Below, in pieces: positions 1 through 33,909 of a DNA stretch of 33,909 nucleotides. The notes under the pieces were generated by a model, which saw only the letters and a program-made list of their open reading frames with translations, was not told the DNA's origin and searched no databases. How positions within the stretch are numbered: position 1 is the first letter of the stretch; every line of letters starts with the position of its first letter. Position numbers and translations under genes: made by a program. The DNA is from Promethearchaeota archaeon. GTDB taxonomy: Archaea; Asgardarchaeota; Lokiarchaeia; Sigyniarchaeales; SOKP01. Location of the stretch: NCBI GenBank assembly GCA_048938855.1, contig JBHLLT010000025.1, positions 1-33,909 on the forward strand. Reading direction: 5' to 3'.

Positions 1-243
1 GGGGGTGATAATTAACATTTCGATTTTTGGATTATACCAAAGATCATTTAATGAAGTATAATCGATATCTGGTAGAAATGATGAATTGATATCTCCATAT
101 ATATTAGAAATTCTAGGTTTTTCTGTGGTGTAATATTCTCTTGGCTTACTAAAATTAAAAGATAAAAATGAAATGAATACAGGAGATAGAATTATGAAAA
201 GGATAAATATATAGATAAATTTTTTTGGAAAAAGTCTAACCAT
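1..243 (-). CDS. Partial (runs off left edge) secreted or membrane-anchored protein; possibly peptidase C25-like
   Basis: Manual translation from ATG at 243: MVRLFPKKFIYIFILFIILSPVFISFLSFNFSKPREYY...WYNPKIEMLIITP, open to position 1. Basic N-terminus plus hydrophobic stretch indicates a signal peptide or anchor. 'MLIITP' resembles the first strand of C25 domains (weak). Confidence 0.7.
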   Translation of the reverse strand, partial: MVRLFPKKFIYIFILFIILSPVFISFLSFNFSKPREYYTTEKPRISNIYGDINSSFLPDIDYTSLNDLWYNPKIEMLIITP

Positions 244-344
244 TAATTATCAAGTTACCGAATCATTAAGAATATATATATTATAGAATATAAAGATTTA
301 AAAATAAGAATCTAATTGTTATAAAAAAAAGTTTTCAAAATATC

Positions 345-563
345 ATGGTTATACGTTTTAACTTTTGTCCCCATTGCAATGAAAAAATACTATTTGAAAT
401 TGAAATGAGTGACATTAATTCCAGCCAATATCCTGCTCCAGTTTATATTTTATGTAAGAATTGTAACAAATTATCAACTTTTTATGTGGACAGTTTCTTA
501 CGAGTATCTTATAAGGAGCTTTCTAAAAAACCAGGGGGCATTAAGACAATAAAAACACAATAA
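345..563 (+). CDS. Small zinc-binding protein (two CxxC)
   Basis: CPHC and CKNC pairs; 72 aa; divergent from the left-edge gene. Confidence 0.7.
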   Translation: MVIRFNFCPHCNEKILFEIEMSDINSSQYPAPVYILCKNCNKLSTFYVDSFLRVSYKELSKKPGGIKTIKTQ

Positions 564-685
564 GAGACTTTAGTGTTATTTTTTCTAAAAGTCCCTATAT
601 ATTGATTAATTTAATAAAAAATACTTACTTAATACTTCTTAGGAAATTATATACTGCTGGTATAACACCGTAAGATTTAACTATT

Positions 686-2215
686 ATGTCATTTAATTTA
701 ACAGATATTGGTGGTATTGGAGAAGCAACTGCAGAAAACTTAAAAGCTGCAGGGATAGATTCAGTTGAAAAATTAGCGAATGTTAAATTAGATGAATTAG
801 TCAAACTTAAAATTAAAGGAGTTGGAAGAGCAACAGCTCAAAAGTTTATTAATAATGCTAAAAAATTATTAGATGAAATAAATTCTCAAGCAGAGCCTAC
901 ATCTGAAATAAAACCTAAAGGTGAAGCAAAACTAGAACAAGAAGATTCTAAAATTAAAGAATTGATGAAGAGACAAGCAGAATGCAATATAGGGCTTGTA
1001 GGACATGTAGATCACGGTAAAACCACTTTAGTAAAAGCTCTTACAGGTGATTGGACAGATAGGCATTCAGAAGAGCAAGAGAGAGGAATTTCGATAAAGT
1101 TAGGCTACTCAAATGCTACGATTCTATATTGTCCCCAATGTGATGCCTATATAACATACCATCTTGCTGAGCAAGCAAGAAAAAAAGGAGATTCGCGATT
1201 TTTATGTCCTCAGTGTAAAGGACAGTTAGAATTCAGAAGAAATATTTCATTTGTAGATGCTCCAGGGCATGAAATTTTAATGGCAACAATGTTAAGCGGA
1301 GCTTCATTAATGGATGGGGCATGTTTACTAATTGCTGCTGATGAAAAGTGTCCTCAACCACAGACAAGGGAACACTTAGAAGCATTGCACATTGCTGGTA
1401 TAGAAAACATTATTATCCTCCAAAATAAAATAGATGCGGTTTCACGAGAGCAAGTAATAGAGAATCATCAACAGATAAAACAATTTATTAAAGGAACAAT
1501 TGCTGAAAATGCTCCTATTATACCTATTTCAGCAGTTTTTGGAGCTAATATGGGACTAGTTTTAAGAGCGTTTGAAGAAATTATTCCTTCCCCTGTACTT
1601 AGAGAGGGAGATTTCCAATTTTTAATTGCCAGATCTTTTGACATTAATCGTCCAGGAAAAGATATCGATACCTTAAAGGGAGGTGTAATAGGAGGATCAG
1701 TCCTTAAAGGTAGTATCAACGTCGGTGATCAGATTGAAATTCGACCGGGGATAAGAGTTAAAGATAACTATATTCCTCTTAAATCTACTATTGTAAGTAT
1801 CAGTCAAGGAAGCAATCTATTGGATAATGCTAAACCAGGAGGTCTTATAGGTCTAGGAACAAAATTAGATCCTGCATTAACCAAAGGTGATCATTTAATA
1901 GGGCATTTAGTTGGAAAACCAGATTCTTTACCAGATGTTCTTGATGAGGTGGAATTGAGAGTAACTCTATTGGATAGAGTAATTGGTGTTGAACAGATGC
2001 TCAGAGTGCATTCGCTTAAACATAATGAAAAGTTATTATTAGTAGTAGGAACCGAAAAAACTGGTGGAACAGTTACAAAAATATTAAAGAATAGTGTAGT
2101 TTTAAAATTAAATCCTCCAATATGTCCTCCTGAAGATTTCATCTATGCAATTTCTAGAATAATAAACAGACGTTATAGGTTAATTGGATACGGAGAAACG
2201 GTAAATAGCAATTAG
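686..2215 (+). CDS. eif2g: Translation initiation factor 2 gamma subunit (aIF2-gamma) with N-terminal helix-hairpin-helix extension
   Basis: GHVDHGKTT, DRHSEEQERGISIKLGY, CPQC..CPQC zinc knuckle, DAPGHE, QPQTREH, NKID, PISA, ARSFDINRPG, C-terminal RYRLIGYG. N-terminal IGGIGEATAENL / IKGVGRATAQKF are HhH motifs. Confidence 0.97.
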   Translation: MSFNLTDIGGIGEATAENLKAAGIDSVEKLANVKLDELVKLKIKGVGRATAQKFINNAKKLLDEINSQAEPTSEIKPKGEAKLEQEDSKIKELMKRQAECNIGLVGHVDHGKTTLVKALTGDWTDRHSEEQERGISIKLGYSNATILYCPQCDAYITYHLAEQARKKGDSRFLCPQCKGQLEFRRNISFVDAPGHEILMATMLSGASLMDGACLLIAADEKCPQPQTREHLEALHIAGIENIIILQNKIDAVSREQVIENHQQIKQFIKGTIAENAPIIPISAVFGANMGLVLRAFEEIIPSPVLREGDFQFLIARSFDINRPGKDIDTLKGGVIGGSVLKGSINVGDQIEIRPGIRVKDNYIPLKSTIVSISQGSNLLDNAKPGGLIGLGTKLDPALTKGDHLIGHLVGKPDSLPDVLDEVELRVTLLDRVIGVEQMLRVHSLKHNEKLLLVVGTEKTGGTVTKILKNSVVLKLNPPICPPEDFIYAISRIINRRYRLIGYGETVNSN

Positions 2216-2246
2216 CTGAACCGCAATAAAATTTCTAGTTTTTTCA

Positions 2247-2576
2247 TTATGAGGAATATGAAATAAATACTTCACGTATCTTACCTCTTATCAGAGATAT
2301 TGATGGATCTATTCCTTGAAATACTTTTTCCAAAGCCATAATTACTTCATTTTCATTGTTTGGGTAATTTGACTTAGTTAAACTCTGCTTAGTTTCATAC
2401 AAGATCAATGTATCAGAGATTTTTGCGAGAAAATGGAGGATTATATCAGCGATGACATTTGTCGATAAATTATCATGGTTTTTTATTTCTTTAATTTCAT
2501 AAAAAATCTTATTCATTATTCTTTTATCAGCACAAGCGATAAAATCATCTATATTATCACAAAAGATAACTATCAA
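2247..2576 (-). CDS. Hypothetical protein
   Basis: 109-aa ORF with TTG start 2 nt after the stop of the upstream gene; no recognisable motif. Confidence 0.65.
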   Translation of the reverse strand: MIVIFCDNIDDFIACADKRIMNKIFYEIKEIKNHDNLSTNVIADIILHFLAKISDTLILYETKQSLTKSNYPNNENEVIMALEKVFQGIDPSISLIRGKIREVFISYSS

Positions 2577-2578
2577 AG

Positions 2579-4282
2579 CTATTTTCGCATTCTCTTATAT
2601 TTTAAATAAAATATTGCTCCAAAAATTACAATAACTCCATTTAATACTCCAAATATCACTATCCAAAGGGGAAAATGAGGATAATCAGTATTTATGAAAT
2701 TTATTTGATTTACAGTATTAACTACTGACTCTTTTACGAAAATACTATTGTAATAGACCCTAATTGTGTAATTTCCACGTGGAACTTCATATAGAATAAT
2801 TTCTCCATTTTCATTAGTAGTGCCTGGATAAATTGGTTGAACGCTGTTATTAGACATATAAGTCCCATATTCAACACCATAATAAAATACCTCTACTCTC
2901 GCACCAACCAACGGCATTTTAATATTATCTGTAATAACAACGTGTAAAGTCTGATCTGAAATGTATTTTATGATGCTAGGACATGTTTCTCCTAAAATTA
3001 TATAAGGAAACTTTAACTCTATTCCTTCTATCCCCATTATTGAACTATTTAGGTAAAAATATTGAAAATCTCTTTCAAATTGAGAACTACTATGAATTAC
3101 CTGATCAATAAAAATCGTTTCTTCATAAATTGATAAATTTTTAAGATAGATATGCTTTGGTCCAGCAATTACCGAGGGTAAATAAATTCTTTCACGTATA
3201 TCGCTCATAACAACAAGTCTATCAATCGCCCAATTCTTATCTACTGGACTTTCGAATTTACAAGTGAATGAAGTTGTAAAATTTAAAAAAACAACACTGT
3301 TATTAGCTAAGAAATGATCTGCTAGCAAGATATCAATCGATTTGTTAATATTTAAATAATCGCCAATGTCAACAGGAATATCATTTATTAAAAGGCTGTG
3401 TTCATTTAATTTATTTCTGTCAGGTAAATTGATTGTTAACGCTATGTCAATATCATCAGCTTGTACGTTAGTATCAAATATAGTTTCACCATATTTTCTT
3501 CCAATCAAATTAAATCCATAATTAAATTTTACAGTAAAGTTTTGAATGGTACTACTCATTCTTAAATCCTGTCCTGAATATTGGTTTAAGCTCCATGATT
3601 GAATATCTATATCATATTCCCATATAAGATACATATCAAAACTGAAGACAGGACCTTTTTGAAAATAGGGTTTATAATTGAACACAATAAACTTATTGCT
3701 ATCAAAAGTATAATCGATTCCTTCATCTAATTTTATTATATCTGTTCCATTATCTACATAAAATTCATATAACCTGATTGGTAGTAAACGAGAAAGATAG
3801 ATTAAAGATCCTGCTAAGGGATGATTATACACTACAGATAAGCTTTCATTTAATTTTACAGTTATTATATTACTATCTGTTATGTTCTCATTCAAATTAT
3901 CTTGTATTGCGGGATCTGTAGTCTCAAGAAATACTAAATCTGTCTGAGAAATGCTTAGTGCTCCTGATTCAATATCATCACCAATTAATGGGTAATTAAC
4001 ATTATTATTGAAAAAACCTGGCTTTAAATTACTGAAATCAATATCATTTACAGTAATGTTCCCTAGAGAATATTTTTCTTCAGAAAGTATAGGATTAAAA
4101 TCTTTTTTAGAAATACCATTTAATATTGGATTTGAATCATTGTTCATAGAGTTTGAATTGTATTCTAACATGCCAAATGTGATCGGGATTAAAAAGAACA
4201 CTATTGTAATAATAATTACGATACCTTTTCTGTAATTATTTTTACAAAAACGATTTTCACATGGCATATTACATGATCCCAT
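2579..4282 (-). CDS. Membrane-anchored extracellular protein with C-terminal carboxypeptidase-regulatory-like (prealbumin-fold) domain
   Basis: N-terminal TM; many N-x-S/T sequons; 'PLVGARVEV...GTTNENGEIILYEVPRGNYTIRVYY' motif; C-terminal TM with basic tail. Confidence 0.8.
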   Translation of the reverse strand: MGSCNMPCENRFCKNNYRKGIVIIITIVFFLIPITFGMLEYNSNSMNNDSNPILNGISKKDFNPILSEEKYSLGNITVNDIDFSNLKPGFFNNNVNYPLIGDDIESGALSISQTDLVFLETTDPAIQDNLNENITDSNIITVKLNESLSVVYNHPLAGSLIYLSRLLPIRLYEFYVDNGTDIIKLDEGIDYTFDSNKFIVFNYKPYFQKGPVFSFDMYLIWEYDIDIQSWSLNQYSGQDLRMSSTIQNFTVKFNYGFNLIGRKYGETIFDTNVQADDIDIALTINLPDRNKLNEHSLLINDIPVDIGDYLNINKSIDILLADHFLANNSVVFLNFTTSFTCKFESPVDKNWAIDRLVVMSDIRERIYLPSVIAGPKHIYLKNLSIYEETIFIDQVIHSSSQFERDFQYFYLNSSIMGIEGIELKFPYIILGETCPSIIKYISDQTLHVVITDNIKMPLVGARVEVFYYGVEYGTYMSNNSVQPIYPGTTNENGEIILYEVPRGNYTIRVYYNSIFVKESVVNTVNQINFINTDYPHFPLWIVIFGVLNGVIVIFGAIFYLKYKRMRK

Positions 4283-4519
4283 TATAAAGTAATTAGGACA
4301 GAAAATTAAAATAAATTAAATAATTTTTCTATAGAATTTATTGCTTTTCTAATTTGCTTGATTTTCGAATAGTAAATCGGAATATTTATAATTTTAGAAT
4401 ATATTTGGAATTTATTAGGTTTTAATTAAAGATAAGAATATTATAATAATACATATTGAAAAATTAGTATAATGGATTTTAATGTTGATGTTTTACTTAT
4501 ATATAACATAATGATGTAG

Positions 4520-5899
4520 ATGAGCCATTCACCAAACAAAACAAAGTTTCTAGAAGATCTTAGTCGAGCAGTAGATGAATTTGTAGACCATTCTTTTACA
4601 CATGTTATAATTATTTCACATAATGATGCTGATGGAATAAGTTGTCTCCATATAATCCAAAACTTATTATATAAAATCCATATAAACTACGATTATTTTA
4701 TTTATAATAGATCAATTTCTTGGGAGAATTACTTACAAGGAATTCTTTCAAGTAGGCAATCTGAAAAAAATTCTTTCATTTTTACTGATGTAGGTTCAAA
4801 TCTAAAAGAATTAATCCCAATTATTAAGAAAAGAAAAGAATATTTTTTCATTCTTGATCACCATGAAGTAGAAGATGATATTCAATTTGATAAATTTCCT
4901 GAAAATTTATTCTTTATAAACCCAACTATTTATGGTTATGACGGTCTTGAACATATAGCGGGAGCCACTTTGACATATATGTTTGCAAAGCAAGTTAATT
5001 CATCCATAATAAAACAGGGATGGCTAACAATTATTGGGATTGCTGGAGATTCATTAAAACCTATGGATAGATTACAATCGTTTAATAAAGAAGTGTTTGA
5101 AGAACTAGTTGATGAAGAACTCATTGAAGTCAAAGAAGGATTGATTTTATATGGGAGTATGCATGATTCTGTAAAAAACGGCTTAAAATATAGTATATTA
5201 CCCTTTCTTAGCCATTTTGGTGGAGAATCTGATCAGAACATCAATTCATTTTTAAATACACTTCAAATTGATCCAAGAAAAAAAATTGTTGATTTAAATG
5301 AATCTGAAATTAAACTAATCCAAGACAAAATAGAGAATGTTATTCCTGGACATTATGCTCTATTACCTCATAAATCAGGATTATTAAAACATGCGTTTGA
5401 ACATGCTCTTCTGTTGAATATTTTATGTTTCAAAAATATTAGCGCAGCAATTTCCATAATCCAATTAAAATCTATAACTCGTTATGCTAATAATATATAT
5501 TCTGAGTATATTGAAAATCTCTCTCGAAATTTAAGAACTATCTCAAATGAAATACCTAAATTTGAAACTAAAAAAGCTATATTTCTGGAAGTTAAAGGGA
5601 AAATACCACCAAGCAACTGGTCTGATACAGCTAGTTTTAGCGCTGTAAATGAGTTATTTGATCCAAATAAAGTTTTATTTCTCGGTGGTCTTGAGAAAAA
5701 ATCAGGCACAATAAAATTAAGTATTCGATGCTCAAGGAAATATCTTGACAAAAATAAGACAAATGGCATTAATAAAATTATTACGAATATTAAAAGAGAG
5801 CTTGGCGGAGTAGGTGGAGGCCATAAATTAGCAGGAGGTATTAGATTATCAAGCCCATCTTATAACCTTTTAAAAAACAAAATAGACGAGTTTATTTAA
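4520..5899 (+). CDS. DHH/DHHA1 family phosphoesterase (RecJ-like nuclease)
   Basis: HNDADG, FTDVG, LDHH, GIAGD, SIR, GGGHKLAGG motifs. Confidence 0.9.
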   Translation: MSHSPNKTKFLEDLSRAVDEFVDHSFTHVIIISHNDADGISCLHIIQNLLYKIHINYDYFIYNRSISWENYLQGILSSRQSEKNSFIFTDVGSNLKELIPIIKKRKEYFFILDHHEVEDDIQFDKFPENLFFINPTIYGYDGLEHIAGATLTYMFAKQVNSSIIKQGWLTIIGIAGDSLKPMDRLQSFNKEVFEELVDEELIEVKEGLILYGSMHDSVKNGLKYSILPFLSHFGGESDQNINSFLNTLQIDPRKKIVDLNESEIKLIQDKIENVIPGHYALLPHKSGLLKHAFEHALLLNILCFKNISAAISIIQLKSITRYANNIYSEYIENLSRNLRTISNEIPKFETKKAIFLEVKGKIPPSNWSDTASFSAVNELFDPNKVLFLGGLEKKSGTIKLSIRCSRKYLDKNKTNGINKIITNIKRELGGVGGGHKLAGGIRLSSPSYNLLKNKIDEFI

Positions 5900-5924
5900 A
5901 TTATCAATATAAATTATTACATAA

Positions 5925-6221
5925 ATGAAATTTATAGAAAAATCTTCCAATTCTACTTTTATTATAAAATTGAATGTGAAAACTAATTGTAAAACCCAAA
6001 AAGTTATAGTTAATGACGATTTTTTAACAATTTTCTTAAGATCAAAGCCAATTCAAAATAAGGCAAATAAGGAACTTTTAAATTTATTGAAAACTAGATT
6101 AAATATGTCATCTAATCAAATACAAATAATTACTGGTTCAAAAAGTCACAATAAAATCATTAAACTTAACTTTTTAGAAAATACTAAAGAACAAGAAATA
6201 ATAGACAAGTTCCTAAGTTGA
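5925..6221 (+). CDS. DUF167 (YggU/UPF0235) family protein
   Basis: 'PIQNKANKELLNLL...IQIITGSKSHNK' matches the family pattern P.xGKAN...G.xSR.K. Confidence 0.85.
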   Translation: MKFIEKSSNSTFIIKLNVKTNCKTQKVIVNDDFLTIFLRSKPIQNKANKELLNLLKTRLNMSSNQIQIITGSKSHNKIIKLNFLENTKEQEIIDKFLS

Positions 6222-6222
6222 T

Positions 6223-6573
6223 TTAACTCCCAATTTTTTTCATCTTACCGCATTTCAAACATGTTATAAAATGGGTCATTCCTTCATCGGCCCTACGAGT
6301 TTGCCTTGTTTCTAAATGCGCTTTATCATATCCACATCGAGGACATTTAAAATCTTTAATTGTGCTTCTTAAATTTTCTTCTTTCCATTCCATGACATCT
6401 GACAAATTGGTAACTTCATCCCTAATTGGATGTTCTATTTTAGTGATAAGTTTATACGCTTCAGATTTTTCCTCAATAAATGGTTTGATTGCTCCGCACT
6501 TACATTTAAATACTTTTTTTCCCTCTGAAGTTGAAGGTAACATCATTCCTCCACATTCATCACAAAATTCCAT
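6223..6573 (-). CDS. tfs: Transcription elongation/cleavage factor TFS (RpoM/Rpb9-like)
   Basis: N-terminal FCDECG..CKCG zinc ribbon; C-terminal CPRCG...QTRRADEGMTHF..CLKCG with the acidic DE hairpin intact. Confidence 0.92.
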   Translation of the reverse strand: MEFCDECGGMMLPSTSEGKKVFKCKCGAIKPFIEEKSEAYKLITKIEHPIRDEVTNLSDVMEWKEENLRSTIKDFKCPRCGYDKAHLETRQTRRADEGMTHFITCLKCGKMKKIGS

Positions 6574-6655
6574 AAACTGGTTAACCCAAAATATAGATTT
6601 AAATTCACATTTCTTAAGAATAGTAAATAATTCTTTCCAAATAATTTTTTTGATA

Positions 6656-7642
6656 TTAATATCTTAAACCAAAAAGTAAAGCACAAAATATTACTCCAGA
6701 AACCAAATCAGCAGTAGTACCCGGATTTAATTTGCCTTTCTTTGCTTGGAGTTCATTATCTAATTCTAATGTCAATTTTAAACCTTCTTCAGTTGATATT
6801 CCTTCGTATTTTAATATATGAGATGCTCTTTCTGAAATATATAACGCTAAATCACGTCCAGACTTTCTAATAACTAATGTATCTGGATATTTTGATAAAA
6901 GTTTAAGGAAAGTATTGACTATTGCTATGTTTATATCCTTAAATTTATTAAAGGTATTAACGAAATATTGTAATCCTTCGTCTAAAATTATCTTAAAACC
7001 AGTAGCATATTCTAAACTTATTAAATCGTATTCTTTTGAGAATTCAAATATTTTTTTTAGATTCATGTTATCCTTTCTTAATTCCTCAATAGATTTATTA
7101 TCATTGATATCATATTTCTCAGTTGTTCCTAATCCTCCGGGATTACAAATCCTAATCGCATGAAATAAATTAATTGTGTCATTCACAGAAGAATTTTCAA
7201 TTATTTTTTCCAAGTATTTTTTTAAATTTTCTATTTTGGTTTGATGCTTGATAATGCAAATTATAGCAGCTGCAGCTAATGGCCCTAGTATTAATATATG
7301 TCCTAATAGAATATTTCCTCCTTTTTGCCATTTTATCATTTCCTTTGCTGCATTTTTAATAAATAGTCCTAATTCAACTGCCTTATAATCTTCTTCATTT
7401 TTGAAAGATTTTTGAAAAATTCTTTTGCAATATATTCTAAAATTTGGTTGTATTGCTGCAATTCCAGCCATGAAATGTTCAAATCTAGTCCTTTCATAAT
7501 TTTGTGTACGGTGAATATTTCCAGGTTTAGGCCATCCTGACAATTCTAAAAGACTTGCTAAGCTCAAGCATCTTGATAAATCGTCCAAGGATTCAACAGA
7601 AATATTAAAATTAGTTTCTTGTAAAGACAAATTAAAATTCAT
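6656..7642 (-). CDS. citG: Triphosphoribosyl-dephospho-CoA synthase (CitG family)
   Basis: LELSGWPKPGNIH, GGNILLG, PDTLVIRKSG, LNPGTTADL motifs. Confidence 0.9.
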   Translation of the reverse strand: MNFNLSLQETNFNISVESLDDLSRCLSLASLLELSGWPKPGNIHRTQNYERTRFEHFMAGIAAIQPNFRIYCKRIFQKSFKNEEDYKAVELGLFIKNAAKEMIKWQKGGNILLGHILILGPLAAAAIICIIKHQTKIENLKKYLEKIIENSSVNDTINLFHAIRICNPGGLGTTEKYDINDNKSIEELRKDNMNLKKIFEFSKEYDLISLEYATGFKIILDEGLQYFVNTFNKFKDINIAIVNTFLKLLSKYPDTLVIRKSGRDLALYISERASHILKYEGISTEEGLKLTLELDNELQAKKGKLNPGTTADLVSGVIFCALLFGLRY

Positions 7643-7674
7643 TTTGTATTTTATATAATAAAGAAGGATATGGT

Positions 7675-7980
7675 TTAATAATAAGTTAATTCAATTACTT
7701 TCTTTTCTTTCACAGTATATCCTTCATTTTCAGGAGTCTTATGAGAAATAGGTCTGAAATCATTATGTAACCCATTTTTATAAAGAAATTTTTTAATTCT
7801 TAGTTTTAAGGCTCTTTTAGATAATTTGGTAGGCATTTCTACATTTATTTCATTTCCATTTCGATCAAGAGTAATCTGAGGCAACGCTTCAGATAAGAAT
7901 CTAATTAAATCGAGAACATGTTGTTCGCTTTTAAAGCTTAACTCCTTTACGTTGATTGTTATAGATACATTTTCACTCAT
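7675..7980 (-). CDS. rpl22e: Ribosomal protein eL22 (L22e) homolog
   Basis: 'LSKRALKLRIKKFLYKNGLHNDFRPIS' aligns with eukaryotic eL22 '[26 protein letters not shown]'; C-terminal 'ELTYY' resembles 'ELRYF'. Confidence 0.85.
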   Translation of the reverse strand: MSENVSITINVKELSFKSEQHVLDLIRFLSEALPQITLDRNGNEINVEMPTKLSKRALKLRIKKFLYKNGLHNDFRPISHKTPENEGYTVKEKKVIELTYY

Positions 7981-8114
7981 GTTTTTATCACAATGTAATT
8001 TAATTATAAATACTATTAATTTTTTATGATTTTATAATTATAATTCATTATACATATGATAATTTCCATATGTTAAATCACACTTAAATTTTAGTAGTTA
8101 ATTAGTGAGTTAAA

Positions 8115-9392
8115 TTGGTAGATTACATAAATCTGGATTACGTCCCAAGTGAAAATGATTTAGTAGCGATGTATTATGTGCAGATTTCACCAGAGTGTAA
8201 AAATTTACAGCAAGCTTCAGAAGAAATCGCAAAGGAAAGCTCTATTGGTACATGGACTGAGATTTCCACATTATCCCCTGAAATAGCAAAAAGGCTTAAA
8301 CCTTCAACATTTTATATTGACCATGATAATAGTATCATAAAAATTGCTTACACCAAAGAACTTTTTGAAGCAAACAATTTACCGCAGATTTTAAGTGCTA
8401 TTGCAGGGAATATATTTGGAATGAAGGTATTAAGGAATTTACGATTATTAGATATAAGTTTTCCTAAAGATATTGTTGATACATATAAGGGTCCAAAATT
8501 TGGGATTGAAGGTATAGAAGCATTAACACAAGTGAAGGATAGACCCCTTCTTGGCACGATTGTAAAACCAAAAGTTGGGCTTACAGAAATTGAACATTCT
8601 CAAGTATGTGGGGACGCTTGGCGTGGTGGATTAGATATTGTGAAAGATGATGAAAATTTGACAAGTATGACTTTTAATAAGTTTGAACAAAGAATAATAG
8701 AAACATTAAAGGTCAGGGATAAAGTTGAAATAGAAACTGGAGAACGGAAGTTTTATATGCCAAATATAACAGCACCTTTGAGCGTTATGAAAAAAAGAGC
8801 CGATTTTGTAATAGAAAATGGTGGCGAATATGTGATGGTAGACATTGTTACAATAGGTTTCTCGGCATTGCAGGAAATTCGAGATTACTTGGATGATAAG
8901 GATATTGTAATTCACGCTCATAGAGCAATGCATGCAGCTTTTACAAGGAATAAAAAACATGGAATGACTATGTTGGTATTAGCAAAGTTAATGCGACTTC
9001 TTGGTATGGATCAACTTCATACAGGAACTGTAGTGGGAAAGATGGAAGGTGGAAAGAAAGAAGTTTTAGAAATTAATAGAGTTATTACAGAGCAAAGAAT
9101 AACAGGAAATAACATGACATTGCTGGATCAAGATTGGAGAAATCTCAAAGGGATTTTACCTGTTGCTTCAGGTGGTTTAAGTCCATTGCATATTCCAGAG
9201 TTAATCGCTATATTAGGTAAAAATATGGTTTTTCAATTTGGAGGAGGATGTCATGGACATCCCATGGGAACTGAAGCTGGAGCTAAAGCAATTAGACAGG
9301 CAGTTGACGCAACTTTAGAAAATTATGAATTAAAGGAATATGCAAAGAATAATATTGAATTAGCGAAAGCTATTGAAAAGTGGGGAAAATAA
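8115..9392 (+). CDS. rbcL: Ribulose-1,5-bisphosphate carboxylase large subunit, form III
   Basis: ESSIGTWT, GTIVKPKVG, GLDIVKDDENL (carbamylated Lys motif), HAHRAMH, GTVVGKMEG (loop 6 Lys), PVASGG, QFGGGCHGHP. TTG start. Confidence 0.96.
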   Translation: MVDYINLDYVPSENDLVAMYYVQISPECKNLQQASEEIAKESSIGTWTEISTLSPEIAKRLKPSTFYIDHDNSIIKIAYTKELFEANNLPQILSAIAGNIFGMKVLRNLRLLDISFPKDIVDTYKGPKFGIEGIEALTQVKDRPLLGTIVKPKVGLTEIEHSQVCGDAWRGGLDIVKDDENLTSMTFNKFEQRIIETLKVRDKVEIETGERKFYMPNITAPLSVMKKRADFVIENGGEYVMVDIVTIGFSALQEIRDYLDDKDIVIHAHRAMHAAFTRNKKHGMTMLVLAKLMRLLGMDQLHTGTVVGKMEGGKKEVLEINRVITEQRITGNNMTLLDQDWRNLKGILPVASGGLSPLHIPELIAILGKNMVFQFGGGCHGHPMGTEAGAKAIRQAVDATLENYELKEYAKNNIELAKAIEKWGK

Positions 9393-9405
9393 CAATTTTT
9401 GCCAA

Positions 9406-10338
9406 CTATACCATTTCTGGATAAATTTTCTCAAAATAATTTGATACATGACTAGAAGCAAAAATACCTGCTTCAGTAATTAAACCATCTATATATCTTC
9501 TACTAACAGTTTCGAATGCAGGATTCAAAATTTCAATTCCTTCTGGAGGATCATTCCAAACTTCTTGAGGATCTCTCATTTCAATAACTTCTAATATCCC
9601 AAGATTAGTTTCTGGATTATACTTTAATAATGGAGATGCAACATAAAAGGGAACATGCTCTTCATGGGCAACTAACGCTAGCAATCTAGATCCAATTTTA
9701 TTTATAATAGTACCTTCGGAAGTTATACTGTCTGCTCCAATTAAAATTAGATCTACCTGATAATGTCTTACAGCCCATCTCATAGCGCTATCTATGACGT
9801 GAATGACTTCGATTCCTGCTTTTAATAATTTTTTTGCAGTTTTTCTTCCCTGTAACCTCGGTTGTGTTTCTGTATTAATTACTTTAAAATCTTTACCTTG
9901 TCTTTTAGCTTCTAAGAAAATACCAGTAACTAAACTTGAATGACAATGTGTCATCACGCTAAATTTTTGACCTTTGAGCGGAAAACGTCTAGCACCTATT
10001 TCTGCAATCTTAATTTTTGAATTTTGAAGCATTTCATAATATAAATCTTTATATTTTTCAATTATGTCAGAAATATATTCAGGGATAATTGTATTTTTTT
10101 CTTGTTCTAGTTTATTCATGATAAATTTTAACCCATTTTTCATTGCGGGTTCAGTCGGTCGAGTATCTATTAAGATTTCCCTTGCTTCGTAGAGTTTTTC
10201 AAAACATACATTAACATTTTCACACTTTAACCTTTTAGCATAATCACTCAGAAAACCTATAGCACTAATAGCTATATTACTTGCTCCTTGTATCTCTAAA
10301 GATTTTATCTTTTGAGCATCTTGTAATAATTGTTCCAT
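9406..10338 (-). CDS. Ribose-1,5-bisphosphate isomerase (eIF2B alpha/beta/delta family)
   Basis: EIQGA, TRPTEP, MTHCHSS (catalytic Cys), ETQPRLQG, GADSI (catalytic Asp), NKIGS, NPAFE. Start moved to MEQLL (10338); the extra 30 codons in the track overlap the neighbour and look non-coding. Confidence 0.88.
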   Translation of the reverse strand: MEQLLQDAQKIKSLEIQGASNIAISAIGFLSDYAKRLKCENVNVCFEKLYEAREILIDTRPTEPAMKNGLKFIMNKLEQEKNTIIPEYISDIIEKYKDLYYEMLQNSKIKIAEIGARRFPLKGQKFSVMTHCHSSLVTGIFLEAKRQGKDFKVINTETQPRLQGRKTAKKLLKAGIEVIHVIDSAMRWAVRHYQVDLILIGADSITSEGTIINKIGSRLLALVAHEEHVPFYVASPLLKYNPETNLGILEVIEMRDPQEVWNDPPEGIEILNPAFETVSRRYIDGLITEAGIFASSHVSNYFEKIYPEMV

Positions 10339-10420
10339 ATTGGAATACAACTTTAATTTTATTGATAATTTATTTATAGATTTGTAGAATTTAATCTTAC
10401 ACAAAAATGGTTTAATCCTC

Positions 10421-10612
10421 TTAAACATCCTCTGGATCTAATTCAGAATCCTCTGGATCTAATTCATAATCCTCAGGATCAATTTCAACATAGAATTGGC
10501 CAATATAACCACAAGAGCACTCGTACATATCAGGTGCAAGCCAACCTGAAACATTCACAGCGTTTTTTAAGTTGGGTTTTTTACATTTTGGGCAAATTTT
10601 GATTTTAACCAT
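10421..10612 (-). CDS. Small zinc-ribbon protein with acidic repeat tail
   Basis: CPKC...YECSCGYIG; tail IDPEDYE-LDPEDSE-LDPEDV. Confidence 0.8.
   Translation of the reverse strand: MVKIKICPKCKKPNLKNAVNVSGWLAPDMYECSCGYIGQFYVEIDPEDYELDPEDSELDPEDV
10427..10486. repeat. 21-bp tandem repeat, ~3 copies (coding)
   Basis: atcctctggatctaattcaga / atcctctggatctaattcata / atcctcaggatcaatttc. Confidence 0.9.
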
Positions 10613-10728
10613 AATTTCAATTCCAGCTATTTAATTATTTTTGTTTGAAAAATATTTACATTCTAAGTATAATTATAATTTCTTACATTTTTAATTAGAG
10701 GATATAAAATTTTTAAAATGGGGATAAT

Positions 10729-11658
10729 ATGGCAGATGCCATAGTTACTAGAACTATAGGATTAGATTTCATCTATTTTGATTTAATTTTTCTATCAATA
10801 TGGATCTTCTTTTTAATAAGAAAGAAATATTGGCTTTCTATTACTTGGGGTGCGTGTGGCTGGTTGATTTACATTTTTACGGATTATATATTATGGTATT
10901 TAATTACTCACACAAGGACTTATACTGGACCTATAGATCCATTTATCTTTTTCTTATGGTTTTGCTTTTCACCAGGGTTTGTGCAATTTTCGTATGTTTT
11001 TGTTATGTTTGAAAAAAGAAATCGCAAGGATTTAATATTCTTTACAATACTTTTTTATTTAGGGTGGATTTTTGTATCAACGGGTTCTCAATTAATTCCC
11101 TTAGATGATAGACTTATTGAAGTATCTAGAGATATGAACATAGCAAATCAACGGTTTAATGAACTTATAATGGTTCTAATTAATATTGGGGTTGCCTTAG
11201 TTTTATACTTCAAAAAGAAGTTAAGGTTAGAAGATATCTTGTACATATTCTTAATTGGAATTTTAGTTGAGTTTTCTTTAGAATTTAGTTTAGCAATTTC
11301 AGGTATTCGCCAAGCCCAAGGCGTATGGAGTCTGGAATTATTGATTATAAATACTCTATTAGAATTCAACTTAGGGATTATATTAATGTATCTATTATGG
11401 GTTTTTTTAAAAATACGAAAATATGGGCATTATTATTTTCAAATGAGTTATAAGGACATGAAATATATAAAAACGAACTTTGAAGCTATCGCTTCCATGT
11501 GCAATAATAAATCTCTAAATGACAAGCTTATGAAGAGGTATTCTAAATTATATCCTCTTAGTAAATTTTTATCAGATATCCAATACTATTGCAAGAAATA
11601 CAAGATTGAAGATATTACACAAGAATTAGAAAAAGAAATAATATCATATTGGAAATAA
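10729..11658 (+). CDS. Hypothetical integral membrane protein (~7 TM plus soluble C-terminal tail)
   Basis: Multiple hydrophobic segments; no family motif recognised. Confidence 0.8.
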   Translation: MADAIVTRTIGLDFIYFDLIFLSIWIFFLIRKKYWLSITWGACGWLIYIFTDYILWYLITHTRTYTGPIDPFIFFLWFCFSPGFVQFSYVFVMFEKRNRKDLIFFTILFYLGWIFVSTGSQLIPLDDRLIEVSRDMNIANQRFNELIMVLINIGVALVLYFKKKLRLEDILYIFLIGILVEFSLEFSLAISGIRQAQGVWSLELLIINTLLEFNLGIILMYLLWVFLKIRKYGHYYFQMSYKDMKYIKTNFEAIASMCNNKSLNDKLMKRYSKLYPLSKFLSDIQYYCKKYKIEDITQELEKEIISYWK

Positions 11659-11771
11659 ATCTTCTTTAAATTATTAGATTTTTGATATAACAATAAAATA
11701 TTAATCTCTATTAGTATAAAAGTATAATAGGCTTAAATATTCAATATAAGGGTCTAATTAATTTAAAAAAC

Positions 11772-13595
11772 ATGTCTAGTCTGGAATTACAAAGAAAAAG
11801 TTTACCGAATGAACCTGGAGTTTACTTATTTCTTGACAATAAAAAAATTGTTATTTATATTGGAAAGGCATTAAATCTCAGAAAGAGGGTCAATCAATAT
11901 TTTACAAAAAGTCATTTTAATGATCCTTTTTATGAAGAAAAAATCAGAGAACTGGTTAAGAATATTGAATTTATTGAATATTTTGTAACTGAAAATGAAA
12001 AAGAAGCCTTACTTTTAGAAAACATCCAGATTAAAAAACATCTTCCTCGATTTAATGTAATCATGAGGGATTCCAAAAGTTACCCTTGGGTAGCAATTTT
12101 TTATTCTGAAGATTTTCCAAGAATTAGGGTACTTAGGAACCCGGAAAAATATTCCCAAGATAACTTATTTTTAGGGCCCTATACAGATAAAAAAGAAATC
12201 ATTAGGATTTTAAGAGATCTCAGAAAAATCTTTCCATATTGTTCATGCAAAAAACCACTTATAATGAAAAAAAGACCTTGCTTATATTATCAATTAAAAC
12301 TCTGTCCTGGTCCATGTTTTACGAGTATTACTAAACAAGATTATAGAGAAAATATTAAAAGGATAGAATTGTTCTTAAAAGGGGAAACAAGCGAATTAAA
12401 AAAGCAAATTCAAGAAAAAATGGAATTAGCAGCAAATAATCAAGAATTTGAATTAGCTGCCTTTTGGAGAGATAAGTTATCAGATATTGATCATGCAACA
12501 GATCAGCAACATGTACTTTTAGATAATGATGCAAATAAGGATATGATTGGATTTTATTCTGATAATAATTATGTGGCAATGGTTATAATTCATATCAGGG
12601 AAGGTAGGATATTAAATAAAAATTCATTTAATTTTGATTTAAGAGAAAAATTGATTCATAAAGATGAGTTGTTTTCTTCAATTTTAGAACAGTATTACCA
12701 GGAATTTAAAACCCAATTACCTGATGCAATAATAATTTCTGAATTGAATAGAACATTTGAAATTCTTATTAAATATTTAAGGAGTTTAAAAGCAGAAATA
12801 CAAATTCGAACTCCCAAAGATGAATTTGAAACTAGTTTAATACGTATCGCAAATAAGAATGCAAAGGTTATGGTTAATCAGAATATTCAGATGGAGACAA
12901 TTAGGATGGATGAAGAAGACTTCAGGGCGGAATTATTAAAAGAAGCTAAAGAAGTATTAAATCTCCCAAAAGATCCAAGAATAATCGAAGGGTTTGACAT
13001 TTCAAATATCGAGGGTACTGATGCAACTGGCTCTATGGTTTACTTTTTGGATGCAAAACCATATACCAAAAATTATAGACATTTTAAAATTCGTTCTAAA
13101 TCTACTCCTGATGATGTTGCGATGATGAAAGAAGTACTAAAGAGAAGATATAATTATTTACTTAAGAGAAACTTAACCCTTCCTGATTTAATTCTAATTG
13201 ATGGAGGAAAAGGGCAATTAAATGCTGGAATCTCGGTTTTGAATGAACTCGGTCTTAATATCCCAATCATAGGATTGGCAAAAAAAAATGAAGAAATTTA
13301 CGTCCCTAATAAAAAAGACCCTATAATCTTAGCAAAAAACTCATCTTTACTAAAATTGTTTCAAAGAGTTCGTGATGAGGCTCATCGTTTCGCTGTTAAA
13401 CTTCATAAAAAACAAAGAGAAAGGAGAGTTAAAGGCTCCATTTTAGATGATATTGAAGGAATTGGTCCAATTACAAGAAATAAATTACTTAAACACTTTG
13501 GAAGCGTAGAAAATATCAAAAAAGCTTCTTTAGAAGAACTATTAGAAGTTGTAAGAAAAAATCTAGCTGAAAAAATTCTAAATGAGTTGAGTTAA
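11772..13595 (+). CDS. uvrC: Excinuclease ABC subunit C
   Basis: GIY-YIG (PGVYLF..IYIGKA.NLRKRV), Cys cluster (C..CLYYQLKLCPGPC), UVR helix, IEGFDISN, LIDGGKGQL, RDEAHRFA, C-terminal HhH. Confidence 0.97.
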   Translation: MSSLELQRKSLPNEPGVYLFLDNKKIVIYIGKALNLRKRVNQYFTKSHFNDPFYEEKIRELVKNIEFIEYFVTENEKEALLLENIQIKKHLPRFNVIMRDSKSYPWVAIFYSEDFPRIRVLRNPEKYSQDNLFLGPYTDKKEIIRILRDLRKIFPYCSCKKPLIMKKRPCLYYQLKLCPGPCFTSITKQDYRENIKRIELFLKGETSELKKQIQEKMELAANNQEFELAAFWRDKLSDIDHATDQQHVLLDNDANKDMIGFYSDNNYVAMVIIHIREGRILNKNSFNFDLREKLIHKDELFSSILEQYYQEFKTQLPDAIIISELNRTFEILIKYLRSLKAEIQIRTPKDEFETSLIRIANKNAKVMVNQNIQMETIRMDEEDFRAELLKEAKEVLNLPKDPRIIEGFDISNIEGTDATGSMVYFLDAKPYTKNYRHFKIRSKSTPDDVAMMKEVLKRRYNYLLKRNLTLPDLILIDGGKGQLNAGISVLNELGLNIPIIGLAKKNEEIYVPNKKDPIILAKNSSLLKLFQRVRDEAHRFAVKLHKKQRERRVKGSILDDIEGIGPITRNKLLKHFGSVENIKKASLEELLEVVRKNLAEKILNELS

Positions 13596-13615
13596 AAGAA
13601 TAAAAAAAAATATAA

Positions 13616-14872
13616 TTATAAATTATCACTTTTTATCCTCGATATCACCGCAAATATTATAATTATTACTCCTAGTACTATAAATGTTAAATTTAAATTC
13701 CACATCACTAGATATCCGACGAGAGGGTAAAGAATTGCTCGTATAAGACTCGCTATCATGTTTATTGCACTTATAACGGTAGCTCTGTTTTCTGTTTTAA
13801 TTTGTTGATTTATGCCCTTAACAAATATCAAACTCCTTGAAAACCCAAAACCAATCACAATGAGAATTAAAGGAATGCTCACTGGAATATATTGGATTAG
13901 CGCCATTAAAATAAAGGCCATACCCGGAATTATTGTATATATTCTAAGGAATCTTCTCTTGTTATAGATTTTGTTTTCTAAAGTTGGAAGGATATTGTTA
14001 AAGAGAATTTGCACCAGTGTCACTGACATACTTACAAATCCAAAGAATATTAATTGAAAATTTAATGCTTCAAGGTAGACTTGATAAGTCCATATTAAGA
14101 AAAACACTAAAGCCTCTGTTATCACCATCTCAACAGCTAGTAATCTTAATATCTTATTGGTTGTGAGCTCTTTAATCCCAGATTTTACAATCGTCAAATA
14201 TTTGTCGTTTTTCTTTTTTTCCAAGTCATGATTAGGCTCCTTTAAAGTTAATGATATTATCGTTGCTAATATAAATGGTACAAATATAAGACTCATTACA
14301 AGATTCAATGAAAAATATGCACCGATGATCGATCCAACTGGTGCTGAAATTGCAATACCAAGCAAGCTAAAACTGCGATTTCGTGCCATAATTTTAGAAA
14401 TTTCGTTTTCTCTTCCAAGTTTTCTCAGTGTGTCATAAATAAATGCCATATTGGTCCCTGATGTTAAAGCAGCTCCTAAAGCCCATAAAGTTTCACCAAT
14501 GGTAAATATGATAATACTTGGATAACTTCCATAAATCAATCCAGCAAATGCCGTTGTCAAAGCTCCTAAAATCAAAGAAAATTTCCTACTTATGTAATCT
14601 GCTATTGCACCGCAAGGAATCTCAAATACCAATATCATAATAGTAAAATAACTTTGTAAGAACATTACCTCTACAAATGTTAATCTACCCCATGTCAAGA
14701 AAAATGGTAAGAGAATTCCTGAGATCAGATGAAATCCCTCAATAAAACTAATCAAATACGATTTCCATATGTTCGCTCTCCAAATCTCTAAATTTTCAGG
14801 AGAGACTTTACTTTCTAACTTTAAGGAAGATTCAACCAATTCTTCTTGAGTTAATTCCTTTAATTCTGACAT
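13616..14872 (-). CDS. MFS transporter
   Basis: FEIPCGAIADYISRK (motif A), SGTNMAFIYD, RATVIS; ~12 TM; SD-like GAGGT at 14884-14880. Confidence 0.92.
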   Translation of the reverse strand: MSELKELTQEELVESSLKLESKVSPENLEIWRANIWKSYLISFIEGFHLISGILLPFFLTWGRLTFVEVMFLQSYFTIMILVFEIPCGAIADYISRKFSLILGALTTAFAGLIYGSYPSIIIFTIGETLWALGAALTSGTNMAFIYDTLRKLGRENEISKIMARNRSFSLLGIAISAPVGSIIGAYFSLNLVMSLIFVPFILATIISLTLKEPNHDLEKKKNDKYLTIVKSGIKELTTNKILRLLAVEMVITEALVFFLIWTYQVYLEALNFQLIFFGFVSMSVTLVQILFNNILPTLENKIYNKRRFLRIYTIIPGMAFILMALIQYIPVSIPLILIVIGFGFSRSLIFVKGINQQIKTENRATVISAINMIASLIRAILYPLVGYLVMWNLNLTFIVLGVIIIIFAVISRIKSDNL

Positions 14873-15072
14873 TTTTTTAACCTCTTTTATTTATTTTCTT
14901 CTAATTTTTATTAAATTCTCAAAAAAACATATTTAGAGTCTCCATTGGGACGCTATTAGTGTCTGAGTGTATTAAATCAATCTTAGAACCCTGGAGTTTT
15001 ACCAAAAATATGAAAACAATTAATGAGAAAAGTTATTGAATGTTATAAAGTAAAAGATAAGTATCGGCGTGC

Positions 15073-15248
15073 TGTTGATTTCTATGTTTTTATGAGGATA
15101 ATGTTGCAGGGAAATATGATACATACCCTAAAAACATCATTACCATGATAATTTTATTACAATACGGATCATGAACTATCCCAGTATCTCGATGAGTTCG
15201 AATCCAATTATTTTCTCTAATTATCATGATACAATCAACAATAATGTT
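15073..15248 (-). ncRNA. Candidate structured cis-regulatory leader RNA upstream of the MFS gene
   Basis: Nested complementary pairs 15073-80/15233-40, 15141-53/15219-31, 15166-80/15191-205 and 15084-92/15129-37; mismatches resolve to G-U on the minus strand. Confidence 0.55.
15090..15227 (-). CDS. Putative 45-aa leader peptide (uORF)
   Basis: ATG(15227)..TAA(15090): MIIRENNWIRTHRDTGIVHDPYCNKIIMVMMFLGYVSYFPATLSS; below the ORF-track cutoff. Confidence 0.45.
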   Translation of the reverse strand: MIIRENNWIRTHRDTGIVHDPYCNKIIMVMMFLGYVSYFPATLSS

Positions 15249-15272
15249 TAATAAAACTATATTATTTTCAAA

Positions 15273-15280
15273 TATATAAA
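15273..15280 (-). promoter_or_regulatory. Putative TATA box for the MFS leader transcript
   Basis: TTTATATA on the minus strand, preceded by an A-run; about 25 nt upstream of where the structured region begins. Confidence 0.5.
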
Positions 15281-15287
15281 TTTTATG

Positions 15288-15348
15288 GGGGATTTCTCAT
15301 CATTCAGAGAAAATTATGTCAAAAATGGGAAAATGATGGGAAATCTCC
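15288..15348. terminator. 17-bp imperfect inverted repeat immediately 3' of the mutase gene
   Basis: ggggatttctcatcatt (15288-15304) / aatgatgggaaatctcc (15332-15348), 15/17 Watson-Crick pairs, 27-nt loop; function inferred only. Confidence 0.45.
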
Positions 15349-15351
15349 TTT

Positions 15352-16782
15352 TTATCTTTTAGAGATAACCAATCTCACAAGTTCAGCTGTTGCTTCACAA
15401 TAAACTCTTGCTAGTGAATCTCTTTTAGCTTCACTTATTACTCTAATAATCGGTTCTGTATTTGAGGGATGAATAAGAACAAACCAATCCTTTCCTCGAC
15501 CAAATCTAAGATCATTTTCTATTTGCTCCACATTTTCCCCTTCATTAATCAATTCTTCTTTGACTTTAATAATAAGAGAACCTGTATCAACATTTTTAAT
15601 GTTGATTTTTATTCTATGCGAATAATATTTTGGTAATTCTGATACTAATTGGGAGATATTCTTTTCGGTTTTTACCATTATCTCAATAATTTTTGCAGCT
15701 GCAAAAATCCCATCTCTTGTATTATTGAAGTAAGGGAACATAATTCCTCCACATGATCCTTCTCCACCAAATACTAATCGATCTTTTGATGAATTTGCTA
15801 AAAGATCATTCATTTTTTCACTTAAAAAACGTTCCCCTACAGGAGTCCGTATAACCTGAGCATTATATTTTTCTGCTATAGCCTCAAATCTTAAAGAGGA
15901 TGCTAAATTAGTAATAAAAACAGTTTGCTCGATATTATCCTCTAGATTTTTTAAATAATAATCCGTAATTAAAGCTAGGCTAATATCCTCGGGATAACAT
16001 TCTCCATTTTCGCTAATGATTGCTAATCTATCAGCATCTGTATCATGAGCAAAACCAATATCATACTTCCCTTGCCACACTTCCATTATTAAGTCTCTTA
16101 GATTTTCCTTTATGGGTTCAATTTCTCTTGGAAAATCTTTATTGGCAAGTATTTCATTATTTATTAATTTAATTTCACATCCCATTTCAGCAAGAATTAT
16201 TGGAGTGACCAGATTTCCTGCTCCTGCTCCCGAATCAATAACTACTCTAAGATTATTTTTTTCTTTAATATTTGGAATATCAATAAAACGCTTTAAATCA
16301 TGAATATAATCTGTAATGGGATTTATATTTTTAATATGTGATTCTGAAATTGTATGGATTTTTTTAAAATCATTCAAATCTATATTCTCTAAATATATAG
16401 AAACAATTTGTAAGTCATTAGTGTTTAAAAATGTCGTTTCAGATATTAATTTTAATCCATTCCATTCTTGAGAGTTGTGAGATCCTGTAATGATAATGCC
16501 AAATGGAATATTCAATTTATTTTTCGCATGAACTATTACAGGTGTAGGGCATATACCAAAATTTATAATTTCAAAACCAGATAAAATTAATCCCTCAATG
16601 ATTGCCTCTTCAATCAAGATTCCACTAGGTCTAGTATCTCTGCCTATTACTATTTTCTTATCCTTTCCATTAATTAATAATCCAAAAGCAATTGCTATTT
16701 TCTTAACAGTATCATATTTCAGATCTTTCTCAATACGACCTCTAATACCACTTAGAGTAAAAATTAAATCAGATTCTTCCAT
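15352..16782 (-). CDS. Alpha-D-phosphohexomutase family protein (PMM/PGM/GlmM-like)
   Basis: SGIRG, GRDTRPSG, TGSHN (phospho-Ser), DTDADR (metal loop), TPVGE, GGEGSCG, PSNTEPIIRV. Confidence 0.93.
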   Translation of the reverse strand: MEESDLIFTLSGIRGRIEKDLKYDTVKKIAIAFGLLINGKDKKIVIGRDTRPSGILIEEAIIEGLILSGFEIINFGICPTPVIVHAKNKLNIPFGIIITGSHNSQEWNGLKLISETTFLNTNDLQIVSIYLENIDLNDFKKIHTISESHIKNINPITDYIHDLKRFIDIPNIKEKNNLRVVIDSGAGAGNLVTPIILAEMGCEIKLINNEILANKDFPREIEPIKENLRDLIMEVWQGKYDIGFAHDTDADRLAIISENGECYPEDISLALITDYYLKNLEDNIEQTVFITNLASSLRFEAIAEKYNAQVIRTPVGERFLSEKMNDLLANSSKDRLVFGGEGSCGGIMFPYFNNTRDGIFAAAKIIEIMVKTEKNISQLVSELPKYYSHRIKINIKNVDTGSLIIKVKEELINEGENVEQIENDLRFGRGKDWFVLIHPSNTEPIIRVISEAKRDSLARVYCEATAELVRLVISKR

Positions 16783-16798
16783 TGTGTTCTTTCAATTT

Positions 16799-17794
16799 TT
16801 AGAAAATTATTTTATTTTTATCTATATTGTATTTAACCAGAGCTAATGCTCCTCTTACACCTATTTCATCATTATATTTTGTTAATTTTATATTTGGAGG
16901 GTGATTAATAGTAAATTTAATTGGATTTTTTTCAAATTGTTTAATGATATCAGGAATTATTTGATCTTTGTCTTTCATCATTGCACCTCCAAAATAAATC
17001 GAACTGCAATCGTAGTAATTGTTGACTAACCCAACACCTACTTTCATATAATATACACAATCTTCAACGATGCTATTTGATAATATATCTCCTTTTTTAG
17101 CAGCTTGAAAAACTTCTTTTGCTGTTATCTTTGTTTTATCATTATCAACAATTTTCATCAAAATACTCGCATCTAATTTTCCTTTATCCAACCCTTCTAA
17201 AGTTCTGTTTCTAACTCCTATTCCAGAGCTATAAGCTTCCCAACACCCATATGCTCCACAATTGCATTTTGCATTACTTTTTGAATTAACTTTTGCATGA
17301 CCAATTTCTGCCGCGTTTCCTTCTTTTCCTAGTAAAAGGTGTCCACCGCAAATAACTCCTCCACCTATTCCAGTAGACATTGTGATATATACTAAATTAT
17401 CTTTTTCTCCATCTTCAGCCTCAAAGAAATGTATTCCTAAAACGGATCCATTGCAATCATTAATAAAATATATTGGAATATTTGGGAATTCTTTTTTAAT
17501 TGGATCTTTTAGGGGAATGACTTTAAATCCAAGATTGGCATTATTAAATACCACTCCTTTTTCCATATTTAATGGACCTGCTGTAGCGATCCCAATTCCT
17601 AAAATTTTATCTTTTTGAATTTTATTTTCAGAAATCAATTCTGAAAGCATCTCGCACACCATTTTACTAATTGAAAATCTATTCTCCTTTACCGTTCTGG
17701 ATTTTTTTTTAAAAATATTATTTTCATTCAGATCTGATGTACAGATAGCAACTCGGACCCAAGTACCTCCAATATCAACACCAGCGATAAACAT
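16799..17794 (-). CDS. ROK family sugar kinase (glucokinase-like)
   Basis: GVDIGGT, INDCN, STGIGGG, EIGH..CNCGAYGCWE; no HTH. Start placed at MFIAG (17794) after a GGTGA SD. Confidence 0.93.
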   Translation of the reverse strand: MFIAGVDIGGTWVRVAICTSDLNENNIFKKKSRTVKENRFSISKMVCEMLSELISENKIQKDKILGIGIATAGPLNMEKGVVFNNANLGFKVIPLKDPIKKEFPNIPIYFINDCNGSVLGIHFFEAEDGEKDNLVYITMSTGIGGGVICGGHLLLGKEGNAAEIGHAKVNSKSNAKCNCGAYGCWEAYSSGIGVRNRTLEGLDKGKLDASILMKIVDNDKTKITAKEVFQAAKKGDILSNSIVEDCVYYMKVGVGLVNNYYDCSSIYFGGAMMKDKDQIIPDIIKQFEKNPIKFTINHPPNIKLTKYNDEIGVRGALALVKYNIDKNKIIF

Positions 17795-17908
17795 ACTACT
17801 CACCCTTATCATACAACTAAATTATTTGTCTTTTTCCTAACCTCGAATTAATATAAAGATTTCAAATATTTCAAATTATTATTATACAAATAAAAGTTTT
17901 TCTTAAGT

Positions 17909-18706
17909 CTAGTATACATTTATTTCAATTGTATCATCATTGATAATTTCATTAAATATTGAAGCGATTTCTCTTTTTCTATTATCATCAATTGAGAAAA
18001 TAAAATATTCAGCAGGAATCCTTGCGGTTGAGTAAATTTGTATAATATCCGGTTTTATTTGTTTTAATGCATGAGCTAAATCAAAAATGTTTGAAGTATT
18101 ATTATTTGGAATAAAATCATCTTTGTATGAATTAAAAATTAAACATTGAATCGCTAATTTATTTTTTTTAGGCATTTCTAGTTTTAGTTTAATTAATGAC
18201 TCAATTATTTTTTTAATATTAGGAGTATCGCGATGAGGTCGGTTAGTTCTCTTGAAATCAATATCATTAGCCACGTCCAATTTAGCTAAAACTAACTCAA
18301 ATTGACTGACATTTTTTCTTATCTTATCAATATATAACGTGCTAGAATTGGTAAATAATGTAATCGTTGGTTCATTGTTAGTCCAATTTAAATTATTTCT
18401 TACGTCCAATGCGATTTTAAGAAAATCCAATAAATTTTCATTTAGAGTTGGTTCACCATTATAACCAAAAGTGATTGAATTTAAATGCGGGAAATATCTT
18501 AAAATTGACAGTAGTTCCTTACGAAAGTCAGATGATGGGGGTAAATTTATTTTATGATTCGGAGAAACTAAATTGTCGTGTTTTGTTAATCCTATTTCGC
18601 AATAAACACAATTATATGTACACAATTTATAATCTGCTAAAACATTTACTCCTAGAGAGAGTCCTAATCGTCTTGATTGAAAAGGGCCATATGTGTACTT
18701 ACGCAT
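17909..18706 (-). CDS. Radical SAM protein
   Basis: YGPFQSRRLGLSLG; CTYNCVYC; GEPTL; TNS; KLD. Confidence 0.9.
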   Translation of the reverse strand: MRKYTYGPFQSRRLGLSLGVNVLADYKLCTYNCVYCEIGLTKHDNLVSPNHKINLPPSSDFRKELLSILRYFPHLNSITFGYNGEPTLNENLLDFLKIALDVRNNLNWTNNEPTITLFTNSSTLYIDKIRKNVSQFELVLAKLDVANDIDFKRTNRPHRDTPNIKKIIESLIKLKLEMPKKNKLAIQCLIFNSYKDDFIPNNNTSNIFDLAHALKQIKPDIIQIYSTARIPAEYFIFSIDDNRKREIASIFNEIINDDTIEINVY

Positions 18707-18715
18707 TTTACTTGC

Positions 18716-19477
18716 TTATAATTGATTTTTAATAAATTTTTCAATAACTTGGTTTACTTTTTTAGGTTTCTCTAACATGACGCCATGACCGGCTTTATCT
18801 ATTATGTAAAGTTCTGAATTTTTAATTTTATCATGAAAAAATTGTGAATATTTTACAGGGGTAAGTTGATCATACTTACCACATATAATTAAACAAGGAA
18901 TTCCAATTGTATTAGTCTTATCTAATGTATCATAAGCATCACAGATCTTAAAATCACGATAAACCACGTCTGGATCTGCTTGAGAGGTCTCAAAAACCGC
19001 ATCTTCAATCACAGATTTTGAAGTTTTTTTATAAAATGTCCCTGTTGCAAAAGAATTTATATATTTCTGAAAATCAGGTTTTATTGAATCAAATATTACA
19101 TGACTTACTCGCATCCTTCCTCCCGTAGCACATAAAATCATAGCAGAGACTTCATTTGGATTTCTAAAATAATATTCTTGGCTTACAACTCCTCCCATAG
19201 AATGTCCTCCTAAAATTAACTTTTCAGGATTCAAAATCTCTACTAATTTTTTTACAACATCAACATATAAATCTAAAGACAATTCAGAAAAATTATTGGA
19301 TTTATTATGTGAGGGTAAATCAATAGCAATAATATTGTAATCGACATTTAAATAAAATTGATTCTCCCAAACATTTGAATTACCTCCTGCTCCGTGTACA
19401 AGAATGAAGATTTTTTTAGAAGAGTTATCTTTTAATTGATAAAAAATTTGCTTTCCAGAGTATTCGAAATATGGAAT
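18716..19477 (-). CDS. Alpha/beta hydrolase (N-terminus extended to a probable ATT start)
   Basis: GHSMGG nucleophile, GKYDQLTP, AGH. The frame stays open 65 codons upstream of the track's TTG and encodes IPYFEY...LVHGAGG...AIDLPSH. Confidence 0.88.
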   Translation of the reverse strand: MPYFEYSGKQIFYQLKDNSSKKIFILVHGAGGNSNVWENQFYLNVDYNIIAIDLPSHNKSNNFSELSLDLYVDVVKKLVEILNPEKLILGGHSMGGVVSQEYYFRNPNEVSAMILCATGGRMRVSHVIFDSIKPDFQKYINSFATGTFYKKTSKSVIEDAVFETSQADPDVVYRDFKICDAYDTLDKTNTIGIPCLIICGKYDQLTPVKYSQFFHDKIKNSELYIIDKAGHGVMLEKPKKVNQVIEKFIKNQL

Positions 19478-19595
19478 AATATCACACCTAATTGAAACCT
19501 AAATTATGTAGGAAAAAAATTGATCATAATTTAGTTTTATTAAAAACGATAAGTTAAAACCTTTTAGAAGAGAAAAATATTAGGAGGGAAGATAA

Positions 19596-21812
19596 CTAAT
19601 TATTGATTTCAATATCACGATTTTGCATTTCGAGAAGACGTTTGTATTTTCCATTTAAGTTGATTAAGCTATCATGGTCACCTTGCTCTATTATTCCCTT
19701 TTTATCTGCATTCAACACTATAATGTGATCAGCATTTTTTATTGTTGAGAGACGATGTGCAATAATAATAGTAGTCCTCCCCTCACGAGCCTTGTTTAAT
19801 GCGTCTTGTATCAAGGTTTCAGTATAAGGGTCTACTGAAGAAGTAGCTTCATCTAAAATAAGAATTTTTGGATCGGTTATTAAAGCACGAGCAAAAGCAA
19901 TCAATTGCCTCTGCCCTATTGAAATATTACTACCATTTTCTTTCAATTTAGTATCATAATTTTTATATAAAGCGTCAATAAAATTATGTAAACCCAAAAA
20001 TTTTGAGACTTCTATCATCCTTTTTTCAAGGTCTGGAGTGACAGTCTCGTATCCATATAATATATTTTCTCGAATAGTTCCTGTGAATAAAAATGCTTCT
20101 TGTGGAACAATTCCGATTAAATCTCTTAACTCTTTTTTTTTAAAATTCAATATATCAACCCCATCTATAAGAACTCTACCATCATTTACATCATAAAAAC
20201 GAGCAATCAATTTAATTAACGTGGTTTTACCTGCTCCAGTTTCTCCTACAATAGCTAGTGTCATACCTTCAGGAATTTTTAAATTGAGGTTTTTCAAAAC
20301 ATAACCCGTAGATTCTTTATGTTGGAGGATTATTTTTTGCTCATCAATCAGATCTTTTATGGTTTTAGGTATTCTATCATTTATTTCTGGTGATATTGTT
20401 ATTTCAGCAAGAATTTTTAAAATATTTTGAGGAGATTTTTGTACATTTTCATTTCTAATCATCCCTCCTCCATCTCCACTAATATTGCTACTTTGTTGAA
20501 GATTTGTTTTAATTTTTAACATATTTTCGAGAGATTTAGCCATCTTTAGAATGGTTTCACCATTTATAGTCTCATCAAATATATAATCATCTTCTAATTT
20601 CTGTACCTTGGATTCAATTTTTACCGCTTCATTATTAAGTGTATAACCGAAACTCACATTTTCAAATTCAATTGTGCCTTTTATATAATCAAGGGATGTT
20701 GGATACTCGACATCAGGAATCTCAACTTGTTCTTCTAATAATGAATAAATTCGGTCACTAGCAGCTAAAGCTGATTCGATTACGTTCTGAATTTGCATTA
20801 ATGTCATAAATGGCCTAAAAAATCTACCTAAAATTGTAATAAAAGCACTTAAAACCCCAACTGAAACAGTAATCCCAAAAAGGGAGATTGTACCCGATTC
20901 TACAAACCCTCCCACTAATAAAATGGTTGCTGTAATAATGGTAGTTATAAGATTGATTAATGGAAAAATAGTTGCCATATATTTACGAATTCTAACCATA
21001 ATTTTATAATTAGCGGTATTTGCTTGATCAAATTCAACAGCAGCTCGTTGTTCTTGGCCATATGCTTTCACCACTTTTGCTCCCTCTATATTTTCCTGTA
21101 TTGAAGAGGTTACTCTCCCTATAGTTCTTCTTTCTTCCCTAAATAATAAAGTTGCTACTTTTTTGAAAAATCGAGTAATTATAAAGAATAAAGGAAAAAT
21201 TAACAGACTAATTATAGCTAAAGCCACATTGAGGAAAAACATAAATACCATAGTTAATCCAATCGATACTATACTTGTTATTATTTGGACAAATTGTCCT
21301 CCTACTAATTGATTGAGTAATGTAACATCATTAGTTAAAATGGAAATTATTTGGCCTGAAGATTTTTTGTCAAAATAATTTAAAGACATCTCTTGTAGTT
21401 TAGAAAAAAGGTCATTTCTAACTTGAAAAGTCACTTCTTGAGAAAGTTTACCCATTCCATATAAAGCAAAATAATTTATAATTACCATGATAAAGACTAA
21501 TATCAGAAAAATACAACTCATTATAATAATATAGTACGGATCTTTTGCAACTATCCCTCTATCAATTATATTTGCAGAAAAAATAGGCGTTAAAGCAGAT
21601 ATTATAGTTGCAAATAAAAGAAAGATAAAAAACAATAAGAATCTATATTTTTGTGGTTTTAAATATGAAAATAACCAACTCCACAATTGTCTACGTGGAT
21701 GATCTAGTTTCCTTTTATCCCCTTCTAGCATAAAGCGTTGACGAGTACTAGCACTTGGTTTAATTATTTCCTCTTTTTCCTCGTCATCATTATTATATTT
21801 ATTATTGCTCAT
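19596..21812 (-). CDS. Heterodimeric ABC exporter subunit (TMD-NBD, TM288-like) with large NBD insertion
   Basis: Six-TM domain; GETGAGKT, ISIGQ (degenerate signature), LDEATSS, AHRLST. Start moved to MSNNKY (21812) to remove the overlap. Confidence 0.92.
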   Translation of the reverse strand: MSNNKYNNDDEEKEEIIKPSASTRQRFMLEGDKRKLDHPRRQLWSWLFSYLKPQKYRFLLFFIFLLFATIISALTPIFSANIIDRGIVAKDPYYIIIMSCIFLILVFIMVIINYFALYGMGKLSQEVTFQVRNDLFSKLQEMSLNYFDKKSSGQIISILTNDVTLLNQLVGGQFVQIITSIVSIGLTMVFMFFLNVALAIISLLIFPLFFIITRFFKKVATLLFREERRTIGRVTSSIQENIEGAKVVKAYGQEQRAAVEFDQANTANYKIMVRIRKYMATIFPLINLITTIITATILLVGGFVESGTISLFGITVSVGVLSAFITILGRFFRPFMTLMQIQNVIESALAASDRIYSLLEEQVEIPDVEYPTSLDYIKGTIEFENVSFGYTLNNEAVKIESKVQKLEDDYIFDETINGETILKMAKSLENMLKIKTNLQQSSNISGDGGGMIRNENVQKSPQNILKILAEITISPEINDRIPKTIKDLIDEQKIILQHKESTGYVLKNLNLKIPEGMTLAIVGETGAGKTTLIKLIARFYDVNDGRVLIDGVDILNFKKKELRDLIGIVPQEAFLFTGTIRENILYGYETVTPDLEKRMIEVSKFLGLHNFIDALYKNYDTKLKENGSNISIGQRQLIAFARALITDPKILILDEATSSVDPYTETLIQDALNKAREGRTTIIIAHRLSTIKNADHIIVLNADKKGIIEQGDHDSLINLNGKYKRLLEMQNRDIEINN

Positions 21813-21828
21813 TGTTATAATTAAAAAT

Positions 21829-23592
21829 TTATATTTCTTGCCCAATTTGACTTTTTGAGATCTGTTTTTGATATAAAGTTTCATAGATTTGTTTATATAG
21901 GACATTTGATTTAATCAATTCATTATGTGTCCCATATCCTACGACACGCCCTCTATCTAAAATTAAAATATAATCTACTCCCCTTATAGTTGAGATTCTC
22001 TGGGTAATAATAATCGATGTAATATCTTTCATTATTCTTGTTAAAGCCTGTTGGATTTTATATTCAGTTTCAACATCAACAGAACTGGTACTGTCATCAA
22101 GAATTAATATTTTAGGTCTTGTTATAAGAGCTCTTGCTATTGACAACCGTTGTTTTTGACCGCCTGAAAGACGTGTTCCTCTTTCACCCACAATAGTTTT
22201 ATATTCTTTTGGTAATTTAACAATAAAGTCGTGTAAATCTGCTATTTTTGCAGCATTAATTATTTCTTCTCTTGAAGCATTTTCTTTTCCATAAGCAATA
22301 TTTTCTGCTATTGTCTTGTTGAATATAAAAGTTTCTTGTGATACAATGCCAATATTTTTACGTAGATCACTTATCAGATAATTTTTTAAGTTAATATTGT
22401 CAATTTTAATGGATCCTTTATTTAATTCGTAAAATCGAGGTATTAAATTTATTATTGTTGATTTACCTGAACCTGTTGTTCCTAAAATAGCAAGCTTTTT
22501 TCCAGCAGAAATCTTGAATGATATTTTTTTTAGAATTCGATGTTCAGAAGTGTACCCAAATGAAACATTATCAAATTCTATATCTCCTCTTAAATTAGAT
22601 ATCGGTATAGCATTAGGAATATCTTTAATCTCTGGGCTTGACTCCAGAATATCTCTTACCCTCGTAAGAGCTGCATCAGCTTGAATGTACACTATCATAA
22701 TTTGACCTAACATCATTAAAGGAAAACCTAGTGAGGCAATATAAGAAAGGAGGGTTACTATTATACCTAATGAAATTGTTTCATTTATAAACCCAATACC
22801 ACCTATGAATAAAGAAAAAACTGTCATTATTCCTATGATAATATACATAGCAGGCATAGTAAGTGAGTTATATTTAACAGAATTAACACTAGCTCTATAA
22901 AATCTGTTATTATTTTCCTTGAATTTTTGATATTCTTTAGTTTGAGTACTAAAGATTCGGATAACTTGAGCACCGACAATATTTTCCCTTATTGTAGTTG
23001 TTAGATCCCCAAAACTATATCTAGTTTCTAAAAAAATTGGTTTTAATTTCTTGGCAATATAGTATGATAATATTAAGGAACTTAAAATCGCTAAAACTAA
23101 GATAAATGATAAATTTAAACTAAAAGCAAAAAAACCAATAATAATCCCACTAATCTGAAGAAATGATTGTAGCCCTAAAATTAACCCCATACCAAATATC
23201 TGTCGAGTTTCTTCAATATCACTTGTAGTTCGAGATATTAATTGACCTGTTTCAGTTTTATCGAAGTAAGAAAATGATTGGCGATGTAATGTATTACTAA
23301 TGTCATCGCGTAGATAATATAGGGCTCTCGATGAAACTTCAGCTCCTTGAAGCCGAGCAGCCCTATTAAAGATATAGGTTAATAATCCTAAAATGCCTAT
23401 TAAAATGAAATAAATAATAAATAAAATAAAATTAAAACTTGAAAGATTCGGATCTAATAATCCGACCATTCTTCCGATAAATATGGGAATAATAGTAGCA
23501 AAAATTGTTGAAAGTAATAAATATGTAATTTGTAAAATAAATGATCTTCTCGACTTTAACCAATACTTAAATATCATTCGAGCAGAATTCAT
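21829..23592 (-). CDS. Heterodimeric ABC exporter subunit (TMD-NBD, TM287-like)
   Basis: GTTGSGKS, LSGGQ, LDDSTSS (Glu to Asp), TQR (His to Gln): classic degenerate site. Confidence 0.93.
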   Translation of the reverse strand: MNSARMIFKYWLKSRRSFILQITYLLLSTIFATIIPIFIGRMVGLLDPNLSSFNFILFIIYFILIGILGLLTYIFNRAARLQGAEVSSRALYYLRDDISNTLHRQSFSYFDKTETGQLISRTTSDIEETRQIFGMGLILGLQSFLQISGIIIGFFAFSLNLSFILVLAILSSLILSYYIAKKLKPIFLETRYSFGDLTTTIRENIVGAQVIRIFSTQTKEYQKFKENNNRFYRASVNSVKYNSLTMPAMYIIIGIMTVFSLFIGGIGFINETISLGIIVTLLSYIASLGFPLMMLGQIMIVYIQADAALTRVRDILESSPEIKDIPNAIPISNLRGDIEFDNVSFGYTSEHRILKKISFKISAGKKLAILGTTGSGKSTIINLIPRFYELNKGSIKIDNINLKNYLISDLRKNIGIVSQETFIFNKTIAENIAYGKENASREEIINAAKIADLHDFIVKLPKEYKTIVGERGTRLSGGQKQRLSIARALITRPKILILDDSTSSVDVETEYKIQQALTRIMKDITSIIITQRISTIRGVDYILILDRGRVVGYGTHNELIKSNVLYKQIYETLYQKQISKSQIGQEI

Positions 23593-23698
23593 TGAACAAC
23601 CTATTCTTATAATCTATTTATTTAATTATTTTGGAGCTGATTTATTATGATAAGTTAATAATTTAAAATAAAAAGAAATTGTTTATATCTCTTACTTT

Positions 23699-24460
23699 TT
23701 AGCTTACTTCCATTGTATTAAACGATCGTGCCCCTAGTAAAATAAGTATTGTGCCAAATACTGATACAACTAATAGATCAAGCCAAACGGGAAAAAATGA
23801 AGTTCCTATTAAAACCAATCTGAAGAGATCGACACTATAAGTAAATGGATTAAACATTGAAACAACTCCTATGGGGCCACTTATAACGTAAACTGCACCT
23901 GATATCAAGAACATAGGCATAACAATAAATGTTTGCACTAGACCAAAAGATTGAAAATCTCTCATTCGAGTGCTAATTGTAAGGCCCATTCCTACGATAC
24001 CTATGCTTGATAATAATGCAACAGGTAAAATCAATAGTATTTTCCAGATTAAGTTAAAATCATAACCAAAATATCCAAAAATTACACTTAATATAACAAT
24101 AATAAATACTTGAGTTAATGTTTGTAAAGCGACTCCTAGGGTCTTCCCCAGCATTAAAGTTCTTCTACTTACTGGAGCAACAATTAACTCTTTCATAAAT
24201 CCAAACATTTTATCTCTCATAACGCCCATACCGCCAAAAATTCCAGTAAAAAGAATAATTATAGCAGATATTCCTGAAGCTGCGTAAGCTCTCGGATCAA
24301 TATTTATTCCATTTATCACAACTGATGAACTTGTAAGAGCGGCACTAAAAACAAACAAAAAGAGAATGCCTTGAACTAGTGATGAAATTAATCTAGTTTT
24401 ATTTCTCCAAAATTCATAAACCTCTCTCCGAGCTAGTATCCATATAGCCTCAAAATTCAA
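23699..24460 (-). CDS. ABC-2 type permease (DrrB-like); start may lie at ATA 24490
   Basis: RDKMFGFMKELIVAPVSR, PMFLISGA, NPFTYSVDLFR. Confidence 0.92.
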   Translation of the reverse strand: MNFEAIWILARREVYEFWRNKTRLISSLVQGILFLFVFSAALTSSSVVINGINIDPRAYAASGISAIIILFTGIFGGMGVMRDKMFGFMKELIVAPVSRRTLMLGKTLGVALQTLTQVFIIVILSVIFGYFGYDFNLIWKILLILPVALLSSIGIVGMGLTISTRMRDFQSFGLVQTFIVMPMFLISGAVYVISGPIGVVSMFNPFTYSVDLFRLVLIGTSFFPVWLDLLVVSVFGTILILLGARSFNTMEVS

Positions 24461-24496
24461 TTTACTATTATTAACATTTAAATCGGATATTTTACA

Positions 24497-25819
24497 TCAC
24501 CTCGTTAATTGCCTCATTTGTATGCGATTTTTTATACTTTTAGTAAGATTAGATGTCTCTTCTCTAATTTCGGCTCCAACAAAATGTAGAAACACATCTT
24601 CTAATTTTGGTTCATGAACATTCACAGTTTTTATGATAAGGTTATTTTCATCAACTTTTCTGATAATTTCCGAAAGACAGGCACCTCCATGTTCGCACGA
24701 GATCGAAATTTCCGGTTCAGAATCATATTGTTCCTCTGAAATTTCCCCTTTTTTAATTTTAATAATCTCTAATTTAATTTCATCGGGAATTTGACTAAGA
24801 AGATCATCAGTAACAAGATCAGCAATTCTTTTTTTCACCTCTAATGGAGCGTTTAAGATCATTTGTGTTGCCATTGGAAATCGTTTCATGGCTGCAATCA
24901 ATTTTTTCGGGTCTGACATTATCTCTCTCATTTGAGCTCTAATTATTTCAGGATTAAAATTAGGCATATTTTTTGGAAGATTTAAATTCATAGGTAATTC
25001 CTTATTAAGTGATGATCGCCCAAATGAAATATTTTTAATACTTGGACCTTCTCTAATTTGGGAAATAAAATTTACAATCTTCATTCTATCATTTACGTTC
25101 TCAAATTTTATTTCAATTATATCTCCAGAAATTTGCTTTTTAAGGTTGTCTGAGGTATCCAAAGCGATGATTTTTCCATGATCCATGATACAAATTCTGT
25201 CTGCTAATACATCAGCTTCTTCCATATAATGGGTTGTTATTAAAATAGTTATACCTAAATCCTCATTTAATTCTCTAATTTTATCCCATATTTTACGCCT
25301 GGTTTGGGGATCTAAACCTAAAGTTGGCTCATCTAGAAACAACATTTTTGGTCTATGCAACAAACCGCGTGCTATTTCTAGTCTTCTCTTCATTCCTCCA
25401 GAATAATTTTTCACAAAAGTATTCGCTTTATCTTGTAAATCAACTAAATTGAGAACTTCACTTATTTTTTCTTTTCTTTCCGATTTTGTCATCCCATATA
25501 AGATGGCATGGAGCTCCAAATTTTCCCTTCCTTTCATTTCATTATCTAAAGATGGTTCTTGAAACACAATACCTATACTTTTTCTAACTTGATCGGGATG
25601 TTTTTTGACATCATAAGTATTTACTAAAGCTTCTCCATCAGTAGGATTTAAAATAGTTGATAAAATTGAAATGGTAGTCGTTTTTCCTGCTCCATTTGGA
25701 CCTAAAAGAGCAAAAATTTCTCCTCTGTGTATATTAAAACTTATATTATCGACGGCTAATACATTACCTTGATCATATATTTTAGTAAGATTTTTTACCT
25801 CAACAATGTTTTCATTCAT
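24497..25819 (-). CDS. ABC ATP-binding protein (DrrA-like) with C-terminal insertion
   Basis: GPNGAGKTT, YSGGMKRRL, FLDEPTLGLDP, TTHYMEEA, PKLEDVFL. Confidence 0.94.
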   Translation of the reverse strand: MNENIVEVKNLTKIYDQGNVLAVDNISFNIHRGEIFALLGPNGAGKTTTISILSTILNPTDGEALVNTYDVKKHPDQVRKSIGIVFQEPSLDNEMKGRENLELHAILYGMTKSERKEKISEVLNLVDLQDKANTFVKNYSGGMKRRLEIARGLLHRPKMLFLDEPTLGLDPQTRRKIWDKIRELNEDLGITILITTHYMEEADVLADRICIMDHGKIIALDTSDNLKKQISGDIIEIKFENVNDRMKIVNFISQIREGPSIKNISFGRSSLNKELPMNLNLPKNMPNFNPEIIRAQMREIMSDPKKLIAAMKRFPMATQMILNAPLEVKKRIADLVTDDLLSQIPDEIKLEIIKIKKGEISEEQYDSEPEISISCEHGGACLSEIIRKVDENNLIIKTVNVHEPKLEDVFLHFVGAEIREETSNLTKSIKNRIQMRQLTR

Positions 25820-25924
25820 AATCTCTTTTACGTTAACTTTTTATTGTAATTATACTTTTCTATTAATTTTTTTAACTTTTTACATTAATTTTCTTAACTC
25901 ATTTATATTGTTTTAAAAAAATGT

Positions 25925-26899
25925 TTATTTATTCCTTATTTTATTTATCTTTCGCCGCCGGATTATTAAAAAAATACCAATTCCGGCAATACAAATTGCC
26001 GATATAATGACTGTGGTATAGAATATCCAAACTGAATCGGTAGCAATAATCTGAAATATTACATTATTTCCAATATCTTTAACTGTAAACGAGGACATTG
26101 TCCCTTTGGAACTATACGCAATTTCTATGGTATAATTTGTTTCACCAATACGGTAAGTTGTAAGAATATTAGTATTAACTGTAGCATTTTGACAATTAAG
26201 TGCAGTAGTAAGGTCTCCAAGATAGGAGCTAAAGGGAGAGCCTAAAGCTAGTCCATTAAAGATAAATAGCCATAAAAATTCATCTGAATCAAAGATAGGA
26301 AATGTAATATTTGAAAAATAAATTGCAGGATTACTATTCAGTTTAGCTGATAAGTTATTATAATCATTAAGTATATCATCGATATCTGATGGATTTTGAA
26401 ATATTAAAAGTGGATCGTTTGGTTCGGTAGGATCTTCTTCAAAACTTCCAATAGTAAAATTCCATACAGCTCGTAAACCAAACCATAAATTATAGCTATT
26501 TGTATAATTAGCATTTATATTAGTTTCATTATAACCTAGATTATTTAATAAAACTAATAACGGGATAATTTCTTCGGATTCGAATAATGCTGGTAGAAAA
26601 AATGAAACAAATACGTCATAAGATTCCCATGTTACATAATTCCAACCTTTTACTGTGTATTTGCTTCTCGCACCAGTATAATTTGTTTCACCTTTAAACC
26701 AACTTGAAGGAGATGTAGATGAATTGACAACAGTTTTCCACGCTGCTTCATCATAATGTGAAACTGTAAAAATTTCAGTACTCTTAGTTAAAGCAATGTT
26801 ATAGTTTCCATTAGCTATAGTAATGGTTGAAAACATTCCTAAAAAAATGATACAGAAAAGTGACGTTCCAATAATGTAAATTTTAGTATTTTTATTCAT
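25925..26899 (-). CDS. Hypothetical membrane-anchored extracellular protein
   Basis: N-terminal signal/TM, many N-glycosylation sequons, C-terminal TM followed by RRRK; 1 nt from the upstream permease stop. Confidence 0.8.
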   Translation of the reverse strand: MNKNTKIYIIGTSLFCIIFLGMFSTITIANGNYNIALTKSTEIFTVSHYDEAAWKTVVNSSTSPSSWFKGETNYTGARSKYTVKGWNYVTWESYDVFVSFFLPALFESEEIIPLLVLLNNLGYNETNINANYTNSYNLWFGLRAVWNFTIGSFEEDPTEPNDPLLIFQNPSDIDDILNDYNNLSAKLNSNPAIYFSNITFPIFDSDEFLWLFIFNGLALGSPFSSYLGDLTTALNCQNATVNTNILTTYRIGETNYTIEIAYSSKGTMSSFTVKDIGNNVIFQIIATDSVWIFYTTVIISAICIAGIGIFLIIRRRKINKIRNK

Positions 26900-26900
26900 T

Positions 26901-27773
26901 CTATAATTGCCTCCGTTTAAATAAAAATGCAGCTAATGCAAGATAAATAACTATAAAAACAAGTAGTAATGTAATCCCCATCCCAATACTTGGAGTTACC
27001 CATGAACCAAATGTGAAGTTTCCGCCCATACCCCCTGGACCCATGCCACTAAATGAAAATTCAGTAAATCTTGGATTAGGGAAAGGATATTCTAGGATCC
27101 CAGTTATGAGAGATCCCAAATATGTTAGAGAGTATAATGGTTCAATGCTATCACCAAATATCAGTGCTAGGATTTGATCTGATATATTAAATCCAATAAG
27201 AAGAATAAGCAAGGTCGATATGATTGTTAAATTTACACTTCTCATAAAAGAACTAAAAAAAGTTACAAAGCTACTTAGTGCTATCACATATAATATCGCA
27301 ATCCCATAGGAATAAAAGAATCGGATGTTAATAGGTCCACCATAATAGAAAAACCCTAAGAGTCCTAAGACAAAATAATAAATAGTTATAATAACAACAA
27401 CGAGAACCAAGTTTCCAAAATATTTTCCTATTATCAATTTATATTTATTTATTTTAGGAAAAACGATAAAACCCGTTTTCTTATTGAATTCAGAACAAAT
27501 TATTCCTGAGAAAAATAGACACGCAGCAAATAGAGTTAAAAATGTAATAAATCGCAAACCATTATTAAAGAACTCGGCTTGTGTATCAGGTAGAAGATAA
27601 CTAGGGATTAATTGTAGGACATAACCCAATAAGAATGCAATAACAATTGAGATTAATGAAAAGAAATAAAACTTTTTTCTTTGTTTTTTAATTTCAAATG
27701 TAATCGTATAAATTATTGGTTTTAATCCTATAAATTTTTGATTTCTATTTTCCATTTTCTTGTAATCCTCCAT
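26901..27773 (-). CDS. ABC-2 family permease
   Basis: Six TM; 'SEFNKKTG...PKINKYKLIIGK' coupling motif; overlaps the ATPase 3' end. Confidence 0.88.
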   Translation of the reverse strand: MEDYKKMENRNQKFIGLKPIIYTITFEIKKQRKKFYFFSLISIVIAFLLGYVLQLIPSYLLPDTQAEFFNNGLRFITFLTLFAACLFFSGIICSEFNKKTGFIVFPKINKYKLIIGKYFGNLVLVVVIITIYYFVLGLLGFFYYGGPINIRFFYSYGIAILYVIALSSFVTFFSSFMRSVNLTIISTLLILLIGFNISDQILALIFGDSIEPLYSLTYLGSLITGILEYPFPNPRFTEFSFSGMGPGGMGGNFTFGSWVTPSIGMGITLLLVFIVIYLALAAFLFKRRQL

Positions 27774-28851
27774 TTGATTTAGTTACATTTTTTACGTCAT
27801 TATCTTTTACCATTTCGGCATAAACTCTTTCTAGTTGAGACGTTTTAGGCTGAGTAAATGAAATCACAGTAAAATCTGATTCGAAATCCTTAACTAAAAT
27901 TTTTAAGATTTCTCCTTTTGATTCATTTTTACCGTCATAAAAAATTTTTAATCCTTGATTTTCTGGATAATACTTTACTGGAATTTTTGATATCATTGGA
28001 TCCAAATCCTTATCTAGATATGGATCAAGTCTTTCAGTTAAATGATTAATTATTGGTCCTAATTCACTTGCAACAAGTGGTTTTAGCAAAACGCAATTTA
28101 ACTCGCTTGTTTTTAAAGTAAGTGCCAAATTCTCTACTGTATCGAATCCAATAATAGAACCGTAATTAATTAAAGCAATTTTATCACATACTTCTGATAT
28201 TTCATATAACATATGAGATGCGACAAATATAGTTTTTCCTAAGGATTGAAGCTCTCGGATATACTTCCTTATTTCAACTCGGGCTAACGGATCTAAACCT
28301 GTTTGTGGTTCATCTAAGATTATAATTTCCGGATCATGTATCAACGCTTGGATAATTCCTATTTTCTGAGTCATCCCTTTAGAGAAAGTTTTAACTGGTT
28401 TATATTTCCATTCAGAGAGTTTGAAACGTTTTAAAAGCTCATCAATTCTGTTATCGATTTTATTCTTCGGGAAATTTTGGAGATTTGCAAAATATCTTAA
28501 TAACTGATACGCTGTCATATTGTAAAAAGAAGGAATATCTATTAAAAATCCTATATGGCTAATAGTTCTTGATATTTTCCCTAAATCTTTTAAATCAACT
28601 CCATTAGTCCTAATAAGGATTCTCCCTGAATTTGGTCTCAGAATTTTCGCAATCATCTTAATTGTTGTAGTTTTACCCGCACCATTAGGTCCCACTAATC
28701 CAATTGTTTCTCCTCTATGAACTTCAAGATTTATGTTATTGACTGCTGTTAGATCGCCAAATTTTTTAGTTAAATTTTCCAACTTTAGGACTATCTCTGT
28801 TTTATTTTTCATTCCTTTTTCAGGAATCCCTTTTTCTTCAGATTTTAACAT
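27745..28851 (-). CDS. ABC ATP-binding protein
   Basis: GPNGAGKTT, FSKGMTQK, ILDEPQTGLDP, ASHML. Confidence 0.94.
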   Translation of the reverse strand: MLKSEEKGIPEKGMKNKTEIVLKLENLTKKFGDLTAVNNINLEVHRGETIGLVGPNGAGKTTTIKMIAKILRPNSGRILIRTNGVDLKDLGKISRTISHIGFLIDIPSFYNMTAYQLLRYFANLQNFPKNKIDNRIDELLKRFKLSEWKYKPVKTFSKGMTQKIGIIQALIHDPEIIILDEPQTGLDPLARVEIRKYIRELQSLGKTIFVASHMLYEISEVCDKIALINYGSIIGFDTVENLALTLKTSELNCVLLKPLVASELGPIINHLTERLDPYLDKDLDPMISKIPVKYYPENQGLKIFYDGKNESKGEILKILVKDFESDFTVISFTQPKTSQLERVYAEMVKDNDVKNVTKSNGGLQENGK

Positions 28852-28854
28852 ATT

Positions 28855-29637
28855 TTATACCTCTTTTTTTGATTTATCGAATTCATATTCTTCCCTTTTT
28901 TGAATTGATTTTTCAATCATTTGAATTATTTTACCCTTATCTAATGAGTCCATAGTCTCAATTTCATTGATAATTCTATCTAAATCAACTTTAATACCTT
29001 TTATATATTCAATCCTCTTTTCTATCCCTTTAAGCATATCATTAGTCCATGACCTTAATCCTCTAAAAAAATCAACAGCATCATTAGTGTCTTCAAAATC
29101 CTTAATTCTTTCTAGTAAAACCATAATTATCCCCTTAGAGGGTAATATCTCAGACATCATCCCGAAGATATTTGCCCATTTTAACTTTAACCCACCTAAG
29201 AATTTCCTACCTAATTCTGTAATCATAAAAAACTTATTTGCTCGACCATCTACTATTTCCTCTTTAGATTCTAAATATCCTTTATCTTCCAATTCCTGTA
29301 AAGTCCTTATTAAAGTACCTCTAGGAAAGTTGAATTTATCTTGTAATTGATAACCAGTAATCCCATCTGGGTAATCTGAAATTAATAATAAAACTATAAA
29401 ATCTCTTATTTCTTGAAATGCCTCTCTACCTATAGGTAGAGGTGGTTTGAGAGGGCCTTTTAGAAATGGTGGTACATGACCAAAAGGGGGAAACCCACCA
29501 AAAGGGGGAGGACGCTGAGGACCATTACGTTCAGGCGGTCCTTGTCCCATGAATCTATTTGCTCCATTTTCAAATCCAAAATGATCTATATCTCTTTTAA
29601 ACACTGATTTTAACACCTTAAAACTAGTAAATGTCAT
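28855..29637 (-). CDS. PadR-family winged-helix regulator with Pro/Gly-rich N-terminus and C-terminal coiled coil
   Basis: 'LLLI..PDGITGYQL...PRGTLIRTLQELEDKGYL...GRANKFFMITELGR'. Confidence 0.85.
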   Translation of the reverse strand: MTFTSFKVLKSVFKRDIDHFGFENGANRFMGQGPPERNGPQRPPPFGGFPPFGHVPPFLKGPLKPPLPIGREAFQEIRDFIVLLLISDYPDGITGYQLQDKFNFPRGTLIRTLQELEDKGYLESKEEIVDGRANKFFMITELGRKFLGGLKLKWANIFGMMSEILPSKGIIMVLLERIKDFEDTNDAVDFFRGLRSWTNDMLKGIEKRIEYIKGIKVDLDRIINEIETMDSLDKGKIIQMIEKSIQKREEYEFDKSKKEV

Positions 29638-29658
29638 ATGTCCAAATATGACATATGA
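29631..29658. promoter_or_regulatory. Putative PadR operator: two interleaved 9-bp perfect inverted repeats over the start codon
   Basis: ATGTCATAT-N6-ATATGACAT (29631-29654) and TCATATGTC-N7-GACATATGA (29634-29658). Confidence 0.65.
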
Positions 29659-29676
29659 TCAAACAATCAATACCTC

Positions 29677-29691
29677 TTTATAAATATTTCG
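29677..29691 (-). promoter_or_regulatory. BRE/TATA promoter of the padR-ABC cluster
   Basis: Minus strand CGAAATA-TTTATAAA, about 40 nt upstream of the ATG. Confidence 0.55.
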
Positions 29692-29774
29692 CTAATATAT
29701 TTTAACATTATAGATTAATAAAAAAGTGAACAAGACTGTGGTATAATTGAAATTTTTAATATTGAGTAAAAATT

Positions 29775-30866
29775 TTAAATTTTCTTTTTTTCCATTTTCA
29801 TTGCTATAAATCCACTTAATATACTAATCCCTGCTTTTACAGAAGCACGTATTCCTAATCTATCATGCATCACCTTAAGTACCAGAATTAAGATAACATT
29901 AAACACCGCGACAGCAATCCAGATCGTCAAATAGGCATTTAATTGGGCAATAAATATTATCAGTAGAACATTATGTCCAAGAAAGAGGGTAAATGAGTAA
30001 TAGGAATAGAAATAGAGAAATCTATAGCTCTTTTTTGTTTTAATTACTTCCAATATTTCAATTACAATAAGAACAGCTAAAAACGTTATTATGAAACCTA
30101 ATGCATAAAGAACGGATGAAATGGTATTAAATTCGGTAAAGTCAGGATAAAAGAACAATACACCAAAAATAGTGATGGATATTCCAATTAATAGGGCATA
30201 TATTATTGCCTTGTTTTTAAGCAAAAATTCTTTTTTATGTTGGTCACCACTATTTTTCAAATCATAAATATAATCTCCCATTACAGAACCAATTAGCACA
30301 ATTCCATAATAATTTAGGATAACATAAGTGTCTATTGGATTAAAAAGGATGTGATACGTTATACCTAATAAACTAAGTTGCCCATCGTAAGGATCAAGTG
30401 TTATTAACAAAACTTGGTTAAAAATAATGGCAAAGGTTGCTACACTCAACCTCACTAATTTGGAAGTTTTTAGTAAAGGCCATGCTAATAATAATGATAT
30501 ACCAATTGTTTGTAATGCATTCCAACTCCATATGTTTGTTAAATCACCACCAAATACCATGGTCACGCCAAAGTTGAAAATAAGTGCTATTATTAGTATG
30601 AAAGTCGCTCTCAAAAGATATGTATTTCTCATAGTTTTCGGCTGTACTTTTTGTGTTTGTAGATTACTTTTATACGCTAATGTTGCACTTACACCTGAGA
30701 TAAAAAGGAATCCGGTAGCACCAATAGGCGCTAGAAAGGCATATAACCAAATTTTAAGCCAAACATCTTCTGGTCTTATCCAGAATTGAAGCATGTGTCC
30801 ATATACCATAATCCAAATAGAAAAACCTCTTAAAACATCAACACTCTTTATCCGTTGCATTTTCAT
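29775..30866 (-). CDS. Membrane acyltransferase, heparan-alpha-glucosaminide N-acetyltransferase-like (DUF1624)
   Basis: RIKSVDVLRGFSIWIMVYGH, FLFISGVS, WNALQTIG; multiple TM. Confidence 0.85.
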   Translation of the reverse strand: MKMQRIKSVDVLRGFSIWIMVYGHMLQFWIRPEDVWLKIWLYAFLAPIGATGFLFISGVSATLAYKSNLQTQKVQPKTMRNTYLLRATFILIIALIFNFGVTMVFGGDLTNIWSWNALQTIGISLLLAWPLLKTSKLVRLSVATFAIIFNQVLLITLDPYDGQLSLLGITYHILFNPIDTYVILNYYGIVLIGSVMGDYIYDLKNSGDQHKKEFLLKNKAIIYALLIGISITIFGVLFFYPDFTEFNTISSVLYALGFIITFLAVLIVIEILEVIKTKKSYRFLYFYSYYSFTLFLGHNVLLIIFIAQLNAYLTIWIAVAVFNVILILVLKVMHDRLGIRASVKAGISILSGFIAMKMEKKKI

Positions 30867-31039
30867 TAAAATTAATTTTTAAATTTATATTTTAGAACGT
30901 CAAAGTATTATATAATAGTTTATAAAAACAGAATTGTGATCCTCCATGAGAGGTTCAAATGAAATAGAAGTTGTTAAAAAACATTCAGTTTTTTAATTTA
31001 ACAACTTTAAAACATTATAATTAGAAAAAGTGGGTAGTA

Positions 31040-32377
31040 TTGACAGAAGTATATATTGAAGATACAGTTCAAGGGATTAAATCTGCTGTAAATAGTATCC
31101 TTAATCAGATTGAGAGGTCTGGTAATTCTGTTCTTAAAGAATCAAAAGAAGTGTATATTAAAGTAAATGGGATCGATTTTAAAAAACATACTTATACATC
31201 ACCGGAAGTTTTAGAAGCGGTTATTCTGTATTTGAAGGAAAAAGGAGCAAAGATTTTTGTAATGGAAAATTCTACTCAAGGTAACATAACAAGACTAGTA
31301 TTTACGATTACAGGCTATAAGCAAATTTGCGATAAACATGGAGTAAATATTATTTATTTAGATGAGGAAGAAACTCAATCTTTTGAATTCTCTGGAAAAG
31401 TTTCCAAAGATAAAGACCCAAAAGGATATAATTTAATGACCTTTAGATTGCCAAAAACAATAGTACACATTATAGATAATAGAGATTCATTAACCTATAT
31501 CAATATTCCTAAACTCAAAACTCACTCAATGGGAGTAGTTACTCTAAGTTTAAAGAATCAATGGGGGTTTCCCATTCATAAAGATCGTGGAAAAGATCAT
31601 AATTTCAATTTGCATTCAAAATTGGTTGATGTTTATGAGTTAATCAAGCCTGATATCGCACTTATAGATGGAATTGAAGGAACTGTGAATGGTCATTATC
31701 CCCCTACAGCATGGGAAGATAGACTAGTTGTGCCTTTTAACATTTTAATTGGAGGAACTGATCCATTAGCTGTTGATGTAGTAGGTGCTAGAGTTTTTGG
31801 TTTAACTATTAAAGAAATTCCTCACTTAAAAATAGCTTTCGAACGAGGTTTAGGAGAGGGTAATTTAAATAAAATTGAAGTCATCGGCAAAGACTTAAAT
31901 GAATATAAAGAGAAATATGAATGGGATCTCCTCCAAGAATTTCCTGAAAACGTCAGAATAATCAAAGGAAAAAAACTTTTATGCAGAGAAGGATGTCAAA
32001 ATAATCCTTTAACAGTATTACAAACATTAGCTTATGATCATTCAGAAAAATTTAATGGTGGTTGGTTTATTGTCATGGGTAAGGGGCATGATGGAGATTT
32101 AATTGATCAGCTAAAACATGAAGGGTACACAAAAGGACTCGTAGCTGGATATTGTGCTATTGAGGAAGTTGGTCAAAAATTACGGAAAGAATTTGGTAGA
32201 AGGAAAGTTTTTTTTTCAAATGATTGTAATAATCTTGCTGAGACAGTAACAGCTGAATTGAAATTGTCAAGTATGAGTGCTCTTGATTTAGCACCATTAC
32301 CTCTTGAACAAATAATGAAACATATTCAAGAAGCTCAAAGACATGGTACGACCTCACTAATCACTACAGCATTTTAA
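31040..32377 (+). CDS. DUF362 domain protein (putative Fe-S enzyme)
   Basis: YIKVN, PKLKTH, TLSLKNQWG, IDGIEG, DPLAVD; C-terminal CREGC..GYC..DC. TTG start. Confidence 0.85.
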   Translation: MTEVYIEDTVQGIKSAVNSILNQIERSGNSVLKESKEVYIKVNGIDFKKHTYTSPEVLEAVILYLKEKGAKIFVMENSTQGNITRLVFTITGYKQICDKHGVNIIYLDEEETQSFEFSGKVSKDKDPKGYNLMTFRLPKTIVHIIDNRDSLTYINIPKLKTHSMGVVTLSLKNQWGFPIHKDRGKDHNFNLHSKLVDVYELIKPDIALIDGIEGTVNGHYPPTAWEDRLVVPFNILIGGTDPLAVDVVGARVFGLTIKEIPHLKIAFERGLGEGNLNKIEVIGKDLNEYKEKYEWDLLQEFPENVRIIKGKKLLCREGCQNNPLTVLQTLAYDHSEKFNGGWFIVMGKGHDGDLIDQLKHEGYTKGLVAGYCAIEEVGQKLRKEFGRRKVFFSNDCNNLAETVTAELKLSSMSALDLAPLPLEQIMKHIQEAQRHGTTSLITTAF

Positions 32378-32446
32378 TTTCTTTTTTACTACTTATATAT
32401 ATTAAAAAGCAATTTTTTTAAAGATTAAAAACGAAATAAAACTATC

Positions 32447-33196
32447 TTGGATTTTAGTTCACTCTATTCTGAAGTAAAACAGCTTTTATCAATACCGGAT
32501 AAGAATATTGATCTCGAAAAAACTCTTAATCAATATTATAAAAAAGAGCCGGATGAGAATAAACTCGAGATTTTAGGCGATATTCTGAGCTTTATAAACA
32601 AATTCTCAATGTTTAGCGATATTAAACCCTTTATGAACTCATTATATACATGTATTAATAATACACTCGAAATAAAACCTGATTCTATCTTTGATTTTGA
32701 AGAATTACTAATTAAAAATTCAATAATGCATTTTATCAACGAATATATTAACTATTCAAAAATAACACAAAAGAATCAAGTATTAGAATTTTTAACAGGT
32801 TCCTTAGAGAAGCTTAAAAAACAACCATTAATCACGAATCTTGGATTATTACTTAAACCGATGTACCAAGATCAAAAATATCTTGATGATCTAGAAAATC
32901 TCAAAGAATTTGAAGTTGAATATCACTCAAATAATAACGTTGATCTAAAAATTAAACAACAGATAGATAAATGGTTAGCAACTCAGGTTATAGATTTAAA
33001 TAATCAAGAAGAACTTAAACTTAACTTACAAAAGGTATTCCAAAATCTAATTAGTAAACATAACTTAGGTATTAATTCTGAAAAAGCAAAGAAATTAGAG
33101 AATGATGTTCTGGAAATGCTCGCAATGAGATTAACAATGAAAAGTCTTATGGAATGTATGCAAGAGGATTCTTTTGAGCCAATTCCAATTAAATAG
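32447..33196 (+). CDS. Hypothetical alpha-helical protein
   Basis: 249-aa ORF with TTG start; no motif recognised. Confidence 0.75.
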   Translation: MDFSSLYSEVKQLLSIPDKNIDLEKTLNQYYKKEPDENKLEILGDILSFINKFSMFSDIKPFMNSLYTCINNTLEIKPDSIFDFEELLIKNSIMHFINEYINYSKITQKNQVLEFLTGSLEKLKKQPLITNLGLLLKPMYQDQKYLDDLENLKEFEVEYHSNNNVDLKIKQQIDKWLATQVIDLNNQEELKLNLQKVFQNLISKHNLGINSEKAKKLENDVLEMLAMRLTMKSLMECMQEDSFEPIPIK

Positions 33197-33343
33197 GTTT
33201 TGAAAAACTTTTATTTTTAGTTAAATTCTAATTCTCCTCTTTTAATTTAAAACTAACTGGCTGTTTTAACATAAAAATTATTAAATACTAATTTTGATAT
33301 TATATTTAAAAATAATGCCAAAAATTTTTTGAAAGTGAGAATT

Positions 33344-33909
33344 TTGGGTGAAAATGAAAAACCATTATCTCAAGAAGAAATAGAAAAACAAAAAAAACTT
33401 GTTGACCAACTTTATAAGAAAGAAAAAGAAGAGAGAGATGCCTACTTAAAAAGTACTGAGAAAGAGAGGAAATTATCTTTTGAAAAAGGGAAAGAACAAA
33501 TTTCAGGTTTTATTGATGAAAAAGCATTTATGGTAGAAAAAAGAAAAGAATTAGATGAGACACGAAAAGGGATACATGCAGATATTGATGGCACTGGAGC
33601 CAAAATAGAGAAATCTGTGGGTGAAAAGGCATTTCGAATTGAGAAACAACGAGAACTAGACGAGACACGTAAAGGGATAAGTACTGATATTGATGGTACT
33701 GGAGCCAAAATAGAGAAATCTATAGGTGAAAAGGCATTTCGAATTGAGAAACAACGAGAATTAGATGAGATGCGGAAAGGGATAAGTACTGATATTGATG
33801 GTACCGGAGCTAAAATAGAGAAATCTATAGGTGAAAAGGCATTTCGAATTGAGAAACAACGAGAATTAGATGAGATGCGGAAAGGGATAAGTACTGATAT
33901 TGATGGTAC
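33344..33909 (+). CDS. Partial (runs off right edge) charged protein with 35-aa tandem repeats
   Basis: Manual translation: (M)GENEKPLSQEEIEKQKKLVDQLY...[EKAFRIEKQRELDETRKGISTDIDGTGAKIEKSVG]n, with no stop. Start uncertain (TTG 33329, GTG 33335 or TTG 33344). Confidence 0.85.
   Translation, partial: MGENEKPLSQEEIEKQKKLVDQLYKKEKEERDAYLKSTEKERKLSFEKGKEQISGFIDEKAFMVEKRKELDETRKGIHADIDGTGAKIEKSVGEKAFRIEKQRELDETRKGISTDIDGTGAKIEKSIGEKAFRIEKQRELDEMRKGISTDIDGTGAKIEKSIGEKAFRIEKQRELDEMRKGISTDIDG
33518..33909 (+). repeat. 105-bp tandem repeat, ~3.7 copies visible
   Basis: Units start at 33518, 33623, 33728 and 33833; differences between later units are mainly third-position. Confidence 0.95.

Follow-up and report, generated by a model that had tools for sequence, protein, structure and literature searches.

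Leader-peptide attenuation is textbook knowledge for bacteria. The amino-acid leader-peptide attenuators trpL, leuL and hisL are examples, and arrest peptides such as TnaC and SecM are known in addition. The bmrB leader, which precedes bmrBCD in Bacillus subtilis, regulates only when it is translated, and the translation rate matters (PMC4191407). In Salmonella mgtL-mgtA, a single-stranded termination signal is either exposed or taken up by pairing, according to the speed of translation (PMC6335274). In Haloferax, upstream ORFs (uORFs) are translated (PMC7261190). Furthermore, FttA binds U-rich nascent RNA, and exclusion between the ribosome and FttA has been proposed, not tested (PMC11616081). 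In the literature searched, we found no published case of leader-peptide attenuation in archaea.

We analyzed a stretch of DNA of 33,909 nucleotides from Promethearchaeota archaeon (contig JBHLLT010000025.1; this whole stretch is called the window). In the window, a phosphomutase gene ("mutase"; 15352-16782, minus strand) and the MFS transporter gene that follows it are separated by an intergene of 479 nt, which contains all helices described below. We propose, with a probability of roughly 0.6, that this leader is a translation-coupled (ribosome-mediated) attenuator of the MFS gene rather than a ligand riboswitch. The features of the locus, from upstream to downstream, are as follows.

15325-15342, minus strand: direct repeat, two copies of TTCCCAT 11 nt apart, upstream of the TATA box; conserved
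15273-15280, minus strand: TATA box; kept in relatives
15233-15249, minus strand: strand 1, the 5′ end of the leader, which by folding and conservation pairs with 15080-15073 (P1) or 14935-14925 (P0)
15141-15231, minus strand: arm A, formed by P2 (15231-19/15153-41) and P3; among 44 homologues, 82% (P2) and 81% (P3) of cells are paired
15090-15227, minus strand: uORF of 45 codons and a stop, without a Shine-Dalgarno sequence; its AUG is buried in P2 and its stop lies in the 3′ strand of P4
15165-15167, minus strand: Pro codon 21 (Pro21), located in the 3′ strand of P3; a ribosome might pause or stall here
15084-15140, minus strand: arm B, which by folding and conservation forms 15140-33/15105-098 (P4a) or 15137-29/15092-84 (P4b)
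15073-15080, minus strand: strand 2, the 3′ strand of P1, 10 nt past the uORF stop; 89% of cells paired
15020-15072, minus strand: spacer, pyrimidine-rich, G-poor and poorly conserved; candidate loading zone for a termination factor
14921-14937, minus strand: strand 3 with the U-tract, which pairs with strand 1 (P0) in relatives; 94% of cells paired
14880-14884, minus strand: GAGGU, a Shine-Dalgarno-like sequence for the MFS gene, preceded by an A-rich stretch
13616-14872, minus strand: MFS transporter of 418 amino acids (PF07690 match); probable regulated gene

The MFS protein weakly resembles HP1165-type and TetA(P) efflux models, far under the cut-off. Relatives of this protein carry the name Promethearchaeota, and our search found no solved or named close relative. 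A MITE or another type of repeat was considered for the leader and rejected because a repeat search gave a single copy in this genome and there is one match per genome. Directly past the mutase stop codon, a 17-bp imperfect inverted repeat (15348-15288, minus strand) overlaps the direct repeat; it is not conserved in relatives.

A sequence-only reading of the window had described 15073-15248 as a switchable, multi-stem RNA. All strands that it named, namely P1, P2, P3, P4, both AACAUUAU copies and the TATA box (15280-15273), are present where it placed them. The minimum free energy structure of the minus strand in this 176-nt core is a three-way junction (-42.1 kcal/mol, z -3.15). None of 200 shuffled controls folded as well, and neither did any of 600 genomic 176-mers of equal G+C content. 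The plus strand of the same 176 nt gave a z value of -2.18. Moreover, when the core was folded in 44 intact homologous leaders, the mean z values were -3.8 for the sense strand and -2.1 for the antisense strand. Thus, an RNA in the sense of the MFS mRNA, as had been expected from the non-Watson-Crick positions, is favored.

The statement that the element belongs to no recognized RNA family was also borne out. At the gathering threshold, no Rfam match was obtained in the window (the best permissive match, E 0.16, is far below the threshold), and a tRNA scan gave no match. SRP RNA (RF01857) and RNase P RNA (RF00373) are encoded on contigs C70 and C20, respectively, and not in the leader. The SRP RNA on C70 scores under the Rfam cut-off.

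A conserved, structured leader tied to the MFS gene was found across relatives. Within the family, a DNA search detected this region in about 30 genomes. When a peptide profile was used, matches were obtained in 47 of 154 genomes of the order, and the profile matched only genera g1 and g12. Because leaders exist in five more genera that the profile missed, its blank in families f2-f4 shows nothing. In the alignment, strand 1 is the most conserved segment, with a column conservation of 0.89. P0 overlaps the 5′ strand of P1, and these helices are therefore mutually exclusive. Paired cells account for 89% of P1, 82% of P2 and 81% of P3, and single changes are mostly of the G-U type; the relatives counted in these figures are kin and not independent.

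In the sequence-only reading, the 5′ strand of P4 was given two competing partners, the copies of AACAUUAU. One of them gives the alternative helix P4a. P4a and P4b are isoenergetic in this genome (-41.8 each when enforced); family-wide, the alternative P4a is better kept than the P4 that had been put first (88% versus 74% of cells paired). The other partner, the 5′ AACAUUAU copy, occurs in this genome only: its place is taken in relatives by AACAUAUU, which has the distal strand 14935-14925 as its conserved partner. The inner stems of arm B are weakly kept, with mean pair probabilities of 0.27 and 0.17. In averaged ensembles, the values were 0.24 for P0 versus 0.47 for P1 and 0.36 for P4a versus 0.18 for P4b. 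Taken together, the helices form two mutually exclusive sets, which overlap the uORF.

Covariation, which had been proposed as a check, was not detected: a blind scan with a tree-simulated null gave no significant pair (best E 0.52). Therefore, the structure rests on folding scores and conserved complementarity. Changes in P0, P1, P2, P3 and P4a lean to pair-keeping on the sense strand. In counts for these five helices, which were picked post hoc and serve as supporting evidence, 126 of 244 changes kept the pair versus about 38% expected; these counts are halved because the directed ones enter each kept change twice. P3b and P4b showed no pair-keeping excess.

The main feature of the region, absent from the sequence-only reading, is an ORF of 45 codons that runs through it, and the region is thus not non-coding. 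The AUG of this uORF is invariant, each of the 44 intact leaders has an open frame of 36-49 codons, and the remaining five reading frames are interrupted. We compared pairs of extant sequences and carried out forward simulation on the tree. Among 485 differences between nearest extant sequences, 15.1 stop-making changes were expected and none was seen (P about 7e-9), and 0 of 1200 tree simulations kept every frame open. In the MFS-linked leaders from g1 and g12, insertions and deletions in the uORF are multiples of 3. These comparative tests show that the reading frame is under selection to stay open.

The substitution pattern of the uORF was of a different kind. The pS and pN values are 0.34 and 0.33, respectively. 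Differences per codon position are 0.37/0.29/0.33, without the third-position excess seen in the neighboring mutase (0.24/0.12/0.45). Because the frame is kept open but pN equals pS, translation of the uORF seems, as judged from these comparisons, to be more important than most of the peptide sequence. The length of the uORFs varies from 24 to 49 codons, with several ending at codon 24-27, and the peptide has no family match. NCBI lists the homologous ORFs as hypothetical proteins.

The sequence-only reading had proposed a candidate attenuator or riboswitch. One rival explanation is a ligand-binding riboswitch in which the ORF is incidental or secondary. The three-way junction, the alternative helices and the transporter downstream suit such an element, as does a conserved unpaired A-rich strand in the loop of arm A. 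However, an open frame under strong selection threads the whole element, and therefore the riboswitch is not the first-choice reading; an incidental frame would have been lost. In addition, the leader is 71% A+U, possesses few invariant unpaired residues, diverges beyond recognition between genera and has no match in Rfam. We consider a riboswitch very unlikely.

The same data bear on two further classes of RNA, a type I toxin-like mRNA and an H/ACA-type guide RNA. The buried AUG and the end-to-end pairing resemble the former, and the C-terminal third of the uORF is hydrophobic in this genome. However, this stretch is not a conserved hydrophobic helix, since several uORFs are polar or short. 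A guide RNA might be suggested by the two arms and by an ACA at the end of P1, but the ACA after arm A is absent in this clade and a guide needs no open frame. The single copy speaks against both classes, and we regard them as extremely unlikely.

Within the attenuator reading, the Pro21 codon deserves attention. Pro21 is present in 63 of 66 leaders from seven genera (50 of 50 from g1 and g12 and 13 of 16 from the others), where the start codons of the distant genera were chosen by eye, three leaders are without Pro21 and one (L096) is without a matching frame. All four Pro codons are used across the leaders. The interval from the AUG to codon 21 is free of insertions and deletions, and the length beyond codon 21 is 3 to 28 codons in the undeleted leaders. 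Among the 66 leaders, only M1, Lys or Asn at position 4, hydrophobic codons 17-18 and Pro21 are kept. Of eight leaders that were read after the Pro21 pattern had been noticed, six possess Pro21 and two do not. In g6, the GG partner of the Pro codon is shifted by 4 nt, and the codon itself is unmoved. These patterns suggest a role of Pro21 in the peptide. Because the Pro21 and Trp8 codons pair together in P3, RNA alone could explain part of their conservation. Overall amino-acid similarity between genera was not above a column-shuffled null (14/150).

Met codons are enriched 3.5-fold in the uORFs from g1 and g12. Sensing of Met was considered and rejected, because these codons are part of helices and because internal Met codons are absent from several distant leaders. 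A conserved run of cognate codons, by which an amino-acid-sensing leader is identified, was not found in the uORFs. Therefore, the leader may sense something other than an amino acid. If this is the case, the leader would in addition hint at what this orphan transporter carries. Separately, a long hairpin on contig C45 (about 43873-43920) contains an ORF of 15 codons, three of which encode Trp.

The limits 15073-15248 proved too narrow, because a further conserved strand with a pairing role is found about 140 nt downstream of P1. This strand 3 has a column conservation of 0.82 and is flanked by segments of 0.53 and 0.59; its U-tract is located about 45 nt before the MFS start. Strand 3 can base-pair with the initial 11 nt of the inferred transcript, and one position alternates between G-C and G-U. 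In three leaders from g12, changes in P0 are matched on both sides, as judged by eye. P0 is imperfect in the present genome, where the stop-codon strand 15092-83 is a better partner for 14931-22. The U-tract pairs with the 5′ end of the leader in g1 and g12 and with the post-stop strand in g11 and g2; in these genera, where it is traceable, the U-tract thus has a pairing partner within the uORF domain. Across homologues, the spacer is composed of U (0.46), C (0.20) and little G (0.07), and its pyrimidine share is 0.66 versus 0.51 +- 0.11 behind other genes. We found no site of the intrinsic terminator type, i.e. a G+C-rich hairpin followed by a U run.

Upstream of the leader, the direct repeat is present in all homologues from g1 and g12 and in most leaders of other genera, and its distance to the TATA box differs by about 10 nt between clades. 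It is probably a transcription-factor site. As a marker of a regulon, it gave 19 loose matches genome-wide and no clear set. From the promoter elements, we infer a transcription start near 15252-15248; the leader, about 380 nt in length, and the MFS gene would then be on one transcript from about 15250. One metatranscriptome run, available as assembled contigs, shared 5% of sequence words; its contigs from a relative span 14967-15162 as well as parts of the MFS gene. No contig from this run bridges the leader and the MFS gene, and DNA contamination of these contigs is possible.

The leader precedes an MFS orthologue in genera g11, g5, g6, g2 and g13. In g5, g6, g2 and g13, the locus has no mutase match. 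The order of repeat, TATA box, strand 1, uORF, spacer and Shine-Dalgarno sequence is repeated in these five further genera. Thus, comparison of the loci shows that the leader remains linked to the MFS gene even when another gene lies upstream. No leader was found away from the MFS locus, save in one genome with masked bases beside it. In two g12 genomes (L084 and L088), this locus has neither the MFS gene nor the 3′ half of the leader, and a uORF stub of 24-27 codons abuts the end of uvrC. Closer paralogues that we examined (about 45% identity, one of them in this genome) have upstream regions that are short or differently built, without such a leader.

In one subclade, a charged gene of 70-90 amino acids with a YNxRY motif lies between the leader and the MFS gene and starts like the MFS N-terminus (L024:1972-2223, L030:1965-2240, L072:2404-2613, L078:2375-2587 and L079:2427-2678, all on the plus strand). 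This gene has no Pfam match above the cut-off, and a search of this genome did not find it. The leader is retained ahead of the small YNxRY gene in three genomes in which the MFS gene is missing from the locus.

Other MFS genes have upstream regions of their own. In the paralogues L057 and L059, a dyad, ATGGCAA ... TTGCCAT, flanks the TATA box and is likely a repressor site. A distant MFS homologue (about 38%) in family f2 (L067, L068 and L106) is preceded by a different conserved leader, which has a UGGA/UCCA hairpin and bears a GUG- or UUG-initiated ORF of about 46-51 codons. In the G+C-rich family f4 (L064, L065 and L066), ORFs of about 33-46 codons, hairpins and inverted CCCAY-like motifs are found before the MFS homologue.

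Retention of the leader in the three genomes without MFS at the locus raises the question of whether it is an independent small gene. Such a gene would give a structured transcript of 180 or 330 nt that acts as a small-protein mRNA or as a trans-acting, dual-function RNA, and the MFS gene would have its own promoter or be merely co-transcribed. The leader's own TATA box and upstream repeat, the U-rich stretches past P1 and P0, the paired 5′ and 3′ ends and the annotation of the ORF as a hypothetical protein are in line with this idea. In contrast, the uORF does not have the codon-position signature of a working protein, its length varies, its peptide has no family match, and the element was found only at the MFS locus apart from the genome with masked bases. 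Furthermore, variation in strand 3 preserves RNA pairs and not a TATA box. An independent gene is, in our judgment, unlikely.

We return to the attenuator, of which two features are observed at this locus: a conserved leader ORF lies upstream of a gene, and mutually exclusive helices overlap this ORF. In the proposed mechanism, the ribosome that translates the uORF would act as the sensor. It would load on the AUG, unwind P2 and P3 and, according to conditions, pause at Pro21 or pass it. The position of the ribosome would decide the pairing among strands 1, 2 and 3, and this pairing would set the exposure of the U-rich spacer and the U-tract to the termination nuclease FttA/aCPSF1. When translation is smooth, the U-tract would be exposed and transcription would end before the MFS gene. 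When translation is slowed or blocked, the U-tract would be paired and transcription would read through into the MFS gene. This polarity, by which impaired translation would switch the transporter on, is favored solely by analogy with bacterial mgtL and bmrB. The signal might be the transported small molecule or a general translation stress. Within the attenuator reading, termination is somewhat favored as the output, and the chance of a peptide-dependent stall at Pro21 is about even. A more specific form, in which the uORF encodes an arrest peptide that senses a small molecule or stress, and a stall at Pro21 refolds the leader and masks or exposes the U-tract to FttA/aCPSF1, is possible but doubtful.

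Folding with the 5′ end and the uORF blocked lowered the pairing of the U-tract from 0.57 to 0.40. In this genome, the same block left it unchanged (0.44 versus 0.46). The mean U-tract pairing was likewise unchanged by the modeled position of the ribosome (0.74, 0.73, 0.76 and 0.73). Thus, the modeled ribosomes support a switch weakly, and a clean switch was not seen. FttA/aCPSF1 is present in 25 of 31 genomes tested. Searches for the full-length protein (TIGR03675, PF17214) did not find it in this assembly, which is 97% complete, nor in 4 of 18 genomes of the genus; these absences are probably assembly gaps.

These equilibrium models without a clean terminator switch, together with the missing intrinsic-type hairpin and the mostly unconstrained peptide, would be expected if the uORF acts post-transcriptionally or constitutively. 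In that case, the uORF would escort the ribosome, or its translation would set the stability of the mRNA or the initiation at the MFS gene, and there would be no conditional termination. However, this idea leaves the competing helix sets and the fixed position of Pro21 unexplained. Moreover, no conserved helix covers the MFS Shine-Dalgarno sequence or the A-rich stretch around it. We think this explanation quite unlikely and retain the translation-coupled attenuator. Because it naturally combines a uORF, competing helices and a U-tract, this leader is a ready substrate with which ribosome/FttA exclusion can be tested, and the 66 leader sequences are available for a new RNA model.

Among the known systems, the trpL, leuL and hisL leaders are similar in that a uORF is embedded in competing helices ahead of the regulated gene, but the Asgard uORF has no run of cognate codons. 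An attenuator of the trpL or bmrB type, which uses an intrinsic terminator, does not describe this leader, in which no terminator site was found. Like bmrB, the Asgard leader has a small ORF just upstream of a transporter and alternative stem-loops within the ORF; bmrB differs in its intrinsic terminator and in its ABC transporter. The mgtL leader shares an ORF with Pro codons ahead of a transporter. However, mgtL acts through Rho and is a shorter ORF (codons are listed to position 17) that contains three Pro codons, whereas the Asgard uORF has one Pro, at codon 21. The Bordetella CruR (DUF2946) uORF (PMC9426467) is similar in its conserved Pro, which is followed by a C-over-G region before a transporter. 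In contrast to CruR, the Asgard uORF has neither an RAPP nor a CXXC motif; its conservation is limited to M1, codons 17-18 and P21, and arrest is a candidate property. The leader is thus conserved, is undescribed in the sources searched and lies outside every family tested, and it is built like a leader-peptide attenuator.

Follow-up and report, generated by a model that had tools for sequence, protein, structure and literature searches.

Layout and distribution of the MFS leader

The window (i.e. the whole 33,909-nt stretch of Promethearchaeota DNA that was analysed) contains, on its reverse strand, a phosphohexomutase gene (pgm; 15352–16782) and, after a gap of 479 nt, an MFS transporter gene (13616–14872; 418 aa; Pfam MFS_1) with an SD at 14884–14880. 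The transporter is a distant relative of the HP1165, TetA(P) and Tet(40) efflux pumps, its NCBIfam matches lying far below the cut-offs. Located in the gap on the same strand is a 45-codon ORF (15090–15227; ATG to TAA), termed the uORF, for which the boundaries and translation given by an earlier sequence-only reading of this DNA were confirmed. Genes nearby encode a RuBisCO large subunit and an IF-2B-family protein (8115–10428), and a ROK kinase together with the phosphohexomutase (15352–17812).

The gap carries its own promoter elements. A direct repeat of two CCCA boxes with an 11-bp period (15325–15342) lies 5' of the promoter, is near-invariant in 22 orthologous intergenic regions, is retained at distant MFS orthologs whose upstream neighbours differ, and is a probable transcription-factor site. 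The TATA box (15273–15280), with a BRE-like run just upstream, has a fixed spacing within the genus and lies 51–60 nt 5' of the uORF AUG at the distant MFS-ortholog loci. Archaeal TATA spacing would place the start of transcription at about 15250–15249, i.e. ~22–23 nt 5' of the AUG. A 17-bp inverted repeat (15288–15348), located 3' of the pgm stop and 5' of the TATA box and overlapping the direct repeat, was poorly kept in relatives. The direct repeat recurs in this genome, with 8 sites as compared to 3 for a reversed control, mostly intergenic and 5' of genes; besides 15325–15342, these are C49:410746–410763 and six one-mismatch sites, and they could possibly form the regulon of a transcription factor.

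In covariance-model searches, 36 of 54 genus genomes each had a single copy of the element, which was also detected in four more genera of the same family. It was not found by this model in 19 genomes of other families, and there was no second copy in this genome. Examination of MFS orthologs at 50–65% identity added 14 loci with the promoter repeat, a TATA box, a P1-like motif and a uORF, of which 11 adjoin genes other than pgm. As these distant copies stand before MFS and away from pgm, which is itself present in 52/53 genus genomes as compared to 35/53 for the element, the element follows MFS and not pgm, and a role tied to pgm/glmM was rejected. MFS homologs at 31–44% identity in other families, and a paralog in this genome, showed neither this promoter repeat nor such a leader. 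In another family, four genomes (L145–L148) contain a near-identical 34-codon ORF ~580 nt 5' of a more distant MFS homolog, with no visible likeness to the uORF described here.

Within the genus, no intact MFS ortholog was found without the element, except for one cut by a contig end. Members without the element also lacked an intact MFS ortholog, and several of them exhibited deletions through both. In L096, L104, L105, L108, L119 and L121, deletions in the pgm–uvrC interval, apparently independent of one another, have removed the leader and MFS wholly or partly, leaving fragments. Three genomes (G004, G077 and G119) have an intact element without MFS; in these the downstream SD and start were kept and head an ORF of 69–83 aa. 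An element in G006 that seemed to lie 150 kb from its MFS was discounted, there being an N gap after it. About half of the genus has a charged ORF of 37–102 aa (mostly 67–91) between leader and MFS (e.g. L110:2227–2478 on the forward strand, and also L058, L063, L068, L094 and others), which shares the SD and nearly the first six codons with the MFS start of this genome (14872–14855). The 69–83-aa ORF of G004, G077 and G119 is the counterpart of this intervening ORF, for which no family was found (atlas matches below 0.8).

Selection on the uORF

A frame of 45 codons or longer arose in 10% of shuffles of the intergenic region (P ~0.1), so the ORF of a single genome is not significant on its own. 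Preservation of the frame in related genomes had been named by the sequence-only reading as a test of the uORF. An AUG at the same place followed by an open frame was present in all 63 intact loci, all from one Promethearchaeota family (36/36 in the genus, 13/13 intact ones in other genera and 14/14 at the additional MFS orthologs). The frame spans 21–49 codons, with at least 33 codons in 59/63 loci; the position of the stop is not conserved and falls anywhere from codon 22 to codon 50. Among 48 aligned loci, the stretch that begins with the AUG and ends with codon 24 is free of indels and the single indel near codon 25 is of 3 nt, while 1-nt indels are present in the 5' UTR.

Stop avoidance was assessed by evolving the sequence of this genome along the tree. 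No premature stops were observed in 35 relatives, as compared to 26.8 expected under GTR with site rates and 14.9 under a second null allowing only the bases seen in each column (P < 1/3000). For codons 2–24 only, there were no premature stops in 47 relatives against 16.6 expected (P < 1/1500). The remaining five frames carry 27–107 stops. A BLOSUM test of conservativeness was uninformative because its null under-diverges, which makes the stop-avoidance test conservative. A small share of RNA run X1 provided unstranded contigs of relatives only, with 80–95% identity over 14967–15162 and parts of MFS.

The amino acids, by contrast with the frame, have drifted. Nei–Gojobori counts gave a pN/pS of 0.94–1.06 for the uORF versus 0.28 for MFS of the same genomes, and a third-position excess of substitutions was absent. 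The pS was 0.34 in the uORF and 0.62 in MFS, indicating that synonymous sites are themselves constrained; in unpaired uORF codons the pN/pS was 1.26. Comparison of the orthologs thus shows a uORF that is under selection to stay open and not for its amino acids, and that is apparently translated. Database searches returned 44 matches to the peptide, all named ones being Asgard-labelled hypothetical proteins, mostly of Promethearchaeota/Lokiarchaeia, and Pfam and NCBIfam searches gave no match. With a pN/pS of ~1, there was no conserved amino-acid stall motif under purifying selection of the kind expected of an arrest peptide, and no run of regulatory codons as in trpL/hisL-type leaders is conserved, the gene downstream being MFS. 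Nor was there a conserved transmembrane segment under purifying selection: a 19-residue hydropathy of at least 1.6 was reached in only 16/49 orthologs (1.64 for the C-terminal half in this genome), and many orthologs end already at codon 24–38.

One residue stands apart. Pro21 is kept in 59/63 loci, mostly by CCG (45) or CCA (12) codons, CCG accounting for 8% of prolines in the genes of the window. In helix P3 their pairing partner is the Trp8 codon, and base pairing would largely explain the conservation. Pro21 nevertheless persists where the usual partner has slid or been lost (G079, G157, G153 and G102), and in G132 (L122) a gain of 5 nt before the 5' strand of P3 is compensated by a loss of 5 nt beyond that strand, leaving codons 18–21 in frame and in place. 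These five loci with a slid, shifted or lost partner hint that Pro21 is kept for more than pairing. A sequence-specific stalling peptide of the ermC/cmlA type, the precedent cited by the sequence-only reading, is not supported as the default, and only this hint of one is left.

Conserved structure of the leader RNA

The segment 15245–15068 of this genome folds as a three-way junction (z −2.76, single-sequence fold), and each of 22 tested orthologs folds better than its own shuffles (z −2.1 to −5.4). The family structure, helices P1–P4, was obtained from subgroup folds followed by direct counting of pairs; a misalignment of G109 and G121 at the 3' end precluded an RNAalifold consensus over all 48 sequences. 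P1–P4 were 79.5% paired over the 48 sequences with 96 double-change cells, a level reached by 0/500 shuffles and set against 29–46% for slid controls, in a shuffle test that is inflated by relatedness and for a structure derived from the same 48 sequences. No match beyond chance was obtained with Rfam covariance models, at either the gathering score or E < 10, and invariant unpaired bases are few among the 48 aligned loci.

The junction is closed by P1, whose 5' strand (15234–15241; 93% of cells paired) pairs with 15072–15079. Inside this 5' strand, 7 nt 5' of the uORF AUG, is a weak SD-like hexamer that is present in 33/63 loci (mean anti-SD duplex of −2.6 kcal/mol). The P2–P3 arm (15143–15229; P2 87% and P3 71% paired) begins with P2 (15229–15220/15152–15143), which buries the AUG. 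Placement of the AUG in the 5' strand of P2 by the sequence-only reading holds in both the single-sequence fold and the family consensus, where the three pairs of the AUG are kept in 45, 48 and 47 of 48 sequences. In the core of P3, the Trp8 codon (15206–15204) pairs with the Pro21 codon (15167–15165), with G-C versus A-U and U-A versus C-G swaps. The P4 hairpin (15084–15139) has a family-consensus form (15139–15133/15105–15099) and a clade-specific alternative (15137–15126/15097–15084) that includes the stop. The UAA, which had been assigned to the 3' strand of P4, lies there only in the MFE structure of this genome; in the family consensus it is 6 nt past the helix. The broader proposal that the uORF threads through a structured leader was borne out by a conserved structure that overlaps the uORF and is tied to MFS.

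Beyond P1 lies an untranslated linker (14935–15071) that is U/C-rich and G-poor (43% U, 18% C and 9.5% G over 48 loci), with no conserved frame on either strand in these loci. In the full-length mRNA, pairing is predicted between its first part (~15059–15047) and the region of the MFS start, the position of the partner varying among genomes. The linker is followed by the 3' strand of a long-range helix, P0, in which the first 10–12 bases of the transcript (here the first 11 nt as predicted, 15239–15249, overlapping P1 by 3 nt) are complementary to a conserved motif 50–70 nt before the MFS start (14921–14934). This motif ends in a U-run (U7 in this genome) and is a candidate site of premature termination; a U-run of at least 4 is present in 40/48 loci. 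Cognate P0 duplexes have a mean of −7.6 kcal/mol versus −6.0 kcal/mol for non-cognate ones, and none of 20000 permutations reached so low a value, which also holds when the other genera are taken by themselves; P0 covaries both within and between genera. The G-U pairs retained in the helix speak for pairing at the RNA level rather than an inverted repeat in the DNA. P0 had a probability of >0.5 in 36/48 transcripts cut just past the U-run, whereas in full-length folds it mostly gave way to pairing between the linker and the MFS start region. It is weak or degenerate in this genome (−3.2 kcal/mol; probability 0 in the nascent transcript).

No bacterial-type terminator (i.e. a G+C hairpin followed by a U-run) was found in the leader. 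When ribosome footprints were imposed at codon 1, 8, 21 or 29 or at the stop, equilibrium folding produced no consistent switch, and both the accessibility of the MFS RBS and P0 stayed largely unchanged. Taking promoter, structure, frame and distribution together, comparative analysis identifies this as a real, undescribed and family-wide structured leader with a selected uORF.

Candidate mechanism and relation to known systems

The features established by comparison are a conserved promoter of its own, a structured leader of ~380 nt, a selected uORF and linkage to MFS. On these grounds we consider it reasonably probable that the leader is a cis-acting, ribosome-coupled attenuator of the MFS transcription unit, with the larger share of this likelihood assigned to control of transcriptional output and the smaller to control of translation. 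The ribosome-dependent attenuation suggested by the sequence-only reading keeps its foundation, a conserved open uORF in a structured leader linked to MFS, but not a switch that footprint folding can reproduce. Attenuation would probably operate by termination at the U-tract through aCPSF1.

The AUG would be accessible for no longer than RNA polymerase needs to complete the 3' strand of P2, ~80 nt later and at ~110 nt of RNA. As P2 would close over the AUG this early, the uORF would be read mainly co-transcriptionally, by a ribosome following the polymerase. In the normal state, this ribosome would complete the uORF and depart, exposing ~140 nt of U-rich untranslated RNA and the U-run, at which intrinsic or aCPSF1/FttA-dependent termination may end most transcripts ~50 nt before the MFS start. 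The terminated product would be a short RNA of ~330 nt with ends able to pair (P0). Slowing or stalling of elongation on the uORF, by ribosome-targeting compounds or other translation stress, could lead to a different leader fold and to read-through into the pump, with the fixed, rare-codon Pro21 as a candidate pause site. A second layer acting on translation may exist, given the predicted pairing of the linker with the MFS start. In its most specific form, i.e. ribosome speed on a sequence-free uORF gating aCPSF1/FttA termination via a helix between the first bases and a U-run 320 nt away, so that ribosome stress would induce an efflux pump in an Asgard archaeon, the proposal is tentative.

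A Lokiarchaeota aCPSF1 works in vivo and terminates at U-rich sites, and archaeal termination has no strict need for a hairpin (PMC7515710); U-rich RNA is preferred by aCPSF1/FttA (PMC11616081). Exclusion of FttA by ribosomes in archaea is still a hypothesis (PMC11616081, PMC8116511). Full-length aCPSF1 (TIGR03675) was above the cut-off in 5/5 relatives and was not found above it in this assembly, which contains only a 435-aa beta-CASP paralog without the KH part; the missing gene is probably unassembled. Two different 16S rRNA 3' ends (C18 and C40) occur in this assembly, in line with 7% contamination. Weighing against the cis-attenuator are this missing aCPSF1, the lack of a switch in footprint folding, the degenerate P0 of this genome, the three genomes that keep the element (and the downstream start region) without MFS, and the variable stop position.

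The same three genomes, together with a promoter belonging to the element, the pairing of its two ends and the U-run at its terminus, would suit a different role for the ~330-nt P0-closed unit, namely a stand-alone or dual-function, translated small RNA that acts in trans, with MFS merely co-transcribed by read-through. The sgrS gene precedes setA in E. coli, and this arrangement of a small RNA followed by a read-through transporter gene is the likeness in question. A trans-acting RNA is nonetheless rather improbable here: the element is single-copy, was found only immediately 5' of MFS genes from this lineage or of their start region even after rearrangement, was deleted or cut along with MFS several times, and has no invariant single-stranded seed across the family. 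A ligand- or protein-binding, riboswitch-like leader, in which the open frame is secondary, would account for a covarying three-way junction 5' of a transporter and for codon-level conservation that tracks base pairing. This seems improbable given the few invariant unpaired bases and the lack of an Rfam match, and it leaves unexplained a stop avoidance that persists against a null keeping the bases of each column.

The remaining readings concern the product of the uORF. An independent small membrane peptide partnering the transporter, the alternative offered by the sequence-only reading, draws on the hydrophobic C-terminal half seen here, on the prediction of the ORF by gene callers in 44 database proteins and on its co-occurrence with MFS; it is unlikely for a peptide with a pN/pS of ~1, strong hydropathy in just 16/49 orthologs, frequent termination at codon 24–38 and an AUG buried in a conserved helix. 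The buried start codon of a small ORF and the long-range end pairing are also reminiscent of a type I toxin-antitoxin-like toxin mRNA silenced by pairing of its 5' and 3' ends. This is very improbable, there being no conserved membrane helix, no purifying selection, no conserved antisense unit seen, and a single copy strictly tied to one transporter. That the ORF arose by chance within a conserved non-coding RNA would fit its frequency in shuffles of a single genome (P ~0.1) and the lack of a third-position substitution excess, but is scarcely credible against stop avoidance at P < 1/3000, a 5' part without frameshifting indels and a frame open in 63/63 loci.

The kept-open frame and drifting peptide of the preferred cis-attenuator suggest a gene switch that senses ribosomes, for which bacteria offer established examples. 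The leader is compact and occurs throughout the family in ~60 natural variants; with its promoter defined, its helices covarying and a candidate for the terminator, it could be moved into a tractable archaeon for testing and, if ribosome-gated termination proves true, would be a natural locus for probing ribosome-FttA exclusion in archaea. By their defining tests, the element is neither an intrinsic-terminator attenuator, an arrest-peptide leader nor an amino-acid leader, and it is not a small membrane protein.

Ribosome-mediated attenuation is textbook knowledge for bacteria; for archaea, no report was found in the literature collection searched, which is incomplete. In the bacterial ermCL, cmlA and cat86 systems, the uORFs are short and encode a stall motif of specific sequence, and stalling of the ribosome there opens the RBS hairpin directly. 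The present leader resembles ermCL–ermC (PMC5499644) and cmlA/cat86 in having a uORF 5' of a resistance-like gene and, here, a predicted pairing between leader and downstream start. It differs in that the peptide drifts and, in folding, the ribosome footprint neither reaches nor opens the RBS pairing. Ribo-seq of Methanosarcina mazei and Haloferax volcanii has revealed translated small ORFs in 5' UTRs that were proposed as uORFs (PMC11456600, PMC10117724); the available text of these two papers describes no attenuation mechanism or conserved RNA structure, and the word attenuation is absent from it.

Closer counterparts are uORF-dependent Rho attenuators (i.e. mgtL–mgtA, corL–corA and tnaC–tnaAB), in which a pyrimidine-rich untranslated stretch follows the uORF and, for mgtL, Pro codons matter (PMC12360218). 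Shared with these are a uORF, apparently translated here, in a structured transporter leader, pyrimidine-rich untranslated RNA after it and, putatively here, factor-dependent termination. Rho is bacterial, whereas the equivalent in this archaeon would be aCPSF1/FttA acting on U-rich RNA; moreover, the linker is U-rich and not C-rich, and there is no conserved arrest peptide. The bmrB leader of the Bacillus subtilis bmrBCD operon contains a 53-codon uORF that ends >100 nt upstream of a drug-transporter gene and whose translation is required for antibiotic-induced read-through (PMC4191407). Both are long uORFs in transporter leaders that end far upstream of the gene, although the two leaders are not expected to be homologous. 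bmrB is bacterial, has intrinsic terminator/antiterminator hairpins within the uORF and controls an ABC transporter (PMC4191407), whereas the leader described here has an archaeal TATA promoter, no hairpin-U terminator, a three-way junction with a helix between 5' end and U-run, and an MFS gene. Overall, the leader would appear to work most like bmrB and the Rho-linked mgtL, corL and tnaC leaders.
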